In this document: in pieces, positions 1-64,000 of the stretch
How positions within the stretch are numbered: the first letter of the stretch is position 1
How the letters are laid out: every line of letters begins with the position of its first letter
Notes under the pieces: generated by a model
What the model saw: the letters and a program-made list of their open reading frames with translations, nothing else
Database searches by the model: none
What the model was told of the DNA's origin: nothing
Position numbers and translations under genes: made by a program
Origin: Octopus sinensis
Taxonomy: Eukaryota
Length of the DNA: 64,000 nt
Direction of reading: 5' to 3'
Assembly (NCBI RefSeq): GCF_006345805.1
Contig: NC_043001.1
Location: forward strand, 14,942,001 to 15,006,000

Positions 1-29
1 ATATATATATATATATATATATATATCTA

Positions 30-73
<44 letters not shown>

Positions 74-204
74 ATATATTATATAATATATTATATATTA
101 TATATAGTATATATATTACACACACACCATATCCATACGTCACATAATACCATATGTGCATAAATATACACCCACATATGTCTGTGTGTGTGTTTGTATA
201 TATA

Positions 205-246
<42 letters not shown>

Positions 247-395
247 TATATTATATATCACAGGTGTACTTGTGAATAAGCATAAATAGAATTTACTCAC
301 ATATATATAATTCTATATACATATAAACACACATATATATATATATGTATATACATACATACATAGAAGCAAACCAACAAACGTATATATATACA
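1..395. repeat. (AT)n-rich microsatellite with (GT)/(AC) interruptions
   Basis: Directly visible dinucleotide runs. Confidence 0.95.
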
Positions 396-540
396 TGTAT
401 GTGTACATTTGCATTCAAAGAAAGGAAGGAAAAAAAAAGGCCAGTGACGTTGGTGTTAAACAGAACTAAATACTGTGTAATCTCCTTGTTTGAGAGTGCA
501 TGTTTAATTGTGCACCCTCTCTCTTCCCTTTCCTTATTTC

Positions 541-556
541 TCATCTCTCTCTCTCT

Positions 557-595
<39 letters not shown>

Positions 596-715
596 CTATC
601 CATCTCATACACCCATGCACTGTCTCTTTCTGTTTCTTCTCCCCCTTCTATTCTCTCTTTTTCTCCCTCAATTCCAATCTGTCTGTCTGTCTATCTATCT
701 CTATATATCTGTCTG

Positions 716-758
<43 letters not shown>

Positions 759-775
759 GTCTGTCTATCTCTCTT

Positions 776-830
<55 letters not shown>

Positions 831-847
831 GTCTGTCTATCTCTCTT

Positions 848-891
<44 letters not shown>

Positions 892-992
892 CTATCTATC
901 TGTCTGTCTATCTCTCTTTTTCCATCTATCTATCTATCTATCTATCTGTCTATCTATCTATCTATCTATCTATCTGTCTGTCTATCTCTCTT

Positions 993-1035
<43 letters not shown>

Positions 1036-1044
1036 GTCTATCTG

Positions 1045-1091
<47 letters not shown>

Positions 1092-1104
1092 GTCTGTCTA
1101 TCTC

Positions 1105-1179
<75 letters not shown>

Positions 1180-1196
1180 GTCTGTCTATCTCTCTT

Positions 1197-1259
<63 letters not shown>

Positions 1260-1315
1260 CTATCTATCTATCTCTATCTATCTCTCTTTATCTATCTATC
1301 TCTATCTATCTCTCT

Positions 1316-1351
<36 letters not shown>

Positions 1352-1382
1352 TTATCTTTATGTATCTATCTTTATCTATCTA

Positions 1383-1430
<48 letters not shown>

Positions 1431-1512
1431 TCTCTCTTTATCTTTCTATCTACCTATCTATTTATCTCTCTCTCTCTCTCTGTCTGTCTGTCTCGCTCTC
1501 TGTCTCTGTCTT

Positions 1513-1568
<56 letters not shown>

Positions 1569-1576
1569 CCTCTCTA
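541..1576. repeat. (TATC)n/(TGTC)n tetranucleotide array flanked by (CT)n
   Basis: ~1 kb of TCTA units; explains the S/I/Y/L ORFs at 345-1681. Confidence 0.97.
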
Positions 1577-2014
1577 GCAAGATATTGTTTCCTTTCGGTG
1601 GCAACTGGATTGCGTATTGTGATTCCAAATGACATAGACGGTTGGCAACAGAGTTCAGTAATGTCAAAGAACAGATTATAACTAGGTTTTCTCGATATTT
1701 CAACGCTCAACTGAGATATCCATCGACATTATTATTGTGCTTCTGTTAACAACAAATTAGCTTTTTATATTTACAAATGACAACGACACTTAGAACATGC
1801 ATAAAGTGGAGAATCCATGGAAACTGGTAGTGGATGGAGTGCTCAATAAGAATGCTCGATAGGGGAGCTTCATTGTTGTAAGCGATGTGACATACATACA
1901 TACCTACATACGTAAATACACACATAGACATAACTACAGATGCATACATCCCTGGACTTTGTTGCCTCATAACTTCCAGAAAAATGGATACTTTTGAACG
2001 AAACTTTCAACAAA

Positions 2015-2435
2015 GGCGCAGGAGTGGCTGTGTGGTAAGTAGCCTGTTTACCAACCACATGGTTCTGGGTTCAGTCCCACTGCAAGGCACCTTGGGCAAG
2101 TGTCTTCTACTATAGCCTTGGGCCGACCAAAGCCTTGTGAGTGGATTTGGTAGACGGAAACTGAAAGAAGCCTGTCGTATATATGTATATATATATATAA
2201 GTGTGTGTGTATATGTTTGTGTGTCTGTGTTTGTCCCCCTAGCATTGCTTGACAACCGATGCTGGTGTGTTTATGTCCCCGTTACTTAGCGGTTCGGCAA
2301 AAGAGACCGATAGAATAAGTACTGGGCTTACAAAGAATAAGTCCCGGGGTCGAGTTGCTCGACTAAAGGCGGTGCTCCAGCATGGCCGCAGTCAACTGAC
2401 TGAAACAAGTAAAAGAGTTAAAGAGTAAAAGAGAA
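2015..2435 (+). mobile_element. tRNA-headed CORE-type SINE (family A), full length
   Basis: A-box TGGCTGTGTGG, B-box GGTTCAGTCCC, CORE-like GCACCTTGGGCAAGTGTCTT, internal (AT)n(GT)n, (GTAAAAGA)n tail; >15 copies in the window. Confidence 0.9.
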
Positions 2436-2595
2436 TAAATAATTGCTTAGATCCTGCTTGTGAGTCAGTGACTCTTATCCTCACGAATCATCATCATTAT
2501 CGTCGTCATCGTCATCGTTGTTGTCATTTATAGCTGATGATACATCGAATGTGAGTGGCTCGTCTGACAACTCTTCCCTATTCAATTCCCTCTTC

Positions 2596-2985
2596 TCTTT
2601 ACTCTTTTACTTGTTTCAGTCATTTGACTGCGGCCATGCTGGAGCCCCGGGACTTATTCTTTGTAAGCCCAGTACTTATTTTATTGGTCTCTTTTGCCGA
2701 ACTGCTAAGTGACAGGGACGTAAACACACCAGCATCGGTTGTCAAGCAATGCTAGGGGGACAAACACAGACACACAAACACACTCACACACACACACACA
2801 TATATATATATATACATATATACGACGGGCTTCTTTCAGTTTCCGTCTACCAAATCCACTCACAAGGCATTGGTCGGCCCGGGGCTATAGCAGAAGACAC
2901 TTGCCCAAGATGCCACGCAGTGGGACTGAACCCGGAACCATGTGGTTGGTTAGCAAGCTACTTACCACACAGCCACTCCTGCGCC
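2596..2985 (-). mobile_element. SINE family A
   Basis: Reverse complement of the 2015-2435 element. Confidence 0.9.
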
Positions 2986-3167
2986 TTCTGTTGACTTTAT
3001 TGTTACATCTTCGCTCTTATTATCTCTGTCATACTCTCAATAGATTTCTTTTCTAGATCTTTCTCTCGGCATATTTGTAAGGGCATTTCCATTCTGTAGG
3101 GTTTTGCCCCTTATCACATCCCTAAAATATCTAAGTCTTTCTTTGTTCAGTTCTTTCATACAATTCT

Positions 3168-3583
3168 TATTTCTTTACTGCCCACAAGGGGCTAAACATA
3201 GAGGGGACAAACAAGGACAGACAAAATGGATTAAGTTGATTACATCGATCCCAGTGCATAACTGGTACTTAATTTGTCAATCCCGAAAGGATGAAAGGCT
3301 AAGTTGACCTCGGCAGAATTTGAACTCAGAATATAACGGCAGACAAAATACCTATTTCTTTTCTACCGACAAGAGGCTAAACACACAGAGGACAAACAAG
3401 GACAGACAAAGGGATTAAGTCGATTACATCGACCCCAGTGCGTAACTGGTACTTAATTTATCAACCCCGAAAGGATGAAAGGCTAAGTCGACCTCGGCGG
3501 AATTTGTACTCAGAACATAACTGCAGATGAAATACTGCTGAGCATTTCGCCCAGTATGCTAACGTTTCTGCCAGCTCGCCGCC
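3168..3583 (-). mobile_element. Nin/Deu-domain SINE (family B) with duplicated internal unit
   Basis: Reverse complement of GTCGACTTAGCCTTTCATCCTTTCGGGGTTGATAAATTAAGTACCAG plus tRNA-like head GGCGAGCTGGCAGAAACGTTAGC. Confidence 0.85.
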
Positions 3584-3678
3584 ATACAATTCTATTCACT
3601 TCCAGTCCTATCCAACAAAGTGGTTTCCCATTTTTCTTCATTTTTTTTGTCCAGTTAATTCTTTGCTTCCTTCTATAG

Positions 3679-4062
3679 CGGCAAACAGGGCTGAGTGGTT
3701 AAGAAACACGCTTTGCAACTACATTGTCTTGAGTTCAATTTCACCACATGGCATCTTGGGCAAAGTCTCTTCTACAATAGATCTGGGCCAATCAATGTGC
3801 CTTATGAGTGGATTTGGTAGACGGAAACTGTGTGGAAGCCTGTCGTGTGTGTGTATATGTGCATGTGTATATCTTTGCGTCTGTGTTTGTTTTCCCCACC
3901 TCACCACTTGACAGCTGGTTGTTTACGTTTCTGTAACTTAGTAGTTTGGCAAAAAGAGACCGATGAAATAAGTACCAGACATTAATAAAAGAAGGAAATA
4001 CTAAAACACTGCATGGTGGTCCTTCAGTATGGCCACAAATCCAGTAACTGAAACGAGCAGAA
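3679..4062 (+). mobile_element. Diverged SINE family A
   Basis: Degenerate head, CORE and tail motifs. Confidence 0.75.
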
Positions 4063-4381
4063 GATATGGCAGCAAACTTGGAAACTATCTTTATTCTATC
4101 AGCTTTTATAAGCGATTAACTTTCAGATCCATTCGTTGTTATTGGAAACGTGAGAATGTACAGCAACTTCAGTTTGGCTCACTTTACTTATTGATGGAGT
4201 TTTCCAAATGCCATTTAGCGGAATTTGCTTCTGCGATTCTTCATTTTTCTGTTTATTTCTTACCACGTTGATTTGTAATATTGCTTTGAGAATAGCCAGA
4301 ATCCTACCACACTGACTGTTTAATTATCAATCGTGATATGATTATCGTCAGTTTTATCTTAATTATTGACCAACCAGGAGT

Positions 4382-4546
4382 GGCGCAAGAGTGGCTGTGT
4401 GGTAAGTAGCTTGTTTACCAGCCACATGGTTCCAGGTTCAGTCCCACTGCGTGGCACCTTGGGCAGGTGTCTTCTACTATAGCCTCGGGCCGACCAAAGC
4501 CTTGTGAGTGGATTTGGTAGATGGAAACTGAAAGAAGCCCGTCGTA

Positions 4547-4579
<33 letters not shown>

Positions 4580-4995
4580 GTAGGCGCAGGAATGGCTGTA
4601 TGGTAAGTAGCTTGCTTACCAACCACATGGTTCCGGGTTCAGTCCCACTGCATGGCACCTTAGGCAAGTGTCTTCTACTATAGCCTCGGGCCAACCAAAG
4701 CCTTGTGAGTGGATTTGGTAGATGGAAACTGAAAGAAGCCCGTCGTATATATGTATATATATATATAAGCGTGTGTGTGTGTTTGTGTGTCTGTGTTTGC
4801 CCCCCTACCATTGCTTGACAACCGATGCTGGTGTGTTTATGTTCCTGTTACTTAGCGGTTCGGCAAAAGAGACCGATAGAATAAGTACTGGGCTTACAAA
4901 AGAATAAGTCCCGGGGTCGAGTTGCTTGATTAAAGGCGGTGCTCCAGCATGGCCGCAGTCAAATGACTGAAACAAGTAAAAGAGTAAAAGAGTAA
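4382..4995 (+). mobile_element. SINE family A with tandemly duplicated 5' half
   Basis: Head+CORE at 4382 and again at 4583, single 3' half. Confidence 0.88.
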
Positions 4996-5280
4996 CCATT
5001 TTATTTTATCTTTCATTTCTTTCATCAAAAACACTCGATTGTTCTAAGCTGCCATCAACAGGGACAGCATCCTCAGCATGTCTGAGATTAGTGACCATTC
5101 TTCCATCTGTATTTGTATCTTCAAAACCTACTGCTTTAATCATTACACTTTCTGCAAAGATATTAAACAGAGACGGAGAAAACATGCATCCTTGTTGTGC
5201 TCCATGCTCAATTTCAATTCACTCAGTGAGTTCCATATTAATTTTGATAGTTGTTGTTTACACAGAACTAAGTAATTTTA

Positions 5281-5526
5281 ATACAATTCTATATTTAAGA
5301 GATAAGGAATTATTTACATTGTTTACATTATTTACAATTGACGGATATTTGTCCTCATCTTGTTTGTTGTTAACACAATGTTTCAACTGACTCACCCTCC
5401 AGCCTTCATTAAGTGTCTTTGGGAAATTTTGAACCTGAGTTCTCATTCCTGAGGTATTTTTTTATGTTACTATTATCATTATTATTATTGTTGTTGTTGT
5501 TGTTATCATCATCATCATCATCATCA

Positions 5527-5601
<75 letters not shown>

Positions 5602-5719
5602 TCATAGCCTGGAATCAAACTCAGAATCTTGGCGTTAAGAGTGCAAGCTACTAACCCCAAGATTCTGAGTTCGATTCCAAGCAGTGACCTGAATAATAAT
5701 AATAATGATAATAATAATA

Positions 5720-5755
<36 letters not shown>

Positions 5756-5900
5756 TAACATCGAAAAATACCTTAGGAATGAGAACCCAGGTGTGAAATT
5801 TCCCCAAGATACCTGATATAGGCTGGAGGGTATATCAACCAAAACATTGTGTTAACAACAAACAAGATGAGGACAAATATCCGTCAAATGTAAATAATGT
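5281..5900. mobile_element. Fold-back tRNA-headed element with degenerate Penelope-type hammerhead motifs (copy 1)
   Basis: Inverted arms ~5323-5637 and ~5652-5900 with (ATT)n/(AAT)n; B-box AGTTCGATTCC; homologous to 58877-59299. Confidence 0.8.
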
Positions 5901-6394
5901 GATTTTTAAACAGGTTATAACATGTTTAGGAAATCCCAATGGTGTCACCATTGACATCACAATTTGTCATCAGAAACGGCTTGCATCAATTGCTAATCAA
6001 TAAATCAATAAATAGTTCTAAATTACGCTCTCAAGTTTTTTGCTTATTACTATTTTTAACCAGGCTATGCTACAAAGGGTAGGGCTATTAGATATAATGC
6101 CAACTGGACACAAACTGCTCTTGGTCAACCCCAGCTGGGTTGCCTGAGTAAGGTTGTCTGATGTTTCAAGACCCAAACATGCAATGACACCGTGATGCAT
6201 CACTGACAGTGTGTCCAGATGCATCACAGGATAATATACAGAAAAAACTTTCGGAAGAGTTAAGTATCCTTCATTCCTTTTGTAGTTAAAGTCCAACTTG
6301 TCACTCTTCGATTTCTGTTTCATATTTCACTTTAACTCTATCATTTCATCTAGTTTCAGCTCATGAGCTGTGGCCGTGCTGGGGCACTGCCATT

Positions 6395-6401
6395 AAAAAA
6401 A
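6395..6401 (-). terminator. Pol III oligo-T terminator (T7) downstream of the tRNA-Val
   Basis: A7 on + strand, 8 nt after the discriminator base. Confidence 0.6.
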
Positions 6402-6409
6402 GTCCCTGT

Positions 6410-6482
6410 AGGTTCCAGTGAGTTTCGAACTCACGACCTTCTGTGTGTTAAGCAGATGTGATAACCACTACGCCATGGAACC
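6410..6482 (-). tRNA. tRNA-Val(AAC) gene or pseudogene
   Basis: GGTTCCA TG GCG TAGTGGTTAT CAC A TCTGC TTAACAC ACAGA AGGTC GTGAG TTCGAAA CTCAC TGGAACC T; perfect acceptor and T stems, C.A mismatches in D and anticodon stems. Confidence 0.85.
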
Positions 6483-6532
6483 TTGACAGTAATAATCGAA
6501 AGTAAAATTTTTACAAACGTAATTTAATCAGT

Positions 6533-6722
6533 GCGCAGGAGTGGCTGTGTGGTAAGTAGCTTGCTTACCAACCACATGGTTCCGGGTTCAGTTCCACTGC
6601 GTGGCACCTTGGACAAGTGTCTTCTACTATAGCGTCAGGCTCACCAAAGCCTTGTGAGTGGATTTAGTAGACGAAAACTGAAAGAAGCCTGTCGTATATA
6701 TGTATATATATATATATGTGAG

Positions 6723-6753
<31 letters not shown>

Positions 6754-6970
6754 TGTGTGTGTATGTATGTGTGTTTGTCCCCCCAACATCGCTTGACAAC
6801 AGATGCTGGTGTGTTTATATCCCCTTAACTTAGCAGTTCAGCAAAAGAGACTGATAGAATAAGTACTGGGCTTACAAAGAATAAGTCCTGGGGTCGATTT
6901 GCTCGACTAAAGGCGGTGCTCCAGCATGGCTGCAGTCAAATGACTGAAACAAATAAAAGAGTAAAAGAGC
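6533..6970 (+). mobile_element. SINE family A
   Basis: Matches 2015-2435. Confidence 0.9.
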
Positions 6971-7019
6971 AAAGTGCAGGTTTGTCATTGTTTACACACA
7001 CACATATATTGTATTAAAT

Positions 7020-7248
7020 TTTGATATTGGTTTCAAATTTGGCACAAGGCCAGCAAATTTTTTGCTGGGTAGGGGTTAAGTTGATTACATCGACTCCTAG
7101 TGCTCAACTTGGTACTTATTTTATCGATCCTGAAAGGATGAAAGGTAAAGTCGACCGCGGCAGAATTTGAACTCAGAATGTAATGTTGAACAAAATGCCA
7201 CTAAACACTTTGTCCGGCATGCTAGCAGGTCTGCTATTTCACTGCCTT
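7020..7248 (-). mobile_element. SINE family B (Nin-type)
   Basis: GAAAGGATGAAAGGTAAAGTCGACC and GAATTTGAACTCAG motifs. Confidence 0.8.
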
Positions 7249-8175
7249 AAACATTAATTTTTGATTTTAGAATTTTGTTAATGAAATGAAAATTCATTCA
7301 GTCAAAAAAATTGACCATTTGAATTCCATCATATTTTTGCACTCAAGCAGTGGTAACAATTTCACAGACACTTCACCATTTTTTCAAAATTCTCTCGCAA
7401 TGTCATCTTTTCCAAGAGTTTTGTTGTTTTTCGTATTTTTCAGGCATTTTTGTTTTCACTTGATACAACAGTGATGGAGGTGTTCTTTCTTTTCTAACAC
7501 AATTTATCCTTTCATCATTTCAGATTACATTCTGTTTGATAAATATCTGTTGCTTTCTTCCGTAAGCCATAACACTATTCTTTCTCCATTTCCAAATATT
7601 TTTTCCTTCATAAATCATATTACCATCTTTGTCTGTCATAACATTTCTTGGTGCAAATTTTCTTGTTTATTAGCTCCACCGTTTTTTTTTTTTTTTTAAT
7701 CTTTAGTATTGCTCTTGGCAGAAATTTCTTTCTCAATCTCATCACAAATTTCATTTCTATTTTCCTAATTTTTTTTCATCATGATTTGAATTTCATGGCT
7801 CAGCTGTTGATCTACTTTTTGTCCTAACACTGGTTTGGACAGATCATCCTTCAGTTTTTACCTCTTCTCTTGTCTGTTGTTCACTTCAATCATCTTTATT
7901 TTTCTTTGGTAAGATATTTTTTCTTCTGCCTCCAAATCTCCATTTCTCAGCTTTATTCCACAATTCTTCTGGATACCATTCCCCCTCACATTGCCAAAGT
8001 TTGTGCAATCATGTTTATTTTTTTCTCTCTATTTCGATATTATATTAATTTGGAATGTTTGCAAGCTCATACTTTATTGATATGTTCATCTTTAAAATAC
8101 AACATGTCTTGAACAGCACAAACAATGCAGAGTGGACAATAATAACTGTTATAATTTAATTATCCATAGTCTGAT

Positions 8176-8226
8176 ATAATAATAATATTTCGGAATGCAA
8201 ACATTCCTTCTTCAGATAATAATAAT
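8176..8226 (-). ncRNA. Minimal hammerhead-ribozyme-like motif
   Basis: CTGAAGA-A-GGAATG-TTTG-CATTCC-GAAA-TAT; perfect 6-bp stem II, weak stem I. Confidence 0.45.
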
Positions 8227-8369
8227 AGAAAAATCTGGCATAAATCTGTATCATGGATGGGGCAGTTAGCTAGTATGCATTTCTGCTGTCCCTTACTTTA
8301 CTATTATTATTATTATCTGTTATTATTATTATTATTATTATAATCGGTTTTCCATTGGTTACTCTACTC

Positions 8370-8790
8370 TCTTTTTACTCTTTTACTTGTTTCATTATTT
8401 GACTGTGGCCACGATGGAGCACCGCCTTTAATCGAGCAAATCGACCCCAGGACTTATTCTTTGTAAGCCTAGTACTTATTCTATCGGTCTCTTTTGCTGA
8501 ACTGCTAAGTTACGGGGATGTAAATACACCAGCATCGGTTGTCAAGTGATGTTGGGGGGACAAACACAGACACACAAACATATACACACACACATACATA
8601 CATACATATATATATACACACATATATACGATGGGCTTCTTTCAGTTTCTGTCTACCAAATCCACTCACAAGGCTTTGGTCGGCCCGAGGCTATAGTAAA
8701 AGACACTTGCCCAAGGTGCCACGCAGTGGGAATGAACTTAGAACCATGTGGTTGGTAAGTAAGCTACTTACCACACAGCCACTCCTGTGG
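8370..8790 (-). mobile_element. SINE family A
   Basis: Reverse complement match to family A. Confidence 0.9.
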
Positions 8791-9458
8791 CTATTTGGTC
8801 ACAAATCTTGCAAATTAAAATAAACAAACTTTGAATTTCTAATACATTGTTTAATCAGCATCACAGATTATGGTTTATCTTGGTTTGTTTCCCAGAATTC
8901 CACAGAATGGTCTCCTGGCTTCTTCATAATGCTTAACCTGAAACTTTCCCCTCCCCTACCAGTTTTCTCATTAGTTTCCTCACCTCATCATTTGCGTCTC
9001 CAATGAGATTGAGAACATCTTTTTTGAAATGATTGATCGATTTCTTAGAGTGCATCATAGAATCTACCTACCTCATCTTCATTCATATCAATTTATTGGA
9101 GCATAAAATTCTATATTTGGCTGTAACAGTGGATTGTTTTCCTCTGCATCCGGTTTTTATAACTCAATCATAAACTGATTTACATCAAAACAAGGACTTG
9201 GTGACAGTTCTGTTTGAGAAAGCTCCAACACCGTGGCTATAATTAATATTGCTTCCTGAGAAAATTACCATTTTATTATGGTTGTTAAACAGCCATTTCC
9301 TGTCTGTTTTGTTTCTGAAAACCCAAGAGAAGATATCCACGTCCGTCCTTCCATTACATATTAACCAAAGTTTAACAATTAGACATAAACCCCATTTATT
9401 TCATGTGGCAACTTTCATCTATCTAAAGTACTGAAATTTTGATCAACAGAATCAAGAT

Positions 9459-9852
9459 GTGGAGGCGCAATGGCCCAATGGTTAGGGCAGTGGACTTGCG
9501 GTTGGAGGATCGCAGTTTCAATTCCCAGATCGGGCGTTGTGCGTGTTTATTGAGCGAAAACACCTAAAGCTCCACGAGGCTCCAACAGGGGGTGGTGGCA
9601 ACCCCTGTTGTACTCTTTCGCCCCAACTTTCTCTCACTCTTTCTTCCTGTTTCTTGTCCCCGACTTCCTATGCAACTGCTGAGCCTGGATGCGCATTCAT
9701 CCATCCGTCGATGTTGGGGGGTTGACCTGCTTTCTCTTCTGCGGGTCTTACAAATAGCAAAGGACCACGTTTCGGACCTCTCCCACTAGACAATCCTGAG
9801 GTGCGATCTTGCAAGCTCTGAGACGAAGACCGCCTCGCTCAACAAACAAACA
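9459..9852 (+). mobile_element. tRNA-headed SINE family C, tail type 1 ending (AAAC)n
   Basis: GGAGGCGCAATGGCCCAATGGTTAGGGCAG head; homologous copy at 19182-19565. Confidence 0.85.
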
Positions 9853-9924
9853 GCATCAGCAGCAAGAGTTATGTTAGTGGAAACTTGTCGAAGCCTCTTA
9901 CTGCTCACTTGTCGTGTTACTATC

Positions 9925-10129
9925 TTTTATCTTTTACTTGTTTCAGTTATTAGACTGTGGCCATGCTGGGGGCACTGCCTTGAAGAATTTCTAGTTGAAT
10001 GCATCAACTCCGGTGCTTACTTTTTAAGTCTGGTACTTACTCTATCAGTCTCTTTTGTTGAGCTGCTAAGTTATGTGAATGTAAATGTACCAACGCCGGT
10101 TGTCAAGCAGTGGTAGAAGACAACATACA

Positions 10130-10195
<66 letters not shown>
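9925..10195 (-). mobile_element. 3' half of SINE family A
   Basis: Tail and (AC)n(AT)n segment. Confidence 0.75.
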
Positions 10196-10199
<4 letters not shown>

Positions 10200-11050
10200 C
10201 ACGTAAAAGCACCGTCCGTTCGTGGCCGTTTGCCAGCTCTGTCTGGCCCCGTGTCGGTGGCACGTAAAAGCACCATCCGTTCGTGTCCGTTGCCAGCCTT
10301 GGCTGGCCCCCGTGCCGGTGACACGTAAAAGCACCGTCCGTTTGTGGCCGTTTGCCAGCTCTGTCTGGCCCCGTGTCGGTGGCACGTAAAAGCACCATCC
10401 GTTCGTGTTCGTTGCCAGCCTTGGCTGGCCCCCGTGCCGGTGACATGTAAAAGCACCGTCCGTTCGTGGCCGTTTGCCAGCTCTGTCTGGCCCCGTGTCG
10501 GTGGCACGTAAAAGCACCATCCGTTCATGTCCGTTGCCAGCCTTGGCTGGCCCCCGTGCCGGTGACACGTAAAAGCACCGTCCGTTTGTGGCCGTTTGCC
10601 AGCTCTGTCTGGCCCCGTGTCGGTGGCAAGTAAAAGCACCATCCGTTCGTGTTCGTTGCCAGCCTTGGCTGGCCCCCGTGCCGGTGATATGTAAAAGCAC
10701 CGTCCGTTCATGGCCGTTTGCCAGCTCTGTCTGGCCCCGTGTCGGTGGCACGTAAAAGCACCATCCGTTCGTGTCCGTTGCCAGCATCGCCTGGCCCCGT
10801 GCCGGTGACACGTAAAAGCACCATCTGTTCATGGCCGTTCACCAGCTCTGTCTGGCATCTGTGCAGGTGGCACGTAAAAAACACCCACTACACTCGCGGA
10901 GTGGTTGGCGTTAGGAAGGGCATCCAGCCGTAGAAACACTGCCAGATCTGACTGGGCCTGACGAAGCCTTCCAGCTTCACAGACCCCAGTTGACCCGTCC
11001 AACCCATGCTAGCATGGAAAGCGGACGCTAAATGATGATGATGATGATGA
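10196..11050 (+). mobile_element. Meta-domain SINE (family D) with expanded internal 61-bp tandem array
   Basis: GGTTGGCGTTAGGAAGGGCATCCAGCCGTAGAAA, tail GGACGCTAAAT(GAT)n; ~11 x 61-bp units upstream. Confidence 0.8.
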
Positions 11051-11335
11051 TAATAATTATTTGAGGGAATATTATTCCTAACTTACAGGGAAAAATTCAA
11101 TTTAGAAATAGTAAATCAAATTTCACAAGATATAATATATATATATAAAATTTAGAAAAAATCACCTTTTATCAATTCAAAATGAACAATTAAATTACAC
11201 CATCTAGAAAATTACATATAATAGAAATATTGAAATTAAAATAACAATAATATACCGATGATTAAGTAAATTGCAAAATAATAATAAAAACGTATATATA
11301 TATATATATGGTATATATATATATGTATACATATA

Positions 11336-11949
11336 GGCGCAGATGTGGCTGTGTAGTAAGAAGCTTGCTTCCCAACCATGTGGTTCCGGGTTCAGTTCCA
11401 CTACGTGGCACCGTGGGCAAGTGTCTTCTACTATTGCCTCAGGCTGACCAAAGCCTTGCGAGTGCATTTGGTAGATGGAAACTGAAAGAAGCCCGTTGTG
11501 TATATATGTGTGTGTTTGTATTTGCGTGTGTGTTTGTGTGTGTGTTTGCGTGTGTGTGATTGTATGTGTTTGTTGTTCCCCACAATCACTTGACAATTAA
11601 TGTCGGTGCATTTATGTCCCAAAACATAGCGGTGCGGCAAAATACACCGATAGAATAAGTACTAGGCTTGCAAAGAATAAGTCCTGGGGTCGATTTGCTC
11701 GACTAAAGGCAGCGCTCCAACATGGCCACAGTCAAATGACTGAAACAAATAAAAGAATATGTATATATATATATTTATATACATACGACGGGCTTCTTTC
11801 AGTTTCCGTCTGCCAGATCCACCGACAAGACTTTGGTTGGTCTGAAGCTATAGTAGAAGACACTTGCCCAAGGTGACATGCAGTGGGACTGAACTTGGAA
11901 CCATGTGGTTGGGAACCAAACTTCTTACCACACAGCCACTCTTGCGCCT
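11336..11949. mobile_element. SINE family A (+, 11336-11757) abutting an inverted 5' half (-, ~11765-11949)
   Basis: Direct and reverse-complement matches to family A. Confidence 0.85.
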
Positions 11950-12212
11950 AGGTAAAAAGAAAATTCACCATTTTCTCGATTTCTAGAAGAAGTTTCTGCC
12001 TAGCTGCTAGTCCTGCTAGAAGTAGTGACCAAATCTACCTCAGATCACATTCTGTGGTGACGTAGAGGTTATATATATAAAAAGGAGATGTTGGATAATG
12101 CAGTCTTGCACATAAGAAAAAGGGGAAAAAAGACAGGATGGTCACAACTAGATTGGGACCATCTTGTCTTTGGTCTCTTCAATCAGGACAAATCCTGGAG
12201 TGAATCAACAAG

Positions 12213-12294
12213 AACTACTACTACTACCACCACCACCACCACCACCACTAGTACTACTACTAATACTACTACTACCACCATCACTACCACCACC

Positions 12295-12326
<32 letters not shown>

Positions 12327-13372
12327 CCCCCCCATCCCACCACTACCACACCACCACTAGTACTACTACTAATACTACTACTACACTACCACCATCACCA
12401 CCACCACTACACCACCACACTAGTTATACTACTAATACTACTACTACTACTACCAACACCACCACCACACACTAGTACTACTACTAACTACTATACTATA
12501 CCACCATCACCACCACCACTACCACCACCACCACTAGTACTCTACTAAATACTATACTACTACAACACCACCACCACCACCACTAGTACTACTATAATAC
12601 TACTACTACTACTACCACCCTCACTACCACACCACCACCACCACACCACCACCACTACTACTACTAATACTACACCACCATCACCACCACTACCACCACC
12701 ACCACTAGTACTACTACTAATACTACTACTACTACTACCACCATCACCACCACCACTACCACCACCACCACTAGTACTACTACTAATACTACTACTACTA
12801 CCAACACCACCACCACCACCACTAGTACTACTACTACTACCACCATCACCACCACCACTACCACCACCACCACTAGTACTACTACTAATACTACTACTAC
12901 TACCACCATCACCACCACCACCACTACCACCATCACCACCACCACCACTACCACCACCACCACTAGTACTACTACTAATACTACTACTACTACTACCACC
13001 ACCACCACTAGTACTACTACTAATACTACTACTACTACTACCACCATCACCACCACCACCACCACCACCACCACTAGTACTACTACTAATACTACTACTA
13101 CTACTACCACCATCACCACCACCACTACCACCACCACCACTAGTACTACTACTAATACTACTACTACTACTACTACCACACCATCACCACCACCACTACC
13201 ACCACCACCACTAGTACTACTACTAATACTACTACTACTACTACTAATACTACTACTACTACTACCACCATCACCACCACCACTACCACCACCACCACTA
13301 GTACTACTACTAATACTACTACTACTACTACCAACACCACCACCACCACTACTACGACGACGATGACGACTT
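12213..13372. repeat. Compound (ACT)n/(ACC)n trinucleotide array
   Basis: Visible; explains poly-T/poly-V ORFs. Confidence 0.95.
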
Positions 13373-13836
13373 CTACAATTACCACTGCAACAGCCTATCA
13401 CAATGTGTGTAAGTACTCGATGTGTTACAGTATATTTCAGTTAATTAATATTACATTAACTAATTACACCATTAAACATGCATCAAACAAGAGTATTTGA
13501 AATGTCAGAAACAGAGAGAAAATCTGTAGAATGCCATTTTCTAATGTTTTACTGCAACCCAACGCCAAACTGACTCGCTTCTGCGCTTTAGGAATTCTCA
13601 GATTTTAACCTGTTCTTAAAACCGATTGACATTTAAGTGAGAAAGTAAAGGTGACTGTGATTTAAGTAGGAGATCCACTTCTTCCGAATCTATACTACCT
13701 GGCTAAATATTTATGGTCCATTTTTGGCATATCAACAAAAGTGTGTCCCACTGACTTTGTTTCTGCATAAATTTCAAACAAAAGGATATTTTTTTAATGA
13801 ATTTTTCTACAAATGTCTTTCACGTAAGGTAGACTA

Positions 13837-14620
13837 CCGTATTTTCCGGTCTATAAAACGTATCGGTATTTAACCCTTTGGTGTTTAAGCTAGCCATATC
13901 CGGCCCAAATATCCTACATGTTTTACATACAAACTGGCCATATCTAGCCCCTCACTCCTAACCTACATTGACATTCTAAGAATAAACTATCACACCATTG
14001 AAACTTCAAAGCTGTAAGATAATGTATGATTACTTGAAAATAATTTGAGTGAAAAAAATATTACATTTAACAGATTAATCTGAACACTAAAGGGTTAAAC
14101 CACAGGGCTGAAGTTTGGGGAAAATTTTGGTTTTATTCAGACATAGAGCACACTGGTGTTTAAAAGATCTATAGAGCTATGGGTCTGCACCTAGCTTTTT
14201 TTTGCTGATGTCTATGTAGTTTCAAAATGCCTCCGAGAAAGAGTTACACAGCTGTCTTCAAGTTAAAATGTATTAACTATACAAAAGAAAATGGTAACAG
14301 AGTTACAGCAAGGCAGCACAGCGTAAATGAAGCCATGGTCTGTTCATGGTGCAAAAAGGAAGATTCACCACAACTGACCAAAAGAGCAAATTGTGGCACG
14401 AAAGCTAGACGGCCAGTCCTAGAAGACCAGGTTGAGAGTTGGGTACCTGAGCAGAGAGCCTCACACCAAGGGGTAAGCACAGTACACATAAGACTGAAAG
14501 AATTGTCCTTGACCAAAGACTTTGGGCTGACTGACTGCCAAGGTGTGTCCAGTTCATGTGAAGAAACTCCTCTCATCCCACCTCTGAAAAAGTTTTCTTC
14601 ACAAGAATTTCCAATATAAT
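13837..14620 (+). mobile_element. Pogo/Tigger-like DNA transposon remnant (left end plus transposase N-terminus)
   Basis: TA|CCGTATTTTCCGGTCTATAA end; ORF 14227-14619 RKSYTAVFKLKCI..GNRVTARQHSVNEAMVCSW..LEDQVESWV resembles Brinker-type DBD + CENP-B HTH; no DDE domain seen. Confidence 0.8.
13874..14094 (+). mobile_element. piggyBac-like MITE nested in the pogo remnant
   Basis: TTAA|CCCTTTGGTGTT...AACACTAAAGGG|TTAA. Confidence 0.8.
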
Positions 14621-14809
14621 TGGAATCTACACAACTTGAAAGTTATTTGTGGAAACTTTATTTTAAAAATTACCATTCTTCTAAAGGTTATGAGGAAACG
14701 AAGTTAAAGGAAGGGTACACTTGTGTAGACATGCCTTACTTCTGATTGAGGTAGTTTGAATCGAGGTAGAGACCATGCTGGAATGTTTATAAAATAATAG
14801 TAACAAAGT

Positions 14810-15332
14810 CAGGCGTGGTTGTTGGGTCTGAAGCTTGCTCTCCAACCATGTTGTTCTGGGTTTGATCCTGCTGTGTGACACCTTGGGCGGGTATCTTCTA
14901 CTATAGCCTCAGGCCTACCTAGGCCTTGTGGGTGGAGTTGGTAGATGGAGGCTGAGGGAGGCCTGTCGTGTATATGTATGTATATATCTAGCACATGGTT
15001 CAGTGGTTAGAGCATCGGGGGGGCGGTCACTATCATGGGGTAGTGAGTTTGATTCTCAGACCAGGCTCTGTGATGTGGTCTTGAGCAAGACACTTTATTT
15101 CACATTGCTCCAGTTCACTCAGCTGTAGAAATGAGTTGCGACGTCACTGGTGCCATTAATAATCATAGGCGCAGGAGTGGCTGTGGTAAGTAGCTTGCTT
15201 ACCAACCACATGGCTCTGGATTCAGTCCCACTGCGTGGCACCTTGGGCAAGTGTCTTCTACTATAGCCTCGGACCAACCAAAGCCTTGTGAGTGGATTTG
15301 GTAGACAGAAACTGAAAGAAGCCTGTTGTATG

Positions 15333-15372
<40 letters not shown>

Positions 15373-15585
15373 CATTTGTGTGTCTGTGTTTGTCCCTCCA
15401 ACATCGCTTGACAACCGATGCTGGTGTGTTTACGTCCCCGTAGCTTAGTGGTTCGGCAAAAGAGACCGATAGAATAAGTACTAGGCTTACAAAGAATAAG
15501 TCCTGGGGTCGATTTCTTCAACTGAAAGGTGGTGCTCCAGCATGGCTGCAGTCAAATGACTGAAACAAGTAAAAGAGTAAAAGAG
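14810..15585 (+). mobile_element. SINE stack: partial family A, family E (~14990-15150), full family A (15168-15585)
   Basis: Successive tRNA-like heads and CORE-like motifs. Confidence 0.8.
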
Positions 15586-15978
15586 ATTGTAAAGTTCTTA
15601 ATGCAGTGACATGTTTCTGGAAGAAACTTCCATGATTTAAAAAATTTTAATTTATTACCCAATTGTTGGACGTCAGAACCAAACAATAAATCAAAATTCT
15701 TACCCAAATGTTGTAAATCTACGACATGAATAAAAACAAGAAGTCTCTTGTAAGTTTTCATAAGATGTTACAAGATAAAAATAATGTTACATGATGAAAT
15801 ATGAAAAATATATTAAAATAACAAAGCAAGAATTTTTTAAACATGGTTTATAGCTTAGTAAAATGAAACTGACCATTGTTTGAAATGGTGAACGAAGTAG
15901 AGTTCTTAGTTAAGACTGGAATCAGTTTAAGGAACTGTTTGCATTGGTGGTTTTCTTCACATCTTATTGTAGAGCATA

Positions 15979-16455
15979 CCGTAAATCCTCGAGCATAATC
16001 CGCATTTTTTCCCCAAAATTTAAAGGTCAAATTCCCTAGTGCATATGATATATGAGGTTAAAAATGAAAAATATTTTCTAAGCAATGTCCGAGTCTCTAT
16101 TTGCTGTCCGGCAATGTTTGTTCAGACGCATTTTGTGATGTCGGGCGCGAAAATACCTTAAGCTAAGCCTGAAAGCAATGAAGTCATAAAAGAATCATCC
16201 ATAACTTGCAGTAAGCAACATTTATCAAAATAAAAGTATTCAGAACACAGAATAACATGTAACAAAAACAATTTGCAAAGATATTTACATTCCCATATAA
16301 CAGTTAAGAACATCACCATTATTGTATTACGCATGCATGGAAGTGTTTGTTCGACTAGGTGCTGCTGGCTTAATTACGCACGACTCAAGTTAGAGAAGTA
16401 GTGCATATTATACACAAGGTTTAGGTTTATCAGAGGTACAGCCCCCTAAAAATGT
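15979..16455 (+). mobile_element. Pogo-like non-autonomous element fragment
   Basis: TA|CCGTAAATCCTCGAGCATAA terminus; right end not found. Confidence 0.5.
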
Positions 16456-16671
16456 GTTCTGAGTTCAGATCTGGTCTTGGCCTTCTTGGGTAGTAGACTT
16501 TAATCTGTCTCTCGATTTAACACCACCTCATGGCACCTTGGATGTCTTTAACTGAGTCTATTCTGTTACAAGCATTGAGGACTGATCCCGGTTCGAAAAT
16601 ATCTTCCTTCTCCCTCAAAGAGACCCTATAAAGGGCCGTGAGTACAACCTTCTAATATAAGTAAAAGATTT

Positions 16672-17268
16672 CAGGAGGTAAGCTGGCAGAAATGTTAGCA
16701 TGCCGGGCAAAATACTTAGCGGTATTTCGTCTACCGACACGTACTGAGTTCAAATTTCACCGAGGTCGACTTTGCCTTTCATCCTTTCAGGGGCCAATTA
16801 AATAAGTACCAGTTACGCACTGGGGTCGATATAATCGACTCAATCCATTTGTCTGTCTTTGTTTGTCCTCTCTATGTTTAGCTCCTTGTGGGTAGTAAAG
16901 AAATCGGTATTTTGTCTGTCTTTATGTTCTGAGTTCAAATTCTGCCTAGGTCAACTTTGCCTATCATCTTTCAGGGTCGATAAATTAAGTACCAGTTGCA
17001 TACTGGGGTCAATCTAATCGACTGCTCCTCCTTCCCCCAAAATTTCAGGTCTTGTGCCTAGAATAGAAAAGAATTGTTAGCACGACTGGTGAAATACTTA
17101 GTGGTATTTCATCTGTCTTTACATTCTGAGTTCAAATTCTGTCGAAGTTGACTTTGCCTTTCATCTTTCGGGGTCAATAAATTAAGTTCCAGTTGTGTAC
17201 TGGGGTCAATCTAATCAACTAGCTCCCTCCCCCAAAATTTTTGGCTTGGTGCCTTGAGTAGAAAAGAA
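16672..17268 (+). mobile_element. SINE family B with three tandem internal units
   Basis: Repeated TTCTGAGTTCAAATT..Nin motif; ~18-bp TSD AATATAAGTAAAAGATTT at ~16654 and ~17267. Confidence 0.85.
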
Positions 17269-17496
17269 TATAAGTAAAAGATTTTAAAAATTGTTTATTT
17301 GCAGAAAATATTTATAATGCCAAACACTAAATAATGGTTTCTGAGTTAGGCACAAGGGCAGCAGTTTTAAGAGAAGAGGATAAGTTGATGGCATTTAAGA
17401 CCCCCAGTATTTGACTGGTATTTTATTTTATTCACCCCCAGAAAGATTAAAGCAAAATTAATCTTGGCGGGATTTCAATTCAGAATGTAAAGAGTA

Positions 17497-17655
17497 CAGT
17501 GTAGCTAATGGCAGGGCGATGGGACGATCTGCCCCAGGTGACACTTTTATGGGGAGAAAGGTACATTTGGGTTTGCTATAAAAGCAGGAGCCTGATGGAG
17601 GCAGTAGTAAACTTAGAAGCTGTCCGGGCACCACCACACCCTAGCTATGCCATTG
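17497..17655. mobile_element. hAT-like MITE
   Basis: Imperfect TIR CAGTGTAGCTA...TAGCTATGCCATTG. Confidence 0.55.
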
Positions 17656-18299
17656 GCAAAATGTAGGAAGAGATATTGCAAGACATTTTACCTGACAGTT
17701 GTAAAGATTCTGCTGGTTTGCCACCTTTTAAGTTAAAAATGTGTGAGTTGTTGAACTCTAAATATTACAGTAATCAAATAATACTTGAATATAAATTTGA
17801 TGCATTTTCTGACTGGGCATGAGTTTGGATCAATGAACACCAGGTATTTACAGGTGAAATGCTTATCAAGATTAATGAAAGGAAGGACTTTTTTCCTGCA
17901 CTTTATAAGAGCAAACTGCTTTGCCGAAGAAGGTAGCTTTCATAGTTGAATATTAAGATCTATTCCATCTCAATCACAGATTTTTTAATTAATTGTTTTT
18001 TAACTAAATGGTTTGAAATTTCGAATACTGGTAGAATTTCTCATGTAGACCATGGTTTACTTGAATGGAAAGCTTGAATCAGTAAAAAAATTAATTCAAG
18101 AACTGTGAAATGGAATAATTTGTCAGATAAATTCATTCATTTCTTTCCACTGTTATTTGAATTAATCCGGAAAATATTTTCATCGTAGTGTTGTTTGGTT
18201 TGTTTTCTGTAACTGTTTTTCCTACAGAAATTTTGTTTATTGTTTTTGAAATTTGAATAAATTTTTACTTCTTTTCAGATGTATGACTCATTGTGTGCC

Positions 18300-18728
18300 A
18301 TGTTCAACATGACAACGATCGCTGCCTCGTCGCTAATTTGACAAAAAAAAAATTCTACTCAAGAACTCAATTGAGAGGCTGTTTCACACCCAATGTATTC
18401 TCTTGATATAGCACTTTCAGACTATCATCTTTATCGATTGCTCCTCAACATCTGCAAAGCGTTTCGTTTAACAATAACATGGAGCCGACAACATGGCTCG
18501 ATGAATTCTTTGAGCCAAGACCCTGTGAATCTTGCACTCATGGTATTGACAAGCTTGAGAAACATTGGTAAGAAATGAACAATGAAGGAGAATACACTAT
18601 TGATTGATTTGTTAAAATTATTGATGGAAAAAGATTTTAAAAAAATGAATGAATGAATTAGTGATGAAGGAAAAAAAAACAAATTAGTGATGCAGAAAAA
18701 AAACGAAGAATTTATTTGACAACCCAAC
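18300..18728 (+). pseudogene. Mariner transposase 3' remnant with right TIR
   Basis: QHDN then HPMYSLDIALSDYHLYRLL (cf. HPPYSPDLAPSDYHLF); end GAATTTATTTGACAACCCAA. Confidence 0.85.
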
Positions 18729-19181
18729 AGTGATGTTTGAATCATTGATTACAACTTGTCCTAGATGCTTTTATTGATGAATTGAATGAAACAAGCAATT
18801 TTAAGATCCTCCAGGAGTAGGTTTTTTTGGAGCTGATAAAATTCCTGTATGGAGTCCTTCATTTAAAACCATGAAAAAAACAACAAATTTATATAATGAA
18901 GACCAGTTGCAGCTTCAAAACAATTTGCTGCAGAATAGGTCATATTCTTCTCGTTCAAGTTGGGTTTCCTGCTGCCTTAAACATGTCTGTTAAATAAAGG
19001 TATGGAGAGTTTATCCAGTTTGTTTTTGATTTTTTTTTCTCTCTGAAGGTAAGAATTTCCTGGCATAAAAATGGCTGAAACAAGTAATTTATAAACGACA
19101 TTTTCAACAAACTTGCTTTGTTATCTTATATACAAAGAAGACAAACTTCATAATGGCAGATAAGAATCAAAACTGCAGTTG

Positions 19182-19565
19182 CTGTTTGTTTGTTTGTTTG
19201 TTTGTTTGTTGAGCGAAGCGGTCTTCGTCCTGGGAGAAGTCCGAAACATGGTCCTTTGCTATTCATAAGACCCACAGAAGAGAAAGCAGGTCAACCCCCA
19301 ACACCGAGAGCATCGATGGATGGATGAATGAGCATCCAGGCTCAGGGGTTGCGTAGGAAGTCGGGGACAAGAAACAGGAAGAAAGAGTGAGAGAAAGTTG
19401 GAGCAAAAGAGTACAACAGGGGTCGTCACCACCCCCTGCCGGAGCCTCATGGAGCTTTAGGTGTTTTCGTTCAATAAACACACACAACGCCCGGTCTGGG
19501 AATCGAAACCGCGATCCTCCGAGTGCGAGTCCGCTGCCCAAATGATTGGGCCATTGCGCCTCCAC
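19182..19565 (-). mobile_element. SINE family C, tail type 1
   Basis: Reverse complement of 9459-9852; TSD ACTGCAGTTNCTGTT. Confidence 0.85.
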
Positions 19566-20225
19566 TGCAGTTACTGTTCCTAATACAATAAAATAGCTTT
19601 TTGATTTGCATGCTTATTTTCACTAGTTTATGACAACCCATCAAAGGTGATGACAACGTTGACCTAAGACGGCTATCCTTCTCCGCCTCCAGCATATAGT
19701 TTCTTATGGGAGCGGACGTGGTTGACAAGACCGACACGAGATAGGCATATCTTGTGGCACTAAGGGCACTGAAAGTGACTCCAAACAACAGCTGCAGGGC
19801 ATTGATGTCTCGCCATCTCTTTATCTAATCCCCCATGTTTGTTTTCAAAGCATTCTACTACAAGTGGAAGAGTGCTTTGGTTTGCATAAAAAAAAAAAAG
19901 GGATCATCACAAAGCATGCTTTTAAGCATGTATGGAGGAAAGGAAAGATGTCGAATTGCAGCTCTGGGGAGTATGATTTGCGTATATGACAGTTAAAATG
20001 AAAGTGCGGTTTATTGGATGAAGGACACAAGGTTCCATTAGATAGATTCTGAGAAGGGCTGAATTATGAAATATTTTTGACCCCCCCCCCCCACACACAC
20101 TCTATGGAACATTGAGGAAATTCTGTGGAAAATTCAAAGAAGTTGAACCAAATAAATAGAAACAAAATTTGATTCAAATTTTTTATGATTTCCATAACTT
20201 AACAAAAAAAATGTTTTCAACCGTA

Positions 20226-20660
20226 GGCATAGGAGTGGCTGTGTGGTAAGTAGCTTGCTTATGAACCACATGGTTCTGGGTTCAGTCCCACTGCGTAGTG
20301 GACTGGGCAACTGTCTTCTACTATAGCCTCAGGCCGACCAAAGCCTTGTGAGTGGATTTGGTAGACAGAAACTAAATGAAGCCTGTTGCAGATATGTATA
20401 TATATATGTATATATGTGTGGTGTGTGTGTGTGTGTGTGTGTGTATGTTTATGTGTCTGTGTTTGTTCCCCCAACATCGCTTGAAAACCAATGCTGGCGT
20501 GTTTACGTCCCCGTAACTTAGCGGTTTGGCAAAAGAGACCGATAGAATAAGTACTAGGCTTACAAAGAATAAGTCCTGGGGTCGATTTGCTCGACTAAAA
20601 GGCAGTGCTCCAGCATGGCCACAGTCAAATGACCGAAACAATTAAAATAGTAAAGAGTAA
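20226..20660 (+). mobile_element. SINE family A
   Basis: Match to family A. Confidence 0.9.
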
Positions 20661-22830
20661 CCGAAATAACTTTTTGCTACAATAGCATAAAGACAAAACA
20701 AATTATTAATACAGGGTGTGGCAGAAAAGTATAGAACCCCCTCCCATGGGTTTTTTTCTCCATCGTTCTCTGCTGTTAACGAAGTCAAGCAGGTGGTAAC
20801 GATGCCTTAATGGAACTAATGTTTTATTTTTCTTTTCTTTTTAGTTCCCATCATGGTTTGGATCAGTGAACACCTGGTATTTACAGGTGAAATGCTTATC
20901 AAGATTAATAAAAGGAAGGACTTTTTTCCTGCACTTTATAAGAGCAAAATGCTTTGCCGAAGAAGGTAGCTTTCATAGATATGAATATTAGGATCTATTC
21001 CATCTCAATCACAGATTTTTTAATTAATTTTTTTTTTTAACTAAATGGTTTGAAACTTCGAATTCTGGTAGAATTTCTCATGTAGAACACACTTTACTCT
21101 GAACATTTTTGACAAAATTTTGTATTTTAGATGTTATTTCATGTTAAAGTTGTCTTGTTTGGGTAATTTTAACCAATCAATGACATGTATTTAGCTGAAG
21201 GAATGTACTGCTGTTTGCGGAAGAGCAACAGTTTCCGGGTCATCTCTACTAAAGGAATTTGGATATTTTTGCTTACTACTTGTGATAATTTTCACCACTC
21301 TGTTCTATTTTATTTTTGTTTACTTGCTTGCATTAATTTCGCGGTTTATTTTCACCAACTTTTGCTTACTTACCTGCATTAATTTGTACGTGTTACACCA
21401 TGCCTGGTTATTTTTTATATGTACCTCTGCTCAAACTGAGTATGTACTGCCATGAAACTTTACAGTGCATTTCAAAGTTTAATATTCCACATTAAAATTG
21501 ATTTAATCTTTATCCATTTGTATTCTTTTCCCTTTTGTTTACATCGTATACATGCCTCGTTATGGGTTAAATTAGAGTTAGAGCTATGGTTTAGAATTAG
21601 GGTTAGTTAGCATGCTAAAGTGTAAATGGCCATGTCTACTGTATGCTAAAGTGGCACTAAAAATTAATTGAAACAAATTACCTGTCAGAAATTAAATCAT
21701 GAAAGGGTTAGCAGTGTCAACACACTTTACTCCGCATTTCTATGTTTCTGAGGGCAATAAAATAAAATATGGTTAATGCTGACATTATTACCTGGAAGCG
21801 AAATCGAGAAAAAGATAATGCAACAGGTGTAAAAGAAAAAAGATGTAAGAAACAGATATGCAAACAAAATGGTGGAAAGAGGCCTTTGGAAAATTCACAA
21901 GATCCGATGTCTTTCCCTCATAACTTTTGGGAAAATGGGTTTTTTTTAATGGAATTTTATATAAATACCTTTCAAATGGTATAGATTACTATTATAATGA
22001 ATTTTGTGGGAAAAACCTTTTTCGAGGGGGTAGGGAGAGGCCTTTGGAAAATTCACAAGATTCGATGTTTTTCTCTCATAACTTTGAGGAAAATTCGCGT
22101 AGGAAACGAATCTGAAAACACAAATGCATGGAAAGCAACAGGGTGGGGGGGGGAGGACTTCGGAAAATTCACAAGATTCATAAGATCCGAGTTTTTCCTT
22201 CGTAACTTTGAGGAAAATATAATCCATTTGAAATTACAAATTTTTTTTTTGCATATTCGTAACCTCCGACATCTAAAACGTAGGAATCCGAAAATTATTT
22301 ATCAAAGAAATCCATTTTTCAAGCAGAGGTTCGAAACTACATTAACCCCCCCCCACCCCGATTGTTTAACACATTGGTTAAACAATCGATCGGTTGTTTG
22401 TTAACCAAAGTTCTTTCATCGTTGTTCGCCAACACAATTCAACAAACGGTCGATTTGTTAGTCAGTTAAATATTCAGCCAACTGAAGTGGAACTGAATCT
22501 GTGCGTGTGTTATTGGCAAAACGACTCTCCTACGACACAAAATTTACTTCCAACACGTATTCTTATCAGGAATTACACGCAAACCAAATTCAAACAGTTT
22601 TTGAGTTGTTTCCCTTAACATCTTCCATAGTTTCTTCCCTTGTATTTATTTATTTTGAAAACAATCTTTTTGGGGGCCCATTCTCATTTACCGTTTTTTG
22701 TTTTCCTGCAAATGTATTTTCCCAGGCTACGATAGCGATTATTGGAATGCTACTCTCAGAAAATCGCCTTCCTTTAATCGGTTGGATGGGTTTATTTTTC
22801 GTTGCAGCAGTAATATCGCCATGTGGTAGC

Positions 22831-23226
22831 TCTCTCTCTCCCTCTTCCCCTCTCTCCCCCTTCTCCCCTCTCTCTCTCCCTCTTCCTTTTTCTTTCCCTC
22901 TCCTTCTCTCTTTCCCTCTTTCTCCTCTCTCTCTCCCTCTTCCCGTCTTCCTCTCTCTCTACCTCTTCCACTCTCTCTCTCCCTCTTCCCCTCTCTCTCT
23001 CCCTCTTCCGCCCTCTTCCTCTTTCTTTCCCTCTTCCTCTCTCTTTCTCCTCTCTCCGTCTTCTCGTCTCTCTCTCCCTCTTTCCCTCTTCCCGTCTTCA
23101 TCTCTCTCTCTTCCCTCTCTCCCTCCCTCTCTCCGTCTTCCCCTCTCTCTCTCCTTCTTCCTCTTTCTTTCCCTCTTCCTCTTTCTCCTCTCTCCTTCCC
23201 TCTTCCCCTCTCTCCCTCTCCCCCTC
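22831..23226. repeat. Pure polypyrimidine low-complexity tract
   Basis: Visible C/T-only sequence. Confidence 0.9.
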
Positions 23227-23319
23227 TAATACTAATACTGATTAGCACAGCTATACGGTTCACAACGGACGTGGCATTTGAATCCTTGTCCACGATGTTA
23301 AACTTTTCCCATCTTCTCT

Positions 23320-24226
23320 CTCTCTCATCGACCCCAGTGTTTCACTGGTACTTTATTTTATCGACCCTGAAAGGATGAAAAACAAAGTCGACCCCGAGAG
23401 GATGAAAGGCAAAATCGACTCAGAAATGTAAAGACAGACGAAATACGGCGCTAACGATTCTGCTAGCATATGCTGTCGGGCCCTGCTGCTGAAATCGGGG
23501 GATGTGTTCTATGGCTTGATCCGAGCATAGAATGGGGTTTGCTTCTTTGAGCTGGGAAATGAATGGAATACCTGGTGTGTGTCTTGTTGTGGCTACTCTT
23601 CCTAAAAAAAGTGGGGAATAGGCCTAGGTATATAAAAAATTATTATTATTATTATTATTATTAAAATTCTGCCAAGTTCGACTTTGCCCTTCATTCTTTC
23701 AGGGTTGATTAAATAAGTACCAGTTATACACTGGAGTTCGCAAATTCGAGGCCTTGTGCTTCCAGTAGAAAGAATCATCATCATCATGATCATCGTCGTC
23801 GTCGTCATCGTCGTCATCATCATCAAGGCAACGAAGTGCAGGCAGAATCGTTAGCACGCCGGGCGAAATGCTTTGCGGTATTTCGTCTGCCGTTACGTTC
23901 TGAGTTCAAATTTCGCCGAGGTCGACTTTGCCTTTCATCCTTTCGGGGTCGATAAATTAAGTACCAGTTACACACTGGGGTCGAATATAATCGACTTAAT
24001 CCGTCTGTCTGTCCTTGTTTGTCCTCTCTGTGTGTAGCCCCTTTTGGGTAGTAAAGAAATAGGTATTTCGTCTGCCATTATGTTCTGAGTTCAAATTCTG
24101 CTGAGGTTGACTTTGCCTTTCATCCTTTCACGGTCAATAAATTAAGTACCAGTTACATACTGGACTCAATATAATCAACTATTACCCTCCTCTAAATTTC
24201 AGGCCTTGTGCCTATAGTAGAAAGGA
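23320..24226. mobile_element. Cluster of SINE family B copies (- at ~23320-23465; + at ~23665-23772 and 23825-24226)
   Basis: Nin motif on both strands. Confidence 0.8.
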
Positions 24227-24239
24227 TTATTAGTATTAT

Positions 24240-24657
24240 TGAGTGAGAGAGCAGCGCATGCCATCAAAGTGACACTGGGGTATAAAATATACGAAGCCCA
24301 GTATGTGATTGTTACCAGCGTCGCCTTACTGGCACTTGTGCCGGTGCCACGTGAAAAAACATTCGAGCGAGGTTTTTGCCAGTGCCGCTGGACTGACTCA
24401 TGTACAGGTGGCATGTAAAAAGTACCATTTGAGCATGGCTGTTGCCAGTATCGCCTGCCCTCGTGCCGGTGGCACGTAAAAGCACCCACTACACTCTCGG
24501 AGTGGTTGGCGTTAGGAAGGGCATCCAGCTGTAGAAACTCTGCCAAATCAAGATTGGAGCCTGGTGCAGCCATCTGGTTCACCAGTCCCCAGTCGAACCG
24601 CCCAACCCATGCCAGCATGGAAAGCGGGACATTAAACAATGATGATGGTGATGATGA

Positions 24658-24660
<3 letters not shown>
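24240..24660 (+). mobile_element. SINE family D (Meta-domain)
   Basis: AGGAAGGGCATCCAGCTGTAGAAA, ~60-bp units, (GAT)n tail. Confidence 0.8.
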
Positions 24661-24695
<35 letters not shown>

Positions 24696-26580
24696 ATTTC
24701 CTCTATTTACATAATATTGAGGTCTCTTTCTTTCTTTTGTTATCTTACCGTTTTTACCAATATATATGTATATATATATATATATATTTCGTTGCATTTC
24801 AGGAAGGTCATTTTATTCATATTCTTTTTTTTCTTCACTTATTTATTACTGTTCTTCTTTTATTTTAACTTATGTCCATTGTCCAGGAATCTTTCATCAC
24901 ACATCTGTGACATCTTCAGCGACATCTTTCGCTTCCGTGTGCGTTCTTGCTCCACTTACTCCATTCTGGAACATTCTGCATCCATCCATCTGTAGTGCCC
25001 AATCAGGTATCAACTGACCTCATTTTCTACACCCTCACCATCAGCACTATCATTACAACCACCGCCATCACCCCCACCCCCACTATCACCACCAACACCT
25101 CCACCACTACCACTACCACCACCACCACCACCATCATCATTACTAACACCCCCACCACTGTTGCCGCCATCACCATCCCACAGAAAACGTGACATCTCAT
25201 GCCAAACTTAGTAATCAATATATTACTCAATACTCGAATAGTGATTTCATTGTATTTATTTCTTTTTTTCTTTGTCTCTCTCTTTCTACCCTTCCCTGCC
25301 TCTATCTATCTGTCTATCTATCTCATTCTCCCCCTCTCACTTAATGTCTATCTCTTTCTATCCCTCACTCTCTCATTGCTTCTCTCTCTCTATATATATA
25401 TATAGTCTTTCATCATCTTTTTCTCTCTCCAACTTATTCTCTCACTCACTCTAACATACTATCTCTCTCCTTATCTCCCTCCCTCTATCTAACATTCCCT
25501 TTCATTGTCGCTCTCTCTTCCTCCCCCCTTTCTCTGTGCTTCTGTCTCTTTCTTTATACAAACTTACAATAAACCTTTATATTTTACCTTCCCATTGTCT
25601 CTCCTTCACTTTATCTAACTTAACCTCTCATCTCTCTCTCTCTCTCTCATTACATTCTCTCATTGTCTTTTTCTCGTTAACCCTCATTGTTTCTTTTTTC
25701 TATCTACCCTTTCATTATCTCTCTCTCTCCTGCTCCCTCTCTTTATATAACTAACCCTCTCATTGTCTCTTTCTTTCTCCCTCTCTCTCTCTTTGTCTGA
25801 CTTACCTTCCTATTGCTCCTCCTTTTCTAACTTAACTCTTCCCTCTCCCCTCCTTTCTTCATACAACTTACCTCCTCTCTTTTTATTAAACTTAATTTCT
25901 TTTTCTTTCTCCCCCTCTCTCTCTCTCTTTTAATCTATCTATCAATCAAACATATCCTCTCACTCACTCTCTCTCTCTCTCTCATTTACTCACCCCGTCT
26001 TTTTGTCATTCTATCTAAAATATCCTTTGCTCTCTTTATCTTACTTATCCCCCTCTTTGTCACTGTCTCTTTATCTAACTCACACTCACATTGCTCCTCC
26101 GTCTCTAATTTCATTTTATTTCTCCCTCTCCTTCTCATTCACTCACCCTCTATTCTTGTCACATTTTATCTACAATAAGCCACTGCTACCCCCCTCTCTC
26201 TCTCTCTCTCTTTCTTTCTCTTTGTCTCTCCCCCATCTTCCACTCTCTTTATCTGACGGACATTCTGTCGTCTGTTTCCTTCATTTATCGAAACTCACTG
26301 TCATCTTTCTTTCTATTTCTCTCATCAGTCTCCCTCTCTCCTTATCTACATTATCTCTATTTAATTTACACTCACTCCCTCGTTACATTTACCTCTTCTT
26401 CTTTCAACCCTCTCCCTCCCAATCACACACACATACACGTTCACCCTCCCTCTCACACTGTCTTTCTCTCTCTTTTAACTCCCTCTCATATTATCTCTTA
26501 CTGTTTCATTCTTTCTCTAAACCATTAACGTTCTCTTTCCTCTTCCCCCTAGCAGTCCCCTCCTGTTCTTCCCCCTCCCT

Positions 26581-27271
26581 GTCATTTTCTCTCTTTCCGT
26601 CCCTCTCTATCTATATCCTCCTCCTCTCTGTCATTTTCTCTCTTTCCGTCCCTCTCTATCTATATCCTCCTCCTCTCTATCATTTTCTCTCTTTCCGTCC
26701 CTCTCTATCTATATCCTATCCTCCTCCTCTCTCTGTCATTTTCTCTCTTCCGTCCCTCTCTATCTATATCCTCCTCCTCTCTGTCATTTTCTCTCTTTCC
26801 GTCCCTCTCTATCTATATCCTCCTCCTCTCTATCATTTTCTCTCTTTCCGTCCCTCTCTATCATTATCCTCCTCCTCCTCTCTGTCATTTTCTCTCTTTC
26901 CGTCCCTCTCTATCTATATCCTCCTCCTCTCTGTCATTTTCTCTCTTTCCGTCCCTCTCTATCTATATCCTCCTCCTCTCTATCATTTTCTCTCTTTCCG
27001 TCCCTCTCTATCTATATCCTCCTCCTCTCTGTCATTTTCTCTCTTTCCATCCCTCTCTATCTATATCCTCCTCCTCTCTGTCATTTTCTCTCTTTCCGGC
27101 CCTCTCTGTCTATATCCTCCTCCTCTCTATCATTTTCTTTCCGTCCCTCTCTATCTATATCCTCCTCCTCTCTATCATTTTCTCTCTTTCCGTCCCTCTC
27201 TATCTATATCCTCCCCCTCTCTATCATTTTCTCTCTTTCCGTCCCTCTCTATCTATATCCTCCTCCTCTCT
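26581..27271. repeat. 49-bp pyrimidine-rich minisatellite, ~14 copies, inside a ~2-kb CT-rich tract (25260-27300)
   Basis: Unit RTCATTTTCTCTCTTTCCGTCCCTCTCTATCTATATCCTCCTCCTCTCT; starts at 26581, 26630, 26679. Confidence 0.92.
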
Positions 27272-27658
27272 CTCATGTCCTTATAAGTTTTACCCCACTC
27301 CCCCTCATCCTAATGTTTAATTATTAAATCGTCAATGAATTTCAAAACATTTCTGTAACTTACGGTTACGGTTTTAGGGTTGGGGAAAAAGTCAAAATTG
27401 AAGAAGTTGAGGTGGGGGGGAACTTTCACAAAGCCGATTTTTGGCAATTTTTCGGAACCTTCGTACCCGAAAACGGGGGTTTTTGGCAATTTTCCGGAAC
27501 CTCCGTATCCAAAAACGAGGATTTTTGGCAAAAAAAAAAAAAAAAAATTACAAAAATAAACAAATTTGGGAGAAAATGGCGGTGGGGGGGGGGGGGGGGC
27601 AGACAGAAGTCTTTCCAAAACTTCATCTTTCAAGCAACAAAACATTGATATTGGCTTA

Positions 27659-28040
27659 ACTACAAATTTCTGCACCTACCGACTTTGGATGATCGTAACT
27701 TTTAGAAAAATGGGTATTTTTAAATGAAATTTTCTCCGAATATGTGTTATATCATGTAGATTCTGAATATACAAGAATTTGGGAGGAAAGTGTTTTAGGT
27801 GGGGTGGGGAATTTCGGAAATTTCGTCTTAACCTTCAAGAAAATGGATATTTTTTAATGAAATCCTCTACAAATATACCTCGGACTATGTAGATTCCGAG
27901 GACATAGGAATTTTTTTTTGGGGGAAACAATTGGGGGTTATTTTTAAGAACTGTTCCCCACTCGGGGGTGTTTCGGAACATGCCGTCCATATTTGTTTCA
28001 TTTTCTCCATTTTGTGCGTTTGTGCATCCGTAGATTTCTT
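27659..28040. repeat. Interspersed repeat, inverted copy of ~29871-30420
   Basis: TTTGTGCATCCGTAGATTTCT vs AGAAATCTACGGATGCACAAA; ACTACAAATTTCTGCAC vs GTGCAGAAATCTGTAGT. Confidence 0.8.
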
Positions 28041-28285
28041 CTGAAGCAAGGCAAATGAAGCCCTCACCAGAAAACTCGTTATGCTAAATATAACAGCTAA
28101 AGGTCTGGTGCACAGAAATATACTGTTAAGACGACTTATCTGTTGCATAAGATTTTTTTTTCACTTTAAGTAAATTCCCAGGCAAACATTTCTAATAGAA
28201 AGACAGAAGACACCAGAAGCAAAAATAAGGAATATACACGCACAGTTAAACATAGAAGTTTACTCTGTAATAAACATATTATATA

Positions 28286-29190
28286 TCTATATATATAAAA
28301 CTCTAGTTGTGTGAGTGTCTGTCCCCTTCGATTTAGATTCCTAACTCCTCCCACATTTTGCGGTGCAGTTTAACCAAATTCGGGTATCTTATAGTCGTGA
28401 TTAATATCGAGCCCGTCTGACTATTAGCGCGCGTCAACGATGAGTCTACGATTTTAAAAATAATTTAACATAATTTTTTATTCCATTTTAATGCATAGTT
28501 TTTCGTGTGTCGATGGCGGCGGAGTTGGCATCCACGCTCACAGCTGCACCTGTTTGCTTCTACCCCTTCCCTCCCTCGTGAAGCTGTGGGGAAGGGAGTG
28601 TAAAGAAATCAACGTCGTAAAGCGTTGTCAAGGAGACCAGCGTTCTTTTAGAACAACGACTTCATGGCTTGAAGACACCAAAACAGAAATGGCTAAGAAA
28701 GCCCGAATTGGCATCTATAAGGGAAGTAACTCTCTAAAAATGCTTATATAGTTATTTCCCTTACAAACCCGAGCAACGCCGGGCGATACTGCTAGTCATA
28801 TATATAAAACTGTAGTTGTGTGAGTGTCTGTCCCCTTCGATTTAGATTCCTAACTCCTCCCACATTTTGCGGTGCAGTTTAACCAAATTCGGGTATCTTA
28901 TAGTCGTGATTAATATCGAGCCCGTCTGGCTATTAGCGCGCGTCTACGATGAGTCTACGATTTAAAAAATAATTTACCATCAATTTGTCCCATTTTTAAT
29001 CCATTTTTGGCATATATAAGGGAAGTAACTCTCTAAAAATTTATTAAATCTCAGAACGTAAAAAGCTACAGTAACACCCCCCCCCTTTGTGGTTAGCCAT
29101 ATTGAGATGGCTATTATACTTTACATCTCTAAAAATGCTTATATAGTTATTTCCCTTACAAACCCGAGCAACGCCGGGCGATACTGCTAG
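28286..29190 (+). mobile_element. Head-to-tail dimer of non-autonomous Helitrons (28286-28795, 28796-29190)
   Basis: A|TC...CCCGAGCAACGCCGGG hairpin...CTAG|TC...CTAG|T; no TSD. Confidence 0.88.
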
Positions 29191-29191
29191 T

Positions 29192-29815
29192 TAATAATGA
29201 AATTATTGTATACAGTGCTCAGGTGCACCAGAACTTGTCAGAAAGTGCGTATAAATTATATGCAGTAATGTACAAATGTCTGGGAAGTGAACAGTGTATG
29301 AGTCAGACACATGCTTGCGTGTGTATGGAGGGGAGAAAATCAGGTGTAGTGTTGGCGAATCTCGGAAAGCATGGAAGTTTTGAAGGATGCAGTACTCCAA
29401 CAACTAACAACTGATGCTGGCAGTTTGTTCCATGCTTCAGCGACTCTCAGCGTGAAAAAATGTTTCCTGAAGTCATGGGAGCTGTGCTGTTTTCTGACTT
29501 TGTAAATATGTCCACGGGTGTTAGACAGGTGGAGTTTGAAAAGGTGCTCAGAGTTATTGTTTGTATGATGGTTAATAATTTTATGGGTGTCTGTCAAGTC
29601 AGCTGCAAGACGTCGGAGTTTCAATGTGTCCATGCCCAGCGAAGTAAGGCATTCAGAATATGGCAAATGCCTGATGGAGGGTATTCTCTTGGTTGCACGT
29701 CGCTGAACGGTTGGCTTCCAGACGATTAATATCCTGGTCAAGATAGGGATTCCAGACCGGTGATACAAATTCCAGATGAGGTCACACCATAGCTATATAA
29801 AGCCGCAGATATTGA
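29192..29815 (-). pseudogene. CR1-type LINE 3' fragment (ORF2 C-terminus + 3' UTR)
   Basis: VQRRATKRIP..LPYSECL..L..LRRL..DL..TRGH..FFTLRVAEAWNKLP..SFK. Confidence 0.88.
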
Positions 29816-31000
29816 ATTAAATAATTCCCCGTTTTAACTTTTTAAATTACGTATGTTTGTTTGTGTGTGTAGAAATCTACGGATGCACAAACGCACAAAA
29901 CGGAGAAAATGAAACAAATATGGACGACTTGTTCCGAAACATCTCCGAATGGGGAACGGTTCTAAAAAATAACCCCCAATTGTTTTCCCCCAAATTCCTA
30001 TGTCCTCGGAATCTACATAGTTCGAGGTATATTTGTAGTTAAAAAATATCCATTTTCTTGAAAGTTAAGACGAATTGAAGTGGACTCCGGTGAATTTTCC
30101 GAAATTCCCCACCCCACCCCTCCTAAGACAGTTTCCTCCCAAATTTTTGTATATTCAGAATCTACATGATATAACACATATTCATAGAAAATTTCATTAA
30201 AAAATATCCATTTTCTTGAAAGTTAAGACGAATTGAAGTGGACTCGGTGAATTTTCCGAAATTCTCCACCCCCACCCCGTCTTAGAACCCTTTCCTCCTA
30301 AACTTTTATATATCTGGAATCTACATGATATAACACATATTAATAGAAAATTTCATTAAAAAATATCCATTTTCTTGAAAGTTATAATCATCCAAAGTCG
30401 CTGTGCAGAAATCTGTAGTTATACCTTGATATTTATGGTTTTATATTGGAATAATCGATTCATTGTTTGTTTCTGAAAACCTAAAACAAATTACCGAAAT
30501 GGCAGACATTTTTTGTTTCACTGTTTATTGTTATTAAAAACATATACGAGTTGACTGTTATATATCTATTGTTTTGTCTGGCCTTCTCCATTCGATGTTG
30601 TAAAATTACTGTTTATTTTCTCAAAGTACATTTAACCATTGTAACTCTAATTCGCTACTATTGTTTTTAAGAGCAGACTAAATTCACAAATACATTTATG
30701 TGAATGTCTATTTAATATTCTTTTGTTTCTCTCGAATTTGTATTTATTGGTGTAGCAACAGATCGTTCATTTGTGTGGGCTTGTATCTTAATTGTATTTT
30801 AACTTTTTTTTTTTGCCTTTACACTCGACTAGACGTTGTAAATAAGTATTATCCATTTATTTATACTAACCGTTTATTTCATGTCTACGTGTACCTCTGT
30901 TGTGTTTCCCTCCTCGATTGTAAATTCATTTTATTAATAGGAGGGCCGTGCCGAAAATAATTATAAAATTAAGTAAAGATTCTTTTTAATGTTACTATTA

Positions 31001-31387
31001 CTAGCAGTATAGCCCAGCGTTGCTCGGGTTTGTTCTCTTTTCGACCCTTTAGAATTAGAATTTTTGAAAAGTAAAAATTTTGCATTATATAACTTGTTAT
31101 TCTCTTTGAGTGAACATTTTTCTGGGTGAAATACATTGAAAAATGGCGACACACAGTAAAAAATAGGGATTTTCATAGAAAAAAAAGCACCTTTTTGATG
31201 TAAATAATTTTTGGTGCTAACATGGTCCGATTTGAATTTTTTCTTCTACGGAAGGAAGAGCAAGCCTTTGTCTATCATACTCTTAATTTTGGTCAACTTG
31301 CACCACAGGGTCTTGGAGGAGATAGTGTTAGTTGAAGGCTACCAAACCTGCCATACACAGACAACTTCAGCTTTATATATAGAGAGA
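31001..31387 (-). mobile_element. Non-autonomous Helitron (second family)
   Basis: Minus strand 5' TC, 3' hairpin + CTAG, A|T target; near-identical copy at 51639-52034. Confidence 0.85.
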
Positions 31388-31401
31388 TTATTAGCCGTCT
31401 T

Positions 31402-33523
31402 TAGGGTTGCCAATTCTGTTAAATAACAATAAAGGACATAAAAACTTTATTGATATTTAAGTGTACAAATTTTAATTCAGTTCCTATAGATATAATAGAT
31501 ACCAATATTAAATGCAGTTTAAAATTACAAGAATGAGAAGACATTTTTTTTAGCTTGATCAAAAGATTCTAATTTCTAAAACTATATTTGCCCTGGCTTT
31601 TTGCTGCCTTCAGGAAATTTGTATCATCTTTGATGTTTTTAGCGAATTCCAAGCAACTACCTTTTATGTTAAAATATATGAGAAGTTCATTCTCAATTAA
31701 TTCTACAGAGCATCGTTTCCTTTCATCTCGCCATTTAGATGGCATTAAACTAAAAACTCTCTCGCAATAAGATGATGTTCCAGGAATTGATCGAACAAAA
31801 GAAGCTATTTTGAAAACATTGCTACATTTAAAGTCCATAGATTTCATAATAAAATACCACTTTCTGTTTGTTGTTTTTGAGCTTATGAAGAATTCCGAGC
31901 TTTCGAAATAGTGTCGAAGTTTCTTTGAATTTATACTACTTCACCCAAAAAGTTCATCCATCTTTAATTTAAGCTTTCCTTCTAGCTTCAAATGTTCTAC
32001 TAATTCTACAAATTTCTGAAACTTTGGGAATGAATATCCTAAGAAACTTAGATTTGGTAATTTGCCGAATGTTGAATTTTCATCGAAATCTATTCTGTTT
32101 TCCGAATATATGATGTCACCAGCTGTATTGGATTTGAAAATAATTACTAATTATTGTTTTTCACCAACCATGATAATATTAAGCAAAAAGATACTCTATG
32201 GCCCAACAACCATGTAACTAGGCGCATAACTTGAAATGTGAACCGAAATCGAAATGCTAGCACTTGAGAAGTTGGGGCAAGACTGCTGCAAAAAAAACAT
32301 CCCTTTTTAAATTTAATTTTTTTTCTACACAATTTTTTTTCTCCGTTTTCGGATACGGAGAATACGAATCTGTAAAAAAAATTAGCAAAAAATGGCATTT
32401 TGAAATTACTCCCCTACCACTAAATTCTTCATTTTTACCTTTTTTCACAATTTTTTTTCAAAATATTCAGAAAAATATGGAGATTATGATTCTGAAAAAA
32501 AATTCCGCAAATTTTCAGAAATTTTTTTTTTCACAATTTTTATTTTGTCAAAATATGCGAAAAAGAATATGGAGATTTCTGAAGCAAATTTCCAAAAATT
32601 TTTCTACTTAGGGTTAGGGTTGGGGTTTTAGGATAAGGGTTATGGAAAAAAGTGAAAAATGAAGAAATTGGCGGAATGGGGGGGGGGTGAGAAATTTCAA
32701 AATTCCGATTTTTTTTTGCAATTTCCTGGAATTTCCGTATCCAAAAACGTGGGTTTTGGGCAAAAAAAATTTTTAAAAAACCAATAATTTGTGAGAAAAT
32801 GGGGTGGGGGATGGGAGGAAGTCTTTCCGAAGTTGGGCCTAATCAATACATTCTTGTAACAATGTAAAAATGATCATGTCTCAAAAACACACCTTCAATT
32901 AATATTGTTATCTGATAATAACATGAAATATTGGCACTACTATTACAAGTTTTCTCACATAGATTTCACTGTTCTGGTATTTATAACAAATTATGGCTCA
33001 ATTTTGTGACAGGCCTCATCACCACCTTGTTGTATAACACGCCATATTTGTTTTGGTTCTTCTTCTTCGTGGGCCCCAGTTCAGTTCAGACAGAGGTATT
33101 GCCTTTTCAAACGTCTGACGGTACCTCCTTTCTTTCTCTATTGTTTTTTCTTTTCTTTTTCTTGGTGGTGATTCTCATATCTAGTAACATAGTTTCCGAT
33201 TTTCTCGTTTTCCCAAAATGAGTGCCTTTTTTTGAAATGGAGAATTGAGTTATACATAAAATGAGACTAATTTTACACCCTGGTCTGCGGTCTGCCGCTC
33301 TGTGCTTCTGGTATTGTGCACAGAAGCAGGGTTGACAGTCTGCACTCTTACAAGAAGTAAATACTTTTGCAATCCCATCTTGAGAGCAGGAAATTGAAGT
33401 ACCAGTCAAAACGATTTCCAAATAAAGGACAACTAGTGTCATTTCAAATCTCAATGAAGGACAAGAACAGATAGAGCTGAATAAAGGACTGTCCTTTGAA
33501 ATAAAGGACTGTTGGCAACCCTA
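31402..33523 (-). mobile_element. hAT transposon with both TIRs and transposase remnants
   Basis: TIR TAGGGTTGCCA / TGGCAACCCTA; 8-bp TSD GCCGTCTT/GCCATCCT; ORF 31569-31847 SIPGTSSYCERVFS..W.DER is a hAT C-terminal dimerisation motif; insertion ~32146-32850. Confidence 0.85.
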
Positions 33524-33574
33524 GCCATCCTAGGAATTGCACATGTTGGCAGATTACTACTTCCTCTTTGAAGC

Positions 33575-34560
33575 AGGCAGGCTCCAAGCAGAAGCAACAT
33601 GCCGTCAATGTGTTTTTGATGAAGTAGTGATGCAGGATGTCCGTCATCAACTGACGAGTACAAGTTGTTCACAGGGATGACATCATTAACAAGAGCAATG
33701 AGAGCGGATGGATGCAGAAGTTTAAAGAATGAGAAACCAATATTGACAACTAGCCACACAGTGGGAAACCATAACTACAACCACTGACTCGAACTGAATT
33801 GTGCAAACAGACAAGTCACAGTCTGCGAGTTTGCTGCTCAACTGGACTGTGGTCACAATGTATTATAGAGGACGATGAAGACTTTGGGCCATAGAAGGCA
33901 AGTGTGAGTAAACTGGGTACCTATTTCTTTACTACCCACAGAGGGGACAAACAAGGACAGACAAACAGATTAAGTCGATTACATTGACCCCAGTGAGTAA
34001 CTGGTACTTAATTTGACCCCGAAAGGATGAAAGGCAAAGTCAACCTCAGCGGAATTTGAACTCAGAACGTAACAGCAGATGAAATATGGCTACGCATTTT
34101 GCCTGGCGTGCTAATGTTTCTGCCAGCTCCCCGCCTTCTAAAATGGGTACCTTGTGTGTAAACTGGGTACCTTGGCAGTTGACACTCAGTTTGAAGGAGA
34201 AAAAGGAGAAAGTTTGATCTGCTTGATGCTAATGACATTTTTTTCCTACTTGGTGGCAGGAAATCAAATCTTGGGCGTGTCTGTCTGTGTGAACTGGAAA
34301 CAAAAGCACGGTTTATAGAAGGGTTCTACACCTCTTCTCTTAGGTTCAAGAAATTGAAGAATGAGCTTTCAACACAGAAAGTCATGGCAACTGTTTTGGG
34401 GGATAAGAGCATTATTTGCTCTGATTTCCTGAAACAAGGCTGTATACTGAACTGTGGGCGGTAGACTGAGACACTTAAAAACCTCAGAGAAGCCATTTGA
34501 AGGAAGAGACTGAACAAGAATCTGAAAATGATTCACTTTCTTTATGACACTGGCGACCAT
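33575..34560 (+). pseudogene. Mariner transposase pseudogene (N-terminal HTH to mid catalytic domain), interrupted by SINE B at ~33920-34137
   Basis: WMQKFKE*ETNIDN*PHSGKP; ELETK; STQKVMATV..SDFLKQG..TLKNLREA. Confidence 0.8.
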
Positions 34561-34561
34561 A

Positions 34562-34720
34562 CATCATCATCATCATCATCATCATCATCGTTTAACGTCT
34601 GCTTTCCATGCTAGCATGGGTTGGACGATTTGACAGAGGACTGACGAACCAGATGGCTGCATCAAGCTCCAATCTGATCTGGCAGAGTTTCTACAGCTGG
34701 ATGCCCTTCCTAACACCAAT
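34562..34720 (-). mobile_element. 3' fragment of SINE family D
   Basis: (CAT)n, TTTAACGTC..CATGCTAGCATGGGTTGGACG, GGATGCCCTTCCTAAC. Confidence 0.8.
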
Positions 34721-35463
34721 GTACATTAATAATAAATCAGGCAATCGGCAAATTGGGTTGGTTAGTGGTTACCTACGAACATACAACACGTATTTGGTGT
34801 CATGTGACTTCCGCTTGATTGGTCAAATGGAGGACAGCAATTAATATAGAGATGAGGTGAAGATGTAGGTAAAGCAGTGAGCACCTGGATTCTTTTCAAA
34901 GAGGATTTGTGAATTTGGTTCAATGATATTACGTCATCCTTGAGACAGACTATATTGAGTCGTAGCTACTATCATATACATTTGGAAAATCCTGTAGGGG
35001 TATGTTTCAAACTTTGGCATTAGAATTTTAATGCGTGAACTGGTAGATACTGTCATTTTCCAAATATAATTTTCAAAATCATGAAAAAAAACAAAAACAC
35101 TCTGTTGTACCTGTTTTAATATTTGGAGGTCCTCATGTGTTTAACTGCCTCTCTAAAGATATCAGAAATGTAAAAGGATCCTCTGCTGAAAAATTAAAAG
35201 ATGAAAATTGGCTACACTCTTAATAACGATGCTGGACCAGCTGACCATTCAAGGATACACTCGGGTAAAATCAGCCATAAACCGACAACACAAATGATAG
35301 AAAATAAATTAAGGTGGTGCTCCAGTATGGCTGCAGTCCTACGAATGAAACCATTAAAAGAATAAAAGAAAAGAAAGTTCCTCTACCAATGTGCAATTTG
35401 AATGACCAACATCAGTTAATAAAACAGTTATGTCCACATTTTCATTACCTTCGACAGCATAAT

Positions 35464-35644
35464 AGGCGCAGGAGTGGCTGTGTGGTAAGTAGCTTGCTAA
35501 CCAACCACATGGTTCCGGGTTCAGTCCCACTGCGTGGCATCTTGGGCAAGTGTCTTCTGCTATAGCCCCAGGCTGACCAATGCTTTGTGAGTGGATTTGA
35601 TAGACGGAAACTGAAAGAAGCCTGTCGTATATATGTATATATAT

Positions 35645-35676
<32 letters not shown>

Positions 35677-35880
35677 CTGTGTTTGTCCCCCTAGCATTGC
35701 TTGACAACCGATGCTGGTGTGTTTACGTCCCCGTCACTTACCGGTTCAGCAAAAAGAGACTGATAGAATAAGTACTGGGCTTACAAAGAATAAGTCCCGG
35801 GGTTGATTTGCGCGACTAAAGGTGGTGCTCCAGCATGGCCGCAGTCAAATGACTGAAACAAGTAAAAGAGTAAAAGAGTA
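35464..35880 (+). mobile_element. SINE family A
   Basis: Match to family A. Confidence 0.9.
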
Positions 35881-36206
35881 TTATAAAATTATACAAAAAA
35901 TAAGAAATACGAGTATTCGTAATGTGTGTATGTAGGATGTGTAATCTCTATGTAAGTGATGTATATCTGGCAATGAAATTAGTGGTATGTTTAAGTTGAA
36001 GTTTTATTGAACACTCAAATTTTTTAATGATTTAATTCCATTAAAATTCCTATCAACGGCAAATTTTATCTTTCACATACGATTCTACTGTTTCTATTGA
36101 TTATTTTTCATTTCATTTTGGTTCTCTGAAACTGAAATTCATTACTGTAATTAAACTTTTTTTTAAGGTGAGACAATTCTCATTTATATATATATATATA
36201 TATATA

Positions 36207-36551
36207 TCATCATCATCATCATCGTTTAACGTCCGTTTTCCATGCTAGCATGGGTTGGACGGTTGAACTGGGGTCTGGGAAGCCAGAAGGCTGAACCAGG
36301 CCAGTCAGATCTGGCAATGTTTCTATGGCTGGATGCCCTTCCTAACGCCAACCACTCTGTGAGTGTAGTGGGTGCTTTTTATGTGCCACCGACACAGATG
36401 CCAGATGAGGCTGACGAACGGCCACGCTCGGATGGTGTTTTTTTTATGTGCCACGGATACAGGTGCCAGACGAGGCTGGCGAACGGCCACGCTCGGATGG
36501 TGTTTTTTTACGTGCCACCGGCACGGAGGCCAGGCGAGGCTGGCACGGCCA
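36207..36551 (-). mobile_element. SINE family D
   Basis: Reverse complement Meta motif and ~60-bp units. Confidence 0.8.
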
Positions 36552-36572
36552 GTATATATATATATATATATA

Positions 36573-37091
36573 CTAGCTTAAGGTGACCTGCTCTACGTGT
36601 GGGTGAGGGTGTGGTTGTTACTTTCTGTTGCTTCCTTTCTGTTTCTTATCCCCACATTCTTCCTCTTTGTTTCTCTCTCCTTTCTCATTTTCCCACTCTC
36701 TTACTCTTCCTTTCTCTCGGACTCTCCCTCGATTTCTCTTACTCTTTATCCTTTATCTTTCTTGACCTATCTCTCTCCCATTTATAAAAAAATTAGATTT
36801 CCGAGTTTAAATTACAAATCTGCTTCCACTTTACCATGTTGAAAATTTGATTGAAATTGGGCAAAAGGTGTCCGATCTAGACCCCTAAGTGTCCCCCAAG
36901 ATCAATAAAATCCCAATTTTCACACCAAAGCAACCACTGTAGCACCCAAAAACATCTCCCAATCAATTTCCCACCTCACGTTACGCCCTCCTTTAAATTT
37001 TAATCCCCTTCCAGCCCCATTTAGACCCCTTTTTACATAAAAATCCAATTTGTATCACCGTTCGCCTTCTTCATTTTATAGATTAGACAGA
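36573..37091 (-). mobile_element. Probable non-autonomous Helitron (third family)
   Basis: A|CTAG plus degenerate GC hairpin at left; TTTTATAGATTAGACAGA|T at right. Confidence 0.55.
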
Positions 37092-37411
37092 TATACTTGA
37101 CCTTGCTCGGGATTAAAATAGTTTATTATTGTTTTACTTGTTTCGCTATTATAACCTGATTTCATTCGGGTCTATGCAGGCCACATTTTAAAAGGAGGAA
37201 TTTTGCCCTAGAGGCCATGCCTTTCAATTGAGCAAACTCAAAGTTGCCATGCAAACTCGTTAGCACTTTTAACATAGGTGTGCATAGTTTCAGCTCAATC
37301 TGACCACATATGCACACACATATATATATATATATATACACACACACATATACATATGCATTAAATATGTACATATATGCACATTATATATACATGTCTA
37401 CACACACATAT

Positions 37412-37715
37412 ATCACGTCACGTGACCGACCAGACCATCAGATGTTGTTACACATCGCTGGTCACAATGCGTTTGCATTGTTTTAGCCTTTGAATGACGC
37501 CACCCCGCTGGCTAAGCGAGCAGGCCAACAGAAGAAAGAGTGGGAGAAAGAGTGGTGAAAGAGTACAGCAGGGATCACCACCCCCTGCCGGAGCGTCGTG
37601 GAGCTTTTAGGTGTTTTCGCTCAATAAACACTCACAACGCCCGGTCTGGGAATCGAAACCGCGATCCTACGACTGCGAGTCCACTGCCCTAACCACTGGG
37701 CCATTGCGCCTCCAC
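37412..37715 (-). mobile_element. SINE family C, tail type 2
   Basis: Same head/body as 9459 copy, unrelated 3' tail. Confidence 0.85.
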
Positions 37716-38335
37716 ACATATATATATATATACACACACGTATATATAATATACACTTTATATATATGCACATATATATATGTATACACATTAAATATAT
37801 ATTTATACACACACACATGTATATATAAATTAACACAATATATCTGATTAATATCTTTTATGATTGTGCGTTGGTGGTGGGCGATAATAATTCACCATTC
37901 TAAAAGACCTGTAGTGGGAATATTTAAACTTTTGTGGCTGTCAACGCTTTCTCTCTATAGATACAGACAGACGTACAGTGAGAGAGGTGGTGGTAGAAAG
38001 AGTGACAGAGAGACGAAGCTGTCAAACGTCATTATAGAGAGAATGTGTAGGGAAGGGAGGAAAGAGAAATCGAGGAAGAGAGGGTGATATCCGAAAGAGA
38101 GAAACGACAAACATTTGTTAAAGTGTGGGTTTTGTTGCCCTAGTAACCACAGCTTTTGAGATAGGGATTTCGAAAACATATACGAAAAACAAGGACAGTA
38201 AAAAAAAAAATGGACAATGTTACACAAATACAATAAAAATAACAACAGGACATAACAACAGGTGTCTTTCGACTAAGGACGAAATAAAATTATAAAATTA
38301 TCGGCTTTTTTTCTTTTTCAAGACATACAAGCATA

Positions 38336-38860
38336 TGAGGTCTGATCAAAAAGTATTGGGTCTGTTCTTATAAAAAAAACAACAACAACAACACCACATA
38401 TCAATTTGGCATTTAAGCTCCATCGAAGTAGTTGCCTGAAGCCACACATTGTGCCCAGCGTTGTTTCCATTGCTGGAAATATATTCCTGGAACTTCTTTT
38501 CGGGGATAGTGAACACTTGGCTTGTTGCATTCTCTTAGATTTACTCGATGTCTCGAAACCTTGTTCAAATGGGATTCCTTTCGAGCCCTGGTTTCGGGGT
38601 CATAGATGACCATTTTCAAAAAGTTTTCATCAACACAATCAAGGAAATCCTAGCTGAAACCCAATCTTCTTTTGAGACGACCACGCCCTACACACTTTAC
38701 TTTCAAGCACTGCTATAAACAACAGAAGTGAATGAGAATGTTATATCTTAGTGTGCATACGCGACAAAGTTCAAGGCTACTCTCTACCAAGTGGCTTCAC
38801 CCTGTGTAATGTAACTCCGTTATTATAGCAAAAATCTCGATACTTTTTGACCAGGCCTTG
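38336..38860 (-). mobile_element. Internally deleted mariner element with both TIRs
   Basis: TA|TGAGGTCTGATCAAAAAGTAT ... ATACTTTTTGACCAGGCCTTG|TA; YDPET and QQWKQRWAQCVASGNYFDG motifs. Confidence 0.85.
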
Positions 38861-39140
38861 TAAGTATGGATTTTCTAAAGCTTCCTATAATATTCTTCAA
38901 ATCCACTGCCCAGGTAGTTACTATTTATGATGCACTGTTTGAGAACCACTGCAATTGGACATGTAACCAAGAACACTTCACTTAACAATCATTGTAGGGT
39001 AGTACATTTGCACCGGTGACACCGATTCCTTGTCGAGGATTTTGCTGTAGTTTTGAGAAATTTATCCAAGCCTGATGTCATTGACCCATTCTAAAGAGTA
39101 TTTAGGATCGTTTCATCTGCACTCTCTCTGGTTACTTTAA

Positions 39141-39769
39141 CCCTTCAGTATTCCGATTACCAGATTACTCTGTCAAATGTAAAGCTAATTTATAGGTTCA
39201 GGAGTGGCTATGTGGTAAGTAGCTTGCTTACCAACCACATGGACATGGATTCAGTCCCACTGTGTGGCACCTTGGACCAGTGTCTTCTACTATAGCTTCG
39301 GGCCGACCAAAGCCTTGTGAGTGGATTTGGTAAACAGAAACTGGAAGAAGCCCATTGTATATGTGTGTGTGTGTGTGTATCATTGTGTGTCTGTGTTTGT
39401 CCCCTCAACATCGCTTGACAACTGATGCTGGTGTGTTTATGTCCCTGTAACTTAGCGGTTCGGTAAAAGAGACCGATAGAATAAGTACTAGGCTTACAAA
39501 GAATAAGTCCTGGGGTCGATTTGCTCGACCAGAGGTGGTGCTCCAGCATGGCCACAGTCAAATGACTGAAACAAGTAAAAGAATAAAAGAATAAATACAT
39601 TGTTATGAATTTATCATGCATTATCTTGTAGCTCTGAGATTGTGATGACGTGATAGTTTATTTTTGGAATGGCATTGTATGATAGGTGTGAGAGGCCAGT
39701 TCTGGCTGGTTTCAACATAAAGCCAGTAGAATATTTGCACCAGATATGACTGGTTTAAATGCTAAAGGA
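39141..39769 (-). mobile_element. piggyBac-like MITE interrupted by SINE A (39194-39595)
   Basis: TTAA|CCCTT...AAAGGA|TTAA; homologous to 13874-14094. Confidence 0.75.
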
Positions 39770-40159
39770 TTAAAACAAAAAAAAAAAGCATGTTTATCTG
39801 ATTGATAACAGCTCTCAGTAATCCTATTTGTTACTCTGAGTACCTGATGAGGAAAATAGTTCACTTACTACTTCCCTAAAATGTTAGTCTGAATTATTTA
39901 GACTAGCGCTTCTCGGCTGGGGTTCCCTGGAACCTTAGGGTTCTGCTAAAGGTTTCTAGGGGTTTCACAAGAAAGAGTGAGATAAACTAATGCTAATTTC
40001 ATGATTGTAATATTACTATACAATCACAACATGTTATTGGTTATTGTAATATTATTATATAGACATCATCTTATCTCATCCATCATGTTATCAAAAAATA
40101 TATCAACCATTGGGGATATATTTAGTGATGTCTCTAATTTATGGACACCCTATATATAT

Positions 40160-41600
40160 ATGCAATGACTTATGGAAAATATACTTGAAAGAATCGATGA
40201 TGTCATCATTGATGACATATTTGAGTGGGATAATTCCAACAAAAACACGACAGGAGATTTAAACGAGTCCTTAACTGTGTGACTCAAGCAGGGCTTAACT
40301 AAACCCTGACAAAGTAGAACTGACAAAGACGAATTTGGTTACATTGGTCGTATACGACCCACAAATAAGCAAGATTTAGATTCTTGAGAATGGCTGAGTA
40401 TGTTGCAAAGTAAATTCCTAATTTATCTCACGTTTCAGTACCATTCCATGAGGTTATCAAAGATAACATTGAATTCGCATGGGATGATAAACACAGGAAG
40501 AGTTTTGATAAATTAAAAGAACTGATAACAAATGCTCCAGTTTTAGTGCATTTTGATGTCAAAAAACCAATCATACTTCCTGCAGGCAGCTCACAAGACT
40601 GTCTAGGAGCATGCGTATTACAAGATGGTCATTCCATCACTTATACATCATGTGCATTAATGCTAACATCCCCACCACCAAAAAGAAAAACAGTTATTCA
40701 CAAGAGAAGGAACTGCTAGCCATAGTCTTTGGATGTAGATGGTTCCATAACTATGTGTATGGAAAGACAGCATTAGCTGCAAATCATCACAAACCACATT
40801 GGTTTTCCAGAAGAATCTTTGTCAAGTAGATAGTCCAGAAACTGATTTTACATCTGGAAAGATATGGTTGCGGAATCACATACAAATATGGCAAAGAGTT
40901 AATTGTAGCTGATACTCTCTCTGGAGAATGTCCAAAGAAGCTGAATTGCTGGATATCAATGTTATCAACTCACTTCCAATGCCACTAATGAAACCAGAAC
41001 AGTTTCAGATTACAATCAGCCAAAATTTTAGTCTGACAGCACTGCGTGACATTATGTTAATTGGTTGACCGAAATCAAGAGAGGAATGTCCACTATCAAG
41101 TGATACCATATTGGGAGTTGTGAGATAAAATTGCATCTCATGACCAACCGCTTTTCAAAATTGACAGAGTAATCATTCCTGAATCGCTTAGCGGTGAGCC
41201 TGATTCACCAGTCATATCAAGGTATTATAAGAAATAAGTAGAGAGCCAGAGACGTCTGTTTTGGTTTGGTATAAATTCACAAATTCAGGAAGCAGTTGAA
41301 AAGTGTACCGTATCTGCCTAATTCCGAACTGACAACACTAAAGGACTGTTAATGCCTCATAAGATTCCACAACATCCTTGGTCAAAAGTTGTATTATTCT
41401 CGACTAATTATAGTGATTTCATTGTTATTGTTGACTATTACTTCACATTTGTTCAAGATAGACATGCTGAGCACCAAGCCTAATAAAGAAATATTATGAT
41501 CAACAGGCAGGAAAAGCACTTGGATTGTTGGAACCTGGTGATCACGTACAAATAAATGGCAGAGCATGGATACCAGAAACAGGAAGAAAAACATAAGCTG
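40160..41600 (+). pseudogene. Ty3/Gypsy LTR-retrotransposon pol remnant (RT, RNase H, integrase)
   Basis: IIDDI; SFDKLKELITNAPVLVHFDVKKP; LGACVLQDG; EKELLAIVFGCRWFHNYVYGK; GKELIVADTLS; QIQEAVEKC; LMPHKIPQHPWSKV; frameshifted, no LTRs found. Confidence 0.88.
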
Positions 41601-41960
41601 AGATTATATGTGAGCTAGATGACCACATAAATTTATGACACGTCCATCAAAAGAGTTTGATAGTCAATTTAGAGAACAGCAGACCATTCTTATGAACCAA
41701 ACTGTGAAGAACCAGTTGTGTCTGACCGAGTTGACCAGCCAACTCCTAATAAGCCGTCACCTCTAGAAGTTGGCAAAACTAACAAAAAGTGTTCATCTAA
41801 TTAACAAACCAATAAGATATAGAACTTAATCGGTTCTGAGACTGGCTTAAATAATGCCATCAGAACATGAGGCTAGTCTATTGCAGTGGAAAGCTTGGAA
41901 ATGTATTGATTTACTTTCCTTTGATTGTAAGATTATGGTTAATTATTATTATTAACCAGT

Positions 41961-42172
41961 ATGGTGGCAAGCTGGCAGAATCATTAGCACGCCAGGTGAA
42001 ATGCTTAGTGGCATTTCGTCTGCCTTGACGTTCTGAGTTCAAATTCCGCTGAGGTCAACTTTGCTTTTCATCCTTTCAGGGTCTATAAATTAAGTACCAC
42101 TGAAACACTGGGGTTGATGTAATCAACTAGTCCCATCCCCAAAGTCTCAGACCTTGTACCTTTGGTAGAAAG
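41961..42172 (+). mobile_element. SINE family B
   Basis: Nin motif; TSD TATTATTAACCAGT. Confidence 0.85.
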
Positions 42173-42249
42173 CATTATTATTAACCAGTGCAAGGCAATG
42201 TGTACAAGCAATGGCTGCCTGGTCAAGAAACAGGTGTGTTGTCTCTTCT

Positions 42250-42516
42250 CATTGACTGGCCTCCGTGCTGATGGCACGTAACAAACACCATCCGATCGTG
42301 GCCGTGCCAGCCTCACCTGGCACCTGTGTCAGTGGCACATAAAAAGCACCCACTACACTCTTTGAGTGGTTGGCGTTAGGAAGGGCATCCAGCTGTAGAA
42401 ACACTGCCAGATCTGACTGGCCTGGTGCAGCCTTCGGGCTTCCCAGACCCCGGTCAAACCGTCCAACCCATGCTAGCATGGAAAGCGGACATTAAACGAT
42501 GATGATGATGATGATG
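42250..42516 (+). mobile_element. SINE family D
   Basis: Meta motif and (GAT)n tail. Confidence 0.8.
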
Positions 42517-43344
42517 TCATTAAAATACAACATAACATCTCGCAGTTTGCAAACAAAATTTTTCTTCCTAAAGGTTCTATTCTAATATATGTCTGTAGTT
42601 TTAGGAGTGGAGTGGGGGATAAATTGTTTGGACTCTTTGAGCCTAATGGTGATCTATGTCCTAAAGTGGCCAATTGTACCTTAAGATGTCTCATGAAGTT
42701 GTCATTGGTCACCTATAATTACTCTTTAGAATTTGCTCTTATTCTTATTAGTTTGGTAAAAGAGATTGAAAGAATAAGTGTTAAACAATTTTTTAAAGCA
42801 TCAGATAAGCACTGGTAGTGATATGTTCAACTAAGCCCTTCCAGACATGCTCCAGCATGGCAACAGTCCACTGCCAGAAACAAATAAAAGATTGTTACTC
42901 TTTGCAATCACAGCCGAACGCACCATTTGGTCCTGGGTGTACAACCTGTTACTTTCTCTGCCACCGGCTATTACTTAATCCAACCCCCCTCCTGACACTT
43001 TTCATTTCTTTGGTGGGTTTTTTTTTCTTGATAATTTGATCTTTTATGTTTTTAATTCCTTTCTTTTCTTCCTGTGAAAATCGGTTGATGATAAAGTTAC
43101 CAAGCTGTGTGCTAACTAACCAGACTAAAATTACATACACTTGAAGCATATTTCTAATTTTCTTTTGGACTAATTGGTCAATATTCAAGTTGTTTATTTT
43201 CTCTGGCCCAAAACAGGATGCTTTAAAAATTTTTCCAGACACTTGAAATTTTAAAGTTTTTTCAAAACTTAAAAAAAAAATTTTCCACTCTGAAAATTAC
43301 AAATATATTTTTAAAAAAATTTTCCAAAAATTACAAATATATAG

Positions 43345-43635
43345 ACCCTGCCAGAGCCTCGTGGAGACTTAGGTGTTTTCGCTCAATAAACACACACAAC
43401 GCCCGGTCTAGGAATCGAAACCGCGATCTACCGACCGCAAGTCTGCTGTCCTCTCCACGCTACTGATGTTATCCAAGATAAAGGCAAAGGACATTGCAAC
43501 TCTTTTCTGCAACTGCTGGAGCCATGTGGAATAAAGTGTCTTGCTCAAGAACACAGCACACAGCCTGGTCCTGGAATTGAACTCACTATCTCATTGTGAG
43601 CCCTACGCTCTAACCACTGAGCCATGCGCCTTCAC
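43345..43635 (-). mobile_element. Fragments of SINE families C and E
   Basis: GAATCGAAACCGCGATC; GTGTCTTGCTCAAG..CTAACCACTGAGCCATGCGCC. Confidence 0.7.
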
Positions 43636-44385
43636 ACACATTGCGTGTAGTTTACTTATTAAACCCAATCTCTTGACACTGCTGTGTATTCATGGTCGGT
43701 GAAAGAGCAAAATCCTATTTGCTGCTGTTACGACAAAAGCCAGTCGTCAATCACTAAAAAGCCTTCGACAACCCTAATCCTGCTTAAATGCCACTCATCA
43801 TCGTTTATCTAATAATTCCATCTCATCCAGCAACATTACAAATTATCCACTTGACTTTCTGGCCATTATCTAGACTGACATTTTCTCTCTCCACTCTCTT
43901 TCGCTCTCCCTCTGGTCATTCTTATAACTTCTAATATGTGTGTGTACTTGTGTGTGTGTGTGTGTGTGTGTAATTTTTCCTGTGGTTTTGGCAGTGTGTT
44001 GTGCTTTTTCTGTACTGTAGATGTTGTTGTTGATATTGCTGTTGTTGTTGTTAAGCCCCAGGTCCAAAGAGTATTTGCAGATGTTGGTGAGTGTAGAGGT
44101 TCCTTCATCTTTGAGATGTTTCTAGATGTAGATTTGTAATTTTGTGTGGGCCACTGAGATATCAAAGTAATTAGTTTTCTCAATTAGTTCGTAAAAGTGC
44201 TTTTATTGTCTTCATTGGTGTGTGTGTGTGTGTGATAATGATAATTAATTGGTTGGTGGTCAGAGTACAGTTGGAAAATCGATTCTCGAATGGTTGTCAT
44301 ATCCAGATATGTAGAGCAGAAAGTGATGTCTGGGGAAGAGTTGATTTTGTTAGCTGGAGAAGCCTGTGTGTGTATTGGTGTAGAC

Positions 44386-44559
44386 CAGTGGTTCGCAAAC
44401 ATTTTCAGGCTGCTGCCCCACCGATACCCAGACCACATTCCTAGCACTCCCACCCCAACTAACCATTACAACCCCATTATCACCCCACTTTTCTTCAATA
44501 CCCCCTTGGAACTTTCCATTGCCCCCAGGGGGCAATACCGCCCACTTTGAGTACCACTG
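44386..44559. mobile_element. hAT-Charlie-type MITE
   Basis: TIR CAGTGGTTCGCAAA / TTTGAGTACCACTG; perfect 8-bp TSD GTGTAGAC. Confidence 0.9.
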
Positions 44560-44589
44560 GTGTAGACTATTTACGATGTAAAGGGAGTT

Positions 44590-44946
44590 AATTTGAAATT
44601 GTATTGTTAGTCTTCATGTAGGTAGGAGGGCTCTGAAAGGGTCTCAAGGAGTAGTATCCCTGCCTTCCTGATCTAGTTTTCCATCACATTTCTTAAAAAT
44701 TGTGGTAGCGGCCTCGGGACCACTTATGTCTAGAAACTGAGGTTGGAGGTAAGCAAGAGCATGCTCCCTATAGAAAATTCAGCTTCAAAAAACCCCTCAT
44801 GATAGCAAAGGAGAATGGGTACCAGCCAGCCCAAAGGTTGAGGTGGGCTGCACCTGCCTACCTCGGTTGCTATGGAATTGAGGTAGATCTGGTCACTCCC
44901 ATTAACGGGGACAAAAGCTGGATTTAAAACACTGGATGATGATGAT
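44590..44946 (+). mobile_element. SINE-like element with diverged Meta-like motif and (GAT)n tail
   Basis: GGTTGGAGGTAAGCAAGAGCATGCTCCCTATAGAAAA; single copy in window. Confidence 0.45.
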
Positions 44947-45679
44947 TGTTATTCTTAATGCTACCTATGTTATTGGTAAACCAGGTGGTGTTAAGTGTAT
45001 GGAAGTCACTAATGTTTTGGGAGTATTGAAGTGTGTGATTGGGATGTGTGACTATGGTGAACTGTTGGTGATGTTGATAGCGGCAAATATATGCTTATGT
45101 TTCATTTTTTTCTTTTGATATCTAGTATAGTACCTTTCCATTACTTGATAAATTCCATTTGTGGTAATAAATAGAATGAAAGTTTTATCTAGTGAGATCT
45201 CAACAGAGATTTGAACCCTATCTCTCAGATTTCCCCAGTCTAGGACCATAAACTAAAAGTGCCGCCATAAATGTGTCAGCATGAATATAGCTCAAGCAGT
45301 CAGCTTTGACTGACTTATTACGATTGGTGTGGCAAACTTCATAAGAAGTATGCAAGTTTTCTTGCCAAACAGTTTGACTGAAGTTTCTAGAAGGATAGCT
45401 AACAGTTATAAAAAGATGGCGAATTCAACCTAACCAGTGAGCCACTATTTGGGGGGATCAATATTACTTGTTTCAACAATTTGTTCTCTCTCCCCGATCT
45501 TTCTCTTTTAATTAACATAATTATGTTATCGTTAACAATAAGCACTAACATTCACTTGCAGTGTTCGTTAACACGTGTTAATTATATGCAGTGATTAATT
45601 TTCTTGCCTTACTTCTATTACATTATCCAGCAAGTTCTATACAGAAGATTCCTAACCATTATGTCCATGGAATATTGAT

Positions 45680-45960
45680 CTGGAATGGGAAGCACTCCGT
45701 CGGTTACGACGATGAGGGTTCCGGTTGATCTGATCAACGGAACAGCCTGCTCGTGAAATTAACGTGTAAGTGGCTGAGCACTCCACAGACACGTGTACCC
45801 TTAACGTAGTTCTCGGGAATATTCAGCGTGACACAGAGTGTGACAAGGCCGGCCCCTTGAAATACAGGTACAACAGAAACAGGAAGTAAGAGTGAGAGAA
45901 AGTTGTGGTGAATGAGTACAGCAGGGATCACCACCATCCCTACCGGAGCCTCGTGGAGCT
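45680..45960 (-). mobile_element. SINE family C body with tail type 3
   Basis: Reverse complement of 60540-60775. Confidence 0.8.
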
Positions 45961-46127
45961 AAATATAACGAGGCAGGTTAATAATGCATTAGGAAACTCA
46001 ATTAATGTAAGTGTGGTCATTGTCTACAAACCCAACCTTCCTAATGAGTAAACAGTATAAATACGTATATTATGTGGCCACCCTCACCGAAAAGGTGTCA
46101 TGCTCCTCAAAATGGCATACTGTTTTT

Positions 46128-47165
46128 ATATCTTTTACTTGTTTCAGTCAGTAGAATGTGGCCATGCTGGGGCACTGCCTTGAAGAACTTTGGTTGAGTG
46201 AATCGACCCCAGAACTTATTTTTATGTCCGATACTTATTCTATAAGTCACTTTTGCTGAACTGCTAAGTTATAGAGACACAAACACACCAACATCAGTTG
46301 TTAAGCAGTTGTAGGACACACGCACACACACGCACAAATATATGACAGGCTTCTTTCAGTTTCCGTCTACCAAATCCACTCACAAGGCTTCGATCAGCCT
46401 GAGACTATAGTAGAAGACACTTGCCAAAGGTGCCATGCAGCAGGATTGAACCTGGAACCATGTGGTTGGAAAGCAAACTTCTTACTGCACAGCCACTCCT
46501 GCACATGTGCATATACACGCACACATACACACACATATAGGTGCATGGTTTAGTGGTTAGAGTGTTGCATTCACGATTGCAAGACCGTGGGTTCGATTCC
46601 CAGACCGTGTGTTGTGTTGTGATCTTGAGCAAAGTACTTCATTTTACGTTGCTCTGTGATCCTTTCGACATCTGACAAATGGTGCCTGTTGCACCTGTAC
46701 AGGTAATGTTGATTTGAAGGAATGGGTGAGCTTATGTCTACATAAACATTTGATCACTATAAACAAATCGTTGTTCAGTAAGAAATTATCGAACCTTCAT
46801 ACGTCGTTTAATGATGGGAGGAAAAACATGGTAAATGAAGAAATATTACCTAATTTGGAAATGGATGAGGGTTAGCAACAGGAAGGGCGTCCAGCCATAC
46901 AAAAAAATCTGCCTCCACAAATTCTGTCTGACCCATGCAAGCATGGAAAAGTGGATATTAAATGGTATTCTATTCTTTTCCTTTATAACGATAATAGTGG
47001 GGTGCCACATAAAATCGCCCGTGTGACACAATGTAAAAGCACCCGTGCTGTGCCACATAAAAGCACCCATGCAGTGTCATGTAAAAGCACCCAGTACACT
47101 CTGTAAAGTAGTTGGCGTTAGGAAGAGCATCCAGCCGTAGAAACCATACCAAATTGAATCCAGGT
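46128..47165. mobile_element. SINE cluster: A (-, 46128-46503), E (+, ~46540-46800), D fragments (~46860-47165)
   Basis: Family motifs as above. Confidence 0.75.
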
Positions 47166-47233
47166 AAAAAGAAAAAAAAAGTCACATGTAATACCATCAT
47201 ATATAAAATGAGTTGTCAATATGTACAAGTCTC

Positions 47234-47862
47234 GAGGCGGTGAGCTGCAGACTTGTTAGCATGCTGAATGAAATGCTTAGTGGTATCCCATCTGTCTTTA
47301 CGTTCTGAGTTCAAATTCTTCCGAGGTTGACTTTGCCTTTCATCCTTTCAGGGTAGATAAATTAAGTACCAGTTGCAGACTGGGGTTGATCTAATCAACT
47401 GACCCCCTCCCTCAAAATTTGGGCCTTGTGCCTAGAGTAGAAAGGAATATGTACAAGTCTCAAGGCAGTGAGCTGGCAGACACTTGAGGACGCCGGACGA
47501 AATGCTTAGCGGTATCCCATCTGTCTTTACGCTCTGAGTTCAAATTTCACCGAGGTCAACTTTACCTTTCGTCTTTTCAGGGTTGATAAATTAAGTACCA
47601 GTTATATACTGCGATTGATCTAATTGACTGCCCCCGCCACTAAGATTTCAGGCCTTATGCCTAGAGTAGGAAAGAATATTTATATTATCTATGAAGGCGG
47701 TGAGTTGGCAGAAACGTTAGGATGCTGGGTGAAATGCTGAGCAGTATTTCGTCTCTCTTTACGTTTTGAGGTTGACTTTGCCTTTCATCCTTTCAGGGTT
47801 GATAAATTAAGTACCAGTTATGTACTGGAGTCAATCTAATCAACTGTCCCCCTCCCCCCCAA
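47234..47862 (+). mobile_element. Three tandem SINE family B copies
   Basis: Heads at ~47234, 47462, 47694; repeat AATATGTACAAGTCTC at 47218 and 47446. Confidence 0.85.
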
Positions 47863-48187
47863 ATAATACAAGACACTTGCCCAAGGTGCTATGCAGTGGG
47901 ACTGAACCTGGAACCATGTGGTTGGGATACAAGCTACTTACCACACAGCCACTCCCTTCTTTCCTAGACAAAATTGTTATTTTTTCTGTGACTTTATTAT
48001 CAGCCAAGGCCAAATCAGTCTGGGGTCTGGAGCAACTCCCCAGCCTGTCAGCTCTTGTCAAACCGTCCAACCCATGCCAGCATGGACAACAGATGATATT
48101 ACTATACAAGTGAGTGTTTATAGAGAAAATCCCCATACTACTAGATGTTATATAGATGATATCACCACACCAGTGGATGTATATAGA

Positions 48188-50236
48188 AGGCACAAGTGTG
48201 GCTGTGGGGTAAGAAGCTTGCTTACCAACCACATGGTTCTGGGTTCAGTCCCACTGCGTGGCACCTTGAACAAGTGTCTTCTGCTGTAGCCTTGGGCTGA
48301 CCAAAGCCTTGTGAGTGGATTTGGTAGACGAAAACTGTAAGAAGCCCGTCGTATATATACATATGTGTGTGTGTGTGTTTATGTCCTCATTTGTCCCCCA
48401 CCACCATTGCTTCACAACCGATGTTGGTGTGTTTACGTCCCCCATAGCTTAGCAGTTTCGCAAAAGAAAAATGATGATGATGATGATGATTCAAGGGAGA
48501 TTTGGTTGCTATTTCTAACAGACTCAATGACTAAACAAAGGCTCCCCACCCCCCAGTTAACTTGTTCTTTTTGTAGTATGGCAGTAGTGGTTGTGGTTAT
48601 TCTTGTCGTTGTATGGTGTTGGTTGTAGTGTTGTGAATGACATTGTTGTACATGTGATGCGGCGTTTGCAGTCTGTGGTGGCTGTCTCTCTCACCATAGC
48701 AACAGATCATAATTGATAGCTCACTCTTACACACAGTTGCTTGATCATACACACACACACACACACACACACAATCACACATGTGGTGTAAATAAACACT
48801 CACCCACAAATAGTCTAACACTCATATACACACAGTGGCACTGTTCAACCGATATCCTATAAACCCACACACACTGGTGCTGATATCCTCTATAATACAT
48901 AGCAACAGACACACACATACTGGTGTAGTGATCTCTCTCTCTCATATCGTTTACTGGTTTCAGTCATTAGACTGCGGCCATGCTGGAGCACTGACTTGAA
49001 GAATTTTAATGGTACTTTTTATTTTTAAACCTGGTCTTTTTTGCTGAACTGCTAAGCTATGGGGACATAAACACACCAACACCACATGTTAAGTAGTGGT
49101 GATGGTGGTGGGAACAAACACATTCACAAACACACACACACACACATAGATATATATATGTATACAACAAGCTTCCACACAGTTTCTTGTTTCTTTATTG
49201 CCCACAAGGGGCTAAACACAGAGGGTACAAACAAGGACAGACAAAGGGATTAAGTCGATTATATTGACCCCAGTGCATAACTGGTACTTATTTAATTGAC
49301 CCTGAAAGGATGAAAGGCAAAATCGACCTCGGTGGAATTTGAACTCAGAACGTAGCGGCAGACGAAATACCGCTAAGCATTTCGCCCGGCGTGCTAACGT
49401 TTCTGCCAGCTCGCTACCTTAGCTTCCACACAGTTTCTGTTTACCAAATCTACTCACATGGTTTTGGTCAGCCCGAGGCTATAAAAGAAAAAAAAACACT
49501 TGACCAGGGTGCCACGCAGTGGGACTGAACCTCGAACCACATGGTTGCAAAGCAAACATATTACCACACAGCCATGTTGTGTACACACACACACACAGTA
49601 AATACACTGATGCTACTGATCTATGTACACACAGCAACTCATCCTCCCATGTAGTGATTGACTGTGCCACGCACACATACACACACACACACATGCGCAC
49701 ACGTGCACACACGTATAGAAATACCTACACACTGGTGTACTGATCACTTACATATACACACACATTGCTGCTGATTTTCCCCTATACACCCTGTCTTATA
49801 AACACCCAGTTGCTGGTATTCCTTTATTCTTTTACTTGTTTGTCATTTGACTGTGGCCATGCTGGAGCACCATCTTAAAGGGGGGTTTTTTGTTCAAAGA
49901 ACTTGACCCCAGGACTTATTCTTTGCAAGCTTGGTACTTATTCTATCGGTCTCTTTTGCCAGACTGCTAAGCTATGAGGGACGTAAACACACCAACATCG
50001 GTTGTGAAGCAATGATGGTTGGGGGACAAATGAGGACATACACACACACACACACATATATATGTATATATACGACAGGCTTCTTACAGTTTCCGTCTAC
50101 CAAATCCACTCAAAAGGCTTTGGTCAGCCCAAGGCTACAGCAGAAGACACTTGTTCAAGGTGTCACACAGTGGGACTGAACCCAGAACCATGTGGTTGGT
50201 AAGCAAGCTTCTTACCCCACAGCTACACTTGCACCT
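48188..50236. mobile_element. SINE A copies (+ 48188-48468; - ~48950-49575 containing SINE B 49189-49420; - 49823-50236)
   Basis: Family motifs; SINE B flanked by TSD AGCTTCCACACAGTTTCT. Confidence 0.85.
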
Positions 50237-51242
50237 TCTATATACACTCACTGGTGTGGTGATATCATCTATATAACATCTAGTAGTATGGTGTTCTTCT
50301 CTATAAACATTCACTTGTATAGTAATATCATTTACATATATTCATTATTGCAGTAGTTTTCCTATATATACACCCACTCGTGAAATATCCTTTATGTACA
50401 TATATTGGTGTTGTGATATCGCTTATATATCCCCACTTTTGCAGTGATATCATCTGTGTACATCTACAGCTGTACTGACGTCCTCTATATACACCCACTC
50501 AGATAGTGATATCACCAACATACATTCGCTGGTGTGGTGATATCCTTTACATATGCCAAGTCTGGTGATATCACTTGTCTGCACCACGTGGATATACACA
50601 CAGCTTGGCTGTTCCATCAAGTACTCTTCCACCCTACTGCTGTCACTGAAGTGAAACTGTTTGATGCGTCAAGTCACCATGGAAACACTGCAAGTTGGTC
50701 TGCATTTCTCTGGATTTTTAACAATAATTGGTGTGGGTGGTGCCGAGTGGTGCCGAGTGGTGCAGTGATTGTAATGGTAGTAGTATAAGGGTGAAGTGTT
50801 GTGGCTGTAGTTTGTAATGGTGGTGGTGATGGTGGTGGTATTACATAAGTTGTGATAGTGGTTAAAGCAGTAGTAGTTTTGGTGCTAGTGCACTGGTTGT
50901 AGCATAGTGGTGCATTATGGTAATGGTGGTTGTATTCTATGGTGTATGTTGTAGTTGTAGTAGTAGTTGTAGTTTTGTAGTGGTTGAAGTGATTGTAGTA
51001 TATTGATGGTGGTGGCGTTTCACCCCAGGTCAACTCCCATTAAGCTGACCTATGGCCAAAGGCATTCCACCCATGGCCATCCTGTCTTTTTCCCTTAGTC
51101 AGAACACCCATTATCCAAAGTATCATTTTTTTTTTAAGATTATGGAAGTATGATTTGAGATGGATTAGGCTGCTATTTTTAGCAGGTAGGATGACCACGT
51201 ATGGGATCCCTTGTTTCTATGTGGTGCTGTCTTGTGTCTTAT

Positions 51243-51625
51243 GCTTGTTTCAGTTATTGGACTGCGACCATACTGGGACACCATCTTGAAGGGTTTAGTT
51301 GAGCAAATCGATCCCAATACTCATCTGTCTGTAACCCTGGTACTTATTCTATTGGTCACTTTTACCAAACTGTTAAGTCACAGTGACATGAACAAACCAA
51401 CACCTGATGTGAAGTAGTGATGAGTGGGATAAACACAAGCATTAAGACACACACGCATACTTATGTATATAGATATGGGCTTCTTTCAGTTTCCTTCTCC
51501 CAAATCCACTCACAAGGCTTTGGTCAGCCCGAGGCTATAGTAGAAGACACTTGCACAAGATGCCATGCAGTGGGACTGAACCTGGAACCATGTGGTTGGG
51601 AGGCAAACTTATCACACAACCATAT
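51243..51625 (-). mobile_element. Diverged SINE family A
   Basis: Reverse complement match. Confidence 0.8.
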
Positions 51626-51638
51626 CTTTATCTATTAA

Positions 51639-52034
51639 CTAGCGTTATCGCCCGGCATTGCTCGGGTTTGTTTCGACCCTTTAGAATTGGAATTTTTGAA
51701 AAGTAAAAATTTTGCATTATGTCGCTTGTTATTCTCTTTAAGTGAACGCTTTTCGGGTTGAAATACACCGAAAAATGTCGACACAGCAATCAAAAAATCA
51801 TAAAAAAAGTAGGGATTTTCATAGAAAAAAAAAGCACCTTTTTGATGTAAATAATTTTTGGTGTTAACATGGTCCGATTTGAATTTTTTCTTCTACGGAA
51901 GGAAGAACAAGCCTTCTTCTATCATACTCTCAATTTTGGTCAACTTGCGCTGCAGGGTCTTGGAGGAGATAGTGTTAGTTGAAGGCTACCAAACCTGCCA
52001 TACACAGACAACTTCAGCTTTATATATAGAGAGA
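51639..52034 (-). mobile_element. Non-autonomous Helitron, same family as 31001-31387
   Basis: A|CTAG..CCCGGCATTGCTCGGG ... TATATAGAGAGA|T. Confidence 0.85.
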
Positions 52035-52576
52035 TTACTTGGATAATCCCAGGTGTTTAAAACGTTTCATCCCCCTATGGATGCTAAGAAACTCTAGGGA
52101 GTACTGAACAGCAGAAGGTCTTCCGAAAAGAAACTGCCTTCATGCAACTATGTCAGTCCTTAACTCCTTACATTTTTAAAGAGTCCTAGCTGTACCTAGG
52201 TCATGACACCTAGAAACCCCTCTATTTCCACATTCTTTGCTATTGCCTACATAAGTGGTTCTCAACCATTTTTTTTTTTTTTGTTTATGAACCCTTTGCT
52301 TACTGTTTTATAGCCATTTGATGTTTAAAAACTAGTTTTATAGAAATGTCTTTCAAAATTCCTATTTTTTGTTTTTCACACATTATCTTGTGTAGGTTGA
52401 TCTATGTAAAACATTAGAGAAAAAACCGAATGGTTTCTAGTATTGTTAAATGTATTTTCTATGAATGGATTGCAAGAAATGGAGGTGAAAGATTTGCTGA
52501 TGCTGCTTGTGGTTAGAATGGTACATGTGGGCGGTTTTGGTTCCTGAAGCCATTGTATGTTCTGTGTTAAGTTATT

Positions 52577-52772
52577 TTACTCTTTTACTTGTTTCAGTCA
52601 TTTGACTGTGGCCATTCTGGAGTACCGCCTTTAGTCGAGCAAATCGACCCCAAGACTTATTCTTTGTAAGCCTAGTACTTATTCTATCGGTCCCTTTTAC
52701 CAAACCACTAAGTTATGGGGACGTAAACACACCAGAATCAGTTGTCAAGTGATGTTGGGGGGGCAAACACAA

Positions 52773-52809
<37 letters not shown>

Positions 52810-52822
52810 CATATATATATAT
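52577..52822 (-). mobile_element. 3' half of SINE family A
   Basis: Tail through (AC)n(AT)n. Confidence 0.85.
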
Positions 52823-53030
52823 TATGTGAAATAGAAAGATGAATAATCTTGTTGCAGATTAATCAAAAGTTTAATCGATACCTTGGTAACAAAAATCACA
52901 GCAGAAGACAGCACGGTTGGAGGTACAACCATATGGTGTTGCAACCGTGCGTTGGTGCGGATAATTGAATTTTAATATTATTAGTGAATTTAAGAAATGG
53001 AGTTGAACGAAGATTGAACAGAAATCGTTT

Positions 53031-53123
53031 TATTTCATTCTACACGTGTTTCGAAAGGCACAATTTACCAAATTCCGATTGAATAATGAGACCATATTGT
53101 GCCTTTCTCTTCAGGAAGAAATA
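53031..53123 (-). ncRNA. Type I hammerhead ribozyme
   Basis: TATTTCTTC-CTGAAGA-GAAAGGCACAAT-(31 nt)-ATTGTGCCTTTC-GAAAC-ACGT-GTA-GAATGAAATA; intact core, 12-bp stem II, palindromic stem III, GUA triplet. Confidence 0.85.
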
Positions 53124-54138
53124 GGAAATCCGTTGGAAAAAACAAAAACAGAACAGAGGCGGAGCAAAACAAATCGAACTAGGCTCCTAAGAGCCCATGG
53201 CCAAACTGTTTATCAGTGTATGTTGAAAACTGGTGGTGGGGGCGTTGAAGATTTTAACGGGTCAGGCAACGGTCATTCCGGTGGGTGAGGGTACGGGGTG
53301 TGTAGATGTTCTTTGTGACCGAGAGTAAAGTTCTGACTATTTAAAGAATATTAGATGTATTATATGGGGCGAGAGAAATCTACTAAGAGACATGTGTGTG
53401 TTTACTGTTCTATATATGTGTGCGGGTGCGAGTTGATAAGCAGCGCTACATTCTGGTCAGTGCTGAGAAATCCGTCAAGGGGTAGAAAACATTTTGTGTG
53501 TGCGTTTGATCGCGCGGCTGTCAGTTGGTAAACAGCTCTACCCAATGGTCAATGCTGTAGAATCCGTTGGGCGGCAGAAAAAAAATATTTTATGTGTGCG
53601 TGTGTTCGTCACAGACGAACACATGCACACGCACAGCATTGACCATTGGGTAGAGCTGTTTACCAACTGACAGCCGCGCGATCAAACGCACACACGTACA
53701 CATAAAATGTTTTCTACCCCTTGACAGATTTCTCAGCACTGACCAGAATGTAGCGCTGCTTATCAACTCGCGCCCGCACACATATATAGAACAGTAAACA
53801 CACACATGTCTCTTAGTAGATTTCTCTCGCCCCATATAATACATCTAATATTCTTTAAATAGTCAGAACTTTACTCTCGGTCACAAAGAACATCTACACA
53901 CCCCGTACCCTCACCCACCGGAATGACCGTTGCCTGACCCGTTAAAATCTTCAACGCCCCCACCACCAGTTTTCAACATACACTGATAAACAGTTTGGCC
54001 ATGGGCTCTTAGGAGCCTAGTTCGATTTGTTTTGCTCCGCCTCTGTTCTGTTTTTGTTTTTTCCAACGGATTTCCTATTTCTTCCTGAAGAGAAAGGCAC
54101 AATATGGTCTCATTATTCAATCGGAATTTGGTAAATTG
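53061..54138. mobile_element. ~500-bp-arm inverted repeat, probable Penelope-like element inverted pseudo-LTR pair
   Basis: 53061-53558 is the near-exact reverse complement of 53633-54138; HHR at the outer end. Confidence 0.8.
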
Positions 54139-54419
54139 GTGAAGTTGGTGAAGAATGTTGCCGTTTGGTGTGATTGTTGTCTTTTAGCTCCATGTTAGAG
54201 TCGATGGAACACATTCAAAGGTATTTCAGCCGTGACCTTTGTGTCTTTGGAGAAATCTAGAACCAGATTATTCAGAAACACAAATTTATTGTTTTAGTAT
54301 CTCTTGTTTTGTGAGGATTCAGCGTGGATGATCCACAGATGAAAACATAGAACAATTTAACACCAGGCCCTGTTTTGTAGTTGTTATAAGTTAATTGTAC
54401 TGTTGTCAATGATAAACCA

Positions 54420-54950
54420 GACATGTGTGCCGGTGGCATGTAAAACGCACCATTCGAGCATGATCGTTGCCAATGCTGTCTTCCTGGCTCCAGTGCTGGT
54501 GGCACATAAAAAGCACCATTCAAGCGTGGTCGTTGCCAGTAACATCTGACTGGCTCCCATGCTGGTGACAAGTAAAAAGCACCATTAGAGCATGGTTGTT
54601 GCCAGTGCCACCTGACTGGCTCCTGTGCTAGTGGCACATAAAAAGCACCATTAGAGCATGGTTGTTGCCAGTGCCACCTGACTGGCTCCTGTGCTGGTGG
54701 CACGTAAAAAGCACCATTTGAGCGATGGTCGTTGCCTGTACCACCTGACTGGCTCCTGTGCCTGTAGCATGCAAAAAGCACCCACTACACTCTTGGAGTG
54801 GTTGGCGTTAGGAAGGGCGTCCAGCTGTAGAAACATTGCCAGATCGGATTGGAACCTGGTGCAGCCTACTGGCTCGCCAGTTCTCAGTCAAACCGACCAA
54901 CCCATGCCAGCATGGAAAGCGGATGTTAAACAATGACGATGTTGATGATG
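54420..54950 (+). mobile_element. SINE family D with ~66-bp internal tandem units
   Basis: Repeated GGTGGCAC(G/A)TAAAAAGCACCATT; Meta motif. Confidence 0.8.
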
Positions 54951-56089
54951 TGTATGCGTGTAGATGTGCTTGTGTGTACTTATGTGGATATTTGTATGTA
55001 GGTTTGTGTGTGTGTGTATGTGTGTGTGTGTGTGTTATGACATTGCAACAATGCAATGTCATATTTCTTATGTCAGATTTCTTTATTGAATGTAATGCTT
55101 ATTTAGTCATATTTTGCTTTGAGACTTTCATGGTGTGATTGTTTATTTTTAGAATGACAATGTAAGGTCGATGTGAAAACCAGATCTGGTCAGTTTGACC
55201 ATAAAATGGGTTGAATACTTTGGCCAGACATGGTCAGTTTAAATGCCATAAAAGTGTTATTTAGAAACACAAATCATAAAAAAAACACTGTACAAAGCAA
55301 CTAATTTCTTACAATATCTAATTTGACAAGATCTCTCATATTTCAAATTCTATTAGACTTTGTATGTGAAACGCCAATAATCTGTTTTATGTCTCAGAAT
55401 GGTAATGGTACCATAGCAGCCATTCTGTGGCATTGATATTTTTGTAATATTTATTTGTTCCACAATAATTTTAGAAGTCAGAGTACAACTCGGTGGCAGA
55501 ACCAATTATGAGATGCAAATTAACAAAAGATTAATGTTCACAACTAGAAATCATGTCGGGAAGAATTATTAACCAATTTTGGTTTAATGTAGTTAATAGT
55601 AACACTGTTGCCAGGCATGGCTGTGTGGTCGAGAGTTCTGTTTTCCAACCACATGGTTTCAGGTTCAGTCCCACTGTGTGCTATTATTGGCAAGTGTCTT
55701 CTGCTATAGCCATGGGCCAACAAAAGCTTTGTAAATGGATGTGTGTGTTTGTGTCATTTTGTCTTGGCATCACATGATACTTGGAAATTATGAAAGTTGG
55801 AAATTATGAAAGTTGGAAATTAAGCATTACTGAAAGTTGGAAATTAAGCATTACTGTTATAAAAACAGTGTTACCCATTTCCAATATTCTGTGACATGGC
55901 TGACTGTGGGGAGATATTAGCTTCCTTGGAAACAGGTGGGGGCTGGTGACAAGAAGGGCACCTGGCTGTAGAAAACCTGCCTCAATAGGCTGTCTGACCC
56001 ATGCAAACAGAGAACAGTGGATGTTAATATGATGATGATGATGATTATGATGACTGACAAAATGAGGAGGTCTTGAGAATGTCCCGAGC

Positions 56090-56345
56090 AAGCTGCAGTG
56101 ACCCTGACACTGTGACTTCTAGTAATGTTGGCCAGAATCAACAAGCTGTACTAATGAGCATCGAAGCTAAGATAATCCGGCAGACTTTCGGTATATCCAT
56201 AGAACTGTAAGTTATTTTGTGAATCCTGTCACTGATATATACACCAATAATGCTGAAGATTTCTGGGCAGGTATACGCAGTGACCGATCAATTATAAAAC
56301 AGAATCAACCACCATCATAAAGTGGTTGCATGTGGGTGAGGCATG
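56090..56345 (+). pseudogene. Merlin/IS1595-like transposase fragment
   Basis: 56198-56281 translates HRTVSYFVNPVTDIYTNNAEDFWAGIRS, resembling the HxTVNHSxxFVDPxTGxHTNxIExxW motif. Confidence 0.6.
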
Positions 56346-56349
56346 GAAT

Positions 56350-56968
56350 CGTCATTATCATCGTTATCATCATCAATGTAGTCATTGTCACCTTCGTCAT
56401 CGTTGTCATCATCGTCATCATCTTTGTCATTATCGTCATCATCGTCATCACCGTCTTCGTCAGCATCGTCTTCGTCAGCATCGTCTTCGTCATCACCGTC
56501 TTCGTCATCATCGTCTTTGTCATCACCATCTTCGTCATCATCATCTTCGTCATCGTTCTTGTCGTCGTCGTCATCATTGTCTTCATCATCCTCCTCATCG
56601 TCTTCATCATCGTCGTCATCATTGTCTTTGTCATCATCGTCTTCGTCATCACCGTCTTTGTCATCATCGTCTTCGTCATCACCGTCTTCGTCATCATCGT
56701 CATCATCATCTTCATCATCGTTCTTGTCGTCGTCGTCATCATTGTCTTCATCATCCTCCTCATCGTCTTCATCGTCGTCATCATCATTGTCTTCGTCATC
56801 ACCGTCTTCGTCATCATCATCTTTGTCATCGTTCTTGTTGTCATCGTCGTCATCATTGTCTTCATCATCCTCCTCATTGTCTTCATCATCGTCGTCATCA
56901 TTGTCTTTGTCATCATCATCTTCGTCATCATCGTTGTCGTCTTTGTCATGTTCGTCTTCGTCGTCGTC
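56350..56968. repeat. Compound (TCA/TCG/TCT)n trinucleotide array with higher-order blocks
   Basis: Visible; open in several frames because of repeat structure. Confidence 0.92.
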
Positions 56969-57727
56969 AGTGGTATTTTGTCTAACTTTATGTTCTGAGT
57001 TCAAATTCCGCCGAGGTCGACTTTGCCTTTCATCCTTTTGTGGTTGATAAATTAAGTACCAGTTGTGTACTGAGGTCGATCTAATTGACCTGCCCCTCTT
57101 CCCCAAAAATTTTGGGCCTTGTGTCTAGAGTACAAAAACATATTTCTCTTGATATGCTGTACCTTTGTTTCAATTAATTTTGGAAATAACGAAGAATTTA
57201 AGTAAGGCAATTCAATCCTTACCAAATTTGTGTTTGGAACATAAATGAACTTTAGCTGGAAGGTTTAAATTTAGATCACTTTGAAACAGGAAGTTTTTTA
57301 TCATAAAACCAGGTGCAGTCTTAGATGAATTGGTATCGAAAGGGTCAGATTGGTGTTACTGTGTTCCCTCTATTTCTGTATGTCCCCTTAATACTTTCTA
57401 CGTTATATATGATTGATTGAGGAACTCCAATGAGACCTACACATGTCCACTGCTTTCGCAAGCTGTCTTTAAAAACCAGATCCACTCAAGCTTGCTACTT
57501 TATTTTAAGAATTATACCTATTTCTTTACTACCCACAAGGGGCTACACAGAGAGGACAAACAAGGACAGACAAACGGATTAAGTCAATTATATCGACCCC
57601 AGTGCGTAACTGGTACTTAATTTATCGATGTCGAAAAGATGAAACGCAAAGTCGACCTCGGCGGAATTTGAACTCAGAATGGAGCGACAGACGAAATACT
57701 GCTAAGTATTTTGGCCAGCGTGCTAAA
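56969..57727. mobile_element. SINE family B copies (+ 56969-57140; - 57517-57727)
   Basis: Nin motif. Confidence 0.82.
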
Positions 57728-58056
57728 CCCTGCAGCATAAAATTAAAAAGCTCGTTTCAAGTTCCTAAAGTTAACCTGCTGTGTTCCTGCTAGAGTGGGA
57801 ACTGGCTAGATTTGATCTCTACTGGATTCCCATTAAAGTGGTAACGAACAGCACATGTAGGAAAAGGAGATGAAATACTAAAAATAGACTCAACCGATCA
57901 TGTTACATCTTTGTAGTTGAGTGTGTTTATGACTCATTGTTAATGGTGTCCCCCAAAGCCTTTGTTTACTTTTGTTTGTAATAGAAAATAGAACAAATAG
58001 AAATCTGTGACTGTGCATTCACTTGAAATATATATATTGCATGCAGAAGTGAGATG

Positions 58057-58151
58057 CTATCATCTCTAGCAGATGAGGTATCCAGTACTGAGGAGTGGCA
58101 GAAATAGCCTGAAACCTGGTCTGGTCTACTGGTCCCATTGCTAGATGATAG
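58057..58151 (+). ncRNA. Full-length type I hammerhead ribozyme (retrozyme-like)
   Basis: CCAGTA-CTGAGGA-GTGGC-AGAAATA-GCCT-GAAACC-TGGTCT-GGTC-TACTGG; distal stem CTATCATCT(CT)AGCA / TGCTAGATGATAG. Confidence 0.8.
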
Positions 58152-58625
58152 GGGTTTGCTACCCTGCTCACAGTTTTATTGGATGCATCTGTGCATCATT
58201 AACCAGCTAGAGGAAATGTCCTGTTGGGGTTAAAAAATCGCAGTAGAGTCTGCTCGAACGGACAGCCATGTTAAAGTGGCTACGAATAATACTTGTCAAA
58301 AATGATTTTGCAATAAAACAAGTATGTAATGAACCCAGCACTTCATCTTGTAAATGAGCAAGGCCTAGACTCTTTGTAGTTGAGGAAATTGTTGAAGATT
58401 AAATCTTTGGATGAAGGGTTTTCACATAGACCAGCAATGAGAGTGATTTGGAAAAATCAAACAGATGAAAGAGCTGAGGAAAGTAGTGATTCAGGTGAAC
58501 AAATACGGTATTTGAAAGATAGGATTATCATTGTTATTCTCTTGATTTTTTTTTGTTTTGCTTTGTGATTCTGTCCATTAGTTTGTCTGCAATGAACAAA
58601 TATGGTAGTTGAGAGATAGGCTTAT

Positions 58626-58657
<32 letters not shown>

Positions 58658-58876
58658 TACTACTATACTACTTATTATTATAGTTCTCTTGAATTTTTTT
58701 AGTGATTCTGTCCATTGGTTTGCCTGCAATCGTTGCTCTTGAGAGCTGTGTGTGCAACTGTTTATTGTTTTGCTTAGGAGCCCTCCGGGTGGAGGGTAAA
58801 ATTAGGCACAGGGGCCCTGGTCTGAGAGGGTTAATGACTAATGTTATTAACATACTTTGCGAATAAGCATTTTAAT

Positions 58877-59299
58877 AATACAAGTTCTATATTTAAGAGA
58901 TGAGGAATTATTTACACTATTTACATTTGACAGATATTTGTCCTCATCTTGTTTGTTGACACGTTTCGGCTGATATACCCTCCAGCCTTCATCAGGTGTC
59001 TTGGGGAAATTTCAAAACTGGGTTCTCAGTTCTAAGGTATTTTTGATGTTATTATTATTATTCACAGGCATATGGCATAGAGGTTAAGAGCGTGGGCTAT
59101 TAACTCCAAGATTCCAAGTTCGATTCCAGGCAGTGACCTGAATAATAATAATAATATCGAAAAATACCTTAGAAATGAGAACCCAGGTTTGAAATTTCCC
59201 CAAGACACCTGATGAAGGCTGGAGGGTATATCAGCCGAAACATTGTGTTAACAACAAACAAGATGAGGACAAATATCCGTCAAATGTAAATAATGTAAA
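58877..59299. mobile_element. Fold-back tRNA-headed element with Penelope-type hammerhead motifs (copy 2)
   Basis: A-box 59073-59083, B-box 59117-59127, CTGATGA..GAAAC at 59209-59241 (+) and 58963-58995 (-); 9-bp TSD CATTTTAAT. Confidence 0.85.
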
Positions 59300-59329
59300 C
59301 ATTTTAATCATCATCATCGTCTCAACAGT

Positions 59330-59888
59330 GACCTATGGAAATAAGCTGTGTTTGAGAAAACCCAGCAAGCCAAGTGAGACCATAACCTCGTTGCTTATGC
59401 CAGATGTGTAACCAGCCCGCTTATGTGTACCTTTCCTTCATTGGACACTAAACTCTGCTTGTGAAGACCTGTTAAAGCAAGTGAAATCAAATTCAATGAC
59501 TGGCATCTGTGCTAGTGGAGCGCTAAGAGCACCATTCGAGCATGATCGTTACTAGCGTCACCTTACTGGCATTTGTGCCAGTGGCACAGGAAAAAATATT
59601 CAAGTGAGGTCATTACCAGTGCCACTGGACTGTCTCCTGTGCAGGTGGCACGTAAAAAACACCATTTGAGCGTGGCTGTTACCAGTACTGCCTGACTGGC
59701 CCTTGTGCCAGTAGCACATAAAAGCACCCACTACACTCTCAGAGTGGTTAGCATTAAAAGGCATCCAGTTGTAGAAACTCTGTCAGATCAGATTGGAGCC
59801 TGGTGGAGCCATCTGGTTCACCAGTCCTCAGTCAAATCGTCCAACCCATGCCAGCATGGAAAGCGGACGTTAAATGATGATGATGATA
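59330..59888 (+). mobile_element. SINE family D (longer 5' part)
   Basis: Tandem units, Meta motif, GGACGTTAAAT(GAT)n tail. Confidence 0.75.
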
Positions 59889-60427
59889 ATTTTAATGAAA
59901 TTATAATAAAACTGTTGGATTGTCAGGTAATTAAGAGGTATTAGCTATCACAAGATACAGATCTGTATAGATGTGTGCTTTGACATCATTGTGTTTATTC
60001 AGCTTCTATTTTTTATGCTGTCATGAGTGGTATAATAGGATCTAATGATCTGCAGGACTTTGCTGAGCTCTGATGTTAGCTTTGACAGGGTTTCTATGAC
60101 TTGGTGCCTTCCTAGCATCGACTGCTCTTCAGTGTGTACTGGTTCTTTTCTTTTTTAAGAAACAATCAACTTGCAAGACAAAGGAGGGACACGAAAAAAC
60201 CCCTAGGCTGAGTGGGAGTGTATTTGAAAGAGAGGGGTATACATGGGTTAACTGGTTACAAATTCATGAAGAGAAAAGGATGTGTAAGTAGGCCCCTTTA
60301 GGCTGAGTTCCATTCTTTTCCTTTTAGGGTCAATAATATATTCCCCAGTTGTGTAAAAGCGTCAGTTCAATCAATTATAACTTGAATCTTGTCAAAACAG
60401 GTGACGTTGTACATCTATTATAAATTA

Positions 60428-60775
60428 GTGTGGAGGCACAATGGCCCACTGGTTAAGGCAGCGGACTCGCGGTTGTAGGATCACAGGTTCGATTCCCAGA
60501 CCGGGTGTTGTGAGTGTTTATTGAACGAAAACACCTAAAGCTTCACGAGGCTCCGGCAGGGGTTAGTCGCGAACCCTGCTGTACTCTCTCACCACAACTT
60601 TCTCTCATTCTTTTTTCCTGTTTCTGTTGTACCTGTATTTCAAAGGGCCGGCCTTGTCACTCTCTGTGTCACGCTGAATTTCCCCGACAACTACGTTAAG
60701 GATACACGTGTCTGTGGAGTGCTCAGCCACTTACACGTTAATTTTACGAGCAGGCTGTTCCGATGGAGTGCCACG
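60428..60775 (+). mobile_element. SINE family C, tail type 3
   Basis: Family C head; TSD ATTATAAATTAGT. Confidence 0.85.
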
Positions 60776-60880
60776 ATTATAAATTAGTTTTGGTCTTACT
60801 TTAGCGTGCTATCTACCACTGTAGCTGTAGTCTACGTTGTGAAATGACTTGATCAGGATTAGGGTTTAGGTTAATGTTTA

Positions 60881-61109
60881 GGTACTACTTGAGAACAGTG
60901 GTCCCAGTGCGCGCACTCGCGCACCCGCGCTAGCTAGTCGTGACTAGTCGATCTTACAACGACTACCCAGCAAAGTAAATAAAACACAAAGTAAATAATT
61001 TTTTAAACAAAGTAAATAACACAAAAACACAAAGTAAGGATCGACTAGCTAGCGCGGATGCGCGAGTACGCGAGTGCGCGCACCGGGACCACTGTTCTCA
61101 AGTAGTACC
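60881..61109. mobile_element. Young MITE with ~60-bp GC-rich TIRs (Merlin-like)
   Basis: GGTACTACTTGAGAACAGTGGTCCC... / ...GGGACCACTGTTCTCAAGTAGTACC; 8-bp TSD AATGTTTA. Confidence 0.85.
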
Positions 61110-61659
61110 AATGTTTAGCCTACACGCTTAAGTGTAAGTGACGAGGTAGATCGCACACTAAAGTGACACACCACTTTTACACATCAACCGTACAAACAAT
61201 TTAAGAAAACAATGTTGTTTAACCACAGGTCAGATTTATGGAACAAATTCAATGATCATCAACGTGTTGGGTTGGTAGTACGAACAAAGTTACCTCCCTT
61301 ACTTCATTCAGAGACCTTTGTATAAGTTTTTCTGTTGTGTTTTGGTATTTAACACCAGCCTTTGTTGTTATCGACAATGGTTGTACACAACTGATAACAA
61401 CATTGCTGGGTGTTGAATATCATCGTTATAAAAATATATTTATCCTGGTAGTTTGAAAATAATGACTAAAACCAAGCGAAAACTAACCACTGTGGAATAA
61501 TTCTCTATTTAAGTTATATTATCAAGGGGAGTAACCTACGAGTACAACACTAGACAAGGGAAGTAACTCTAGAATAACTTTTACTTCATTCTTCGACTGC
61601 GCGAATATTTTGTTCACAGCGAAATAGGACGGACGAATGGAGACGGCAGTTTGGAACTA

Positions 61660-61872
61660 GTGCTTAAACCGGCCATACCAGGCCAAAATTGTCTTCCTGT
61701 TATATGCTCAAACCAGCCAGCTCTGACCTCTCACGCCTACCCTACAATGTCATTCTAAAAATAAACAGGGACATCATCAAAATCTCAGAGTTACAAGATG
61801 CTGTACAATTAATTTTAAACAATGTGATTAAACAAGCTTTACATTTGACAGAGTAATCTGAATGCTAAAGGG
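61660..61872 (+). mobile_element. piggyBac-like MITE (left end eroded)
   Basis: Homologous to 13874-14094; ends AAAGGG|TTAA. Confidence 0.75.
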
Positions 61873-62939
61873 TTAAAGCTTGCAGGGATTAATTTCATCT
61901 GATATTCTATCAAGATTAAATAAATCAAGTACAAGTCATGTCCTGATGGCAATTTAACTGGGAATTTCTCTCGTTAAAATATTTGAGAAAATACTGAAAA
62001 AATAGGAAAACGTTTTTTTATTACCACTTCTTACAGAAAAGAAAATATTTGTATAAATTTCCAGAACATATTGTTCATTATGAAGATCTCCTTTTTGTTA
62101 TTCCTCTCATCATCATCATCATCATCACCATTTTAAGAGGCATTTCTTTAGAATACAAGTATATTTCATTGTGAGTATTTTATAATAAATGTCTCACCAA
62201 TTCCTTTTTGGTAATTAATGAGGCCCTGTTCATAGAATTTTCCATATTGATACTTGCTCTCACAGTAGTTGTTGCTTATTGAGGGGTGATATTAACACCA
62301 TATTGCTATCATATAAAAGATATATTTGAGTTGTATCACCATCATCAACATCATTTTGATGTCCATGAGTTGGACAGGATCTGATGATTCAGATGACTCC
62401 ACCAGGCACCAGTGTCAGATTAGGCAGGGTTTCGACATGCCCTTCCTGATGCCAACCACTTTACAGAGTGTGCAAGGTGCTTTTTCTGGGGCACCAACAC
62501 TAGTGGTGATTGTCTTTTCTAATTTGTAAAAGTCAAAGACCCAAAGTCGTCCCAATAACTAAGGGAGAACAAAAGTGGGTGATGGGACGAGGGGGAGATG
62601 AGTGAAAAATGGAAGGGGAATATGGTAGGGAACAGAAGAAGGGATTAGTGATGGGTTATTGAGAAAAGGAGGAGGTATATATGAAAGGTGATAGTGTGGC
62701 TTGAGTAAAGGTAGAGTCTAAGGTTACCCAGTGTTACAATGGATGAGTATCATGTTCTGCAAATGTTCTTTAGAAATACAACAGAAATGGTGCCGTTTGT
62801 TGGCAACTTTCTATGAAAACCTGTCCAGATTAGGGAAAATATTTCACGACTTTGAAACAGGTGAGGATAGGCAACAAGAAAAGAATCCAGCAAAGAAAAT
62901 TCTGCTTCAGTGAATTTGACCTGATTCATGCAAGCTTGA

Positions 62940-63350
62940 GTGGAGGCACTTGGCTTAGTGGTTAGGGTGTTGGACTCCTGATCCTAAGATTGTGGTTTCA
63001 GTTCTTGGACCAGGCGACGTGTTGTGTTCTTGAGAAAAACTCTTCATTTCACATTGCTCCAGCCCACTCAGCTGGTACAGATGATTAATTTTGCGATGGA
63101 TTGGTGTCCCATCCAGGCACAAGCATAGCTGGCAGAAGCATTAGGCCTGCTCTGCCCAGGGCGGATCTTTTAAAGGGGGGGGCAGAACTTTTGGGTCTGC
63201 TGTAGGCATTGTATGTTTTTTGTGGGGTATGGGGGTGGCAAATGGAGGGGCCACCATGGGCAGTGCACACTCTAGCTACGTTAGTGCATCCAGGCGGGGA
63301 ATACATACACCACGAAACTGGTTCTTATGGGTCAGTATGACTCGAGAAGA
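62940..63350 (+). mobile_element. SINE family E interrupted by a hAT-like MITE (63118-63286)
   Basis: TGGCTTAGTGGTTAGGG head; MITE TIR CACAAGCATAGCT/AGCTACGTTAGTG with 8-bp TSD CATCCAGG. Confidence 0.8.
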
Positions 63351-63887
63351 TAATTTTTCCTTTTTATTTTATGCAAGCTTGGAAAACTAGACATTAAATC
63401 AATGATGAACACTAATCAATCTTAATTTGTGCTTCAAATATTACGGATGCAATATCACTCATAACTAATTTTATAACAAACCAGAGCCAATGTAATATCA
63501 CACAAAGTTAATGAAAAGTCAGACACAGCCGATGCAAATCACACACAACTAATGTAATATCGACCCACCACCACCACCACGGCTTATCTGATATCAACCA
63601 CAGATAATACAATATCAACTCTGTCCACTACAAAATCATAAGCAGCCACAGACATACTAAATCAATTATTGAAAATAATAATAATAAAACTATGGCCATT
63701 CTATTATGGTTTCCAATATATGTGAATTATAAGAGATAGATGTGAATGTATTATAAGAGAATTTAGCCACACTGCTAGTATAGGTGTTACATAAGCCATT
63801 GTATTTATCTGTTGCTGACTGCTAATAGTGTTGACTATAAACATGGCAGCCATCTATGTGCTAGAGTTAATGTGAATGCACGTGAGT

Positions 63888-64000
63888 GAAGGTGCATGGC
63901 TTAGTGGTTAGAGCATTCGGCTCATGATCGTAAGGTCGTGAGTTCAATTCCCGGCGACGCGTTGTGTCCTTCAGCAAGACACTTTATTTCCTGTTGCTCC
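63888..64000 (+). mobile_element. SINE family E, cut by window edge
   Basis: TGGCTTAGTGGTTAGAGC..GAGTTCAATTCC..CAAGACACTTTATTTC. Confidence 0.8.

Follow-up and report, generated by a model that had tools for sequence, protein, structure and literature searches.

A fold-back insertion at positions 5282-5900 of a 64,000-nt stretch of Octopus sinensis DNA (contig NC_043001.1, positions 14,942,001 to 15,006,000; hereafter the window) is the stub of a Penelope-type retroelement, an assignment made by layout and domains. In our reading, to which we give a probability of roughly 0.6, it consists of head-to-head, 5′-truncated Penelope-type repeats inserted into an older reverse transcriptase (RT) fossil, with arms that were likely reverse-transcribed separately and then joined. 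The layout itself is an already known Penelope insertion shape: published descriptions of Penelope anatomy include an inverted 5′-truncated pLTR and a tail of 30-40 nt on one end (PMC3846280, PMC8557442, PMC8969392). Less ordinary are the tRNA-derived start of the repeat and the one-tail-per-pair statistics.

Anatomy of the insertion and its surroundings

The insertion consists of a minus-strand arm (5282-5637) and an inverted plus-strand arm (5634-5900). Both contain part of a tRNA-like head, followed by an (AAT)n tract and by a body of 140 nt. The arms can be aligned across all three parts within the window. This alignment bears out the claim of an earlier, sequence-only reading (the first-pass annotation) that the palindrome turns inside the tRNA-like head at GTTA 5634-5637. 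GTTA, which reads TAAC along the minus arm, is the overlap of the two arms; the family-majority overlap is 5 nt (GGTTA/TAACC), with a G>C change at 5633 in this copy. The features are as follows.

5008-5281, minus strand: fossil coding stretch of an older non-LTR RT, downstream part, 69-70% identical to the uninterrupted L067/L068
5272-5281: left target-site duplication (TSD), with the intact core TTTTAA at 5276-5281
5282-5325, minus strand: tail (one-sided 3′ extension); in L062 and L054 the same sequence continues into the ORF 5′ part
5326-5469, minus strand: tailed-arm body
~5373-5417, minus strand: putative minimal hammerhead motif of the tailed arm, mutated (core TTAATGA vs CTGATGA)
5470-5594, minus strand: tailed-arm (AAT/GAT/AAC)n tract
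5595-5637, minus strand: short-arm part of the tRNA-derived head, 3′ half, starting at TAAC (about tRNA position 36)
5634-5637: head-to-head junction, GTTA microhomology, recurrent hotspot
5634-5694, plus strand: long-arm tRNA-derived head, from about tRNA position 18
5695-5759, plus strand: tail-less-arm (AAT)n tract
5760-5900, plus strand: tail-less-arm body; its 3′ boundary is the family's first fixed 3′ end
5779, plus strand: candidate ORF start ATG, in the tail-less-arm body
~5808-5853, plus strand: putative hammerhead motif of the tail-less arm, mutated
5899-5909: right TSD, with the intact core TTTTAA at 5904-5909
5910-6042, minus strand: upstream part of the split fossil RT stretch, 66% identical to L067/L068
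58868-59308: another inverted insertion of this family; 9-bp TSD CATTTTAAT at 58868-58876 and 59300-59308

The 3′ end of the minus arm is 44 nt longer than that of the plus arm. This tail (5282-5325) contains one additional AATGTAAA-type unit and sits on the shorter arm, as measured at the junction. The extension had been described as lying only on the left (minus) arm, which is true of this copy but not as a rule, the family carrying its tail on either arm. In the long-arm head, a B-box-like GAGTTCGATTCC is found at 5667-5678, and truncation removed most of the A box. The two arms differ at 15 of 129 non-CpG sites and have no derived variant in common.

L067 and L068, two homologues without the insertion (66-70% identity), carry the left and right flanks as one continuous stretch, so an older RT-coding fossil was split by the insertion. 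The first-pass annotation had seen this split, placing it at a TTTTAA site in an RTE RT domain. Judged against these homologues, TTTTAA is probably only the surviving core of a decayed duplication of ~10-12 bp, GTAATTTTAA / GTGATTTTTAA; both homologues carry TAAAATTACTT at the duplication site. The L067 frame matches the RVT_1 profile weakly (E 0.002, under the curated cut-off), and the flanks are RTE-like by their motifs. ARAGORN also predicts a tRNA-Val(AAC) at 6408-6483 (minus strand), 500 nt from the fold-back insertion.

The second copy, at 58868-59308, has its tail on the minus arm, a full head on the plus arm and an intact hammerhead core. The 5282-5900 and 58877-59299 copies are 94% identical over 156 nt, and the turn of the latter falls between the (ATT)n tract and the head 5′ end. 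They are thus one family with different turns, as first proposed; that the family is the pLTR of a Penelope-type element had not been recognized.

Elsewhere in the window (53061-54138) lies an unrelated 448-nt inverted pair, 99% complementary, with an extension on the left arm only and a hammerhead-like core (CTGAAGAG ... GAAAC) that encloses a long stem II. This pair looks like a far younger Penelope-type insertion from another family.

The Penelope-type repeat and its tRNA-derived head

Members of the family are copies of the pLTR (3′ terminal repeat) of a Penelope-type retroelement that has a C-terminal endonuclease (EN). A coding stretch upstream of the head was found in one of the first 30 relatives and was then used as a query. 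The head directly follows the ORF stop codon in 30/30 ORF-anchored loci, one of which is the query locus itself and one of which retains only 27 nt of the head. The single ORF upstream of the repeat matches the RVT_1 profile (E 1.2e-9 in L064 and 1.3e-7 in L062). Its C-terminal part contains the motif CVYSIPCSCG-x-YKGET, and the nearest Atlas clusters to this part score 0.96-0.97, with GIY-YIG in 15-27% of their members. By sequence, the domain C-terminal to the RT appears to be a GIY-YIG-like endonuclease; a Pfam scan of the ORF did not call GIY-YIG, and a PDB search with it returned generic RT matches only. Among Penelope-like clades, the C-terminal EN excludes Naiad/Chlamys only. The 5282-5900 insertion is a Penelope-type stub because an RT/GIY-YIG-like ORF lies upstream of the head and the published inverted-pLTR layout is present.

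The near full-length locus L062 opens with a tail-less repeat in inverted orientation, which is followed by a short direct repeat, RT, endonuclease and a 3′ repeat with tail. In its direct repeat the tail continues into the 5′ part of the ORF, and the locus has a 12-bp TSD. The pLTR overlaps the ORF start, with an open frame from the repeat through the tail. A 38-nt intron spanning the tail was considered and rejected as unnecessary, since the open frame starts at an upstream ATG.

Inspection of the majority sequence of the body revealed a putative minimal hammerhead motif: CUGAUGA, an unpaired base, stem II, GAAA, a palindromic AC/GU without loop 3, and a short stem I. Its core is mutated in both arms of 5282-5900. 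Rfam searches with both window copies and L119 returned no hammerhead and no tRNA, only sub-gathering, hairpin-driven matches of miRNA type.

In many respects the family resembles EN+ Penelope-like elements (PLEs) as described in PMC3846280 and PMC8557442: the arms are head-to-head, the tail is on one end, the TSD is ~8-14 bp, repeat and tail overlap the ORF start, and RT is followed by a C-terminal GIY-YIG-like domain. Unlike the rotifer pLTR, which is described with a putative TATA/Inr promoter, the octopus repeat has an A/B-box segment of tRNA origin at its start, together with an (AAT)n tract. It also resembles Poseidon of Anolis carolinensis (PAc; PMC11167929) in its AT-rich targets, its pair of 3′ ends delimiting the tail, and its pLTR hammerhead located at the ORF start. 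This likeness is one of layout, and the portion of the PAc description used here mentions no tRNA-like segment and leaves inverted pairs unaddressed. The hammerhead motif shares the CUGAUGA core, GAAA, missing loop 3 and short stem I of the metazoan PLE minimal hammerheads reported in PMC4209133, but differs from them in its putative cleavage triplet (GUU here) and in that both copies of the motif in 5282-5900 are core-mutated. Penelope families with recent activity are listed in a survey of octopus repeats (PMC13282606).

The 74-nt head carries A- and B-box-like motifs at tRNA spacing. Compared with 27 distinct genomic tRNA genes of only 9 isotype/anticodon classes, it aligned best to tRNA-Arg(TCT) (z 7.5, 50 matches). 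The head is tRNA-derived as judged from this similarity, tRNA-Arg(TCT) being nearest only among the 9 classes compared; ARAGORN, run on the head with a relaxed threshold, found no proper cloverleaf. The repeat has probably captured the head as an internal promoter of Pol III type. Three raw RNA runs from one study have equal strand coverage and no start cluster, and they contain many strand-switch joints, so they are uninformative about a promoter.

Most head-bearing arms (~80%) start at the head 5′ end. Genome-wide 24-mer counts, taken at up to 1 mismatch and with two degenerate positions in the head pattern, are 18,947 for the body, 7,330 for the 5′ part of the head, 1,508 for the sequence 35 nt upstream and 1,428 for ~170 nt further. 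Among 30 head-anchored loci, 23 start within 8 nt of tRNA +1 and 7 run on into the ORF (L105 and L126 identified by eye, the other 5 by script). The 5′-end cluster may be due in part to a TGCCC/GGGCA palindrome located where the head starts.

Other sequences are found next to these parts in individual loci. For example, a ~500-nt insert is common to L011 (875-1450), L021 (~920-1480) and L028 (2436-2912); in L011 and L021 it separates head from body within the (AAT)n tract, and it is either a subfamily or a microsatellite-targeting element. In L029, the apparent 3′ end of another non-LTR ORF (706-915, minus strand) lies within the (AAT)n tract of the tailed arm; its family is assigned tentatively, by motif.

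Junctions and tails across loci

We examined 90 loci: 30 found by body similarity, 29 by the ORF end, 30 by the junction pattern, and the 5282-5900 copy. These are the best matches of three queries and no random sample. A head-to-head pair is present in 49 of them. The junctions fall in the body, the microsatellite, the head and also far inside the ORF, and the TSD length varies among loci.

The junction of 5282-5900 had been singled out as different. This holds in comparison with 58877-59299, but the junction is not peculiar to 5282-5900: a 39-nt pattern spanning it has 136 matches (up to 2 mismatches) compared to none when reversed as a control. Among the first 30 loci, the GGTTA/TAACC hotspot accounts for 2 of 18 pairs. 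Of 23 hotspot pairs, 11 have a tailed short arm, 8 have a tailed long arm and 4 could not be scored; here and in the variant comparison below, the hotspot subset was defined without intact heads.

Derived non-CpG variants common to both arms of a locus number 25 compared to 7.6 in shuffled pairings (37 usable pairs). For the hotspot only, 16 are shared compared to 3.9 (21 pairs; maximum 13 in 5,000 shuffles). By this test, arms resemble their own partner more than other loci, and conversion between arms at a later date could account for part of the shared variants.

These results support the proposal of the first-pass annotation that the palindrome arises anew at each insertion, given the many junction positions, both tail polarities at one junction and the variants shared within loci. 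Asymmetric ends, variable junctions and variable TSD length likewise agree with its view that this is not a fixed MITE terminal inverted repeat structure, and the contrary case of one junction common to all copies, with deletions explaining the differences, is contradicted by the many junctions tabulated. Nor is the hotspot junction a propagated master, because both tail polarities are found there and arms share variants with their own partner.

Outside the hotspot, junction overlaps were counted by hand in 32 of 70 rows and are approximate. An overlap of at least 2 nt was seen at ~13 of the 32 junctions, 0-1 nt at 6 and filler at 13; thus 19/32 have 0-1 nt overlap or filler. Filler can be only apparent, from later mutation, the copies being ~5% diverged. 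The 38 omitted rows comprise 32 at the hotspot and 6 that are tail-side, repeated or mis-mapped; the omitted non-hotspot rows are L016, the second rows of L037, L043 and L084, the first of L047, L120, and L027, where one duplicate hotspot overlap was counted once in the row exclusion.

A second hotspot is found at the TGCCC/GGGCA palindrome of the head start in L102, L112, L118, L119 and L125, near-perfect palindromes in which both arms extend to the tRNA 5′ end.

Arm 3′ ends are bimodal, with two fixed sites ~30 nt apart. The 49 pairs divide into 42 with one tailed arm, 3 with no tail, none with both arms tailed and 4 unclear; exactly one arm is therefore tailed in 42/45 scorable pairs (p = 3.6e-10 against independence). 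Tails were scored by motif because a few arms had local alignments that extended into AT-rich flanks. In 27 of 41 pairs (11/19 at the hotspot and 16/22 elsewhere, 2 of the latter being complex) the tailed arm is the one shorter at the junction, and in the other 14 it is the longer one. A more complicated arrangement is seen in L050 (978-1332), where short arms alternate in orientation and two tailed arms are joined tail to tail.

Possible routes to an inverted pair

Paired priming at two RT start sites is the best fit that we infer from these counts. The endonuclease would cut both target strands with a stagger of ~8-14 bp, and each target 3′-OH would prime RT on the element RNA, one arm at the inner start site and the other at the outer site, giving the latter its tail. 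Both cDNAs would extend toward the RNA 5′ end and would then be joined by microhomology or end joining. The element RNA would mostly start at the tRNA-derived head, the probable captured internal Pol III-type promoter, so that most copies would be short run-off products.

LINE-1 twin priming also produces an inverted 5′ segment, joined by microhomology and made at insertion. The octopus pairs are like LINE-1 twin priming and R2 snap-back (PMC11371274) in all three respects, but differ from both as described in that one and the same 3′ region is copied into both arms, whose ends fall at two fixed sites. For Penelope elements, the formation of inverted repeats has been called an open question (PMC8557442, PMC11167929). 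Purified Poseidon protein, a predicted dimer, cuts and extends both target strands in vitro, and the two sites from which it starts RT delimit the tail (PMC11167929).

A broader proposal may possibly hold, although we doubt it in its full extent: a dimeric RT would prime both nicks at two start sites (twin priming), a captured tRNA-derived Pol III promoter would give the element its own SINE-like RNA, and together these would explain the inverted pLTR and the one-sided tail across Penelope elements. Our literature search found no tRNA segment in a pLTR, no Penelope-driven SINE and no Penelope twin priming; Repbase, Dfam and supplements may bear on this.

The strongest competitor to paired priming, unlikely but to be taken seriously, is self-priming (snap-back on cDNA or antisense RNA) into a hairpin with two full arms, one tail of which the endonuclease trims at integration. 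Such later trimming of one arm would give identical tail statistics, since it predicts a single tail per pair, both polarities and shared variants. Palindromic junctions and self-priming have been proposed for rotifer Penelopes (PMC3846280) and the tail has been attributed to EN-mediated resolution (PMC8557442); the cDNA end at the hotspot can form a 5-bp stem with a 14-nt loop (-2.7 kcal/mol). What speaks against it is the lack of usable microhomology at 19/32 non-hotspot junctions in the hand count, together with the coincidence of tail ends with RT start sites in vitro (PMC11167929).

Without trimming, a first strand that folds at GGTTA/TAACC and copies itself becomes improbable. The longer arm would be the first strand and would serve as template for the second, which rules out a tail on the shorter arm alone; yet this is seen in 5282-5900 and in 27/41 pairs, where the copied arm would carry a tail absent from its template. 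The tail-less arm, moreover, ends at a fixed site and not randomly. The fold-back priming suggested in the first-pass annotation is not supported in this simple form, even though the hotspot hairpin exists, snap-back 5′ junctions are known with R2 proteins (PMC11371274) and the 14/41 pairs with a tailed longer arm would fit.

Could the short copies instead be an independent tRNA-headed SINE that uses Penelope enzymes? The tRNA similarity and A-/B-box geometry of the head would suit a SINE, as would a copy count that falls five-fold at the head 5′ end and the absence of sense-strand T runs longer than 3 nt from head to tail. tRNA-derived SINE families of octopus were reportedly described by Ohshima and Okada in 1994, and the present family is like such SINEs in its tRNA-derived head and in that the majority of copies start at tRNA +1. 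Unlike them, it has its head inside the repeat of an autonomous, ORF-bearing element and a Penelope-type 3′ end. Distances are equal, at 10.2% and 10.6% within 36 ORF-linked and 23 head-start arms, respectively, and 10.4% between them, with no diagnostic site. The short arms are therefore no separate lineage, and we rejected head-start copies as a non-autonomous lineage distinct from their partner. An independent SINE is thus very improbable, and the head is better described as a tRNA-derived segment within the autonomous element's own repeat.

Finally, a palindromic master or a MITE whose fixed inverted repeats were later diversified by deletions is hardly credible: one junction does recur at at least 136 sites, but this recurrent junction has both tail polarities, arms are closer to their own partner than to other loci, and there are many other junctions, some deep in the ORF, with variable TSD length.

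With thousands of short copies and two fixed ends, the octopus family provides counts that bear on how Penelope inverted repeats form. One tail per pair, on either arm, counts against simple snap-back, and the existing in vitro system offers a test of this. If true, a tRNA-derived promoter in a pLTR would be one route by which a SINE-like unit arises within its autonomous partner, and such repeats would easily be mis-filed as SINEs or MITEs in cephalopod annotations.

Follow-up and report, generated by a model that had tools for sequence, protein, structure and literature searches.

An inverted pseudo-LTR palindrome in Octopus sinensis as the probable fold-back copy of a Hydra-like Penelope-like element

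The palindrome examined here lies within a window of 64,000 nucleotides of Octopus sinensis DNA (the whole stretch analysed) and is most probably an ORF-less, 5'-truncated copy of the 3' pseudo-LTR (pLTR) of a high-copy Penelope-like element (PLE), standing head-to-head with an inverted version of itself. It is likely to have arisen from a (TA)n-primed cDNA that stopped after about 790 nt and folded back, and to have been clipped by deletion later, a reading to which a probability of roughly 0.88 is assigned. Seen directly are the family membership, the partner ORFs, the (TA)n target, the two 3' end points of the family, an apex of 3 nt, the changes specific to each arm and a second allele at the right junction; the priming and fold-back steps and the timing of the deletions are inferred. 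An earlier note, made from the DNA letters alone, had proposed that a Penelope-like element inserted here recently, lacking an ORF and with pieces of its pLTR in inverted orientation, and the copies, partner ORFs and head-to-head loci described below support that proposal. The locus itself is ordinary PLE debris. Its features, in window coordinates, are as follows.

52572..52792, plus strand: 5' half of a host repeat of about 430 bp (putatively SINE-like) and the start of its central (CA)n tract
52793..52819, no strand: (TA)n target tract adjoining the 3' end of the element
52820..53610, minus strand: 5'-truncated direct copy of the 3' pLTR of the PLE family, tail included, with no ORF
52820..52974, minus strand: optional tail of about 155 nt between the two 3' end points of the family
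53031..53123, minus strand: type I hammerhead, predicted to need a dimer
53611..53613, no strand: fold-back apex of 3 nt
53614..54138, plus strand: inverted arm, with a net loss of about 33 bp near 53631, cut within stem II of its ribozyme
54137..54138, plus strand: right junction with 2-bp microhomology to the flank, a putative deletion breakpoint
54139..54425, plus strand: right flank, single-copy (one match, itself)

Alignment of the two arms (53061-53558 against 53633-54138) covers 498 columns and agrees with the near-identity that had been noticed, with two substitutions (53473/53726 and 53427/53772) and one 8-bp indel. The right arm does stop within stem II, as had been described, its end falling in the 3' strand of that stem. 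Two other parts of the first description require revision. The left arm, said to end at the hammerhead, continues as family sequence for about 210 bp beyond the ribozyme to about 52820, where (TA)n follows, and the supposed 74-bp spacer is not unique DNA, being made up of family sequence (53559-53610), the 3-nt apex and the deletion in the right arm. The inverted arm starts, at 53614, with the same element base as the left copy, and its loss of about 33 bp net sits just inside the apex. Fourteen derived states are common to both arms, four of them present in none of 28 other copies. Five differences separate the arms, and each arm has derived changes of its own: the 8-bp loss and 53427 on the left, and 53726, 53624 and the loss of about 33 bp on the right. 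These shared and arm-specific changes fit one template followed by a short spell of separate change; two RNAs of one source, or gene conversion between the arms, would also yield the shared changes. The remainder of the right arm was not found elsewhere within the 64-kb window. The pLTR also contains an internal tandem duplication of about 90-100 bp (window 53523-53609 against 53680-53768), 72-90% alike and variable among subfamilies.

The family to which this copy belongs is abundant. The left arm gave 2,028 first-look candidates in the 2.72-Gb genome, and among the 40 of these that were scored, full-length matches other than the window copy itself are 92-95% identical. Exact matches to a 28-nt piece of the ribozyme number at least 3,152 in the genome, against none for its reversed control. 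The closest relatives of the window copy among those sampled are L002 and L003, which show identical match statistics on two small contigs and are probably an assembly duplicate. In other copies an ORF stands upstream of the pLTR and the sequence is continuous with it. The autonomous RT/GIY-YIG partner for which the earlier note advised a search was found elsewhere in the genome: a partner protein search gave 3,996 candidates, of which 150 were scored and 20 loci fetched, and six of these loci (L041-L045 and L049) carry uninterrupted frames of 899-908 codons with Met at codon 5. Two of them, L042 and L043, are arranged pLTR-ORF-pLTR, and the natural unit measures about 3.6 kb.

An AlphaFold model of the partner protein, built on a 73-row alignment, reached a pLDDT of 79.6, and its top four Foldseek matches are telomerase RTs (best E 2.5e-9), which points to a telomerase-like RT within a single ORF. 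The C-terminus has GIY-YIG-type motifs with invariant Y778, G793 and R802 (73-row alignment) and matches by eye the Hydra endonuclease (EN) rows in Fig. S2 of Craig et al.; the endonuclease is thus assigned by motif and homology and not by fold match. Pfam and NCBIfam searches with the partner ORFs and their homologues returned nothing informative, and PDB sequence searches nothing significant. The ORF, at about 895 aa compared with about 710 in most homologues, is longer because of two disordered Asn/Ser-rich inserts (residues 488-557 and 633-752 of the modelled L043 ORF), which are much shorter in subfamily L052 (778 aa). Taken together, the family is a PLE of the C-terminal EN+ type, with pLTRs partly in tandem and partly inverted, an optional tail and a hammerhead in the pLTR. 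A Naiad-like selenoprotein reading was dropped, as the intact ORFs need no TGA read-through and the stops vary among copies.

In this family, inverted copies placed head-to-head are the norm. On the single contig that supplied the first 100 listed matches, such pairs make up 29 of 68 loci, with two tail-to-tail and one same-strand. Of the loci fetched for junction analysis (12 duplicate rows and 11 diverged loci having been left out), 26 of 37 have a head-to-head junction, or 25 of 36 when the window locus is excluded. Overlaps of 2-10 nt occur at 15 of these 25 other junctions and filler at the remaining 10, the positions differing at every locus. In L033 (where the arms measure 1.5-2 kb), L034, L007, L010 and L038 the inversions are nested, and the inverted arm shows internal jumps or deletions. 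The 31-nt filler at the L036 junction closes with a short palindrome that has no loop and is set against the beginning of the direct copy, a pattern that hints at snap-back synthesis.

Of the free 3' ends, the 42 that could be anchored use two positions separated by about 155 nt, 20 of them the short one and 22 the long one; 38 of them pass a strict TA count for the (TA)n target, while the other four have shorter TA runs, 20 further ends that could not be anchored being left out of this count. Both end points lie in a TA-rich part of the element, where its sequence grades into the (TA)n target. At many loci both outer ends stand in (TA)n, with either end point used independently, and in tandem copies the tail continues for about 45 nt to the ORF start codon. 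In the mechanism proposed, the RT/GIY-YIG protein of the family would nick a (TA)n tract, and target-primed reverse transcription would run from the long start point for about 790 nt. The template RNA would have remained uncut at its 3' ribozyme, since copies reach 65 or 220 nt beyond the cut site. The cDNA would then fold back and copy itself into the second arm, which deletions, presumably later, would trim.

The main rival to this mechanism holds that there were two priming events, one per nicked (TA)n strand, whose truncated 5' ends were joined by microhomology. It is unlikely, although it can draw on published work with a purified anole PLE, which cuts and extends both strands and for which a dimer is modelled (PMC11167929), on the independent choice of end points at loci with both outer ends in (TA)n, and on the finding that the best match is a locus's own arm in just 12 of the 22 inverted loci. 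At the window locus, however, the same start base on either side of a 3-nt loop, together with the four private changes, would be rare from independent truncations, and in all 21 loci with an own-arm match the own-arm identity is higher than the median found with other loci. These comparisons give a weaker picture of a one-template origin for the family at large than at the window locus.

The surroundings of the palindrome bear on its later history. The element is placed in the central microsatellite of the host repeat of about 430 bp, which here is without its 3' half of about 170 bp; both halves are present in eight other window copies aligned. Counted by its 3' end motif, this repeat, which consists of two parts on either side of a (CA)n/(TA)n tract, has about 11 copies in the window (examples are 2013-2448, 4581-4989, 8373-8793, 15166-15582, 20224-20654, 35463-35875 and 39193-39591). 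Its microsatellite is a PLE landing site, and the repeat also stands beside copies in L024, L028 and L047. The right junction is found with 0 differences in contigs of runs X1, X3 and X7, which come from three studies, one of which may be the assembly's own source. In run X5, 21 letters matching the end of the host repeat stand before 54137 instead of the right arm. An alternative allele thus exists at this junction, and as the X5 contig ends inside the repeat, the allele may be either empty or furnished with an undeleted insertion. A contig of run X6 begins at 54137 with 21 non-fitting letters and diverges at the right junction; a contig search of the interval 54142-54340 gave no cover in runs X2 and X6. 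Because the host-repeat end precedes 54137 in X5, it is likely that a deletion with 2-bp microhomology took the end of the arm together with the (TA)n on the right and about 170 bp of the host repeat. The right flank had been considered as a LINE fragment, which was rejected, the flank being single-copy.

The minus-strand hammerhead is complete, its helices and predicted cut (53041/53040) being as first described. The core occupies 53114-53108, followed by a 12-bp stem II (53107-53096 with 53064-53053) closed by a 31-nt loop 2, GAAA at 53052-53049, a palindromic 8-nt stem III at 53049-53042, GUA and a bulged 9-bp stem I. No hammerhead model of Rfam matched at the locus at gathering and E-value thresholds. 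The earlier note had considered that the family consensus might lack the ribozyme; it is present in the family. Among 13 selected copies across subfamilies, eight of 23 pairs have changes on both sides, six of them in stem II, and 86.6% of cells are paired compared with 41-54% in slid controls, counts that are inflated by the relatedness of the sequences. The long stem II is thus kept across subfamilies, and outer stem I is not. The fully paired 12-bp stem II of the window copy is a derived state, the base concerned being shared with one of 28 other copies, most of which are mismatched there. Other type I hammerheads occur in L039 at 5853 (minus) and 6457 (plus), a head-to-head pair, and in L051 at 635 (plus); with a loop 2 of about 43-52 nt and a different palindromic stem III, they probably belong to other PLE families.

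In the folding model, the isolated monomer adopts the active fold with a probability of about 2%, and two copies form a double hammerhead through the 8-bp stem III (-55.3 against 2 x -21.2 kcal/mol). The ribozyme is therefore predicted to cut only as a dimer, which pLTR-ORF-pLTR copies could place on one RNA and the window locus could not. A read-through RNA of the locus would fold into a hairpin of about 500 bp that absorbs the 5' half of the ribozyme, with about 89 kcal/mol needed to refold. It is consequently unlikely that transcription would yield dsRNA together with a self-cleaving end, as had been suggested, because the ribozyme would need a dimer and would be trapped in the hairpin; at this locus the ribozyme is probably passenger sequence. 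In a search for expression, no RNA data set was listed as containing the locus, which speaks neither for nor against transcription. A hairpin RNA with a self-cleaving end that serves the host is a very improbable explanation of the locus. The duplex of about 500 bp predicted for the read-through RNA would suit it, but that duplex sequesters the ribozyme core in the model, the junction is missing from the allele of at least one other individual, hundreds of similar loci are expected from the one-contig sample, and the window's long open frames consist of simple or tandem repeats. The window also contains a 66-bp tandem repeat and a trinucleotide-derived array with periods of 15, 9 and 12 bp (54428-54757; 56289-56970), as well as a tRNA match on the minus strand at 6410-6482 (51.3 bits).

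Largely refuted is the idea of a separate non-autonomous fold-back or retrozyme-like element that spreads as a palindrome or as circular RNA. The lack of an ORF, the intact ribozyme and the near-perfect arms agree with it, and it has been proposed that animal retrozymes derive from pLTRs (bioRxiv 10.64898/2026.07.22.740005). Nonetheless, the 31-nt apex junction is single-copy in the genome, so that the palindrome is not spreading as a unit, and the varying junction positions and the continuity with an ORF in other copies also count against this idea, as does the finding that the 100 matches listed include just one pair of same-strand neighbours within 10 kb. Assemblies are known to go astray at near-perfect palindromes, and no bridging of the apex was seen among the contigs listed, yet an assembly fold-back artefact is scarcely credible given the five differences between the arms, with derived changes in each of them, and a right junction without differences in the contigs of X1, X3 and X7.

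With the fold-back origin as the preferred reading, the position of the family among PLEs can be considered. Hydra elements have been defined by RWK and DKT motifs, the absence of CCHH, a CxCX5C linker and CxxC and CxH motifs flanking E and N, as well as by canonical ribozymes, (TA)n targets and a short length below 3 kb (PMC8557442). In the octopus family, DK[TS] occurs in 10 of 11 own ORFs, the exception being N-terminally cut, and DKG in none; the EN is without CCHH, and the CxxC..E and CxH patterns are present in all 11. RIRWL stands in place of RWK, and RW[KR] was found in 0 of 11 own ORFs compared with 69 of 110 homologues, a motif that is not strict because the published Hydra-1_Crog has RWR (PMC8557442). 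Of the 20 own ORFs translated, the 15 in which an EN was located all lack the CxCX5C linker, as opposed to 55 of the 59 homologues with a located EN (of 110), which have it. The unit of about 3.6 kb likewise lies outside the Hydra length. As RWK, the CxCX5C linker and the length below 3 kb are lacking, the family is a Hydra-like variant and is not called a Hydra member. A quick tree of four own and 30 homologue rows, with no outgroup and with the named Hydra sequences not among the rows, joins the family at a support of 100 to an Argonauta protein and to two proteins that bear the linker. The presence of the linker in these two proteins suggests that the finger was lost in the family. Neither this family nor a linker-less Hydra lineage is described in the literature searched; Repbase and Dfam lay outside that search, and the family may be catalogued there.

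A broader proposal can be put forward tentatively, with the odds somewhat against it. A young Hydra-derived PLE lineage may have swapped its linker zinc finger for a cysteine-free segment and yet insert almost only in (TA)n, targeting being achieved not by the finger but through the nicked (TA)n primer, which would pair with UA-rich sites on the RNA where the RT starts, or by the EN core, while the enlarged and covarying stem II and loop 2 would represent a hammerhead subtype that standard descriptors miss. The hypothesis that the finger mediates the microsatellite bias is cited by Craig et al. from Arkhipova 2006, and (TA)n insertion in Hydra has been taken as strengthening the link between linker finger and targeting (PMC8557442). 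A family that keeps the (TA)n target without a linker finger bears on this hypothesis. The surprise is limited, because Chlamys elements already target microsatellites without a linker finger (PMC8557442). With several intact ORFs and thousands of young junctions, the microsatellite bias and the origin of inverted pLTRs become testable. Should the sampled chromosome be typical, the genome would contain head-to-head arm pairs in the hundreds that could form dsRNA.

The anatomy of inverted-pLTR palindromes has already been published for PLEs (PMC3846280, PMC8557442), and the family can be compared with several known systems. Naiad and Chlamys elements, with an N-terminal EN and no canonical hammerhead, are ruled out by the C-terminal EN and complete ribozyme. 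Retrozymes consist of tandem monomers (bioRxiv 10.64898/2026.07.22.740005), and the window copy, with a single intact ribozyme and no tandem hammerhead monomers, was rejected as a non-LTR retrozyme. Hydra PLEs (Hydra-1_Obim, Hydra-1_Crog and Penelope-13_HM) share with the family a single ORF, DKT and YRDD, a C-terminal GIY-YIG-type domain without CCHH and with a CxxC-E...N-CxH tail, a type I hammerhead in the 3' pLTR with an ACAC/GTGT-type stem III as in Hydra-1_Crog, (TA)n targets, and an inverted 5'-truncated copy, which is listed for Penelope-13_HM (PMC8557442). The N-terminal and RT motifs match those of Hydra-1_Obim by eye, whereas the ribozymes differ, and the family is distinct from that element (PMC8557442). 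Unlike Hydra, the family has a cysteine-free replacement of the CxCX5C linker, RWL for RWK, and a unit of about 3.6 kb instead of less than 3 kb (PMC8557442). Its 12-bp stem II and loop of about 31 nt also contrast with the 3-7 bp and 3-10 nt found in 26 Hydra rows of File S2 (PMC8557442).

Insertions of Penelope, as described by Arkhipova et al. 2013, resemble those of the family in their head-to-head inverted pLTRs and optional tail, in the palindrome at the inverted junction, read there as self-priming, in microhomology junctions, and in N-rich inserts between RT and EN (PMC3846280). The tail of about 155 nt is longer than that of Penelope, given as about 31 (PMC3846280) and as 30-40 in Craig et al. 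(PMC8557442), and the family departs from Penelope in its (TA)n targets with no discernible target-site duplication (PMC3846280). Poseidon PAc of Anolis also has two internal RT start points that define a tail, uncleaved RNA as its main substrate and AT-rich targets (PMC11167929). PAc starts at sites non-homologous to the cut DNA, whereas the end points of the family merge with the (TA)n target, and its ribozyme lies across the ATG, compared with about 265 nt upstream of the ATG in the family (PMC11167929). The dimer-dependent type I hammerheads of metazoan PLEs share the short palindromic helix III, the enlarged helix II and the placement in the pLTR, and opposite-strand hammerhead pairs 100-700 bp apart have been noted in these elements (PMC4209133). 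The family differs from them in a helix II of 12 bp with a large loop, compared with 7-8 bp, and in having no unpaired base between A9 and G10.1, while the dimer predicted here agrees with the behaviour of those dimer-dependent PLE ribozymes (PMC4209133).

Follow-up and report, generated by a model that had tools for sequence, protein, structure and literature searches.

An octopus hammerhead repeat family whose insertion ends look like those of Penelope-type retrotransposons, and a decayed copy of it

As far as the available text of PMC7229834 describes them, metazoan non-LTR retrozymes carry a type I hammerhead in a non-coding unit, which measures 350-390 bases in mussel, and circular retrozyme RNA has been shown for coral, mussel and axolotl; the enzyme that mobilises animal retrozymes and the priming of copying on the circle are left open there. 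For vertebrates alone, co-occurrence and phylogeny have been used to argue for mobilisation by Penelope-like elements, in a preprint whose accessible text names no sampled mollusc (bioRxiv 10.64898/2026.07.22.740005). Penelope-like elements themselves are described, in the part of PMC8557442 at hand, as forming partial tandems, with an inverted 5'-truncated copy, a tail of 30-40 bases at one end and a bias towards (TA)n targets, and a U3-A8 variant of the hammerhead core has been described in them (PMC4209133, in excerpt). In the literature on hammerhead ribozymes, retrozymes and Penelope elements in octopus and cephalopods no report of a cephalopod retrozyme came to light; for the giant squid genome the relevant section of PMC6962438 counts 235 matches to Rfam hammerhead 1, and the available part of PMC8967140 mentions Penelope expansions and no ribozyme. 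The three octopus families considered below, here called W, S and T, may already be catalogued in Repbase or Dfam or in the supplements of papers.

We suggest, with a probability of about 0.8, that positions 58001-58298 of the window (the whole stretch of 64,000 bases that was analysed) are a decayed, 5'-truncated copy of family W, that W is likely to be a non-LTR retrozyme probably inserted by a Penelope-like reverse transcriptase and endonuclease, and that the ribozyme of this copy is weak or dead. The type I hammerhead lies at 58082-58132 on the plus strand with an open helix I, and all its core segments were both read from the sequence and recovered with a strict descriptor; they conform to the type I pattern of CUGANGA, GAAA and UH around three helices. 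On the same strand stem I has six pairs (58082-87/58127-32), the core reads CTGAGGA (58088-94) and GAAA (58111-14), and stem II (58095-99/58107-10) consists of GGC/GCC with the loop AGAAATA, G58095 pairing with T58110 and T58096 being bulged. Helix III (58114-16/58123-25) has three pairs in this copy, ACC/GGT, and the GUC triplet at 58124-26 puts the cut predicted from the hammerhead consensus between 58126 and 58127 (span 58124-58127). Stem I is extended over 58057-58151 by an internal loop, a short helix (58072-75/58136-39) and a 12-bp distal helix (58057-70/58140-51); three bases are deleted after 58144, within this extended stem. The hammerhead coordinates given in an earlier note on this DNA are all correct, as re-reading of the sequence confirmed, and its statements that there is no second hammerhead in the 64-kb window and no tRNA head also hold: ARAGORN found no tRNA gene in 56000-60000 and Rfam no tRNA-like head for this copy. 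A tRNA-like match of 51.3 bits is present elsewhere in the window, at 6410-6482 on the minus strand.

Comparison with Rfam, to which the same note had looked for confirmation, did not provide it. No hammerhead was reported at gathering score for the window, nor even at E<=10 over 57000-59500, and the cut-offs of Hammerhead_1, HH9 and HH10 were not reached by this hammerhead, although HH9, on a 171-base cut-out, found the correct register; its score was 12.7 bits, where 52 would be required. Nor does the hammerhead appear in the unconstrained minimum-energy fold of 58057-58290 (z -1.6).

The hammerhead had been placed outside any recognised repeat, in an element extending over 58057-58290, and neither point survives: it sits in a copy of a dispersed repeat (all 40 candidates scored, of 439, match) and homology to other W copies spans 58001-58298. 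This copy, on the plus strand, is 298 bases long, holds one hammerhead and represents about 0.8 of a unit, from unit position 236 to 175, where position 1 is the first base 3' of the hammerhead cut. It is 87% identical to the W majority and has a 3' end of the short ('A') class, directly before which there is a small hairpin, AGCCA..TGGCT (58267-58284, plus strand); by eye, a similar GCCA..TGGC hairpin occupies the corresponding place in S and T. No target-site duplication is evident at the junctions, which sit in an A-rich tract, there are no terminal repeats around the copy, in keeping with the lack of LTRs in non-LTR retrozymes, and no gene-like ORF of at least 150 aa is found near it.

The W copy interrupts an older, TTAA-flanked non-coding repeat (57771-58834, with 181 candidates), which from its TTAA and CCC/GGG ends may be piggyBac-like. 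The left part of this host repeat (57775-58000) follows TTAA at 57771-74 and the right part (58299-58830) precedes TTAA at 58831-34. All nine other host copies examined match both flanks of the insert, and in them the left part passes directly into the right part with no insert between. A 15-mer at 57820, which the earlier note had offered as a possible eroded tandem unit, is indeed present 307 bases upstream, but it lies in the left part of this different and older repeat and recurs in the other copies of it, and so is not an eroded W unit; an upstream tandem unit was accordingly rejected. The surroundings contain further repeats, namely a very abundant SINE-like repeat, two copies of which lie in opposite orientation at 56973-57089 and 57583-57699, and nested inverted repeats at 58906-59304 (one of 82 bases at 98%, one of 53 at 92%) that resemble a young fold-back or MITE element.

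When the genome (2.72 Gb) was searched with 58050-58160, 39 matches besides the window were obtained among the 40 scored, at 82-91% identity, and two other W queries gave 1409 and 1166 candidates with 40 scored each, these candidate totals not being copy numbers. The exact 52-base hammerhead pattern had no match in the genome search; a 28-base core pattern had 10, and its control none. W, the family of relatives that the earlier note had thought worth seeking, is a dispersed, circularly permuted unit of about 360-369 bases, repeated head to tail every 342-392 bases in 27 of 53 regions; in one further region the only period is 413. The majority unit measures 369 bases, has 46% GC and a longest ATG frame of 46 aa, and lacks an ORF for reverse transcriptase plus GIY-YIG; it is in keeping with a non-LTR retrozyme unit, that is, a non-coding one of 150-450 bases with less than 50% GC and a type I hammerhead, and the assignment of the hammerhead to the metazoan retrozyme type made beforehand is supported. 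Folded as a circle, the majority unit reaches -138.8 kcal/mol compared with -101.1 +/- 5.8 for shuffles (0/100; z -6.5). The family is old: its copies have a median identity of 87.6% to the majority, and change stands at 23.5% at CpG compared with 8.4% elsewhere.

Tandem copies of W are short. Two complete hammerheads follow one another in 7 of 116 segments, as in retrozymes, but there is no long array among the best matches, in which the longest segment is 872 bases. Units from the same insertion share non-majority letters at 11-12.5%, compared with 4.5% between units of different loci, which fits one template per insertion and does not separate a circle from a line. Two subfamilies, seen in alignment A1, differ at core position 7, at the stem II bulge, in loop III and by wobble swaps in the distal helix, and all of these differences are compatible with the hammerhead fold.

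The 84 complete W hammerheads are in varied states of preservation, with the core kept in 29, the pair G10.1-C11.1 also kept in 18 and all 14 stem pairs present in 4. In the window hammerhead the core is intact, position 10.1-11.1 is a G.U and three of the four helix III pairs remain. Position 11.1 (58110, plus strand) is T where the majority has C in 56 of the 84 copies, a change at CpG from G10.1-C11.1 to G.U; two A>T changes relative to W stand at 58117 and 58120 (plus strand), the first of which abolishes the fourth pair of a helix III that in the family has four pairs and a four-base loop. The weakness of stem II that had been pointed out previously is therefore partly damage of this copy, the G.U being attributable to CpG decay, and partly a family trait, since the bulged base is found throughout W (T in 69 and A in 12 of the 84). 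When the hammerhead fold is enforced, the energy model places it 5.8 kcal/mol above the minimum of the window copy, the corresponding gaps being 0.1 for the majority, 0.1 for copy L069, 0.4 for L080 and 14.4 for L051, so that some apparently intact copies are also predicted to misfold. The G.U, the weaker helix III and the gap in fold energy make the impairment suspected at the outset probable, and the ribozyme is predicted to be probably weak or dead. With a single hammerhead the copy could not release a unit circle by itself and, lacking also a full unit, it is most likely a dead end.

It could be proposed that the host has nevertheless retained this copy as a functional ribozyme for cutting or terminating transcripts that run through it, and the intact core, which 29 of the 84 W copies also have, would allow it. 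We regard such a use as very improbable, as the copy is no better preserved than its family (87% to the majority against a median of 87.6%), has suffered CpG decay, has lost pairs in stems II and III with the fold 5.8 kcal/mol above minimum, and has no gene-like ORF of at least 150 aa nearby. Sequence covering the locus does occur in read assemblies, whose contigs are uninformative on strand, ends and level: a 215-base contig from run X1, which is RNA by guess, covers 57998-58212 across the cut site with three differences at a depth of 2.5, and 58087-58218 is present without a difference in run X2 (organism B), which also spans the 5' junction, and with 1 difference in run X3 (organism A).

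Two further families came from loci with GIY-YIG matches, of which two adjoined W-related sequences. Family S (L137:55-420; L145-L164) has a unit of 358 bases and its own type I hammerhead, judged from the best 40 of 3383 candidates; family T (L142:255-600, minus strand; L165-L179) has a unit of 360 bases and also its own type I hammerhead, the best 40 of 2653 candidates being 95-98% identical to the query and the family about 98% identical to its majority. W and S are old and T is young, and among the retrozyme-like repeats of this genome T may be the likeliest to be still active. In the S hammerhead the basal pair of stem II is a C.A mismatch and helix III is palindromic, which suggests cleavage as a dimer; that of T has a U3-A8 core and a palindromic helix III of one pair; the base of stem II is non-canonical in all three families (a bulge, C.A and A-U). 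W, S and T are mutually homologous (0/200 shuffles in each comparison) and have in common an insertion geometry with two classes of 3' end, located at about 176 and 222 in 29 of 36 segments of S and at about 176 and 235 in 22 of 25 segments of T.

Between W, S and T both partners have changed in 27 of 32 pairs (0/500 shuffles), in an alignment that was fitted to the model and contains three related clades in 29 rows, including three false hits. Within W alone covariation does not rise above shuffles (58-108 of 500), which is to be expected from neutral decay from few sources, and RNAalifold on 57 W copies gave no consensus structure. Related copies with covarying stems, on which the earlier note had staked its reading, thus exist between families and do not emerge inside W. 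That the window merely resembles a hammerhead by chance might be read from Rfam scores so far under the cut-off, and yet this is scarcely credible: the strict descriptor has one match in the window and none in 100 block shuffles, in 57 of 67 W copies 88% of cells are paired in the named structure, as against 27-53% when it is slid, and S and T have built independent stems. Twelve loci taken from W, S, T and Penelope-like ends all stayed below the Rfam gathering scores, and all these ribozymes would therefore be overlooked by standard annotation.

The ends of W insertions resemble those left by Penelope-type retrotransposons. They were compared in 115 segments away from locus edges, in 77 distinct regions drawn from 100 loci that, as best matches to chosen queries, can favour some ends. 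Forty-six 3' ends fall at positions 160-182 and 47 at 212-240, so that 93 of 115 lie in 14% of the unit, in two windows, at roughly +170 and +229 relative to the cut, and none is within 10 bases of the cut itself. The 5' ends are scattered over the whole unit, 3 of 115 being within 10 bases of the cut; 87 segments cross the cut site and 34 are longer than one unit (up to 872 bases). Inverted pairs are head-to-head in 28 cases and tail-to-tail in none, with 17 of the 28 combining one end of each class. TATA or ATAT occurs within 12 bases after 51 of the 93 window-class ends, against a background of 15%, and the insertions have a one-sided tail of 46-59 bases. Fixed 3' ends, 5' truncation, a 5' inverted copy, a one-sided tail and microsatellite targets together make up a footprint of the Penelope type.

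The genome is well supplied with possible sources of such an enzyme. GIY-YIG matches were found in 147 of the 150 scored of 5029 candidates. The main Penelope-like cluster is abundant and has unbroken frames of about 780 aa, and in 9 of its 18 loci the ORF is followed by a minimal hammerhead, about 60 bases before the 3' end (for example L118, about 2362-2400 on the GIY-YIG strand), with a U3-A8 core and a helix III palindrome as in T. A second, older family (L125, L180-L194), of which 8 of 15 loci were tied to an ORF by tblastn, has at its 3' end, as seen by eye, a minimal hammerhead of the U3-A8 type that contains the palindrome ACCGGT. One GIY-YIG match of the main cluster lies in an unbroken ORF of 764 aa for reverse transcriptase plus GIY-YIG, with a CxxxxCxxC linker (L143:3801-6095), which from its sequence appears Neptune-like when read against the available part of PMC8557442. 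No autonomous partner of W, S or T was found by homology in the two Penelope-like families sampled. Compared with six copies of one Penelope-like 3' end, the 3' ends of W, S and T scored no better than shuffles (best 16/200), and compared with four Penelope-like 3' UTRs hardly better (best 0/100 for S and 3/100 for W, among 12 tests). A likeness noticed by eye between the W 3' end and the second family was not above shuffles and was discarded.

The same footprint would be left if an autonomous Penelope-like element had W as its 3' terminal repeat, or pseudo-LTR, with the W copies being ordinary 5'-truncated insertions of it, and the accessible text of bioRxiv 10.64898/2026.07.22.740005 proposes terminal repeats of this kind as the origin of retrozymes. 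We consider this improbable for W. Upstream of its hammerhead further W sequence follows, for as much as 2.4 units, and 30 W loci have no shared non-W flank. Conversely, 30 GIY-YIG loci contain no W copy, and a W model, applied to the window and to 18 Penelope-like loci, matched the window copy alone. The hammerheads of both Penelope-like families are, moreover, minimal and about 60-70 bases from the end, against a full one 170-230 bases from the end in W.

It is likely, then, that Penelope-type elements inserted W from a self-cutting and possibly circular RNA. A W copy exceeding one unit would be transcribed, two hammerheads would excise one unit and, by analogy with described retrozymes, this unit could be ligated to a circle of about 360 bases. 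A Penelope-like reverse transcriptase, primed at a nick in (TA)n, would begin at a fixed internal site 170-230 bases past the cut site and synthesise copies of differing length, many of which would run across that site; a fixed internal start with variable copy length would give ends away from the cut and inserts of more than one unit. The same insertions might instead have been copied from a linear, uncut transcript longer than a unit, with further units added by template jumps and the hammerhead a mere passenger, a proposal that departs from the foregoing in the template step only. Penelope-like elements themselves make partial tandems (PMC8557442, the part available), the non-canonical stem II base in W, S and T may mean slow cleavage, and the scarcity of 5' ends within 10 bases of the cut (3/115) is in its favour. 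Against it, hammerhead and unit length have been kept in three families despite different stems, and the sharing of letters within insertions (11-12.5% vs 4.5%) fits one template, be it circle or line. A linear template seems unlikely to us, if clearly less so than the terminal-repeat proposal.

Insertion from a self-cutting RNA by Penelope-type elements would have consequences beyond this locus; the window copy is a fossil, and the family is of greater weight than the copy. The three families share the same internal 3' ends, and the Penelope-type footprint in all three, the youth of T and the unbroken Penelope-like ORFs, found together in one genome, make the mobilisation step testable. More tentatively, and with a confidence short of even, a clan of at least three hammerhead RNAs of about 360 bases may spread in a SINE-like manner as circles, its insertions marking the start of a Penelope-like reverse transcriptase beside the small hairpin, about 170-176 bases past the cut, with a tail of 46-59 bases, and T perhaps remaining active. 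If this is true, it would supply footprint evidence for the proposed copying of ribozyme-made circles by Penelope-like enzymes.

Among known hammerheads, that of Schistosoma Sm-alpha has a six-pair stem I, a loop II ending in AAAUA, an internal loop in stem I and a GUC site. The window hammerhead matches Sm-alpha and HH9 in all four features, and differs from HH9 and Hammerhead_1 in a seven-base loop II with a bulge, scoring 12.7-15.9 bits against the HH9 cut-off of 52; unlike Sm-alpha, the window copy has no tRNA-derived head that could be found. A weakened base of helix II is shared by W and the axolotl HHR_Amex2, which according to the available part of PMC7229834 has a U.U mismatch and a two-pair helix III where W has a bulge and four pairs. 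With the metazoan retrozymes of that account W has in common a type I hammerhead in a non-coding unit, a GC content below 50% (46%), strong self-pairing, head-to-tail copies and co-occurrence with Penelope-like elements. It is set apart from them by the bulged stem II base, and by fixed internal 3' ends with head-to-head inversions, which that account does not describe, and from those of coral or salamander by occurring as dispersed monomers and 1.5-mers, with no array among its best matches. EN+ Penelope-like elements (Neptune, Poseidon and Naiad; PMC8557442 and PMC4209133, both in part) differ from W in that W has no ORF, a full hammerhead with a four-pair helix III and a long stem I in place of a minimal one and a tail of 46-59 rather than 30-40 bases, and lacks homology to either of the Penelope-like 3' ends compared with it. 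With these elements W nevertheless shares 5' truncation, partial tandems, an inverted 5' copy, a one-sided tail, (TA)n targets and a type I hammerhead, and its sister T also has the U3-A8 core variant described for them (PMC4209133, in excerpt).
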